Positions 1 through 32,358 of a stretch of 32,358 nucleotides of DNA are shown one piece after another. The notes under the pieces are model-generated. The model made no database searches and was not told the origin of the DNA. It worked only from the letters and a program-made list of their open reading frames with translations. The first letter of the stretch is position 1. Each line of letters starts with the position of its first letter. The translations under genes were made by a program, and so were the position numbers. This DNA comes from a virus (taxonomy: Duplodnaviria > Caudoviricetes). The stretch spans positions 1-32,358 of IMG/VR virus record IMGVR_UViG_3300044724_000125; one strand, written 5' to 3'.

Positions 1-37
1 TGACCACTACCGAACTTGGTTTCAAGGAAAATATGGT

Positions 38-295
38 ATGAAATTATACGATATCAAGGTTGGTCGAAAGTGGGTGTTTATTCGTTCAAAATCTCACAGG
101 GCGAGACTTCCACTTGCGAAGTTTAAAACACAAGCGTTTGTTCAATGGCATTGTGATGCAAGAACTCACGCTAGTTCAGAGACTTACGCTGAAACAGGTA
201 GGTATAAAAAGAGCAGAGGTTGGTGGAAAAACTATGGTTTTGAATCTAATCCTGCAGATGTAAATTATGACCGAGGACACTTGATATGGAAATAA
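38..295 (+). CDS. hypothetical early protein (85 aa, basic)
   Basis: ATG-initiated ORF overlapping the next ORF; no recognisable motif. Confidence 0.55.
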   Translation: MKLYDIKVGRKWVFIRSKSHRARLPLAKFKTQAFVQWHCDARTHASSETYAETGRYKKSRGWWKNYGFESNPADVNYDRGHLIWK

Positions 296-507
296 ATGAA
301 AACATATGCGTTTGTGAAATGTGTAAACTTCCTTCCGATTTCGGTAAAGAAGTTTCTCGTGAAGTAAACGACACCGAAGGTTTTATAACTTATGAGCATG
401 GAATCATGTATGGTTCTGTGGAAGATGAAGATACTTATTGGTGTAATGATTGTTCTGAATCAGAAACAAAAGCTTACAACGAATGGTTTTGGGGGGAAAC
501 TACATAA
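286..507 (+). CDS. small acidic protein with two CxxC pairs (possible Zn ribbon)
   Basis: GAGGA RBS upstream; CEMC and CNDC motifs. Confidence 0.6.
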   Translation: MEINENICVCEMCKLPSDFGKEVSREVNDTEGFITYEHGIMYGSVEDEDTYWCNDCSESETKAYNEWFWGETT

Positions 508-535
508 ATATAAATACTTACCTGTGCTATCTCAC

Positions 536-565
536 TTGACAAGAGGTAGCACTTGGGGGTACAAT
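536..565 (+). promoter_or_regulatory. sigma70-type early promoter P1
   Basis: TTGACA (536-541), 18 bp, TACAAT (560-565) in an intergenic gap. Confidence 0.75.
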
Positions 566-615
566 GCTCGGCAACTAACGACTGCTCACTCAGTCATTTT
601 AAAGGTACTTACTTT

Positions 616-876
616 ATGAAAACAAAATGTGAAAATCCTAATGGTCTTGCGAATATGAAAGCTATTAAAGATAAAAAAGCTAAAAAGCTAATGATATTTA
701 ACACTCTATGGAATGTTAAACAATACTTAGCTGAACATAATTATCGTTTATTATCTAATCATTCTTTTAAAAATGATGTTTATACTTTGTATAACAGAGG
801 TTCTAAAATTATTTCTGTTAAGCCTTTCATACAAAACTATGACCATATTAAATATCAAATCGAGGTAATCAAATAA
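616..876 (+). CDS. hypothetical early protein; start reassigned to ATG 616
   Basis: AAGGT upstream of ATG 616; the track start at 553 lies inside the promoter. Confidence 0.65.
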   Translation: MKTKCENPNGLANMKAIKDKKAKKLMIFNTLWNVKQYLAEHNYRLLSNHSFKNDVYTLYNRGSKIISVKPFIQNYDHIKYQIEVIK

Positions 877-1148
877 TGAAACAAGGACACTTAATAAATA
901 AAATTAATAAACTTATCCCTGTTGCAAAAGCAACACCTATGTCAGAATTTTATGATGACGATAGTACAGGTATTTGGATAAGAGGTAGTGAATATTCCTA
1001 CAAAGGTTCTTTATCTTATGATAGATTATTATTTGAATATTACTTAGAGGACGAAGCTGTTCATCCAGACTTAGCAAAAATAATAGAAGATGCTAATTGG
1101 ATGTGGGAACCTTATGATGCAGGTACATTAATGCTTTATCCTAATTAA
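876..1148 (+). CDS. hypothetical early protein (90 aa)
   Basis: GAGGT RBS, TAATG stop/start coupling. Confidence 0.75.
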   Translation: MKQGHLINKINKLIPVAKATPMSEFYDDDSTGIWIRGSEYSYKGSLSYDRLLFEYYLEDEAVHPDLAKIIEDANWMWEPYDAGTLMLYPN

Positions 1149-1171
1149 ACTATTTACCCCTGTGTTCTCAC

Positions 1172-1201
1172 TTGACATGGGGGTTGCTTTGATGCTAAGA
1201 T
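1172..1201 (+). promoter_or_regulatory. sigma70-type early promoter P2 (extended -10)
   Basis: TTGACA (1172-1177), 18 bp, TG-c-TAAGAT (1196-1201); flanks homologous to P1. Confidence 0.7.
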
Positions 1202-1206
1202 AGTGG

Positions 1207-1425
1207 CAACTAAATGAGCAGTAAGCAAAAGAGCTGAAAATAAAATCAGATAAAATAATAATGCTTACTTCTAAGGGACATGGAGAAACACCAGCGTAAT
1301 AGCGAAAACTTGTAAAACTATTTCAAAATAACCTGCATGAAACTCCCCCGACTTAAACATTCGCTATAGATTTGTTTTAGAAATTACCATGTGCTAGTTC
1401 ATGGTTAAAAACTAACTAGCACCTT
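1207..1425 (+). ncRNA. putative structured leader/ncRNA A
   Basis: No long ORF; stems AGTAAGCA(1220-27)/TGCTTACT(1262-69), GGGA-CATG(1275-82)/CATG..TCCC(1336-47), ATAGCGAA(1299-1306)/TTCGCTAT(1360-67), terminal pseudoknot 1386-1421. Confidence 0.5.
1386..1421 (+). promoter_or_regulatory. H-type RNA pseudoknot PK1
   Basis: S1 ACCATG(1386-91)/CATGGT(1400-05); S2 (T)GCTAGTT(1392-99)/AACTAGC(A)(1414-21); loop TAAAAACT. Confidence 0.7.
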
Positions 1426-1454
1426 TATTAACCTTAATAACTATGGAGATAGAT

Positions 1455-1880
1455 ATGTCAAAATTGATATACAGCAGAAATGGTAGCGAGACTACTGAAA
1501 GCATTACTAATGCACAACCTCAGATTCAAGCAATATGGAATCAAGCACATAGATTTGGTGCGAATATTGTAAGAGTAAGAGCAGAAAAATTACGCTATGG
1601 TAATAGCACAGGTAAAACTTTTAATTCTTTTCATGAAGGTTATGTATCAGTCTATAAGCAAAAAGATAAAATTCATGAGAGTGATGCCTTATACTTTGCT
1701 AGAAAAATACCTCTTACCAAAGTAAACAAAGGTATGCAAATACTTGAGATAGCATCTAATGTAGATGTCCAAGATACTTTAGATACTATTGATACTATTC
1801 AATACTACTCAGAGACTTCTTTCTTAGGAAGACTTTACAATAGAATTGTTTACGGGACACCAATGTCTATAAATTCCTAG
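1455..1880 (+). CDS. hypothetical early protein; start likely ATG 1455
   Basis: GGAG at 1445-1448 precedes in-frame ATG 1455. Confidence 0.75.
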   Translation: MSKLIYSRNGSETTESITNAQPQIQAIWNQAHRFGANIVRVRAEKLRYGNSTGKTFNSFHEGYVSVYKQKDKIHESDALYFARKIPLTKVNKGMQILEIASNVDVQDTLDTIDTIQYYSETSFLGRLYNRIVYGTPMSINS

Positions 1881-1894
1881 ATTAAATTCGGGGT

Positions 1895-1923
1895 AAGTGT
1901 GGGTATCACTTGAAAACTACCCA
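1895..1923 (+). promoter_or_regulatory. H-type RNA pseudoknot PK2 (followed by T7 tract, may double as terminator)
   Basis: S1 AAGTG(1895-99)/CACTT(1907-11); S2 (T)GGGTA(1900-05)/TACCC(A)(1918-23); loop GAAAAC. Confidence 0.62.
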
Positions 1924-1956
1924 TTTTTTTAACGCTAATATTTTTGGAGATATATT

Positions 1957-2409
1957 ATGGCACAGATGAGAGTAAAAGACCAAGACCTAGTTGTAGAACA
2001 GGTTGTAGAAAAGATTGAAGCTACTGAACTTAATAAGTTCAAAGCTCGTAAAGATGTTCAAGCAGTTCAATCTGATATTGAAGCAAGAATCGAAGTAATT
2101 TCAAGACTTTTTGAACAATACAAAAAGCTTGAAGAAAATATCAAAGCTGAACAACAAGAACTAAAAGATTTAGTCCAAGGATTTCAAAAAGCTAATGGTT
2201 TTGAATATAGTTCTTATGCTACTAAACAAGGTATATGGTTAGACAATATTTCAACATATGGTGTTTCAATCCCTGAACTAAAACTTGTATGGCAACTACC
2301 TTATACAAAAAAGCATGAGATATCTACTAAACTCAGACTTCAAACTATGGGTGGAGACTTTGATGTCTACAAACTTATTGAGGAGTTGACAGCAGAGTTT
2401 AGTTCGTAG
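1957..2409 (+). CDS. hypothetical coiled-coil early protein (150 aa)
   Basis: GGAG RBS; heptad-like helical N-terminal half. Confidence 0.8.
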   Translation: MAQMRVKDQDLVVEQVVEKIEATELNKFKARKDVQAVQSDIEARIEVISRLFEQYKKLEENIKAEQQELKDLVQGFQKANGFEYSSYATKQGIWLDNISTYGVSIPELKLVWQLPYTKKHEISTKLRLQTMGGDFDVYKLIEELTAEFSS

Positions 2410-2415
2410 TATAAT
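2386..2415 (+). promoter_or_regulatory. sigma70-type promoter P3
   Basis: TTGACA (2386-2391), 18 bp, TATAAT (2410-2415). Confidence 0.8.
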
Positions 2416-2418
2416 AAT

Positions 2419-2703
2419 TTTGTAGTTAGAAAGTGAGCCTTATAAAATCCTTTGGAGTCCATTATAAATCCTAGATTAAATTCGGGGACATGGAAAACAT
2501 CAAGGTTAGGATAAAAGTAAATGAGAACTAAACCACCATGCACTAACTACAAATTTGTCCGAGGAACTATCTGCGAGTTTCACAATGATTGTTGCAACAG
2601 TCGTGGAACTAAAGAAGAGAAGGACAAACACTCATCAGTCCCTAGAGTGTGAGTATAAATCTAGGATAGGGGTAGGTTGGTAGTCCTACACAAAAAACTA
2701 CCA
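2419..2703 (+). ncRNA. putative structured leader/ncRNA B (~285 nt)
   Basis: Begins at the expected start of P3; 11-bp stem 2419-29/2543-53, long hairpin 2554-2628, two pseudoknot candidates 2630-2665 and 2672-2703. Confidence 0.55.
2672..2703 (+). promoter_or_regulatory. H-type RNA pseudoknot PK3
   Basis: S1 GTAGG(2672-76)/CCTAC(2685-89); single T; S2 TGGTAGT(2678-84)/ACTACCA(2697-2703); loop ACAAAAA. Confidence 0.7.
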
Positions 2704-2724
2704 CTTAATTTATAGGAGATAAAT

Positions 2725-2973
2725 ATGCAAACTATATATCAAATCGTTGAAGAGGTATGCTTGAGAGACTTTCCAATTCTTGGAAGACTATCTGAAGCAC
2801 AACAAAATAAATTTATTGACAACATCTATCAAGATGTATTGTCAGGTGATAATCCTTCTGAGATTGCAGAGCATGAACTGTATGATTACATTGAAGAGTT
2901 TATTGTAAAGTCTATTATAAAAATGTTAATATCTTTGGAGGAAAACTCTAATGCCTTACAAAACATGTCATAG
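2725..2973 (+). CDS. small acidic hypothetical protein
   Basis: AGGAG RBS; no motif. Confidence 0.7.
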   Translation: MQTIYQIVEEVCLRDFPILGRLSEAQQNKFIDNIYQDVLSGDNPSEIAEHELYDYIEEFIVKSIIKMLISLEENSNALQNMS

Positions 2974-3415
2974 TTGTGATGAAACCAAAGAATTAAACAA
3001 GGATAATTTTCCACTTAGAAAAAATAAAAATGGTGTTGGTTATCGAGCACAATGCAGGTTATGTTATAACAAATTAAGAAGAACAAATCCAAGATATGCT
3101 AGAAAAAAATCTATTCAATTAGCAAAGGACAGGGCAGAGAAAAAAGGACTAGAGTTTAATTTATCATTAGATAAAGTTGTGTTTCCTGATACATGTCCAA
3201 TACTTAACATCAAGTTAGAACATGGCAATCAAGATTGGCAAACCTCACCATCTATTGATAGAATAGACAATAGTAAAGGATACACACTTGATAATATTAT
3301 TGTAGTGTCAGCACTTGCAAACAGTATTAAAAACTGTGCTACTTGGAAACAAATAATACAAGTAGGAAAATTTTATAAAAATTTAGAAAAGGAGAAGAAC
3401 CATGCCAAAATATAA
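2951..3415 (+). CDS. HNH/His-Me-like endonuclease with N-terminal Zn ribbon (possible homing endonuclease)
   Basis: CHSC...CRLC; CPIL...SPSIDRIDNSKGYTLDN...AN..K motif typical of phage HNH-like nucleases. Confidence 0.7.
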   Translation: MPYKTCHSCDETKELNKDNFPLRKNKNGVGYRAQCRLCYNKLRRTNPRYARKKSIQLAKDRAEKKGLEFNLSLDKVVFPDTCPILNIKLEHGNQDWQTSPSIDRIDNSKGYTLDNIIVVSALANSIKNCATWKQIIQVGKFYKNLEKEKNHAKI

Positions 3416-4127
3416 TTTGCTATCTAGTGGTAGCACCAAGATTGAAAAGAGCAACAAGCTATCTGACAAATACTTTAGTCGGATAGTTTATTTAGCACCT
3501 GATGATTTAGCAGATGGCAAAAGAACTTTATGTCCATATGCTAAGATTGCCAAGTGTAGTGAAGCCTGTTTGAACACAGCAGGGATGGGTAAATTTTCTA
3601 ATGTTCAGCAGTCAAGAATTAGAAAATCTCTACTGTTTTTAAACGACCAGCAGGAGTTTATGAGACAGCTTGTACAAGACGTAAATAAATTTCTTAAGGA
3701 ATGTGATAGGCTTGGTAAAAAACCTGCCCTACGTCTTAATGGTACAAGTGATATTCAATGGGAAACTATCGAGGTTGATGGGTATAAAAATATCTTTGCC
3801 ATGTTTCCACAGATACAGTTTTATGACTACACAAAAATTCCAACACGTAAGGTAGAGCACATACCTAATTATCATTTGACTTGGTCTTACTCTGAAGCCA
3901 ATGATAAGTATGCTACTCTGTTCGATAAAGTCTCGAACAACATAGCAGTAGTCTTTCGTGATGCTCTACCTAAAATGTTTAAAGGTTTGAAAGTAATTGA
4001 TGGGGACAAACATGACATGAGATTCTTAGATGAAACTCAAGTGGTGGTAGGACTGATTGAAAAAGGTGAAGCCAAGAAGGATACTTCAGGCTTTGTAATT
4101 GATTTAATAAATGCGAGGGCAATATAA
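3402..4127 (+). CDS. phage Gp88-like protein (Cys triad, radical-SAM-like)
   Basis: CPYA..AKCSEACLNTAG, RLNGTSDI, FYDYTK, YHLTWS, IDGDKHDMRFLD motifs recalled from the GP88 family. Confidence 0.7.
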   Translation: MPKYNLLSSGSTKIEKSNKLSDKYFSRIVYLAPDDLADGKRTLCPYAKIAKCSEACLNTAGMGKFSNVQQSRIRKSLLFLNDQQEFMRQLVQDVNKFLKECDRLGKKPALRLNGTSDIQWETIEVDGYKNIFAMFPQIQFYDYTKIPTRKVEHIPNYHLTWSYSEANDKYATLFDKVSNNIAVVFRDALPKMFKGLKVIDGDKHDMRFLDETQVVVGLIEKGEAKKDTSGFVIDLINARAI

Positions 4128-4402
4128 TGTATGCAGAAAAACCAAAACCAGTAAACAAATACTTACAAGCAACTGATGTAGAGATAGCTGAAGTTGAAAT
4201 GGATAGGAAGTTCGAGGAACTTTATGATGGTATCGAAGATTTAAATTATAAACAAGAAGATTTTGAAGCTGATATTGATACTGTTCAATCAGATGTGGCA
4301 GATTTAAACATTGAAGTTAGTGGTTTGTTAAGAACTGTAGAAGACTTACAAGATACTATTCAAGAACTACAAGATAAACTAGAGGAACTAAATGATGAGT
4401 GA
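4127..4402 (+). CDS. highly acidic coiled-coil protein
   Basis: About 28 D/E in 91 aa with heptad hydrophobics. Confidence 0.7.
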   Translation: MYAEKPKPVNKYLQATDVEIAEVEMDRKFEELYDGIEDLNYKQEDFEADIDTVQSDVADLNIEVSGLLRTVEDLQDTIQELQDKLEELNDE

Positions 4403-4670
4403 AGACTATGACTATAAAAAAGCTACTATAATAGTAGAAAAAGCAATATCAAAAGCATTCTTTAATGGCTATGGCTTAATGTTTAAGTACCACAAGATTG
4501 AAACAGGTGAGTACGAACAACGAATGCTGTTGACTGTATCAGATATTAAATACAACCATGATGATGAAATTTTAGTAGGTGGTTGTATTAATAATGATGG
4601 GGATTACAGACAATTCTTTTTAGAAAACATGGAGTCTGTTAAACCTTTTAAGTATGTGTCTATTGACTAA
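4392..4670 (+). CDS. stand-alone WYL-like domain protein
   Basis: F.Y....G....R....L.G.....YRQFFLENM pattern resembles the WYL R-x-F signature; GAGGA RBS. Confidence 0.5.
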   Translation: MMSEDYDYKKATIIVEKAISKAFFNGYGLMFKYHKIETGEYEQRMLLTVSDIKYNHDDEILVGGCINNDGDYRQFFLENMESVKPFKYVSID

Positions 4671-4681
4671 GGAAAACTTTT

Positions 4682-5152
4682 ATGACAACTAAAAAAGACA
4701 AAGGTCGTTGGGTATATCAATTTACTTGTGCTGATACAGGTCAAAAAGTTTGGAAAAGATATACTAACGAAACAAGTGAAGATGTAATCAAGTTTTTAGA
4801 ATCTAAGAACTTAAAGTACATACTCAAAGGTGCTAACAATATTTCTATTTATACACATAAAGCTAAGTTTTCTTATTACTATACCACAGGTAGAGGAACA
4901 GGACTTTTTAATAGTGCATATCATGGTATGAAAGTACAAAAATATCTTCAGTTTAAAAACATTGAAGCTTTTTACAAAGAATTGTTAGAGCCTACTTTAA
5001 AACAAGAAGAAAAAAACTTAAACATTACTGAGGATAGTGTTAATGAAAGGTATGTCTACGAGAAAACAACAGGTAAAAACTTAAGTGAAACTTTTTATCC
5101 GAGGTATAGTGTTGATTTTTATGAGAAAGTTGACAAAAAAGATTGCTTATGA
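4682..5152 (+). CDS. hypothetical protein (156 aa)
   Basis: AAGGA RBS, intact ORF. Confidence 0.7.
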   Translation: MTTKKDKGRWVYQFTCADTGQKVWKRYTNETSEDVIKFLESKNLKYILKGANNISIYTHKAKFSYYYTTGRGTGLFNSAYHGMKVQKYLQFKNIEAFYKELLEPTLKQEEKNLNITEDSVNERYVYEKTTGKNLSETFYPRYSVDFYEKVDKKDCL

Positions 5153-5158
5153 TACAAT
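5130..5158 (+). promoter_or_regulatory. sigma70-type promoter P4 (extended -10)
   Basis: TTGACA (5130-5135), 17 bp, TG-a-TACAAT (5153-5158). Confidence 0.8.
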
Positions 5159-5186
5159 ATATCTTTTTATTTAAAGAGGATTATTT

Positions 5187-5402
5187 ATGGAATTTATATT
5201 AATAGTAGTGGGGGTTGTTATATTATTAACGACAACAGTTTTGTACATGTACTTGGTAGATGAGGAAAAGATAGAACCACACTACCCAACTACTGCACAG
5301 CGTGGAAACTTTTGGGATGCAGAGACTAAGAAGTTTTACAAGTGGGATGAGTTAATGGAACTTAAAAAAGAAAGAGAGGAACAAAATGACAGAACACATT
5401 GA
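5187..5402 (+). CDS. small membrane-anchored protein
   Basis: N-terminal ~24-aa hydrophobic helix; GAGGA RBS. Confidence 0.75.
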   Translation: MEFILIVVGVVILLTTTVLYMYLVDEEKIEPHYPTTAQRGNFWDAETKKFYKWDELMELKKEREEQNDRTH

Positions 5403-5586
5403 TGCTGTTGAACAACAGAGACAAATGCTTGAGTTAGAAAAACAAGCAAAGCGAGTTGTAGGTATTGACACAAGGTACAAAGATGGGTTATGGTATAAAC
5501 AAACAGTTGACTATGCTGATGGGCGAAGGGTTACAGAGTATAGAGATAAACGCAGAGCAACGATAGAGGAACATTATGAAAGGTGA
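5386..5586 (+). CDS. hypothetical protein (66 aa)
   Basis: GAGGA RBS, overlapping gene chain. Confidence 0.7.
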   Translation: MTEHIDAVEQQRQMLELEKQAKRVVGIDTRYKDGLWYKQTVDYADGRRVTEYRDKRRATIEEHYER

Positions 5587-5764
5587 AATATTTGGATTTG
5601 GAATTGGGTTAATGGTGGCTTTAATATTAATGAATGTAGTATTTATCGTGGAAGAAGTTAAAGAACAGAAAGGACAAAGCTATGAAGTTTGTCGAGATAA
5701 ACTGTTCAAAGCTTATCCACAAGAAGTAGATTACAAAAAGTGGAGGACATGTATTAATGGCTAA
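5576..5764 (+). CDS. small membrane protein with Cys pair
   Basis: GAGGA RBS; one TM helix, two Cys in C-terminal part. Confidence 0.7.
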   Translation: MKGEIFGFGIGLMVALILMNVVFIVEEVKEQKGQSYEVCRDKLFKAYPQEVDYKKWRTCING

Positions 5765-5906
5765 GACATGGACGAAGAGTACACATACTTCTGCTACACA
5801 AGGCAGAGGTAAAAAGACAAGTCAAGGTAGAGGTAATGTTGCTTTCTCTACCATGAACAAGAACAAGAAAAGCAACTTTAAAAAATATCGAGGGCAAGGA
5901 AAATGA
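5757..5906 (+). CDS. 49-aa basic peptide ending KKYRGQGK (not in ORF track)
   Basis: GGAGG RBS; MAKTWTKSTHTSATQGRGKKTSQGRGNVAFSTMNKNKKSNFKKYRGQGK fills the gap with overlapping start/stop; resembles small YRGQG-terminated peptides of marine phages. Confidence 0.75.
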   Translation: MAKTWTKSTHTSATQGRGKKTSQGRGNVAFSTMNKNKKSNFKKYRGQGK

Positions 5907-6144
5907 ATATTAAAATATTAAAAAACAAAGTAACTATTGAATTGACTACAAGCGAGTATGATGATATGTTCAAATACATTAACAAACTTAGAAGCATGTT
6001 ATCTACTTTGCATGAGACAAATGATTTGTGGTTGTCTGATGTTCATAATTTAGACAGTTTACAATATGATTTGGTTAATCTATTAGATGCTAAATGGGAT
6101 GCTGGTAGTTATAGATATGTTAAACGAGGGCAAGGTAAATGAAT
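5889..6144 (+). repeat. 20-bp direct repeat pair (5889-5908, 6125-6144)
   Basis: CGAGGGCAAGGAAAATGAAT vs CGAGGGCAAGGTAAATGAAT, 19/20 identical. Confidence 0.85.
5903..6142 (+). CDS. hypothetical protein (79 aa)
   Basis: ATGA-coupled at both ends. Confidence 0.7.
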   Translation: MNIKILKNKVTIELTTSEYDDMFKYINKLRSMLSTLHETNDLWLSDVHNLDSLQYDLVNLLDAKWDAGSYRYVKRGQGK

Positions 6145-6330
6145 GAGAAACAAATAACAATTAAAATTCCAGCAAGACATTTAGAATGGATTAAAAAGAA
6201 CTATAGTAAATCTAGAAGTGGTGTGACCAGTTTGTTTGAGTATGGTGGTATAGATATCCAAGAGGTACATGCCATAGCAGACTTACTGTATCATCTTAAT
6301 GAAGCATTTGAAATTGAAGGTGGTGAATGA
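6139..6330 (+). CDS. hypothetical protein (63 aa)
   Basis: ATGA-coupled at both ends. Confidence 0.65.
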   Translation: MNEKQITIKIPARHLEWIKKNYSKSRSGVTSLFEYGGIDIQEVHAIADLLYHLNEAFEIEGGE

Positions 6331-6824
6331 ACATATTTTATTTTGATGAGTGTCCTACTATATCAGCAGAAGCACAGCCTGATAAGATGTTAGTCAAGAT
6401 GCCACTGGAAACAGCACAGATGTTATGCACAGCACACCGAGAACTAGATGGTGATGAGTATGCAGATGCTAATGGACTTTACAAACGTGCATACTGGAAT
6501 CATCCATGTACTATATGGGCTAGAGAATCTAGCTCTAATTACTCGTGGTTATACAAACACTTCTTAGCATTAGGACTTGAGTATGAGTACAGGTATGGTA
6601 GGAAACATGCAAGTGTGGTCAAGCTAGAAGAACCGTTGAGTAAGATGCCTGACAACATTACACATACAAGTCTGACACCACTAGCACAGGCTATGCCTGA
6701 GGAGTATAAGAATGAGGATGCTATTATTGCTTATCGTGATTACTGCATTAACGAAAAACACTATGCCAAATGGGAACGCAATAGAGCTAAGCCTATATGG
6801 TGGTCAACACAGGAGGTTGCATGA
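6327..6824 (+). CDS. pyrimidine dimer DNA glycosylase/DenV-related family protein
   Basis: MNIFY.D...DK..VKM.LE.AQML.TAH, NHPCT.W, EY..RYG..H, QAMP..YK..D...AYR.Y motifs. Confidence 0.7.
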   Translation: MNIFYFDECPTISAEAQPDKMLVKMPLETAQMLCTAHRELDGDEYADANGLYKRAYWNHPCTIWARESSSNYSWLYKHFLALGLEYEYRYGRKHASVVKLEEPLSKMPDNITHTSLTPLAQAMPEEYKNEDAIIAYRDYCINEKHYAKWERNRAKPIWWSTQEVA

Positions 6825-7042
6825 ACTACATATACGAAAGGATGATGGCTGAAGGAGAGACAGCTATCTTTGACCGAAATGAACTCAGAAAGTTTGAAAA
6901 TTATGTAGCTAAAAACTATACAGAATTTTATGAAAGCAAAGCAGGATATGAGATAGAAAAGCAAGGAGAAGAGTTCCTTGTTACGCTGTTTAAAAATCCT
7001 GTTATAACAATGGAAGATATTTTGCTTGACATTAGAGATTAA
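6821..7042 (+). CDS. hypothetical protein; start likely ATG 6821
   Basis: AGGAGG RBS and ATGA overlap. Confidence 0.7.
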   Translation: MNYIYERMMAEGETAIFDRNELRKFENYVAKNYTEFYESKAGYEIEKQGEEFLVTLFKNPVITMEDILLDIRD

Positions 7043-7054
7043 TCAGTGTATAAT
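7026..7054 (+). promoter_or_regulatory. consensus sigma70 promoter P5 for the replication module
   Basis: TTGACA (7026-7031), 17 bp, TATAAT (7049-7054). Confidence 0.88.
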
Positions 7055-7089
7055 GCACTCATTAAAATGCCAAAACAAAGGAGGATTAT

Positions 7090-7542
7090 ATGGCAGTATT
7101 AGAAGGAAAAGCCTACTGGGCATCAGTAACAACACCAAACACTACGTTTGAGCCTGTGTATACAGTTGACTTAGTTGTGGGAGAAGATGTTGCCGATGAG
7201 TTTCAAGCTCGTGGGTTTAAAGTAAAAGACTTATCTGTTAAGGATGAGAGTGGTGGTGCGACACCTATTGGTAGAGCACTTACAATAAAACGTAAAGTTA
7301 ATGGACCAAATGGCATGGTAAGAAATGCCCCAAAACTTTTCGATAAAAATAAAGAACCATTAGATGCTATTGTTGGTAATGGCTCGACTGTTAAAGTACA
7401 GTATAACGAGTGGGAAACCGACAATAAATATGGTAGCTTTAAAGGCTTGGATTTTCAAGCTATGCAGGTACTTGATTTAGTATCTTTAAAATCACAGGAT
7501 GGCTCTGAGTTAGACCCATTCGGTGATGGAGAAGAATTCTAA
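7090..7542 (+). CDS. ssb: single-stranded DNA-binding protein (T7 gp2.5-like)
   Basis: G.A.WA.V..P, P..FD.....L...VGNGS.VKV, A.QVLDLV; acidic tail ending in Phe; position before primase-helicase. Confidence 0.8.
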   Translation: MAVLEGKAYWASVTTPNTTFEPVYTVDLVVGEDVADEFQARGFKVKDLSVKDESGGATPIGRALTIKRKVNGPNGMVRNAPKLFDKNKEPLDAIVGNGSTVKVQYNEWETDNKYGSFKGLDFQAMQVLDLVSLKSQDGSELDPFGDGEEF

Positions 7543-7796
7543 TGATAATTACCATCAACAATGACGAGGGGACTACAAACTTTGATGTAAATAATATTAG
7601 TGACGATGCTGTAAAGCAAGAAGCAACTGTTATTGTACAAAAAGTAGGTAATTTGCAAGTCGTAATCGAGGCTTTAGATTTTGCTAGTCGTACTCATAGA
7701 GCTAACTTGGAAGAGTTGCTTAAGGGTAGAGACGAAGCTATTGTTGAGTCTGAGCCCGAGCCCGATGTAGTAGAAGAAGATTCAGACGAATCCTAA
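7542..7796 (+). CDS. acidic hypothetical protein (84 aa)
   Basis: TAATG coupling to ssb; acidic tail. Confidence 0.75.
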   Translation: MIITINNDEGTTNFDVNNISDDAVKQEATVIVQKVGNLQVVIEALDFASRTHRANLEELLKGRDEAIVESEPEPDVVEEDSDES

Positions 7797-7816
7797 TTGC
7801 TACATCTATCTCCAAC

Positions 7817-7850
7817 AAAGCCTCTCTATTTTAGGGAGGCTTTTCTTTTT
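7817..7850 (+). terminator. Rho-independent terminator
   Basis: AAAGCCTCTCT-ATTTT-AGGGAGGCTTT hairpin followed by TCTTTTT. Confidence 0.85.
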
Positions 7851-7863
7851 ATAGGAATTAATT

Positions 7864-9525
7864 ATGAATCAAAGTAAATTTGTAAAGTATCATGTGCCTT
7901 GTCCCGAGTGTAAAAGCACAGATGCATGTTCAATAAACGAGGATGGTTCAGCTAAATGTTTTAGTTGTGATGCCTTTTTTCCTAAATATTCAAACGGAAC
8001 AGTTATGTCTACAGAAAATTATAATAAATCCACACCCACACCTAAAGTTTTGAATGCTCATGGTGGTATTTTTGCAAAGCTAACCGACAGAAATATAAGC
8101 AAAGAGACAGCAGAAAAGTTTGGTGTCAAGGTTGTTTATGATGGGGCAGGTCAATTAGCACAGCACCTGTATCCATTCTATATAAATCATGAACAGTGTG
8201 CTACGAAGATTAGATACATACGAGACAAACGTTTCTCTTTTGAGGGGACAATACAGGGCTCGGGATTATTTGGACAAAATTTATTTAAAGAGGGTGGTAA
8301 ATACTTGACAATTGTTGAGGGTGAATGTGATGCTATGGCTACCTATGAATTGTTAGGTAGTAAGTGGGCAGTTGTTTCCATTAAACGTGGTGCTGCTTCA
8401 GCAGTCACAGACATTAAAGAAAGCATTGAGTATGTCGAAAGTTTTGATAATGTTGTGATATGTTTTGATAAAGATAAGGCAGGAGAAGATGCTGCAAAGA
8501 AAGTCGCAACAATACTTAAGCCCGGCAAAGCAAAGATTGTTACGCTTCCTAATGGGTACAAAGACCCTAACGATATGCTGAACAAAGGAAGACACCAAGA
8601 GTTTACAAGAGCTTGGTGGGATGCACAAGTTTATACACCGAGTGGGATTATTCGAGTGGCTGATAAACAAAAAGAGTTTCTTAATCGTGAACAGAAACAA
8701 AGTGTTCCGTATCCTTGGGATGGTTTAAACAAAAAACTTCTTGGTCTGAGAGCAGGAGAGCTTGTAACTCTTACAGGTGGAACAGGGCTAGGTAAGTCGA
8801 GTGTTACTCGTGAGTTAGAACATTGGTTAATAAAAGAAACAAATGACAATGTTGGAGTCATTGCTTTGGAAGAAGATTGGAAACGTACAGTGGATGGTAT
8901 CCTTTCTATTGAAGCAAACGATAAACTATACATTGACAGTACTCGTAATAGTTACACAGAGAATCAATTGACAAATATGTTTGACAGAGTTTTTGCAAAC
9001 GATAGAGTATTTATTCATGCTCACTTTGGTGCTAATGATATTGAAGAAATCTTTGCTAAGCTACGCTACCTTATTGTGGGTTGTGATTGTAAGTGGGTAG
9101 TTGTAGACCATCTACACATGCTTGTTAGTTCAATGCTTGATGGTGATGAACGTAAAGCTATTGATAGTATTATGCACAGACTACGTAGCATGGTAGAAGA
9201 AACAGGTGCAGGGATTATCCTTGTCTCTCACCTTAGAAGAGTTGAAGGAAACAAAGGACATGAGAATGGTATTACTGTAAGTCTTTCACACTTACGTGGT
9301 TCAAATAGTATAGCCCAATTATCAGATTGCGTGATTGCCCTCGAAAGAAATCAACAATCGGATGATGATTTAGAATCTCGCACAACGAATCTTCGTGTGT
9401 TGAAGTCTAGATATACAGGAGATGTTGGCAACGCTACATCTTTAGTGTATAATAAAGACACTGGGAGATTACATGAGTATGAAGACTCAGAGTTATTACA
9501 TGACAGTGATGCCATTCCATTTTAG
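7864..9525 (+). CDS. DNA primase-helicase (T7 gp4-like)
   Basis: Zn finger CPEC...CFSC, TOPRIM EGECDA and CFDKD, Walker A GGTGLGKS, VVVDHL, HLRGS. Confidence 0.96.
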   Translation: MNQSKFVKYHVPCPECKSTDACSINEDGSAKCFSCDAFFPKYSNGTVMSTENYNKSTPTPKVLNAHGGIFAKLTDRNISKETAEKFGVKVVYDGAGQLAQHLYPFYINHEQCATKIRYIRDKRFSFEGTIQGSGLFGQNLFKEGGKYLTIVEGECDAMATYELLGSKWAVVSIKRGAASAVTDIKESIEYVESFDNVVICFDKDKAGEDAAKKVATILKPGKAKIVTLPNGYKDPNDMLNKGRHQEFTRAWWDAQVYTPSGIIRVADKQKEFLNREQKQSVPYPWDGLNKKLLGLRAGELVTLTGGTGLGKSSVTRELEHWLIKETNDNVGVIALEEDWKRTVDGILSIEANDKLYIDSTRNSYTENQLTNMFDRVFANDRVFIHAHFGANDIEEIFAKLRYLIVGCDCKWVVVDHLHMLVSSMLDGDERKAIDSIMHRLRSMVEETGAGIILVSHLRRVEGNKGHENGITVSLSHLRGSNSIAQLSDCVIALERNQQSDDDLESRTTNLRVLKSRYTGDVGNATSLVYNKDTGRLHEYEDSELLHDSDAIPF

Positions 9526-9533
9526 GAGAACGT

Positions 9534-11270
9534 ATGGAATTAGTATTTGACATTGAAGCTAATGGTTTATTTTTTGAAGCCGACACTATATGGTGTATTG
9601 TAGCTATCGATGAGAACGATAAGGTTTATTCTTTTAAACCTGACAAAATAAAAGAGGGTATAAAATTTTTACAGTCAGCCGATAAACTTATAGGTCATAA
9701 TATTATTGGCTATGATATACCTGTTATTAAAAAATTATATGATATTGATTTACATAAAACAAGTAAAGTTTTAGATACTCTTATTCTTTCTAGGATTTCT
9801 AATCCAGTAAGAGAGGGAGGACATTCTATTGAAAAGTGGGGCTATCGTTTAGGTGGAGTACAAAAACAACAACATGATGATTGGTCTCAGTTTTCTGAGG
9901 AAATGTTAAGTCGTTGTATAAAAGATGTTAAAATAAATAAAACATTATTTAATTATTTAAAAAAAGAATGTATTGGATTTTCAAAAGAATCAATTTTAAT
10001 TGAACATCAAACCACAAAAATTTTACAAGAACAAACAGAAAATGGTTTCTTCTTTGATGAGAAAGAAGCTATGTTATTATTAAGTAAAATTAATAAAAGA
10101 AAAAGTGAAGTCGAAACTGAAGTACATGAAACATTTAAACCTAAATGGGTAGACATTAAAGAAGTAAAACCAAAATTAAAAAAAGATGGTACGCTTTCAA
10201 AATCAGGATTAACCGAAATTGAATACTCGGAAAGAGTTAAAACAAATAATATAAAAGCTTTTATGAGACAAGAATTAAAAGAATTTAATCTTGGTTCTCG
10301 ACAACAGATAGGTGAATACTTAAAAGATTTTGGATGGAAACCGACAAGGTTTACTCCCACAGGTCAGCCGATTGTTGACGAAGCAACTTTAAATAAAGTA
10401 AAACATATTAAAGAAGCCGGTTTAATTGCAGAGTTTTTACTCTTACAAAAAAGAGCTGCCCAAGTTTTATCGTGGATTGATGCTTTAAATCATGACAGAG
10501 TTCATGGTTCAGTCATATGTACTGGTGCTATCACAGGCAGGATGGCACATCGAAGTCCAAACATGGCTCAAGTACCTGCTGTATACAGTCCTTATGGAAC
10601 TGAGTGTCGAGCATGTTGGTCTGTTCCCGAAGGATACAAACTTGTAGGTGTAGATGCAAGTGGATTAGAACTAAGAATGTTAGCACACTACATGGCTGAC
10701 GAGGAATACATAAATGAAATTATTAACGGAGACATTCACACAGCTAACCAAACGTTTGCTGGACTTAAATCAAGAGATGAGGCAAAAACTTTCATCTATG
10801 CCCTCATTTACGGAGCAGGAGATGAAAAGATTGGAAGCATCATTAAAGGAAGCAGAGCAGATGGTAAACTCTTGCGAGAACGCTTTCTTAGTAGTCTACC
10901 AGCACTTGCAACTCTTAAGAACAGAGTTGATATCGCAGCAGAAAAAAAATTCCTTAAAGGATTAGATGGTCGTAAAATATTTTTAAGACATAAACATGCA
11001 GCTTTAAATACTTTATTACAAGGTGCAGGTGCTATTCTCATGAAGAAAGCATTAATTATGTTAGATAGTTTGCTTAGACTAAATACAATTGATTATAAAT
11101 TTGTTGCAAACATACACGATGAGTGGCAAATTGAGGTGAAAGAATCTCAAGCAGAATTTACAGGTGAACTTGCTGTTAAAAGTATTATAGAAGCAGGTGA
11201 ACATTTTAATCTTCGCTGTCCAATGGATGGTGAATACAAGATAGGAGATAATTGGAGTGAAACCCACTAA
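9534..11270 (+). CDS. polA: DNA polymerase family A with 3'-5' exonuclease (T7 gp5-like)
   Basis: FDIE, GHNIIGYD, motif A DASGLELR, motif B AKTFIYALIYG, motif C IHDE. Confidence 0.97.
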   Translation: MELVFDIEANGLFFEADTIWCIVAIDENDKVYSFKPDKIKEGIKFLQSADKLIGHNIIGYDIPVIKKLYDIDLHKTSKVLDTLILSRISNPVREGGHSIEKWGYRLGGVQKQQHDDWSQFSEEMLSRCIKDVKINKTLFNYLKKECIGFSKESILIEHQTTKILQEQTENGFFFDEKEAMLLLSKINKRKSEVETEVHETFKPKWVDIKEVKPKLKKDGTLSKSGLTEIEYSERVKTNNIKAFMRQELKEFNLGSRQQIGEYLKDFGWKPTRFTPTGQPIVDEATLNKVKHIKEAGLIAEFLLLQKRAAQVLSWIDALNHDRVHGSVICTGAITGRMAHRSPNMAQVPAVYSPYGTECRACWSVPEGYKLVGVDASGLELRMLAHYMADEEYINEIINGDIHTANQTFAGLKSRDEAKTFIYALIYGAGDEKIGSIIKGSRADGKLLRERFLSSLPALATLKNRVDIAAEKKFLKGLDGRKIFLRHKHAALNTLLQGAGAILMKKALIMLDSLLRLNTIDYKFVANIHDEWQIEVKESQAEFTGELAVKSIIEAGEHFNLRCPMDGEYKIGDNWSETH

Positions 11271-11682
11271 AGAAAACAGAAAAAAGTTTGACATTGACCT
11301 AGAATATGGTACAATACGTGAAGAAAAGATAGCAGACATGCTAACTAATAAAAAGATTGAAGTTAAATCTGAAAAAGATTTATGGCAGAAGTCCGGAAAC
11401 ATATGTATTGAATATGAATCATGGGGTAAACCTTCAGGAATTAGAGCAACAGAATCTGATTACTGGTTTCATAATCTTTGTGTAGGAGACAATGAATTTT
11501 GTACTCTTGTGTTTAAAACAGATGTTCTTAGAACTATAGTAGATAAACTTGATACATTTAAAACTGTTAGTGGTGGTGACCACAAAGCAAGTAGAATGTT
11601 TCTTGTAAATTTACAAAAACTATTTTCATCAGATGTAATTAAAGCCTTTAAGGAGGCAGACAATGAAAAAGAAACTAAATAA
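11257..11682 (+). CDS. putative PD-(D/E)XK-type nuclease
   Basis: E...IEVKSE...GN.CIEY...KPSGI..T.SDYW pattern. Confidence 0.55.
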   Translation: MKPTKENRKKFDIDLEYGTIREEKIADMLTNKKIEVKSEKDLWQKSGNICIEYESWGKPSGIRATESDYWFHNLCVGDNEFCTLVFKTDVLRTIVDKLDTFKTVSGGDHKASRMFLVNLQKLFSSDVIKAFKEADNEKETK

Positions 11683-12526
11683 TTTAGTAGCAGATATTTA
11701 CAGCGTATTAGATTCTCTTACCGAGGGAAACGAATTAAATATTTCAGAAGAAATGTTTGAAGAATTTGGTAAAGATATGACTGATGCGTTAAGACATTGG
11801 GCTACACCACAAAACGTAGAAGGTAAACCTGTTTTACGTATGTCAAATGTAGGTAGACCTGAACGAAGACTTTGGTTTGATACTCACACCCAAGCTGATA
11901 CGACAGAAAAATTACAACCAAGCACTCAAATTAAATTTTTGTATGGACATTTGTTGGAAGTATTAATTTTGTTCTTTGTTAAATTATCAGGACATAAACT
12001 TACGGCACAACAAAAAGAAATAACTGTAAGTGGTATCAAAGGACACATGGATTGTATGATAGATGGCGAAGTTGTAGATGTTAAAACTGCTTCAGGTTAT
12101 GCTTTTAAGAAATTTAAAGAAGGAACATTGGCAGAAGACGATGCGTTTGGATATCTTTCTCAGTTGGCAGGGTATGAAGCTGCAGAAAAAACTAATGCAG
12201 GTGGCTTTCTTGTTATGAATAAAGAAACAGGTGAGTTAACTATGTTTATTCCTGATGATATAGATAAGCCAAATATTAAATCTAAAATTAAAAACGTAAA
12301 AAATATTATTGCTTCAGACACTCCTCCGGATTTTTGTTACTCTCCTATACCGGAAGGTAAAGCAGGTAATATGAAAGTTGCAAGAGGTTGTTCATGGTGT
12401 CCTCATAAGTTTGAATGTCATAAAGATGCTAACGATGGGCAGGGATTGCGTGTGTTTAATTATGCAAAAGGACCTGTATATTTTACAAAAATTGTTAGTG
12501 AACCTAACGTGGAGGAAGTCAGATGA
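11663..12526 (+). CDS. PD-(D/E)XK exonuclease (Cas4/RecB-like)
   Basis: LRMSNVG, GH.D......VDVKT, Y..QL.GY, CSWCPHKFEC. Confidence 0.8.
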   Translation: MKKKLNNLVADIYSVLDSLTEGNELNISEEMFEEFGKDMTDALRHWATPQNVEGKPVLRMSNVGRPERRLWFDTHTQADTTEKLQPSTQIKFLYGHLLEVLILFFVKLSGHKLTAQQKEITVSGIKGHMDCMIDGEVVDVKTASGYAFKKFKEGTLAEDDAFGYLSQLAGYEAAEKTNAGGFLVMNKETGELTMFIPDDIDKPNIKSKIKNVKNIIASDTPPDFCYSPIPEGKAGNMKVARGCSWCPHKFECHKDANDGQGLRVFNYAKGPVYFTKIVSEPNVEEVR

Positions 12527-12783
12527 ACGGAAAAAAATCTAAAGCAATAAGAAAAAAATCAATTGAGTTTGTTGTTGAGTGGTTAAAAACTATGCTCATA
12601 GAAGAAGAACAAAAGAAAATTTCGGTTAAAAACTATCAAAATTATATGCCAACTGAAACTCATATGTTTGCAAACAATAAATTTTTAGTTTCTTCTTATA
12701 CTCCAAGATGGTTTGGCAAGTTAATTAAACGTAAATTAAAGTCTAAACCTCTTGACAAAATCCAGTACTCGGATATAATATAA
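12523..12783 (+). CDS. basic hypothetical protein (86 aa)
   Basis: GGAGG RBS, ATGA coupling. Confidence 0.7.
   Translation: MNGKKSKAIRKKSIEFVVEWLKTMLIEEEQKKISVKNYQNYMPTETHMFANNKFLVSSYTPRWFGKLIKRKLKSKPLDKIQYSDII
12752..12779 (+). promoter_or_regulatory. sigma70-type promoter P6
   Basis: TTGACA (12752-12757), 16 bp, TATAAT (12774-12779). Confidence 0.6.
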
Positions 12784-13232
12784 TGGTTGGCTTTAGAAAA
12801 CCAAGGAAGATAAGACCAACAGAAAAGAATGTTCCAAAAGGATATGATTCTAAATGGGAACAAACTCTACATTCTACTGTTTTACAAAAGTGGAATCATC
12901 ATTCAGAAAAAATACCATACGTAGTTGAACACAATTACGAGCCTGACTTTGTTAAAACGATTAATGGTCAAACAATATTATTAGAAGCTAAAGGTAGATT
13001 TTGGGATTACGCAGAGTACAGTAAATATATTTGGATAAGAAAAGCTTTAGAAGAACAGATAGGAGAGTTTGAGTTGGTGTTTTTATTTCTAAGTCCTTAT
13101 GCCCCAATGCCTCAAGCTAAAAAAAGAAAAGACGGAACAAAAAGAACCCATGCTGAGTGGGCTGAAAAAAATAATTTTAGGTGGTACAGTGAAGATACTT
13201 TACCGAAAGAATGGAGAACAGATGAATTATAA
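12783..13232 (+). CDS. endonuclease I-like Holliday junction resolvase (T7 gp3-like)
   Basis: YDSKWE, YEPDF, LEAKG motifs. Confidence 0.8.
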   Translation: MVGFRKPRKIRPTEKNVPKGYDSKWEQTLHSTVLQKWNHHSEKIPYVVEHNYEPDFVKTINGQTILLEAKGRFWDYAEYSKYIWIRKALEEQIGEFELVFLFLSPYAPMPQAKKRKDGTKRTHAEWAEKNNFRWYSEDTLPKEWRTDEL

Positions 13233-13488
13233 ATTTAATGAAGACAAACTATTACAAGAACTTAAAGGATACATTGATGCTACATACAGTCAGCATTATG
13301 CATCCGATAAATATCAGGCTACCGATGTTATTATTGATTCGGGACATGGTGAGGGCTTTAGTCTTGGTAATATTATGAAGTACGCTAAACGCTATGGGAA
13401 TAAAGACGGAAAGAACAGAAAAGACTTGCTAAAAATATTACACTATGGTATAATTATGCTTGACATACATGATAAGGAGAACACGTAA
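13222..13488 (+). CDS. DUF3310-like protein (putative nucleotide kinase); start likely ATG 13222
   Basis: HY...F..GN.MKY..RYG.K....DL.K..HY; GGAG RBS before 13222. Confidence 0.72.
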   Translation: MNYKFNEDKLLQELKGYIDATYSQHYASDKYQATDVIIDSGHGEGFSLGNIMKYAKRYGNKDGKNRKDLLKILHYGIIMLDIHDKENT

Positions 13489-15383
13489 TGGTCGAAGACA
13501 AGGTGGGTATCAAGGAATATCTTGGTATAAAAATTAATTACAGTAATGAAAAACTATTAGATAAGTTTAGCCTTGATACTCTCAAGGATAGATATTTATG
13601 GGAGAATGAAACACATGCACAAGAAGCATTCGCAAGAGCATCCGTCTTCGGAGCAACATACAAAGGTCACACGGATTTTGAATTGGCTCAAAGGCTTTAT
13701 CACTACAGTTCCAATTGTTGGTTCATGTTTAGCACTCCTATACTTAGCAACGGGGGAACAAGTCGTGGGCTTCCTATTAGCTGTTTCCTCAATTATGTAC
13801 CTGACAGCAGGGATGGTCTATCTGCTCACTATGACGAGAATATATGGTTGGCGAGTTCAGGCGGAGGTATTGGTGGATATTGGGGAGATATTAGGAGTAA
13901 CGGTATATCTACTACTCACGGGAGTCGTTCTACTGGTTCAATTCCTTTCATCCATGTAGTTGATTCACAGATGTTAGCCTTTAATCAAGGCACAACAAGA
14001 CGAGGTTCTTACGCTGCATACATGGATATATCTCACCCTGAGATTGAAGAGTTTATTAACATGCGTAAAGAATCCGGTGGTGATATCAATCGCAAGAATC
14101 TTAATCTTCATAATGGTATCAACATTACCAATGAGTTCTTGAAAGCTGTTGAAGAAGATGCAGACTTTAGATTGATTGACCCTAAGACTAATGAGCCTAC
14201 TAAGATTGTAAATGCTAGAGACTTATGGTGGCAGATAATTAATGCTAGAGCAGAGACAGGTGAGCCATACATGGTTAATATAGATACATGTAACGAAGCC
14301 TTACCTAAAGAACAAAAAGATTTAGGATTAGAAATTAAACAGAGCAATCTTTGTTCTGAGATTACTTTACCTACTAATGAAGAACGAACAGCAGTATGTT
14401 GTTTGTCTTCTGTAAACTTAGAATACTTTGATGAATGGTCAGAGAATCCTATGTTCATTGATGATTTAATAACCATGTTAGATAATGTACTTCAACATTA
14501 CATCGACAACGCAGTAGATACAGACAACTTAGGAGAGTACAATGCAAACTTTAAAAGATTTCAAAAACACATTAAAGAAGGTAGGGAAGGCTTTACTAAA
14601 TCTGCCTACTCAGCTTATAGAGAAAGGTCGTTGGGTCTTGGTGCGATGGGATTCCATTCGTATCTCCAATCACGCAACATTCCTTTTGAAGGTATCTTTG
14701 CTACGGGCTTTAATTACAAAGCATTTAAACACATTAAGACACAGGCAACCAGAGCTTCTGAAAGACTTGCAGAGGACAGGGGTGAAGCTCCTGATGTCAG
14801 TGGTAGTGGCAGGAGGAACGCTAATCTACTCGCTGTTGCACCTAACGCTAGTTCTAGTATTATATGTGGCGGTACTTCTCCTTCGATTGAGCCATATCGT
14901 GCTAACGTTTATACGCACAAGACTCTCTCAGGTTCGTTCCAAGTTAAGAACAAATACCTAGAAGAGGTATTACAAGATAAAGGATTAAAGAAAGATGAGT
15001 TGACTGTCTTGTGGAAAGACATTGCAGGTAATGAAGGTTCAGTGCAACACCTTGATATTCTTACTGACGATGAAAAAGAAATATTTAAAACTGCTAATGA
15101 GATAGACCAAATATGGATTGTTGAACATGCATCTAAACGACAAGAGTTTATATGCCAAGCACAGTCAGTTAATCTTTTCTTTACACTTCCCAAAGCTACT
15201 GAGCCACAAGAAGTACATGATGAGTACATGCAGTACGTCAATGATGTACATTGGTATGGAATGAATAAACTAAAGTCTTTGTATTACTTCAGAACTAATG
15301 CTGCTAGAAATGCAGAGAATGTTAACACTAAAGTACAACGTATTAAATTAGACGATGCTGAATGTATAGCTTGTGAGGGATAA
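13488..15383 (+). CDS. nrdA: class I ribonucleotide reductase alpha subunit (short, no evident ATP cone)
   Basis: STPILSN, ISCF, SNLCSEI catalytic motif, APNASSS, SLYY, C-terminal CIACEG. Confidence 0.96.
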   Translation: MVEDKVGIKEYLGIKINYSNEKLLDKFSLDTLKDRYLWENETHAQEAFARASVFGATYKGHTDFELAQRLYHYSSNCWFMFSTPILSNGGTSRGLPISCFLNYVPDSRDGLSAHYDENIWLASSGGGIGGYWGDIRSNGISTTHGSRSTGSIPFIHVVDSQMLAFNQGTTRRGSYAAYMDISHPEIEEFINMRKESGGDINRKNLNLHNGINITNEFLKAVEEDADFRLIDPKTNEPTKIVNARDLWWQIINARAETGEPYMVNIDTCNEALPKEQKDLGLEIKQSNLCSEITLPTNEERTAVCCLSSVNLEYFDEWSENPMFIDDLITMLDNVLQHYIDNAVDTDNLGEYNANFKRFQKHIKEGREGFTKSAYSAYRERSLGLGAMGFHSYLQSRNIPFEGIFATGFNYKAFKHIKTQATRASERLAEDRGEAPDVSGSGRRNANLLAVAPNASSSIICGGTSPSIEPYRANVYTHKTLSGSFQVKNKYLEEVLQDKGLKKDELTVLWKDIAGNEGSVQHLDILTDDEKEIFKTANEIDQIWIVEHASKRQEFICQAQSVNLFFTLPKATEPQEVHDEYMQYVNDVHWYGMNKLKSLYYFRTNAARNAENVNTKVQRIKLDDAECIACEG

Positions 15384-15563
15384 ATGAAACAAGAAGAGTT
15401 TACAAATGTGTTTAGCCAAAAATTTTCTGGCTTTACAAGTAGGATGTGGTTAGATTATTGTGATGAAAATAATAATCCATTCGCAAAAACAAAAGATTAC
15501 GCAGGATATGTAATTGAAAATTTTAAATATTTAGTTAAGAGATTTAACGAGGAGAACAGATGA
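15384..15563 (+). CDS. 59-aa hypothetical protein between nrdA and nrdB (not in ORF track)
   Basis: GAGG RBS; MKQEEFTNVFSQKFSGFTSRMWLDYCDENNNPFAKTKDYAGYVIENFKYLVKRFNEENR fills the gap exactly with ATGA overlap. Confidence 0.75.
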   Translation: MKQEEFTNVFSQKFSGFTSRMWLDYCDENNNPFAKTKDYAGYVIENFKYLVKRFNEENR

Positions 15564-16540
15564 GCTTATTAGACACAAGAGATTACTACAAACCATTCGA
15601 CAATCCTTGGATGTTTGACTACTATGTCTTACAAAACCAAATGCATTGGATGCCGGAGTCAGTACCTTTACACACCGATGTTAAAGACTGGCAAGAGTTA
15701 GACTCAAAAGAAAAGAATTTACTGACACAAATCTTTAGATTGTTTACTCAATCAGATGTAGATGTTGGTGCAGGTTACGTTGATAGATACATGCGTATCT
15801 TTAGAAAGCCTGAAGCTAGAATGATGATGGGTTCGTTTGCAAACATGGAGTCTATCCATCAACATGCTTACAGCTTGTTACTTGATACAGTTGGTATGCC
15901 TGAGATAGAGTACAAAGCTTTTGCAGAGTATGAGGAGATGGCAGACAAACACGAGTACGTACATAAGATTAAAACAACTAAGTCTGATAAGAAAAGTATT
16001 GCAAAAACTTTAGCAGTCTATTCAGCTTTTACAGAAGGACTACAGTTATTCAGTAGCTTTGCAATCTTGTTAAACTTTCCAAGGTTCGGCAAGATGAAAG
16101 GTATGGGACAGATAGTTACTTACTCTATACGTGATGAGTCTATGCACGTTGAAGCTATGACTAAGTTGTTTAGAGAGTTTATCCAAGAGAACATAGAGAT
16201 ATGGACAGATGATTTTAAAGCAGAACTCTATGAGATTTGTAGACAGATGGTAACACTAGAAGATAAATTTTTAGACCTAGTGTTTGATATGGGAGACCTT
16301 GAAGGTCTTACCAAGAAAGATATGTATGCTTACAATAGATACATAGCTGATAGAAGATTGTTACAGCTTGGTCTTAAAACAAACTATGACCAGCGTGAGA
16401 ATCCTCTAGGGTGGTTAGATGAAGTGATGGGTGTTGAACATCAGAACTTCTTTGAAGGTCGTGCTACTTCTTATATGAAAGCAGGACTACGTGGTAGGCA
16501 AGACAAAGTAAGTTTTGCAAGGATTGGTGATGAGAACTAA
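15560..16540 (+). CDS. nrdB: class I ribonucleotide reductase beta subunit
   Basis: Ferritin-like ligands FTQSD, ESIH..AY (radical Tyr), EG..LFSSF, RDESMH; C-terminal NFFE.R.T.Y. Confidence 0.96.
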   Translation: MSLLDTRDYYKPFDNPWMFDYYVLQNQMHWMPESVPLHTDVKDWQELDSKEKNLLTQIFRLFTQSDVDVGAGYVDRYMRIFRKPEARMMMGSFANMESIHQHAYSLLLDTVGMPEIEYKAFAEYEEMADKHEYVHKIKTTKSDKKSIAKTLAVYSAFTEGLQLFSSFAILLNFPRFGKMKGMGQIVTYSIRDESMHVEAMTKLFREFIQENIEIWTDDFKAELYEICRQMVTLEDKFLDLVFDMGDLEGLTKKDMYAYNRYIADRRLLQLGLKTNYDQRENPLGWLDEVMGVEHQNFFEGRATSYMKAGLRGRQDKVSFARIGDEN

Positions 16541-16760
16541 ACGCACAGAAGCAAAGCTTGTAGGTTACAATTTGTTTTACGACTTGACAGGTAAACTGGT
16601 CACCGAAAGAACCAGCACAGATATAAAAGAACTTAAAAAGTTTTTTACACCTGAAGAATATAATACCCTAGCTACTGTAATCAGGGAGACTACAGCTAAA
16701 CTAGATAAAATTCACAATGAAGTTGAAGCTCATCTAAACGCTAGGATATTAAAAGATTAA
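16530..16760 (+). CDS. hypothetical protein, last gene of + arm; start likely ATG 16530
   Basis: AAGGA upstream; stop overlaps the convergent gene's stop. Confidence 0.65.
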   Translation: MRTKRTEAKLVGYNLFYDLTGKLVTERTSTDIKELKKFFTPEEYNTLATVIRETTAKLDKIHNEVEAHLNARILKD

Positions 16761-17131
16761 AAAGAATACTTAAATTTAATTCCTTGATTATGATTACTTA
16801 AAACAAGTGCAAACTGCATACCGTTTATTACCCATAAATCTTTTGTTCTGTTTTTACTAGATGAATTATCAAGCGACTGATAGATTAAACTTAAGCCCAC
16901 TACTTTTAGTAAGATAATTTCTTCAATTTTTGGTTCTTTACCAAATAAAGGATTTATCTCTTCAAACCTACAAAAGTTTTGTCTTTGACATCTAATGACA
17001 TCATAAGTTTGTAACACATCATAAGTTTGTAAACCTATTTGCCAATGCCATAACTTTTGCTCTGTCTCTGACCAATCAGAAAAAGCTGCAAAACTAGGTA
17101 TACTAAATAACAGTAGTAATAAGTATTTCAT
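16757..17131 (-). CDS. exported/membrane protein (signal peptide)
   Basis: MKYLLLLLFSIPSFA signal; D..QT...E.NPL.G motif; C-terminal Phe. Confidence 0.7.
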   Translation of the reverse strand: MKYLLLLLFSIPSFAAFSDWSETEQKLWHWQIGLQTYDVLQTYDVIRCQRQNFCRFEEINPLFGKEPKIEEIILLKVVGLSLIYQSLDNSSSKNRTKDLWVINGMQFALVLSNHNQGIKFKYSF

Positions 17132-17134
17132 TAC

Positions 17135-17491
17135 TTACCCAGCTAAAGGATTCTTATTTTCTTCTTTAAATATTTTGATATCAGTCTTAACACTTTCGAT
17201 ATCAGCTTTCATACCTGACATATCAGACCTGATAGACTCGAGGTTATTAATCTTAAGTAAAATAGTTTCATCAATAGTTTTATTAATATATTCTACGGAT
17301 GTTTCTAACGCTTCAATCCTATTGATAACCTCATCAACTCCTTGCTCAGTTTCTTTAGCTTGTCTAGCTTTAGTTTCTAAGTTCTCAATTCTATTGACAT
17401 AGGTTGCCCCAGTGTATCCAAATCCGGCTAGTGTTCCTATGATACCAGCCAATGCAATAAACTGTGTTGTTTTATTTTGTAACCAATCCAT
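17135..17491 (-). CDS. N-terminally anchored coiled-coil protein (i-spanin-like architecture)
   Basis: One TM helix then long heptad coiled coil; GGAG RBS. Confidence 0.65.
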   Translation of the reverse strand: MDWLQNKTTQFIALAGIIGTLAGFGYTGATYVNRIENLETKARQAKETEQGVDEVINRIEALETSVEYINKTIDETILLKINNLESIRSDMSGMKADIESVKTDIKIFKEENKNPLAG

Positions 17492-17500
17492 AATCTTCTC

Positions 17501-19465
17501 CTATAATTTTGGTTGTAGTTCTCTCATTTCAATCAGTGTTTCTAAACTCTGACCTGCCATCTGATAAAAGCCTTCGATGTTATCTGACAACATATTGTTG
17601 GCATAGATATCTGTAGACTCGTACCATGTTTCTTGGTCGGGCAATGTTACTAACCTATAGTTATTAAAGTTAGGAACAAACCCCATGTAAGCTATGATAG
17701 TATTCTCTGACCCATACTCACCCGTCTCTTCTTGTTTAGCTTCAACATCATCTTGTGCATCTTGTAAGTTCTGAGCTATGACATTAGCTACAGTTTGTTC
17801 AGCTTCTGTGGCTGATGTATCTGTAGAGACTGACACATCTATTTGACTTTGTAAAGTTTGAGTAGTGGTTGTATCAACTGCGACACTAACTGTTTCAACT
17901 GTCTCAGCTTCAACACTTGTAGAGCTTGTAACACTAGCACTCATATCTAACACTTGATTGTTTTGTGCAGTAGAAGATGCAAATTGTTCTGATATACTAG
18001 GTGAGTTACTGGTACTTACACCACCACCAGAATTAGACGATGATACGCTAGAAACTCCTGTCGTTCCACCTGTAGCGTGTATAGAGTTTCCTGATGTAGT
18101 CCCACTAACACTAGACTTAGCTGTGCTTAGAGTAGACGAGACAACACGTAACGCTGTTTCTTTACTTATTGAACTCTTTTCTTCTGGTAGTACAGCACCA
18201 ACAACAACCTCTTCTTCTATTACCTCTTCTATAACCTCTTCTTCTTCAACGAGTTCTTCAATAAGTTCTTCTTCCGGCTCTTCTGCATACGCAAGTTCTT
18301 CTTCCACAATTGTCTCTTCCTCAAACCACTCCTCCACTTCTTCAATAAATGTTTCTTGAAATACAAACTCCTCAATCATTAACTCTTCAATTGGTATAAA
18401 GACTTCTTCTTCACGTATAAACGGAAGAGGTTCTACAAATTCTTCAAGTGGTTGAAACTGTTCAAAGATTATCTCTTCTTCAAACACGTATTCAGGTTCT
18501 TCAAAAGTATCATACTCAGGTTCAAAGATATACTCTTCAAATATTTCTGGCTCTTCGAAAGTGTCATACATGTCATACTCTTCATAACCATAGTTAAACA
18601 GTTCTTCTTCGTATCCGTAGTCAAAGTATTCTTCTTCTTGATAGTAGCCTATGTCTTCTTCTTGTCGATAGCCTTGACAAAATGGTCCATACTGTGGGTC
18701 AAGGTCACATTGAAAATCATCATATGCTTCCCAATACCCTGCACAGCTTACATCGTTGAGTGCATTACTACAATCAATACCACCCTTTGTACTATACAAC
18801 GAACCACCATCTTCTAAGTTTTGATTTTTATCTGAGTTATTCCAATCATAGTTGTAACAAGATGATGTATTCGTAGAGCCTGTGTTACATTCATCGTGGT
18901 AGTAATAGGTGTATATCTCATCAGACTTACCTTGCTCACCAATTAAAACATCGTGCTGAATAATATCTAACTTACCATATCTAAACTCATAAGAGTCATT
19001 AGTCCAAAGTATTACTTCAAAGCTGTTATCAGATGCACGATTGTATTCACGCATATCATACCAACCGAAGACTGCTTTATCACTAAAGTTTTTTGCTAAC
19101 ATTTTAGAGTTGTTATCTCTAATGAGGTCAGTCCAGAATGGAAAGAGTGTATAGTTGTATTGTGGAAGTGGGTCAGGTGTATAGTCACCACAGTAATTAT
19201 TATAGTTTATATTACCTGTACCCAAACCAAAGTGAAGACATCCATTTGTAGCCATACGAGCAGATGTAAAAGAGTCTCCATAAAAATCAAATGTAAAATC
19301 TAAATTAAATGCAGACGAAAGCTGGTCGTCTCCAGAGTTTAGATTGGTTGTATTTGATTCGTTTGTGAGGTCTACTAAAGACTGATTGCCTTCATAGATA
19401 TACTGACTAAAGACATTAATACTTAAGAGACACGCTACTGCGTAGCATAGAATTCTTTTTTGCAT
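17501..19465 (-). CDS. exported protein: nidogen(NIDO)-like domain, Cys motifs, Glu-rich and Ser/Thr-rich regions
   Basis: Signal peptide; GDD......L.F.F.FYG..F.....TNG...F and PFWTDL; long Glu-rich tract. Confidence 0.7.
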   Translation of the reverse strand: MQKRILCYAVACLLSINVFSQYIYEGNQSLVDLTNESNTTNLNSGDDQLSSAFNLDFTFDFYGDSFTSARMATNGCLHFGLGTGNINYNNYCGDYTPDPLPQYNYTLFPFWTDLIRDNNSKMLAKNFSDKAVFGWYDMREYNRASDNSFEVILWTNDSYEFRYGKLDIIQHDVLIGEQGKSDEIYTYYYHDECNTGSTNTSSCYNYDWNNSDKNQNLEDGGSLYSTKGGIDCSNALNDVSCAGYWEAYDDFQCDLDPQYGPFCQGYRQEEDIGYYQEEEYFDYGYEEELFNYGYEEYDMYDTFEEPEIFEEYIFEPEYDTFEEPEYVFEEEIIFEQFQPLEEFVEPLPFIREEEVFIPIEELMIEEFVFQETFIEEVEEWFEEETIVEEELAYAEEPEEELIEELVEEEEVIEEVIEEEVVVGAVLPEEKSSISKETALRVVSSTLSTAKSSVSGTTSGNSIHATGGTTGVSSVSSSNSGGGVSTSNSPSISEQFASSTAQNNQVLDMSASVTSSTSVEAETVETVSVAVDTTTTQTLQSQIDVSVSTDTSATEAEQTVANVIAQNLQDAQDDVEAKQEETGEYGSENTIIAYMGFVPNFNNYRLVTLPDQETWYESTDIYANNMLSDNIEGFYQMAGQSLETLIEMRELQPKL

Positions 19466-20514
19466 TGCCTTTTAGTTTTAGTTTTAGTTGTATAAATAAC
19501 TTTGACTGCCCCAACAACATCTTTGTTTATCTTGTCTCTGTTAGGATTTCTGTCGTGTGTGCATTGCTTTATAAAAAGTTTTTCTTGTTCTTTAGCATCG
19601 GGTCTTTTAGATTTGTTTTCTGCCCAAGCTTTAGTTGCTTCTTTACCTATCTGACCTTGGTAAGGGCAAGGAGTACCAGCCATTTCCATAGCCTTAAATA
19701 CTCTCGGGTCTTGACAAAGTATAGATACTGAAGCCACTTTCATACCGGTATCATATAGATACTTGGAAAGTTTTAAGCGTTCACAGTTCTCGTCAGTTAC
19801 AGTTGCTCCTGTAGAGAACCCAAATACTTGCCCTTGAAAAGCACCAGAACGACCTACAGTACAGAGGTCTTGTGAGTAAGACATAATACTAGGTGCTATA
19901 GCAGAAGCAGGAGGTGCTTTGCTTTTTACGTTCTGGTTGATTGTTTGAGTAGAGTTGGACTCGTTAATATTTCTGTTAGTGTTATCAGACTTGGTATTGT
20001 TATTATTGGTATTAGTATTGTCAGTAGTAACATTAGAGTCTGAAGTCGATGTATTAACGTTAGTATTGTTATTAGTATTTGTATTGTTACTAGTAGAATT
20101 ACTGTTGTTATTTACGTTTTGATTTACTGTAGAGTTTACAGTAGAGTTAGATGTAGACGTAGATGTGTTGACGTTGTTATTATTGTTAGTATTTGTCGAA
20201 GTGTTATTTGATGTCGAAGTATTTACATTAGTATTATTTGAAGTATTAACATTAGTATTATTATTAGTGTTAGTATTTACATTTGTATTGTTATTAGTAT
20301 TGGTGTTTGTATTTGTGTTAGTGTTTGTATTATTATTGGTGTTAGTATTTGTAGTCACGGTAGTATTAATGGTAGTTAAACCATTGTCTTCACAATACTG
20401 TGTACCGGCTGTACAATCACCAACGGGGTCTGCTTGTACACCAAACGAAAACGCTAGTAATCCTAATATAAATATTGGTCCTAAAAAATCTTGGTTCAGC
20501 CCTCTCCTTGTCAT
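19435..20514 (-). CDS. exported protein with Asn/Thr repeats and Cys-rich C-terminal domain
   Basis: Signal peptide ending VQA; ~150 aa of NTN repeats; APS...DLC...D.NCERLKL...LCQD.RV..AM..AGTPCP. Confidence 0.8.
   Translation of the reverse strand: MTRRGLNQDFLGPIFILGLLAFSFGVQADPVGDCTAGTQYCEDNGLTTINTTVTTNTNTNNNTNTNTNTNTNTNNNTNVNTNTNNNTNVNTSNNTNVNTSTSNNTSTNTNNNNNVNTSTSTSNSTVNSTVNQNVNNNSNSTSNNTNTNNNTNVNTSTSDSNVTTDNTNTNNNNTKSDNTNRNINESNSTQTINQNVKSKAPPASAIAPSIMSYSQDLCTVGRSGAFQGQVFGFSTGATVTDENCERLKLSKYLYDTGMKVASVSILCQDPRVFKAMEMAGTPCPYQGQIGKEATKAWAENKSKRPDAKEQEKLFIKQCTHDRNPNRDKINKDVVGAVKVIYTTKTKTKRQCKKEFYATQ
19930..20375 (-). repeat. low-complexity coding repeat (Asn/Thr)
   Basis: Imperfect GTATT/GTGTT-rich repeats on + strand encoding NTNTNNN/NTNVNT. 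Confidence 0.9.
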
Positions 20515-20516
20515 TT

Positions 20517-20915
20517 TTATTTAGCTCCTTTTGTAAAGTCTCCTTTAGACTTAGATGAATTTGTATATAGACCAAACCAAGCTGCTCCTGCCCCTACGAC
20601 TACTGATATTAACCCTGATTGTTGCATGGTAGGGTCTTCTAATTCCATGAACCAAAAGGTTGTATAGTATAACAAATACATATACACACTTAAAAAAGCT
20701 CTTGGAATAATTCTCCAGCTATCTACAGCTTGAGCAACAAAGATAAGTTTTTGATAAGGGTTATCATTTTTAATATCTTCTAGTTCTCTTATACGTTCTT
20801 TGAGTTCTGACTTCTCTTGAAGCAAAGCCATGAATTTTTGTAGGTCAATCTCGACCTCATTCCTGTCCATGTCTCCACTAAAACCACCATGAGGTGGGTA
20901 CCCTCCATTACTCAT
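20517..20915 (-). CDS. membrane protein, two TM helices (holin-like)
   Basis: Coiled coil, then D.WRIIPR...YY..FWFM and GL.SVVVGAGAAWFGLY. Confidence 0.65.
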   Translation of the reverse strand: MSNGGYPPHGGFSGDMDRNEVEIDLQKFMALLQEKSELKERIRELEDIKNDNPYQKLIFVAQAVDSWRIIPRAFLSVYMYLLYYTTFWFMELEDPTMQQSGLISVVVGAGAAWFGLYTNSSKSKGDFTKGAK

Positions 20916-20924
20916 TTTCTTATC

Positions 20925-21356
20925 CTATTTTTTAACTAGGCTGCCACCAAAGTACATACCTATAATTGCTGATACAAGGTTTGTATCTAGTTGTGTAATT
21001 ACTAAACCTTGAAAAGTTATCCATTCAAACACTTCTCTACCATCTGTAAAGAATAAAAATCCCGGTTGAAATAATGTATACCCTACGGTTACATCAACAT
21101 CAGGATAATATACTGCTACTAGTTTAGGTAGTATAACGATTGCAAAGATTGACGAGAGTGCAATGATACGTCTTGTCCATTGAAATCCTGCGTTATCTAC
21201 ATTCCGTGCAGCATCTACAGCTTTAAGTTGAAACTCACCACGAGTAATCAACATCTTCTGCTCATCTTGTTTAGCTTTTAATCTTTGTGACCATAGGCTT
21301 AATAAACTACTAATTAAAGTAGAACCAAGCATGGTTATAATCTCAAATGGAAACAT
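20925..21356 (-). CDS. putative holin (about three TM segments)
   Basis: Hydrophobic helices, W.RR motif, C-terminal IIGMYFG; two genes downstream of lysozyme. Confidence 0.6.
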   Translation of the reverse strand: MFPFEIITMLGSTLISSLLSLWSQRLKAKQDEQKMLITRGEFQLKAVDAARNVDNAGFQWTRRIIALSSIFAIVILPKLVAVYYPDVDVTVGYTLFQPGFLFFTDGREVFEWITFQGLVITQLDTNLVSAIIGMYFGGSLVKK

Positions 21357-21357
21357 A

Positions 21358-21591
21358 TTAATCTAGTGTTAAAGTTGATTCAAGTAATTCGTTTACAGAG
21401 TCTATTAAATACTCAGGTATATCTTCAGCAAAAACATTACCTTTATTGTGTGCTAACATATAAGCTTCTAATAATCCTTCGTACATAGGACGAAATTGTT
21501 CTCGTAAAAGCCAAGGATGATTAAGAGTTGTTCTTGCTTTACAGTCTATTCGATACGCAACATCTAATTGCTTTTCTGTATAAAGTAACAT
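21358..21591 (-). CDS. hypothetical protein (77 aa)
   Basis: TAATG-coupled to lysozyme gene. Confidence 0.7.
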   Translation of the reverse strand: MLLYTEKQLDVAYRIDCKARTTLNHPWLLREQFRPMYEGLLEAYMLAHNKGNVFAEDIPEYLIDSVNELLESTLTLD

Positions 21592-22040
21592 TATTGGTCA
21601 AGGACAACCTGCTGTAGCTCAATGCTACGTCTACCTACTTGATTAAACCATCGACTGTTTTGCATTTCTGCAGCCATTCTATTCCAATCATGTTCTCTAC
21701 AAGCCTGTAACATATTTCTAAACTTTGAAAGTCTTGAACCACCTAAGTTAAAACACATATTAACTAACACGTGCTGTATTTTTTCAGGTAGTTTATAAAA
21801 AGCTTCCTTGTCTCCAAAGACATGTATAGCTTCTGCATAATGCTTATCAAAGTCTATCGTATAGTATCTATCTACCACTGATTGTGATACAGATGTACCA
21901 ACTTCCCAAGAATATTCTGGGTCATTTGGTTGACATAGGTGACCAACTCCTAGAGTCTTATAACCTAAACTGTCGTTATAGATTTCTAGGACTTCGCCCT
22001 CGTGTCGTTTAATTTCTGCTTTGCATAGTTCAATATTCAT
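21591..22040 (-). CDS. T4-type lysozyme (GH24) endolysin
   Basis: E-x8-D-x5-T triad (HEGEVLEIYNDSLGYKT), G.GHL, NMCFNLG, SRW..QV.RR. Confidence 0.92.
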   Translation of the reverse strand: MNIELCKAEIKRHEGEVLEIYNDSLGYKTLGVGHLCQPNDPEYSWEVGTSVSQSVVDRYYTIDFDKHYAEAIHVFGDKEAFYKLPEKIQHVLVNMCFNLGGSRLSKFRNMLQACREHDWNRMAAEMQNSRWFNQVGRRSIELQQVVLDQ

Positions 22041-22041
22041 C

Positions 22042-25000
22042 TTACAATCCTAATTTTTTCATTTGTTCAGCATAACTTAGTCCACCTAAGTCATCGCTTT
22101 CTCGTTCTTTAGGGTCTAACTTAACAAAAGGTACTGGATAATCTTCACTAACCACTCCACCCTCTGCATAGTCTTCTCTTAAACTTTCTTTAATTTCTTC
22201 AATGTTTTCTTTTTGCATTTTATAATTATCAGGGTCAAAAATAACAGGAAGATTACTTAGTTTAGAATCAATAGATTGAATATCATACAAAACATCAATA
22301 TAATCGCTAGTGTTTTTTGCTTTGTCAAGAAGTTCTAATTTTAATGTTTCTGTTATTCCTAATGGACTATAAGTTTTATTTGTGGTAATAAAATTAATCA
22401 TGTCTGCTCGGCTCATTCCAGCTTCTTTGAGTAATCCGGTAGTATTTAAATTTAATTTATCAGCAGAGGCACTCATTTTTTGAAACTTTGCGTAGTCTTT
22501 GTAGTATAATAAATTTTCTTTTAAATATTTATTTGTAAAAGTATCTATATCTAACGCATCGCCTAAACCATCAAACAATCTTCTACGTCTTTTTCCTTTT
22601 TCTTTTAATAAATCATTAGCTTTATATGTATAAATATTTTCTAAATATTCTTTATTCATTGGCTGCATTCCGTAGCCTGTTAAAAACTTTATAAAAGATT
22701 GAACAGGATAAATGTCTTGGTCAAAAGCAGTTTGTTCTTTTCCAATTGTGTCTATCCAATCAGTTGCTCTTGTTACAGAACCCGGAGTTATAGACTCTAA
22801 CATATTTGCCATGAATATAGTTAGATTGTCTTTATTTGTAAGACGATAGGTTAAACTACCACTATCATCAAACCTCATAGTTTTGTCAAATGGATTACGT
22901 ATTAAGTTTCCATCTAAATCTCTACCACCTCTTAGAATAAAATTACTAATTTGTTCTTGAATAATTGATTCACCTAAAAACGGTGAAACCATTTCTGTTG
23001 TTAATGTTGTCAACACATCTTTAACAATTCCTTCTTCATCAACATCAGGGTCTGTTAAATTTTTATTAATTAAAACTTGTAATGGTTTTTTTGGAAAATC
23101 ATAAGCATCCCATGAGCTAAAGTTTCCTATCATAGGTGTGCCATCAGGTGCAACTGAGACAGTAACATTAGAGTTTCTCATATAATCAGGTAAAAAATCT
23201 TTTATAGCATCTAATGTATCGCTTCCAAGACCAGCTAATACTTTAGATGTTTCTTGTGCTGCTGTTGCTGTTCCTCCAGCAACTGCTGTAAATGCTCCAA
23301 GTCTAAGACTGCCTCTATCTCTAACTAGTTTTCCAGCTTCTTCAGCTCCATCTTTTATTAAAGCGTTACCAAATTTAACCTCATTAATTCCTCGTGTAAT
23401 ACTATTAGCAGATATTCTTACTGATTCTGCCATAAAAGAAAAAAATCGACCAAACATTGGCATTCTTCTTAAATCTTTTAAAAACTCAGGAACTAAATCA
23501 TAGTTAGGCAAAACATCTCTTGTTATTAAAGCTGCTTCGTCTTTTAATGTTTCTTCTGTAAATCTATAAAAATCAAATTTTGAATCCTTGGGTAATGCAT
23601 TATTAAATTTATTTAAATAATCTTGTTCTCTAATATACATGTTAACTTTAAAAAAATCATCTTGACCTATATATTTATTTTGAGCTTCTGCTGCTATTCC
23701 TTTTGGAGATGTAACTTGAAACTTACCTTTTTTAAAAGAATAATATGGTACTGGCATTTTATCTAATAGCCAATCAATCTTACCAACAACAGCTCCTTTT
23801 TTAATTTTAGATATGTCGCTTGATAAGCCTTGTAAGTCTCTTGCAATAACTCCTTTGTTTAACAAACCTCTACCAGAAAGTTCTTCATGAAATTTTTGCA
23901 ATTCAAAATCATTACTGGTTTTCGCATTTAAAAATTCTCTTACTCGTTTTGTCATTGCCACATCAAAAACATTAACACCATTTGCTAAAGACATTTGAAC
24001 TCCACCTGTCATATTTTTTACGTGTGTTGTATGACTCCAAACTGTTTTAGATGCTTGAGATAAACCTTTTAACAATAAAAGATTTCTATATATATTACCC
24101 CCAATACTTTCATTTTCTAATGTTTGAACACCAAATTTTTTATAGTCAGAAAAATATTGAAGTAAGTCAGGGCTAGTATATGTACCTGATAATTTACCAT
24201 AACCAGCAGGTATTTCGTCTTTAAAAATTCCTTCTGGTGTTTCTCTAAAATAAATTCCTAAACCATCATTATAAGCTGTATCATAAAATTTAGCATCTTC
24301 ATATAGCTTACTTAATTTTGTGGTTGAGTGTATAAGACTTTGTATAGGATTATCTATTTCACCCATTAAATTTCTTAAAACAGGGGGTATATCTTTTCTA
24401 CCTCTTAAAATACTTTTACGAATCATATCAAACTTTTCTAAGTTTGCTGTAAAATTATTAGAACTTATATTGTCTCTTAAAATTAAATTCATATCTGCAG
24501 CTACTTGAAGTTTTAATTCATCCGGAGATATGTTTGGATTTTGTTTTAATTTTTGTGCTGTAAAATAATCTTCGGCTTCTTTAAAAGCTTTTGGAGTAGG
24601 TACATAGTTAGGGTCTTCAAATAGTTTGTAAGACCTTCGTACATAAAAACCAAGACTATCATTATAAATTTTTCTTTGTGTTTCTGTTAGATAATCTGTT
24701 TCTAACATTTTAACACTCAAATCATCTTGTAAAGCTCTGAAAGCTCTAACTGGTTGTTGTAATTCTTTTGGAAGTTTTCGTAAAGCTTTTTCAAATTCAG
24801 GACCTTGCTGTGTTCCTAAACTTGTGCCTTTACTTGTAACAATTGTTGGACTTCGTCTGTCCCAAAATAAAACTCTACTTACATCATCTAATAAATCTTC
24901 TTTGTCTTTTCCAACTAACTCAACAATTTCATCAATATTAGATTCTAAATTAAATGCTATGTTGTTTATTTCATCTGACCATTTTTCTTTTAAGTTTTCT

Positions 25001-26103
25001 GTTTTTAAAAAGTTTTCATGTAACTGTCTAGACTTACCACCTCGTGTACTAAAAAGTTTTGTTCTAAAGTTTTCTAAATTACGAAGAATTGTACTGTCAC
25101 TAAATTGTAAATTAATACTTGTTAGCCATTTTGTTCTTGATGAAGGTTCTAATGCTTCTATATCACCTTTACCAACAACTTTACCAGCTTTAATATCTTT
25201 TTGACGATGAGATAAAGCTACTTTTTTTTGTGTCGCATCCATATCTCTAAAAGTTGCTATTCTATTTAAAAAATTATCAACACTATCTTTTCCTTTTGAA
25301 GAAACATTACTTAAATAAGTTTTAAATTGTTCTCTAAATTCTGTTTTATTAAGTTGTTCTTTTCCATATTTAAGACCAGCACCACCAACAGTAAAACCAC
25401 CAGCAAATAAAATACTATCTGCTAAATGGTGCATACGATTTTCAAGTTGTCCTCTATCTTGGGCATCACTTTCTAAATAAGTTTTTAAGTCACCAAGCAT
25501 TCCATCGTCTTCAGTAATAAAATTACCAATTACTTGTGGAAAAAGTGCATCATCATCGTAAGGATTAAGACTTAATTGAAAACCTATTTCGCCTTGAGCA
25601 AAATCTTTAAAATATTTTTTAGCTTTTGTTGTTGTTTCTATTCCTTTCATTGCTTTTCCTGCAACACCAACTCCAGCAACAATTTCTCCAACATCACTAA
25701 TAATATCAGCTACTGGATTTATAGGGTCTTTAATAGAAGAAACAGAATAGTCACCACGTTCACTTCTTTCAACATTATCAGCTCCGACTAAAGCTCCATA
25801 AACTTTGTCAAACACATTAGATTCAACAGATTCTATTATTTTTAATCTACCTTCTTGTAATTTATCTATTTCTTCTTTAGACCTTAACTTTCCAGTTTCC
25901 ATTTCCATTCTAGATGGGAATGTACCGGGCTGAGTTAACATTCTAAATAATTCAACTCCTCCTCGGAAAGGTGCAGTACCAATTTTTCCAGTAAATCTTT
26001 TGATGTCGTCTTTTTGTTGGTCAGTTAATCTACGATATAAATTACCATATGTAGGATAAGCATAGGAAGCTTTGTCAAAAAGACTGTCTTTATTATCTGC
26101 CAT
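22042..26103 (-). CDS. large putative internal virion/ejection protein (1353 aa)
   Basis: Size, helical character and position in late arm; no catalytic motif recognised. Confidence 0.6.
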   Translation of the reverse strand: MADNKDSLFDKASYAYPTYGNLYRRLTDQQKDDIKRFTGKIGTAPFRGGVELFRMLTQPGTFPSRMEMETGKLRSKEEIDKLQEGRLKIIESVESNVFDKVYGALVGADNVERSERGDYSVSSIKDPINPVADIISDVGEIVAGVGVAGKAMKGIETTTKAKKYFKDFAQGEIGFQLSLNPYDDDALFPQVIGNFITEDDGMLGDLKTYLESDAQDRGQLENRMHHLADSILFAGGFTVGGAGLKYGKEQLNKTEFREQFKTYLSNVSSKGKDSVDNFLNRIATFRDMDATQKKVALSHRQKDIKAGKVVGKGDIEALEPSSRTKWLTSINLQFSDSTILRNLENFRTKLFSTRGGKSRQLHENFLKTENLKEKWSDEINNIAFNLESNIDEIVELVGKDKEDLLDDVSRVLFWDRRSPTIVTSKGTSLGTQQGPEFEKALRKLPKELQQPVRAFRALQDDLSVKMLETDYLTETQRKIYNDSLGFYVRRSYKLFEDPNYVPTPKAFKEAEDYFTAQKLKQNPNISPDELKLQVAADMNLILRDNISSNNFTANLEKFDMIRKSILRGRKDIPPVLRNLMGEIDNPIQSLIHSTTKLSKLYEDAKFYDTAYNDGLGIYFRETPEGIFKDEIPAGYGKLSGTYTSPDLLQYFSDYKKFGVQTLENESIGGNIYRNLLLLKGLSQASKTVWSHTTHVKNMTGGVQMSLANGVNVFDVAMTKRVREFLNAKTSNDFELQKFHEELSGRGLLNKGVIARDLQGLSSDISKIKKGAVVGKIDWLLDKMPVPYYSFKKGKFQVTSPKGIAAEAQNKYIGQDDFFKVNMYIREQDYLNKFNNALPKDSKFDFYRFTEETLKDEAALITRDVLPNYDLVPEFLKDLRRMPMFGRFFSFMAESVRISANSITRGINEVKFGNALIKDGAEEAGKLVRDRGSLRLGAFTAVAGGTATAAQETSKVLAGLGSDTLDAIKDFLPDYMRNSNVTVSVAPDGTPMIGNFSSWDAYDFPKKPLQVLINKNLTDPDVDEEGIVKDVLTTLTTEMVSPFLGESIIQEQISNFILRGGRDLDGNLIRNPFDKTMRFDDSGSLTYRLTNKDNLTIFMANMLESITPGSVTRATDWIDTIGKEQTAFDQDIYPVQSFIKFLTGYGMQPMNKEYLENIYTYKANDLLKEKGKRRRRLFDGLGDALDIDTFTNKYLKENLLYYKDYAKFQKMSASADKLNLNTTGLLKEAGMSRADMINFITTNKTYSPLGITETLKLELLDKAKNTSDYIDVLYDIQSIDSKLSNLPVIFDPDNYKMQKENIEEIKESLREDYAEGGVVSEDYPVPFVKLDPKERESDDLGGLSYAEQMKKLGL

Positions 26104-26111
26104 ATTTTTAC

Positions 26112-27419
26112 TTAAAAGAGTTTATTATAAATGTTTAATAATTCAGTCATTTTATTTTTTGCATATTCTTCTGGTGATTTATTTTCTTTCTTTAAAAAAT
26201 CTGCAGTTATAGGGTCTGCAAGTTCTGCTGTAATTGTATTAAACAACATTAATTCAATTTTATCCATTCCGGCTGTTCTTATTTGATTTTCTAAATTTTT
26301 CACTACAGCATCATCTTCAGGAATACCTTTCTTTTTCAAATCTTCTAATAAATAAATTTTATTACGTAATGCAATAGTTTCTTTATCACCTTGATTAGTT
26401 TGTTCTTCAACATAATTTGTTCTTCTTAAAACATAATCAATATAACCATCGTCTTTATTAGTTGGAAGTGATTTTTTAGGATTTTCTTGTTTCCAAAGAT
26501 TTTCAAATCTTTTTTGAGCTACAAAAGATTTTTCTACTAATGCATCAAAGTTTGTTGAACCAATAATCATAGCTGATTTTAATTCATTTGTTGTATAAGT
26601 ATCTTGATTTAAACTTCTAATTAAACTTCTTTGTAAATCAGGGTCTTTAATAGTTTCAACAATTCTAAAAGAAGCTTCATTTTTTGTTAGCGTAAATTCA
26701 TTTGGGTCTCTAAACAATTCAATTTCAGCTCCGTCTTTAACTTCTGTTGGGTCTAATAAAAATCCAAATGAGCCCCGTAAAGCTTTATTTTTATTAGCTT
26801 CAATTTCTTGTGGAGATAATTCATCTTTTTTCTTACCTCCAAGATAATCCCAAGCTTTATGAACAATACTTAATTCTTTTGGAGCTGTGATAGCTTGTTG
26901 TCTAGAAACATAATAATCTTCAAAAGGCTTAAAGAATTCTTCTTTAGTCATACGTTTATCCATGCCTTCAAAAGCAGGATTTTGTATTTTAGATTCATGT
27001 AATGTTTTAGCATTAAGTGCCCAATCATTAATTTCTTTTGCTCGTTTTTTTCTAGCATCTTCTGTGCTTAAGTCAAAGTTTGGATTTAATTTAGCAAACT
27101 CTGCTTCTCCTTGAATCTTAAAATGATTTGGATTTTTTCTATATAATTCATCTTCTTTCATTAAAGTGTCATAAGCATTCCATCTATTAGTAACTTTTGC
27201 TTGGTCAAAAACCTTTAGTCTTTCGTTTTCTTTTAAATTTTTTAAAGCATTAGAACGCATACTATCTTCTTTTAAACCAAACAAAGTTGTTAAGCCTAAA
27301 ATGTTTCTCATTCTATTATTTCTTTTTCCTGTGCTAGAAAGATAAGTACCAAGTAATTCACCAACATTAAAACCAGAACCACTTTTATCTAATAAATTTT
27401 TTAAAATATCTTGAGCCAT
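26112..27419 (-). CDS. putative internal virion protein (435 aa)
   Basis: Gly-rich N-terminus, helical charged body, synteny. Confidence 0.55.
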   Translation of the reverse strand: MAQDILKNLLDKSGSGFNVGELLGTYLSSTGKRNNRMRNILGLTTLFGLKEDSMRSNALKNLKENERLKVFDQAKVTNRWNAYDTLMKEDELYRKNPNHFKIQGEAEFAKLNPNFDLSTEDARKKRAKEINDWALNAKTLHESKIQNPAFEGMDKRMTKEEFFKPFEDYYVSRQQAITAPKELSIVHKAWDYLGGKKKDELSPQEIEANKNKALRGSFGFLLDPTEVKDGAEIELFRDPNEFTLTKNEASFRIVETIKDPDLQRSLIRSLNQDTYTTNELKSAMIIGSTNFDALVEKSFVAQKRFENLWKQENPKKSLPTNKDDGYIDYVLRRTNYVEEQTNQGDKETIALRNKIYLLEDLKKKGIPEDDAVVKNLENQIRTAGMDKIELMLFNTITAELADPITADFLKKENKSPEEYAKNKMTELLNIYNKLF

Positions 27420-27420
27420 T

Positions 27421-28017
27421 TTATACCTCTTTGCTTAATAAACTTGTGTTGTTTTCTTTTTGTACTTTTTCTAGTAAGCTTGGTTGTATTTCTACTTGCT
27501 CAACTATTTCTCTTATTTCAGATGGAACAGATTGAGGATTAACTCTAGCTGCTGCTTGTTTTCTTAGAGCTTCTAAACTATTAACTCCTTCTTGTACTTC
27601 ATCTACTTGTTTTTGTGGGTCCATTTCTGTTGGACTTGTGTCGTCTCCAGTTTCTAAAGAGTATTCTATTTCTGCTTTTTCTGCTAATGCCATAATCATA
27701 TACATGGTTGGTTCCATTAATATTAACATTAAATCAGGATTCCACTTACCTTCTAAAAATCCAGTATATAAAACAATAGAAGCAATATCAATAATACCTA
27801 CACCATTACTAACTGACAATAAAATATTTGAAGTTGTTTCAGGCACTGTTAAGTTTTCAAACACATACATCATACCTTCGTTTGGATTTGAAATTTCAAC
27901 AGGCTTTTCCCAGTTGTAAGGCTGGTCAGGTGAATTAGTTAAAGACTGTCCGGGCAAGGGTCTGCCTTTAGCTAGACTTGAGCCCATAAAGTTTGTTGCT
28001 TTTTCTGAAATTGCCAT
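27421..28017 (-). CDS. conserved-looking late protein (198 aa)
   Basis: PGQSLT..P....WEKP and G..EGKWNPDL motifs. Confidence 0.65.
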   Translation of the reverse strand: MAISEKATNFMGSSLAKGRPLPGQSLTNSPDQPYNWEKPVEISNPNEGMMYVFENLTVPETTSNILLSVSNGVGIIDIASIVLYTGFLEGKWNPDLMLILMEPTMYMIMALAEKAEIEYSLETGDDTSPTEMDPQKQVDEVQEGVNSLEALRKQAAARVNPQSVPSEIREIVEQVEIQPSLLEKVQKENNTSLLSKEV

Positions 28018-28020
28018 AGT

Positions 28021-28740
28021 TTATACCCGTCCGAATTGTGCTAAAAAGTTTGGATGTAGTGTACCATAAAATGCTTCTTTGTGTAAATCTAAAAAATTTG
28101 TTCCTGAAACTGTAGGTATTTGATTTTTAACTTCTGCCATCAACATAGCTTGAGAAGGCTCACCTGCTCCACCAATGTTGGGTTGAACTGCACCATAGCC
28201 ACCTTCATCTACTGGTGTTCCTTGTGCAGCACCAACAGCTAATGCTGTAAGAGTTCCTTTAGTAACATCTGCTGCAAAATCTTTTGAAGGAGTTACAAAT
28301 TCTAATGTTTCTGCTCCAGCCTTTGCAACTTTTTGCCCAAAGTCTAATTCACTAAATGGTATGTCTGTTAAAGTTTTAGTTGCATCTTTACCTACTTGTA
28401 GTCCAGTTTTAACAGACTCGGCTGCTCCAGCTAGTGCTTCTGATTTTACAGTTTCTGCTCCTGTACCTACAACAGTATCGGTTGCTACTGTTCCTACTTC
28501 ATTAACAGCACTTGTTAAATCAGGTTTTGCAAAAGGATTCATATTTTTAACAGCATCTCCTACTCCTTTCCACCAACCTTGACCACTAAACAACGAAGAA
28601 GCTCCACCCCAAAACATCATAGCTAAACCAATCCCTCCAAGGATTTTACCAAACTTAGAGCCAAATAATTTCTTAACTCCTTTTTTAATTTTTTTACCAA
28701 CCTTTCTTAAAAATCCCATTTTATCCTCCGTAAAGTCCAC
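28021..28740 (-). CDS. putative internal virion/ejection protein (basic amphipathic N-terminus, Gly/Ala-rich)
   Basis: GFLRKVGKKIKKGVKKLFG then hydrophobic helix; true start may be the second Met. Confidence 0.6.
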   Translation of the reverse strand: MDFTEDKMGFLRKVGKKIKKGVKKLFGSKFGKILGGIGLAMMFWGGASSLFSGQGWWKGVGDAVKNMNPFAKPDLTSAVNEVGTVATDTVVGTGAETVKSEALAGAAESVKTGLQVGKDATKTLTDIPFSELDFGQKVAKAGAETLEFVTPSKDFAADVTKGTLTALAVGAAQGTPVDEGGYGAVQPNIGGAGEPSQAMLMAEVKNQIPTVSGTNFLDLHKEAFYGTLHPNFLAQFGRV

Positions 28741-31096
28741 CCCTGTAAGAATTACCTAAAGTACTTACAAGGTTTGTTAGGTAGTCATCATATTTTTCTC
28801 CAGACTTACCTTCGTTTGCAATAGCTGTAGAAAGAATTTGAGCCTTTCTGTTTTCTTCATTTTCTGCAGCTCTAAAATCAAAGTCTGCTTGGTCTCTAAG
28901 TTCTTGCCACATAAAAGACAAAGACTGAGAACTAAGATTAAAAGCATTCATAGCGTTTTGCATATTAATTTGATTTTGTGCAGCAGTATTAACTGTATTA
29001 GCTTGTCTTCTCCATTGAACATTAGAAGCTTCAACAGCAGATGCGTTTTGTGCATTCCATTGATTTCTTGCAAAGTCTTGTTGAGAATTAAACTGGTCAA
29101 CTTGTGTAACAAGCTGTGCATTAAATTTATTTAAATCAGCTTCTCGTGCAGCTCTACGAGCTTCAGCAGCATTTGTTTGTGAAGCATTAAATTGGCTCAT
29201 CGCATTTACTTGAGAAGAATTAAATTGTTGAGCTTGAGCTTCAAGGTTTGCCATAAACTGCTGTGTTTGATTTTCACTAGCAGCATTAAATTGTCTTGCA
29301 GCATTTGTTGCAGACTGATTACTTAATAAACGTTGTTGAGTTTGTTGAGCTGTTAAAACATTTGCTTGTTGTTCATTACTTAGATTAGTTAAATCCATTT
29401 GTAAAAAGGCTTGAGCATTTTGTATTTGTGTTTTTTGAAAAAAATCAGCTTCAGCTAAATTAGCTTGAGACATTAGTATTGCATCTTGAATAGTTGTTTG
29501 CTGTCTCATGTTAGCTTCAGTAATTCCTACAGTTTGTAAAAACTTACTGTTAGATAATGCTGTTTGTTGGTCAGCACTAAACTGAGCCATGTCCATTTGA
29601 AAAACAGTACTAGCATTTGATAATGCTGTTTGTTGTGCTCGTGCTGCATTAGCTTCTGCTTCTTGAGCTTCAATAGTTTTTTGCTGACTTACACTTGCTT
29701 GAATAGCTTGAGCATTTGATTGTGCTAAAGGCATTGCAGCCTGTATAATTGTATTAAGCAAGGCATCTCTACCTACAGTAGATGCTGACATGCCACGTTG
29801 AGCTAACATAGCTTCAACACTAGCTACAGCAGGTCTAGCCCACGTAGGAATTTGACCTTCTTCAATACCATTTAATAAACTGTTTAACTGATTTGATACT
29901 AAAGCTTCTTCAGGTAACCCTTCAATAATACCTCTTTCAGATTCACTAAACTCCATAAGTCTAGCTTCAAGAGCTTCAGGGTCATTACCTAACTCTTCAA
30001 TGTTTGCTTCACTTAATCCAGCATTTGCTAGTTGTTTTTTTGCTCGTGTAACTTTAGCTAAAGAACTTCCAACATTTTCTACAATAGGGGCTAATGCATT
30101 AGGACTAATAGTTCCTACAACTCTTTCAGTTAAAGCACCAGGAATTATTTCTATTTGAGCAGCTTCAATAGGAGCAACGCGTTCAACACCTGCAGCTTGT
30201 GCAAGAGCTTCATCAGAAATTTCTCCAGTTGCAAAATCTACTTGTGCATCTGTATCAATTGTTGCTGCTTCCATTTGTGCAGCTTCTATAGGCTTTGGAG
30301 CTTCTACTTGAGAAACATCAGTAACTTGTCCAACTGTTTCTGGTGCAATTTGTGCAGCTTGTGCAGCAGTAACCTCTGTAGGTTCTGCCATTGTAGTAAC
30401 TTTTTGTTCAGGGATAGGTTTACCTGTTTCAGGGTCAATACCCACTTGAACAGCTTCTGGAATAATACCAGCTTCAGGTACAACACCTTGGGCAGCTTGT
30501 TCTATTTGCGAACCAATAGCTTCAATTCTTTTTTCTCTATCTGTACGTTCTGGGTCTGGTGTCGGTGAAGGTGTTAAGCCGGGAATATTACCATAGTCAA
30601 AGCCACCCCCCGGAGGTCCATAACCACCTCTATCCAAGTCACCTCTATTGTTTTCTCTATTTTGTATAATAGCTTCAGCACGAGCATTTCTAGTTTCTAA
30701 TACTGGTGCAGGTGTTGGTGCTCTTGTAGGAGAAGGGGCTGCTACCGGCTGTGGTGCTGGTGTTGGAGCAGGTGTAGGTGCTCTTGTTGGAGCAGGGGCT
30801 GGTGTTGGAGCTGGAGCAGGTCTTGGAGCAGGAGTTGGTACTCTGCTAACTGGCACATCAATAAACTCTGGTCGATAAACTGGAGCAGGTCTTGGAGTAG
30901 GTGCTGGTGCAGGTCTAGGAGCAGGTGTAGGAGCTGGAGCTGGTGCTCTAGTTGGAACTGCTTTAAAGTTTTCTAAAACTTCACCAGTTTCTCTATCTAT
31001 TACAACCTTTCCAAGCCTATACCCAACTCTACCACCTTTAGTATAGTCTTCTCTAGCTATTCCACCGCTTCTTTTTCTATTTCTTCTTTTTGACAT
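28721..31096 (-). CDS. putative DNA pilot/ejection protein with Gln/Asn/Ala repeats and Pro-rich linker
   Basis: Repeated QFNA/AQ..N helical motifs in C-terminal half; PAPAPT repeats near N-terminus. Confidence 0.65.
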   Translation of the reverse strand: MSKRRNRKRSGGIAREDYTKGGRVGYRLGKVVIDRETGEVLENFKAVPTRAPAPAPTPAPRPAPAPTPRPAPVYRPEFIDVPVSRVPTPAPRPAPAPTPAPAPTRAPTPAPTPAPQPVAAPSPTRAPTPAPVLETRNARAEAIIQNRENNRGDLDRGGYGPPGGGFDYGNIPGLTPSPTPDPERTDREKRIEAIGSQIEQAAQGVVPEAGIIPEAVQVGIDPETGKPIPEQKVTTMAEPTEVTAAQAAQIAPETVGQVTDVSQVEAPKPIEAAQMEAATIDTDAQVDFATGEISDEALAQAAGVERVAPIEAAQIEIIPGALTERVVGTISPNALAPIVENVGSSLAKVTRAKKQLANAGLSEANIEELGNDPEALEARLMEFSESERGIIEGLPEEALVSNQLNSLLNGIEEGQIPTWARPAVASVEAMLAQRGMSASTVGRDALLNTIIQAAMPLAQSNAQAIQASVSQQKTIEAQEAEANAARAQQTALSNASTVFQMDMAQFSADQQTALSNSKFLQTVGITEANMRQQTTIQDAILMSQANLAEADFFQKTQIQNAQAFLQMDLTNLSNEQQANVLTAQQTQQRLLSNQSATNAARQFNAASENQTQQFMANLEAQAQQFNSSQVNAMSQFNASQTNAAEARRAAREADLNKFNAQLVTQVDQFNSQQDFARNQWNAQNASAVEASNVQWRRQANTVNTAAQNQINMQNAMNAFNLSSQSLSFMWQELRDQADFDFRAAENEENRKAQILSTAIANEGKSGEKYDDYLTNLVSTLGNSYRGGLYGG
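30701..30955 (-). repeat. coding Pro/Ala/Thr/Arg tandem repeat
   Basis: GGAGCAGGT/GGTGCT-type repeats on + strand encoding PAPAPTPAPR. Confidence 0.9.
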
Positions 31097-31118
31097 TCTT
31101 ATTTCCTATATACCTATT

Positions 31119-31361
31119 TTACTTAACTTCAAACAATTTGTCAAGCTTTTCACTGATTTTATCCATTCTTTCCATTAAGACTGACATATCGTTTCTTAGC
31201 TCATCTTTGGTTACATAATCTTTTGCAACCTCTTCACGGGTCTTGTTCAGCAATATATCTTGTCTTCTAAGCTCTGAAGTGTTCTGCCTAATCTGAAACC
31301 AGATAGGGGCTAAGACTAAAGTTATAAAAATGTTCCAAATGATATATGCTGATAGTTCCAT
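31119..31361 (-). CDS. small TM + coiled-coil protein
   Basis: N-terminal TM helix, REE....YVTK.E....R...I..KLD. Confidence 0.7.
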   Translation of the reverse strand: MELSAYIIWNIFITLVLAPIWFQIRQNTSELRRQDILLNKTREEVAKDYVTKDELRNDMSVLMERMDKISEKLDKLFEVK

Positions 31362-31362
31362 G

Positions 31363-31983
31363 TTATGCTCCTAGTTCTGGAAACTCACCTAAAGGTCTTG
31401 TGTAAACAGGACTTTCTTCAGTGCCTGTATTTGTATAAGCGTATAAAGCTGCTAAAGCATCTACGTCTGCAGCACCGTCAATAGCTGTACACATGTCATT
31501 AGACTTTGTACGCACTGCAGCTCTCCAAGTTGCTATATCGCTTGGTACTGCTGTACCACCTTCTGCAGCTCTAACAACCATCCAGTCTGTAGGTTGTAAG
31601 ATACCACCGGCTTGTGCGTTTATAATATCTTTATGACCTTGACGGATACCGGGTTGCTTTACATCGCCTACAGAAGTATCTTCTGGCATATCTTCATCGC
31701 CTTCTGCCCATAGAATATCATCTAAAGGTAAAGCTGTAGCTGTACCATAAGAAGCTGTTACCACACCGTCTGCAAAGTCAAAGCTTTGATTGGTGTTGAT
31801 GTAATACTCTTTATCTTTTAAGTTTGTGTTGTCGATAACGATTTCATAAATCCCAATGGCTTCAAGTTCTGAAGCTGTCCAAAGCATAAAGATATTGCTA
31901 GGGTAATTAACTTCTCCTATAGTCATACCTTTAGGTCTTGTAAAGACTTGTGTTACGTTATCTGATTCTACTAAAGCCCACAT
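31363..31983 (-). CDS. tail fibre assembly chaperone-like protein
   Basis: L..TDW.V.R......W.R.AVR pattern; directly downstream of tail-fibre gene; GAGGT RBS. Confidence 0.55.
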   Translation of the reverse strand: MWALVESDNVTQVFTRPKGMTIGEVNYPSNIFMLWTASELEAIGIYEIVIDNTNLKDKEYYINTNQSFDFADGVVTASYGTATALPLDDILWAEGDEDMPEDTSVGDVKQPGIRQGHKDIINAQAGGILQPTDWMVVRAAEGGTAVPSDIATWRAAVRTKSNDMCTAIDGAADVDALAALYAYTNTGTEESPVYTRPLGEFPELGA

Positions 31984-31986
31984 AAT

Positions 31987-32358
31987 TTACCTCGCTGTTG
32001 TTGGGATTCCTGTTGATGTTGTAAATGGATTTTCTGCAAATGCCATGTAGATGTATGTTGTACCACTAGCATTATAATCGCCACTAGAACCTCTTATTTT
32101 AAAACCGTTAGACAACATATCTATTCCTGCATCTGTGTCTGTTGCTTCTGCTGAATTTGAGTATGGAAAAAGTCTATTAATATTCACGTTGTTAGGACTT
32201 CTTGCAGAATCGTATAATCTCCACTGAGATACATTAGTTCCTTTTGTTAATACAAAAGCAGGTTTAAAGCCTGTATAGATGAATGGACCATTGTCGTTTC
32301 CATTACCGACATAACTGCCAAACTTGCTGTAGCCTTGTATTGAAGTCCACGCATAACA
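31987..32358 (-). CDS. C-terminal part of a tail fibre/receptor-binding protein (runs off the window)
   Basis: Frame open to the window edge: GYSKFGSYVGNG..NGPFIYTGFKPAFV...D.LSNGFKIR...YIYMAFAENPF. Confidence 0.7.
   Translation of the reverse strand, partial: CYAWTSIQGYSKFGSYVGNGNDNGPFIYTGFKPAFVLTKGTNVSQWRLYDSARSPNNVNINRLFPYSNSAEATDTDAGIDMLSNGFKIRGSSGDYNASGTTYIYMAFAENPFTTSTGIPTTAR

Follow-up and report, generated by a model that had tools for sequence, protein, structure and literature searches.

PK1, PK2 and PK3, which precede three early genes of the window (the whole 32,358-nt stretch of phage DNA analysed here), are copies of a phage-wide element of about 30 nt that is predicted to fold as an H-type pseudoknot and has no Rfam model. 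Judged from sequence comparison, many phages appear to reuse this uncatalogued knot where a gene or a non-coding RNA ends. In bacteria and phages, terminator or REP-type hairpins are usually held responsible for stable RNA ends; a pseudoknot of about 30 nt reused across phages as a terminal module would, if the reading holds, be a different solution. The original prediction had offered three roles for the knots, as translational operators, as nuclease blocks defining stable RNAs, or as anti-defence decoys, and the placement of the copies argues for the second. We regard the chances as evenly balanced that the knot is a portable nuclease barrier capping the 3′ end of the upstream RNA.

Pseudoknots of the window and their phage-wide family

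All three predicted folds were found in the sequence (Table 1). Each contains 10–13 base pairs, and stem 1 closes a loop of 7–8 nt. AAACUAC occurs in PK2 and PK3, and a CUAG variant in PK1. The spacer between knot and RBS is AU-rich and unstructured, and the RBS lies outside the knot. Between the knots and the ATGs at 1455, 1957 and 2725 lie 33, 33 and 21 nt, the 34, 34 and 22 given earlier being offsets. PK2, which is 14 nt 3′ of the ORF 1455 stop and is directly followed by seven U, had diverged most among the copies (E = 0.21 with a model whose sources included PK2 itself). ViennaRNA, which does not fold pseudoknots, gave one stem or the other and is neutral on the knot.

Table 1. Features of the window discussed in the text (S, stem; L, loop)
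Feature	Position	Strand	Description
Predicted sigma70-type promoter	1172..1201	+	TTGACA-18-TAAGAT, extended -10 TG; consensus match
Non-coding module A	1208..1381	+	Conserved structured leader or small RNA, then variable hairpin
PK1, H-type pseudoknot	1386..1421	+	6-bp S1 (1386-1391/1400-1405), U loop L1 (U1392), 7-bp S2 (1393-1399/1414-1420), 8-nt A-rich L3 (1406-1413)
Conserved phage protein, 141 aa (ORF 1455)	1455..1880	+	259 homologs
Imperfect-hairpin repeat, 22 nt	1872..1893	+	Overlaps ORF 1455 stop; direct repeat D17
PK2, divergent H-type pseudoknot	1895..1923	+	5-bp S1 (1895-1899/1907-1911), U loop L1 (U1900), 5-bp S2 (1901-1905/1918-1922), unpaired U1906, L3 (1912-1917)
Phage protein, 150 aa (ORF 1957)	1957..2409	+	28 related loci
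Predicted sigma70 promoter, perfect consensus	2386..2415	+	TTGACA-18-TATAAT, 12/12; overlaps ORF 1957 end
Non-coding module B	2419..2553	+	Closing stem of 11 bp, conserved core and, at the apex, a variable hairpin
Non-coding module C, long irregular hairpin	2555..2627	+	z = -2.96, 1/200 shuffles as good
Short hairpin D upstream of PK3	2630..2654	+	Fold and relatives
PK3, canonical family member	2672..2703	+	5-bp S1 (2672-2676/2685-2689), U loop L1 (U2677), 7-bp S2 (2678-2684/2697-2703), 7-nt A-rich L3 (2690-2696)
Phage protein, 82 aa (ORF 2725)	2725..2973	+	Relatives carry other genes behind the same knot
T7 gp2.5-like SSB gene	7090..7542	+	Foldseek E = 2.3e-6 to T7 gp2.5

A strict Watson–Crick descriptor scan of both strands of the window gave four matches, PK1–3 and one within the polymerase gene, and 21 matches when one G-U was permitted. 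Shuffling of the three intergenic regions (697 nt) yielded a mean of 0.035 matches and 0/1000 shuffles reached three, indicating that the three knots exceed chance. For shuffled bases 1–3000 the mean was 0.13, and 1/300 shuffles reached three. The descriptor was taken from the geometry of PK1–3 itself, which makes this control post hoc, and the tests on homologs are the stronger evidence for the knots.

Viral copies (n = 250) were collected with patterns of stem 2 and loop 3 alone, so that the search did not select for stem 1 pairing. In 169 of them stem 1 could be formed, against a mean of 52 and a maximum of 72 in upstream shuffles. In 44 unique copies of fixed register, two unselected stem-1 positions were each paired in 42. 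A covariation count over 35 rows found four Watson–Crick pair types at one column, and the covariation score was equalled in 0/500 shuffles. The fixed-register subset was used in place of alignment A1, in which stem 1 scored at only 54% because the register shifts by 1–2 nt between copies. Across the family, stem 2 and the A-rich loop are near-invariant (UG-N-UAG / AAAA-CUA-N′-CA), and the sequence of stem 1 is free, with a length of 3–8 bp and sometimes weak pairing. Covariation in these alignments is shown for both stems; the stems had been called fully covarying, which describes stem 1 but not the nearly fixed stem 2, where double-sided changes were seen at 2/7 pairs and the remaining pairs hardly vary. 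The knots are oriented with transcription, and the bases downstream are U-rich across copies, at least six U within the next 8 nt being found in 15/127.

No Rfam match was obtained for the whole window at gathering level, or for PK1–3 at E ≤ 10; a weak PreQ1 match at 791–846 was set aside as it lies within an ORF. No description of the element was found in a literature search, and the candidate RNAs of PMC10690425, whose two largest supplementary files lay outside that search, could include the motif. One narrower pattern run on GTDB gave 29 matches, many without stem 1, and as a single pattern does not imply absence from cells. The blastn searches of two non-coding regions against cultured phages returned no match or short weak ones only.

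Knot placement and structured non-coding modules

The knot was found before many unrelated ORFs, just 3′ of stop codons, before tRNAs, before promoters, and in the PK2 position of tmRNA. When the copies were grouped into 80 context clusters, the commonest context was a downstream RBS (38 clusters). A tRNA lay 4–11 nt downstream in 5, the coding piece of a permuted tmRNA ended with the knot in 4, and a promoter -35 box began 1 nt downstream in 2, one of which comprises 7 near-relatives. Another 27 had no recognisable context; some pattern matches, mostly in this group, were long perfect hairpins that match both strands and were counted twice. Stop codons were concentrated just upstream of the knot, 23 of 152 falling within -2..11 nt of stem 1, compared with 0–12 in six further 14-nt bins. 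An RBS-led ORF followed 70/169 stem-1-positive copies but only 10/152 on the opposite strand. Different genes were seen behind one and the same knot, and a given gene could stand behind different knots.

The RNA upstream of the knots was also compared among relatives. A similar promoter occupies the place of the first promoter in most of them, and this promoter likely drives module A, PK1 and ORF 1455. For module A, alignment of 11 loci revealed compensatory change in 7/9 predicted pairs, and no Rfam match was found. The closing stem of module B was invariant, giving no covariation in 7 rows, and its core was found in 50 viral stretches. Module C is present in some relatives and absent in others. 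Among 36 unique loci picked on module B alone, a knot lay between B and the next ORF in 32 and within 260 nt upstream of B in 3; 29/36 knots end at most 45 nt from the ATG. In the 4 loci lacking the knot, the closing stem of B leads directly to a U-rich spacer and RBS. In this marine podophage lineage the knot closes swappable arrays of structured non-coding RNA (32/36 loci). Used as a marker, the knot could reveal unannotated phage non-coding RNAs by an upstream search, as with modules A–C, which have no Rfam family.

RNA runs were available as assembled contigs only, and contigs from RNA libraries cover module B. Those over 2433–2634 (X19) and 2498–2627 (X9) were deep, a depth that cannot rank expression; relatives share those modules. 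Contig stops at 2704 (X3) and 2706 (X1) were dismissed as 3′ ends, because an X1 contig spans 2708 at similar depth, X2 and X9 run on as far as 2727, and the branching of spacer variants falls exactly there.

Relation to tmRNA PK2 and other known folds

In two-piece tmRNA, PK2 follows the tag frame in the coding piece (PMC3985003, in excerpt). A knot of the same geometry was found at this position in 28/29 alphaproteobacterial tmRNA loci, mostly followed by ACU or ACC. The alphaproteobacterial PK2 (3′ end of RF01849; PMC3985003) resembles the phage family in its stem 1 of 4–7 bp, short pyrimidine-rich loop 1, stem 2 of 5–8 bp, A-rich loop and ACY tail, a geometry that PK1–3 share. Moreover, four phage tmRNA clusters place the family at the tmRNA PK2 position. 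Family members stand directly after the tag frame in L056, L155, L349, L381 and L355, with AACAGAA in 4/5, and the phage tmRNAs L056, L155, L349 and L355 are hybrids of the family stem 2 and the AACAGAA loop of the cellular PK2. In the cellular PK2, stem 2 is GC-rich and variable and the loop is fixed as CAACAGAA, whereas the phage family has the fixed UG-N-UAG/CUA-N′-CA and, unlike the cellular knot, stands alone after genes and other RNAs, the window included. No tmRNA was found in the window, and CAACAGAA as loop 3 is absent from PK1–3. Given the differing stem-2 sequence, part of the likeness may be a generic H-type optimum. A literature search found no report of tmRNA PK2, or of any such knot, stopping bacterial 3′-5′ exonucleases; RNase R is reported to help degrade Caulobacter tmRNA (PMC3985003, in excerpt).

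The coremin of xrRNA-C/xrRNA-WCC is known from eukaryotic RNA viruses, where it acts against 5′-3′ Xrn1 (PMC10321173, PMC10520033). It shares with the phage family a short first hairpin, an A-rich spacer ending in AAACUAC (PK2, PK3), which in coremin pairs with or contacts loop 1, predicted A-minor contacts with stem 1 and, as proposed here, the role of a nuclease barrier. However, its stem 2 is about 3 bp against 5–8 bp in the family, and its first loop is 4–6 nt (YGAD, YGNNAD or the G-started WC type) against 7–8 nt in PK1–3. The second hairpin that coremin requires directly after the spacer for resistance was found in 4/127 copies (shuffle mean 8) and in none of PK1–3.

The preQ1-I aptamer (RF00522; PMC11625349, in excerpt) is alike in its 5-bp P1, the U(U) atop P1, a UAG paired with a AAAAAACUA tail in the Rfam consensus, and its quintuple-base-motif geometry. 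The cytosine specificity base is missing from the family, as the base before the 3′ strand of the P1-equivalent stem is C in 8/127 copies and U in 96, and the place of the ligand is filled by a predicted U-A pair. RF00522 did not match PK1–3 at E ≤ 10. No queuosine genes were found in the window, and the genes downstream of the knots have no assigned family. Thus, coremin and preQ1-I, like the gene 32 autoregulation and ToxI mimicry considered below, each fail a tested defining feature.

A possible 3′ end-cap and its rivals

If the knot is an end-cap, the early region would be transcribed by the host polymerase from sigma70 promoters, and a cut just 3′ of the knot, which the model requires, would expose a new 3′ end. 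Where a tRNA follows, RNase P might make this cut; where an RBS follows, the AU-rich spacer would probably be cut by RNase E. Host 3′-5′ exonucleases, trimming inwards from there, would be halted at stem 2, which a predicted triplex would brace: adenines of loop 3 would lie against the uppermost G-C pair of stem 1, and the U of loop 1 against the lowest pair of stem 2, a U-A. The predicted triplex may correspond to the quintuple-base motif known from H-type pseudoknots and from the dENE stability fold (PMC11625349, in excerpt). In the window, the capped RNAs would be module A (by PK1), the message of ORF 1455 (by PK2) and the B-C-D array (by PK3), and the knot with its spacer probably doubles as shared homology for swapping the surrounding modules and genes. 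Such a role could be tested for the last pseudoknot of two-piece tmRNA as well, and the knot is small enough for assays with purified nucleases and for use as a synthetic RNA stabiliser. A wider proposal is possible though doubtful. Phages may possess an exonuclease-resistant RNA module for general use, related to tmRNA PK2 and equivalent, in the bacterial world, to viral xrRNAs and ENE caps. In its earliest region, this marine podophage lineage would use the module to cap arrays of swappable small RNAs, structured and promoter-driven (modules A, B and C among them), and these arrays would form an RNA-based arsenal for host takeover or anti-defence, reshuffled in the manner of accessory genes.

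The main rival, which we consider rather unlikely, is that the knot shields the downstream mRNA by blocking RNase E scanning, or a 5′-3′ exonuclease, from a processed 5′ end, so that the AU-rich initiation region and the ORF survive; such shielding is compatible with 3′ capping. H-type pseudoknots of 8–15 coaxial pairs impede RNase E scanning in E. coli in proportion to their size, and at 11 pairs the obstacle is modest (PMC9943677, in excerpt), and the pair counts of PK1–3 fall in this range. The RBS-downstream context and the narrow distance to the ATG would be just as expected if the knot served the message downstream, and the AAACUAC tail is common to the Xrn1-blocking coremin motif. What speaks against shielding is that it brings no gain where a tRNA or a promoter follows or at the end of the tmRNA coding piece, contexts in which only the upstream RNA can benefit. 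Furthermore, stem 1, the stem first met from the 5′ side, is the variable and sometimes weak one, and the hairpin needed by coremin is absent. Quite improbable is a translational operator or enhancer, in which translation of the next gene would be set by a protein bound to the knot, either ribosomal S1 or a phage protein like gp32 or RegA. The T4/T2 gene 32 autoregulatory pseudoknot has a similar geometry, with two coaxial stems and an AU-rich spacer before the RBS (PMC3014915, in excerpt); the conserved sequence of stem 2 and loop 3 could be a binding site, and the unstructured AU-rich spacer to the RBS would also suit an operator. However, the phage family lies outside the SSB leader, is multi-copy and gene-independent, occurs without a downstream ORF and ends well before the ATG with the RBS not included. 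The regulon of translational operators put forward originally therefore fits poorly with the many unrelated genes and with the tRNA, promoter and tmRNA-end sites, where there is nothing to translate. The SSB link suggested with it was not borne out, since no pseudoknot was found in the leader of the real SSB gene, which has its own promoter at 7026–7054.

That the knot pauses transcription or is a leaky terminator, stem 2 being the terminator hairpin, is very unlikely: the U-rich downstream bases, the seven U after PK2, and placement after stop codons and before promoters would agree with it, but the run of at least six U is confined to the 15 copies noted above, a terminator scan called none of PK1–3, and tRNAs 4–5 nt downstream require read-through. 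A GC-rich hairpin with a U run was not found, the seven U of PK2 standing alone. Less likely still, and equally so, are a decoy and a recombination cassette. The decoy would mimic a type III antitoxin, and ToxI, CptI and PhiTE pseudo-ToxI are indeed small H-type knots with an A-rich loop, CptI with a 1-nt loop 1 (PMC5086642, in excerpt); the copies lie in the early region, and some relatives have two or three non-identical knots in one spacer. But the window has no tandem direct-repeat array, paired toxin cleavage sites or toxin gene, ToxN-type AAAU, the sole site type checked, stood on both flanks in 4/127 copies only, and no Rfam antitoxin matched; the ToxI mimicry raised by the original prediction would also leave the tmRNA PK2 use and the pre-tRNA position unexplained. 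In the cassette reading the element would act mainly at the DNA level, with the fold secondary, like the PeSLs of T4-like phages, which are repeated intergenic elements of the hyperplastic early region serving as points of gene exchange (PMC4122927, in excerpt). The reassortment of knots and genes agrees with this, whereas the change of stem 1 sequence with pairs kept lowers homology, and the knots are oriented with transcription. PeSLs are terminator–promoter composites (PMC4122927, in excerpt), while the unit repeated here is a pseudoknot whose stem 1 covaries, and structured non-coding modules are among the cargo exchanged around it.

ORF 1455 had no Pfam or PHROG family and no Atlas lead, and a Foldseek search with its pLDDT-67 model gave nothing at E ≤ 0.001. 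Three of its homologs carry the JGI label 'tetrahydromethanopterin S-methyltransferase subunit A', which was ignored, as it has no Pfam support. ORF 1957 had no Pfam or PHROG family above cut-off and no Atlas lead, and ORF 2725 no Pfam or PHROG family. The 'WYL-like protein' of the original prediction was likewise not recovered, its candidate ORF (4392–4670) being without Pfam or PHROG match. Stop-codon read-through or frameshifting was rejected for PK2, as the frame upstream runs into a stop within the knot and the following gene is read in a different frame. The direct repeat D17 just upstream of PK2 has its second copy at 2466–2487 within module B, with 95% identity.

Three pseudoknots in a phage early region

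The original prediction placed an H-type pseudoknot ahead of each of three early genes, and PK1, PK2 and PK3 were present in the window with the geometry it gave. In each knot a G-C pair tops stem 1 and loop 1 is one U. A strict descriptor, picked after the finding was seen, gave four matches on both strands of the whole window, of which PK1-3 were three. Three matches were reached in 0 of 1000 dinucleotide-shuffle trials of the three intergenic regions, and in 1 of 300 shuffles of bases 1-3000. A lineage model built from 23 copies recovered PK1-3 on the + strand and no other convincing copy in the window. As far as sequence can tell, the structure of PK1-3 is real.

The record is linear (32,358 nt) and was estimated to be 62% complete by CheckV. 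A protein family scan found a T7-like primase/helicase, DNA polymerase and nucleases, and the primase is 45-47% identical to those of pelagiphages HTVC115P, HTVC104P and HTVC103P. Because none of 35 window proteins scanned matched an RNA polymerase and a promoter scan found strong sigma70-type promoters at the left end, this end was taken for a marine podophage's early region, transcribed by the host polymerase. In another viral sequence (L001, 1-1800) and its relatives, a long left-end region, almost without genes and with promoters, lies upstream of the window's first ORFs.

Coordinates of features in the window
Feature	Position	Remark
Strong sigma70-type promoters	536, 1172, 2386, 5130, 7026	left end
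40-nt repeat	507-546, 1143-1182	spans -35 box of two early promoters; PeSL-like promoter cassette
Module A	1208-1381	upstream of PK1
PK1	1386-1421	next ORF starts at 1455
PK2	1895-1923	next ORF starts at 1957
Module B	2419-2553	upstream of PK3
Module C	2555-2627	upstream of PK3
Module D	2630-2654	upstream of PK3
PK3	2672-2703	next ORF starts at 2725
SSB	ORF 7090	leader without knot
Presumed ribonucleotide reductase subunits	ORFs at 13488, 15560	judged from their sequence
Two ORFs (-)	19435-20514, 17501-19465	long Asn/Thr repeat, long Glu-rich tract

Pairing and novelty of the knot family

At the loci of the genes behind PK1 and PK2 (28 and 20 loci), nearly all carried a knot at the same place, with differing stem 1 sequences. 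Stem 2 was 96.9% paired in the 23 lineage copies, which were hand-picked out of 50 candidates, with double-sided changes at two pairs. The family search patterns were drawn largely on stem 2 and the tail of loop 3. Three of them gave 121, 123 and 122 viral stretches among the matches listed, and about 490, 190 and 180 as collection-wide estimates, all overlapping and including chance matches; the narrowest gave 29 matches in GTDB. The flank was sufficient in 250 of the 268 unique viral instances, and stem 1 was present in 169 of these 250, compared with 52 on average and 72 at most after shuffling of upstream bases. Among 44 unique copies of one register, two stem-1 positions outside the search pattern each paired in 42, and three stem-1 positions jointly paired in 111/132 versus a permutation maximum of 83. 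The count of a covariation tool (33 of the 44 copies plus PK1 and PK3) agreed. The stem-1 pairing excess and the stem-2 pairing with double-sided changes therefore indicate that both stems, which homologues keep, are under selection. The earlier view that structure and not sequence is selected holds for stem 1, where pairing alone is kept; in stem 2 with loop 3 the sequence is kept as well.

Membership of two known classes named in the original prediction was rejected. A gene 32-type operator would be expected at the SSB gene, whose leader has no knot. A ToxI-type decoy was compared by tandem array and flanking toxin sites, features taken from PMC5086642; the window has no tandem array, and AAAU stood on both sides in only 4/127 copies. 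Membership of preQ1-I (specificity C in only 8/127 copies) and of terminators (U run in only 15/127) was rejected, as was that of coremin, whose second hairpin, required according to PMC10321173 and PMC10520033, was found in only 4/127. Rfam held no family for the knot. A literature search, with the large supplements of PMC10690425 outside it, returned no paper on the element, and that source may include the knot as an unnamed candidate. New here are the tie of the knot to tmRNA PK2, the last pseudoknot of two-piece tmRNA, and the closing of swappable non-coding arrays by knots.

Non-coding modules closed by knots

Upstream of PK1 lie a promoter and module A, a conserved non-coding stretch of ~175 nt in which 7/9 predicted pairs were compensated (11 rows aligned). 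By its sequence, module A is a candidate conserved non-coding RNA. It accompanies ORF 1455 in most relatives, and the two possibly form an RNA-protein pair. Its part at 1208-1345 shows a covarying long stem with invariant GAGAAACACCAG and CUGCAUG blocks. PK2 sits 14 nt past the ORF 1455 stop. Ahead of PK3 stand a perfect promoter and then modules B, C and D, which take up 250 nt. Relatives gain, lose and exchange such modules, and some spacers hold two or three knots. In L045 (4500-4700), L016 (4560-4720) and L013 (3850-3970), two or three different knots are interleaved with other hairpin modules, an arrangement consistent with shuffling at knots.

Module B is closed by an invariant 11-bp stem, and its conserved core recurs in 50 viral stretches. 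An independent test used these 50 loci, retrieved via the core alone; 36 remained once five duplicates and nine loci without a visible downstream ORF had been set aside. A knot lay between module B and the next ORF in 32/36, within 45 nt of the ATG in 29, and in the 260 nt upstream of module B in only 3. The downstream genes were diverse, and in the four knotless loci the closing stem runs directly into a U-rich spacer and RBS.

Modules B and C had no Rfam match and were covered by RNA-library contigs in 7/7 RNA runs compared, contigs that give no strand, ends or level. The promoter-driven stretch 2419-2627 is a candidate abundant phage small RNA. In one run (X19), contigs over 2433-2634 were much deeper than flanking ones, a depth that cannot show level, and position 2433 carried an adaptor loose end.

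Probable kinship with tmRNA and proposed role

Rfam identified permuted tmRNAs in five viral loci (L056, L155, L349, L355, L381), where knot stem 2 begins 10-20 nt past the tag stop. A review (PMC3985003) locates PK2 of two-piece tmRNA in its coding piece, behind the tag frame. When the loop motif served as anchor and G-U pairs were accepted, 28/29 alphaproteobacterial tmRNA loci showed a similarly built knot at the corresponding place, with ACU or ACC directly after it in 19/28. Since 4/5 phage copies combine the family stem 2 with the AACAGAA loop of the cellular knots, the sequences argue for kinship with cellular tmRNA PK2, beyond convergence alone. Phage permuted tmRNAs in L062, L070, L076, L108 and L112 have a family copy downstream of them; two of these tmRNA matches, in L062 and L108, end with a knot of their own, so that two knots stand one after the other.

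After 17 copies inside ORFs were left out, the remaining 152 formed 80 context clusters with overlapping labels: an RBS-led ORF downstream (38/80), a stop codon ≤12 nt upstream (16/80), a tRNA 4-11 nt downstream (5/80), a permuted tmRNA end (4/80), a promoter 1 nt downstream (2/80) and no listed context (27/80). Stop codons concentrated ≤11 nt from stem 1 (23/152; later bins 0-12). An RBS-led ORF ran outward from the knot on the same strand in 70/169 cases and on the opposite strand in 10/152.

The discriminating contexts, namely a tRNA, a promoter, a tmRNA end or a nearby stop, speak for the upstream RNA; we therefore favour the knot as its 3'-end cap, a reading given about an even chance. 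The RNA would be cut downstream of the knot, and host exonucleases would stall at a knot braced by tertiary contacts. PMC11625349 describes a quintuple-base motif in preQ1-I and in the dENE stability fold, with preQ1 standing in for the cross-strand pair. Four conserved features of the knot could map onto this motif: the G-C pair atop stem 1, the U of loop 1, the adenines of loop 3 and the U-A pair at the foot. In the knot, a U-A pair would fill the place of preQ1. That the knot instead shields the downstream message is rather unlikely, yet a serious rival, because a downstream RBS within a narrow distance is the commonest context and because, in E. coli, H-type knots this large hinder scanning by RNase E (PMC9943677). 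Capping and shielding could both hold.

Other elements adjoin the knots. In L353, L358, L364, L372, L378, L386 and L421, an ORF with an LAA-stop end, which resembles an ssrA degradation tag, is followed by a knot and, 1 nt on, a promoter; Rfam found no tmRNA there. In L068, L075, L099 and L365, a promoter-driven structured RNA of 70-130 nt, without Rfam match in the loci tested, lies behind a tRNA gene or promoter and ahead of the knot with tRNA-Glu. Immediately upstream of the knot, L181, L202, L243, L325, L333 and L437 share an uncatalogued hairpin whose loop is GAAA...GGAUGGGCUG-like; its stem looks covarying, and tRNA genes are often nearby.

Follow-up and report, generated by a model that had tools for sequence, protein, structure and literature searches.

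The window, that is, the whole stretch of 32,358 nucleotides analysed here, is a 32-kb fragment of a virus record and is 62% complete. It encodes a T7-like primase/helicase, a family A DNA polymerase, nucleases and a class I ribonucleotide reductase, and the phage is a podophage related to Pelagibacter phages HTVC115P and HTVC103P. The nearest cultured phages are HTVC115P, HTVC103P and HTVC104P (a group described in the available part of bioRxiv 10.1101/2019.12.14.876532), with 51% identity for the polymerase and, relative to HTVC115P, 61% for the reductase. The region of interest is situated in the early region between ORFs for 150 and 82 amino acids and forms an array of four modules with predicted RNA folds, M1 to M4, the last two of which are H-type pseudoknots (Table 1). 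A free-standing HNH/endonuclease VII-like gene (2951–3415) lies 250 nt 3ˊ of the array; close relatives, L006 and L017 among them, have no such gene at the equivalent position. Elsewhere in the window, a 359-aa ORF on the minus strand (19435–20514) contains a long Asn/Thr-rich low-complexity tract.

Table 1. Features of the array and its surroundings (positions in the window)
Feature	Position	Strand	Details
M4-topology pseudoknot ending leader A	1386–1421	+	
Second copy of element x, then M4-type pseudoknot	1868–1924	+	Element x 1868–1893, pseudoknot 1894–1924; between two ORFs; no promoter-like plus-strand site just upstream
Upstream 150-aa ORF	1957–2409	+	Matches no PHROG or Pfam family
Sigma-70 consensus promoter	−35 2386–2391, −10 2410–2415	+	12/12 match, TTGACA-18-TATAAT; overlaps the end of the upstream ORF
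M1, conserved structured RNA	2419–2553	+	P1 2419–2429/2543–2553; P2 2433–2435/2534–2536; P3 2438–2440/2508–2510; P4 2449–2450/2504–2505
Element x in the M1 variable stem	2463–2487	+	Held by CCAT 2459–2462/ATGG 2490–2493
M2, long form	2554–2628	+	GUCC/GGAC stem; purine-rich loop with inserted long hairpin 2576–2610
M3, H-type pseudoknot	2630–2671	+	S1 2630–2635/2649–2654; S2 2640–2644/2667–2671
M4, terminal H-type pseudoknot	2672–2703	+	A-rich loop 3; ends 21 nt 5ˊ of the start codon
U-rich spacer, Shine-Dalgarno and ATG of the next ORF	2704–2727	+	Shine-Dalgarno 2714–2718; ATG at 2725
Downstream 82-aa ORF	2725–2973	+	Matches no PHROG or Pfam family; the gene here differs between relatives

Positions 1–8000 contain 50 promoter-like sites, and the promoter preceding the array is one of the two that match the consensus perfectly. 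A preliminary description of this DNA had recognized this promoter and had it fire at about position 2420. The consensus promoter is present, but the start site is better placed at G2422. As judged from the sequence, this is the likely first nucleotide because the closing stem of M1 begins 6–7 nt after the −10 box in many relatives. The description's broader view of a promoter-driven, structured, non-coding region of no Rfam family was borne out.

Other early leaders are present in the window. Leader A (1149–1442) has a promoter at 1172–1201 followed by a second structured non-coding array, and it is conserved with indels in many relatives. In addition, two early promoters share a 40-nt flank (507–546 and 1143–1182) that is 73% identical, and each has its −35 box within an inverted repeat. 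These flanks are possibly a regulator site or a terminator/promoter cassette similar to the PeSLs of T4-like phages.

Comparative evidence for RNA structure

Folded as one molecule, the 285 nt of the array are unremarkable (z −1.66, with 12 of 200 shuffles equally good; minus strand, z −1.00), and thus the evidence for RNA structure is comparative rather than thermodynamic. All sequence stretches quoted in the preliminary description occur at the positions assigned to them, and covariation in relatives supports its 11-bp stem and M2 stems as well as the two pseudoknots. It overlooked the conserved inner helices P2 and P3 of M1, and the helix it proposed between CATGG (2489–2493) and CCATG (2536–2540) is not supported. 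This helix has a pairing probability of 0.09, compared to 0.62–0.72 for the CCAT/ATGG pairing that holds element x, and CATGG is found in only five of 67 distinct variable-stem segments. The proposal of a single multi-domain RNA of ~285 nt was likewise abandoned, as relatives gain, lose, nest and relocate each domain independently of the others. The region is non-coding, with stops in all six frames and variable-stem lengths distributed 18/27/22 across the three frames. These lengths break the frame of a 58-aa minus-strand ORF (2367–2543), which was ruled out on this basis, and a minus-strand hammerhead-like core at 2629–2636 was rejected because it is not conserved.

The M1 motif is a compact motif of ~100 nt present on well over 100 viral contigs, with four natural sequence classes (A to D). 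Its conserved unpaired segments are URUAAAAU (2441–2448) and URAAA..AURAGAACUAAAC (2512–2533). For class A, an alignment of 40 of the 58 distinct variants yields 94.5% paired cells, with two-sided changes in eight of 21 pairs. Model searches led to the divergent classes B (L289, L375 and others), C (L394, L414) and D (L448–L450). When 34 sequences of classes A–C are aligned with MAFFT, two-sided changes are evident in 13 of 16 tested pairs, and 89.9% of cells are paired compared to 21.5–51.5% in slid controls. P2 occurs as GUG/CAC, GCG/CGC and UCG/CGA, and all four P3 pairs covary. RNAalifold, unaided, finds P1 to P3 with 12 pairs, 11 of which show compensation; all of these covariation counts ignore kinship, and the sequences derive from one phage group, such that shared loop letters may partly reflect kinship.

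Two further features speak to the nature of the folded molecule. In every one of the 58 distinct class A variants (12 short, including that of the window, and 46 long), an indel of one base in the 5ˊ strand of P3 has its counterpart in the 3ˊ strand. Moreover, one-sided changes in M1 convert A-U to G-U pairs, which indicates that the plus strand forms the RNA. Across the four classes the stems vary while the loops are constant, and the fixed portions are the unpaired A-rich strands beside P3 and P4. This pattern suggests that loop identity is under selection, as would be the case for a binding surface. Presumably, the conserved A-rich loops resemble T-loop motifs, which would suit a compact surface like that of tRNA or rRNA. 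A small AGU/ACU hairpin in the 3ˊ loop seemed conserved in class A and was discarded because it is in a shifted register in classes B and C.

The P4 stem serves as an open socket for a freely variable insert, with a P4-to-core segment of 15–63 nt in 67 variants. This variable stem can carry modules that stand alone elsewhere. For example, element x is nested in M1 of the window and also free-standing further upstream, and it occurs in 15 distinct flank contexts across relatives. A second element behaves in the same way, being nested in L010 and standing alone in L209. The inserts of L045, L056, L115 and L154 contain tandem GA and CUGA/UGAYGA-like strands, which we take to suggest kink-turns.

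M2 has 31 distinct variants, comprising 12 of the long form, 18 short ones that lack the insert, and one tandem duplication. It folds with a z score of −3.6 relative to base shuffles, and its representative in L019 exhibits two-sided changes. For M3, the inner S1 pairs covary, some loop letters are conserved, and the one S2 pair left free by the search pattern is C-G, A-U, U-A, G-C or a wobble in 30 of 31 variants. M4 is a topological class and not a sequence family, with stems and loop 2 that vary freely (loop 2 measures 0–3 nt and has no fixed base), and pair counts for its first stem are weak because this stem is off register in three of the 11 aligned rows.

A generic pseudoknot scanner detects three M4-type knots in the 705 nt of early intergenic DNA of the window, compared to a mean of 0.18 and a maximum of two in 60 shuffles. 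Of 85 arrays (26 too-short spacers and seven of more than 330 nt left out), 67 have such a pseudoknot within their final 85 nt, versus one of 85 in each of three shuffles. These terminal knots end 9–34 nt before the ATG (median 23 nt), and the RBS is never overlapped by a module. Solitary M4-type pseudoknots are also found in L006, L012, L017 and at 1894–1924 of the window.

Module distribution and expression context

A search with the upstream protein returned 28 loci, of which 25 are full-length matches and 24 include sequence after the gene. At this orthologous site, M1 is present in 11 of the 24 relatives, M2 and/or M3 without M1 in two, only the last pseudoknot in three, other leaders in two, and no module in six, where the gene runs directly to the next RBS. 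Modules are lost at clean borders, at which short shared sequences are found; in L009, which lacks M1, the junction carries a 5-nt microhomology. The M1 model matches 24 of 28 contigs, 22 of these 24 having been chosen for the presence of M1, and two of six contigs picked by protein regardless of M1 carry the motif. M1 is single-copy in 23 of the 24 positive contigs, with one weak second match discounted.

Broader pattern searches gave 99 IMG/VR stretches with the M1 pattern and 120 metagenome loci with a looser version (~460 estimated, chance matches included), and the M1 model has 67 strong matches among the 100 of these 120 loci that were searched. There are 118 distinct spacers between M1 and the next ORF led by a Shine-Dalgarno sequence, 113 of which were classified (five over 450 nt were left out). 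The 113 arrays represent 32 combinations of 19 patterns defined by eye, with covariation support for M1 to M4 among these, and they precede ~39 rough groups of downstream proteins. In 13 of the 113 (including L040, L042, L072, L082 and L394), M1 is located before the primase gene, where the window has an intrinsic terminator (7817–7843) just 5ˊ of that gene. Primase relatives are found in about 750 IMG/VR stretches, and in most of the 80 primase loci the upstream sequence is not long enough to show M1.

At least 12 further recurring modules, several of them apparent pseudoknots and none in Rfam, are found in L019, L036, L048, L053, L076, L094, L101, L161, L166, L180 and L217. A 55.7-kb contig, G012 (L448, L449), has two diverged early regions, each with a class D M1 and different downstream modules, which looks like a duplication or a two-strain assembly. 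M1 is absent from the whole record of HTVC103P and from the 22.8 of 54.8 kb searched for HTVC115P, and the early intergenic gaps of these two phages contain no M4-type pseudoknot. Model searches found no M1 in E. coli and three other bacterial genomes. A scan of GTDB with a 21-letter M1 pattern, which would miss classes B–D, produced four matches, all of which lack the M1 fold (the best is partial and scores 27 bits).

A promoter-like 5ˊ flank is present in 78 of 121 distinct M1 contexts. The 121 flanks comprise 26 with a full sigma-70-like promoter, 18 with a −10 element only, 34 with tandem TG(T/A)(C/A)AC repeats, 12 that follow a pseudoknot, and 31 that are unclassified. The repeats resemble Pho boxes, are present in three or four copies at −29, −40, −51 and −62 from the stem, and thus have an 11-bp period. 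They replace the −35 box in the 34 contexts concerned (for example, in the 80 nt 5ˊ of M1 in L036, L037, L050 and L051), and the window has no such repeat. Their period fits the PhoB site given in the available part of PMC4447250. This resemblance suggests that phage early RNAs might be under host control of the PhoB/OmpR type, and OmpR-family regulators besides PhoB could bind such repeats.

Four loci (L115, L121, L155 and L210) carry units of terminator, promoter, M1, pseudoknot and terminator without an ORF, in which a strong terminator lies ~60–70 nt after the end of M1. No ATG-led frame of more than 41 codons occurs within 420 nt in the three such units checked. Terminator-ended contexts are rare, amounting to three of the 131 distinct M1 downstream contexts scanned (L210 was seen separately), and therefore most arrays are physically 5ˊ leaders. 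The earlier suggestion of an sRNA or a complex 5ˊ UTR is partly right on both counts: most arrays lead into an ORF, and the four promoter-to-terminator units have none. In L169, a tRNA-Glu(TTC) with an encoded CCA (1661–1737) is located between the last pseudoknot of the array and the RBS. Maturation of this tRNA would cut the array from the mRNA.

Contigs of relatives from the RNA libraries of four studies cover the region, in a form in which strand, ends and level are not readable and DNA is possibly present. Depth over 2404–2670 is the highest in two of four runs (X2 and X9) and second in X1, although contig depth cannot rank regions. One RNA contig skips M1 (2412 to 2552). This is not evidence of splicing because it matches the DNA variant L009, in which M1 is missing.

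Known RNAs and possible functions

No match at E ≤ 1 was obtained when the whole window was searched against Rfam 15, and a search of positions 1100–2800 returned chance matches only, none of them on M1–M3. In 20 related loci, tRNA was the sole significant Rfam match, and 15 loci covering M1 classes A–C had none. BLASTn of the region against 50,697 GenBank phages gave no match, and two related arrays gave chance matches of 25–36 nt only. Likewise, no description of these module arrays was found in the literature by title or abstract. Fremin et al. (2023; PMC10690425) used covariation to define 8,495 candidate viral structured RNAs from IMG/VR intergenic regions, and some of the modules may be among its unnamed candidates. 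The module motifs have no match in the part of its supplement that was searched, and its available text does not describe arrays or shuffling of the kind seen here.

P12 in the type A specificity domain of RNase P is flanked by a pair of facing T-loop strands. By eye, the specificity domain of E. coli rnpB resembles M1 in having an A-rich strand, a CC/GG helix with a variable distal end, UGAAA, a UAAGA loop and UAAAC. However, the 5ˊ strand of M1 that would be the partner T-loop strand forms the covarying helix P3 instead, the register of P2 differs, and the similarity does not rise above shuffles, 217–436 of 500 of which reach the local alignment scores. In addition, M1 models have no match on rnpB with filters off or on the E. 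coli genome. Mimicry of the 23S rRNA L1 stalk (helices 76–78) was also rejected, the score on the corresponding E. coli rrlH stretch being 8.4 bits (E 0.63). We therefore do not name a mimicked RNA.

Several phage and bacterial systems share individual features with the arrays. M3 and M4 have the H-type pseudoknot fold, predicted from covariation, of type III antitoxins (ToxI/CptI/TenpI), but the site has no tandem near-identical repeats, M3 and M4 differ from one another, and the flanking ORFs have no family match. The pseudo-ToxI of phage TE, according to the available part of PMC5086642, is a precedent for a phage RNA decoy acting against a host nuclease, and it similarly has H-type pseudoknots in series and A-rich single strands in a phage-borne RNA. 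Unlike these RNAs as they are described there, the arrays have stems that vary freely, no toxin gene nearby, and other modules that are not pseudoknots. RNAC and RNAD of T4, as presented in part of PMC3014915, are small phage RNAs of unclear role that are co-transcribed with tRNAs, which recalls the tRNA-Glu of L169. By that description, the arrays differ in that many module types are shuffled, nested and moved among loci, mostly without a tRNA. The PeSLs of T4-like phages are small early-promoter cassettes that recur in a variable early region with gene shuffling, as do the arrays. In the available portions of PMC4122927 and PMC2839356, PeSLs are terminator/promoter motifs, whereas the arrays are covarying folds 3ˊ of a promoter, of up to ~450 nt and with exchangeable inner content. 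A PeSL cassette was rejected for this locus, which has no terminator-like site and where M1 is single-copy as a rule.

We favour, as a reading about evenly balanced between right and wrong, that M1–M4 form an accessory cassette whose stable RNAs work in trans, likely serving as decoys or mimics towards RNA-binding factors of the host, with a cis-acting pseudoknot at its end. In this reading, the array would be transcribed by host RNA polymerase from the strong early promoter, and host ribonucleases would likely trim the transcript into stable small RNAs. Early in infection, M1–M3 would then likely act in trans and engage RNA-binding proteins or nucleases of the host, either as decoys or by mimicry of shape. 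M4 and the U-rich tract likely form a cis boundary that protects an RNA end and aids translation of the following gene. The covariation, the constancy of the loops and the independence of the arrays from the next gene support this reading, as do the four ORF-free units, the tRNA-Glu in the L169 array, the M4-type pseudoknots that both end most arrays and occur alone, and the coverage by RNA-library contigs. The patchy presence of M1, at 11 of 24 orthologous sites and in two of six unselected contigs, is that expected of an accessory gene. Weighing against this reading are the 5ˊ-leader position of most arrays and the failed resemblances to RNase P and the L1 stalk, either of which would have identified a mimicked RNA.

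The arrays are real and undescribed in the literature searched by title and abstract, and their mix-and-match, nested design is unusual. Catalogues of phage non-coding RNAs are very sparse, and the small number of known examples are single genes. In the present case, several strongly covarying motifs absent from Rfam are carried as interchangeable modules by a marine phage group that is common. Should the modules prove to be decoys, they might serve to identify the proteins of host defence or regulation that they bind in uncultured marine bacteria. The terminal pseudoknot is a possible general part for mRNA stabilization or translation. A tentative extension, which we consider possible but doubtful, is that the phage group carries an accessory arsenal at the RNA level. 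Some 20 small structured RNAs would be exchanged, reordered and nested, and expressed early (in some lineages from a PhoB-type phosphate-starvation promoter). Each would neutralize or co-opt a different target in the host, be it an RNA-binding protein, a nuclease or a defence sensor. M1 would be a new tertiary-folded mimic and scaffold, and the whole would be an RNA counterpart of anti-defence gene islands.

The main rival, which we consider rather unlikely, is that M1 is a cis-acting transcript device. Such a device might be a nascent-RNA antiterminator or processivity element, for which the put RNA antiterminator of HK022 is the model, or a 5ˊ-end stabilizer for long early-to-replication operons, with the other modules insulating the leader from RNases and Rho. 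The position of the M1 closing stem at the presumed start site in many relatives and of M1 before the primase gene, where the window has its terminator, fits this role. No RNA polymerase gene is found among 21 window proteins scanned from this 62% complete contig, and the gap-free structure would leave Rho little unstructured RNA. However, the strong terminators that closely follow M1 in the ORF-free units, and the invariant nested cargo such as element x, for which such a device has no need, are a poor fit to either function. Furthermore, some relatives have identical gene order without M1, and the plus strand of positions 1–8000 has only one terminator-like site. A further, improbable reading makes M1 (or M3) a new ribozyme, either self-cleaving or processing, by which the early transcript would be divided into stable pieces. 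Invariant unpaired nucleotides, freely varying P1 and P4, and the single-copy placement of M1 between genes in many contexts are in keeping with this role, but no Rfam ribozyme model matches the window or 35 related loci, and the RNA contig that skips M1 is explained by L009. Either an antiterminator or a ribozyme would constitute a new class.

The trans-acting cassette is likewise favoured over control of the next gene by M1 or the pseudoknots, as riboswitch aptamers or as operators bound by protein, which we regard as very improbable. These elements should track the class of the gene they control and overlap its expression platform, and the modules do neither: they precede ~39 unrelated protein groups, do not overlap the RBS and have no Rfam riboswitch match. 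Resemblance to the preQ1-I and SAM-II riboswitches was rejected on the absence of a fixed loop 2 base and of a conserved ligand-contact base in M4, on the distance of M4 from the ATG, and on the diversity of downstream genes. The conserved loop letters of M3 favour such a function, as does the layout of M4, U-rich tract and RBS, which resembles the T4/T2 gene 32 leader outlined in part of PMC3014915, where an A+U-rich tract separates a compact pseudoknot from the start codon. Compared to that leader, M4 precedes dozens of unrelated genes and not a gene for an ssDNA-binding protein, and its distance to the start codon is ~23 nt as opposed to 67 nt.

Least probable is that the modules are DNA-level devices, such as recombination cassettes like the T4 PeSLs or MITE-like mobile elements, whose RNA folding is incidental. 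Promoter-plus-structure cassettes common to unrelated gene contexts, short shared sequences at module borders and the microhomology in L009 are compatible with this origin. In contrast, the one-strand G-U wobbles, the pseudoknots and the compensated indel are characteristic of RNA, the sequence of the terminal inverted repeat varies freely (17 types), and M1 is nearly always single-copy. A DNA-level device as the sole role is thus largely refuted, while shuffling by recombination may be the route by which the arrays evolved.
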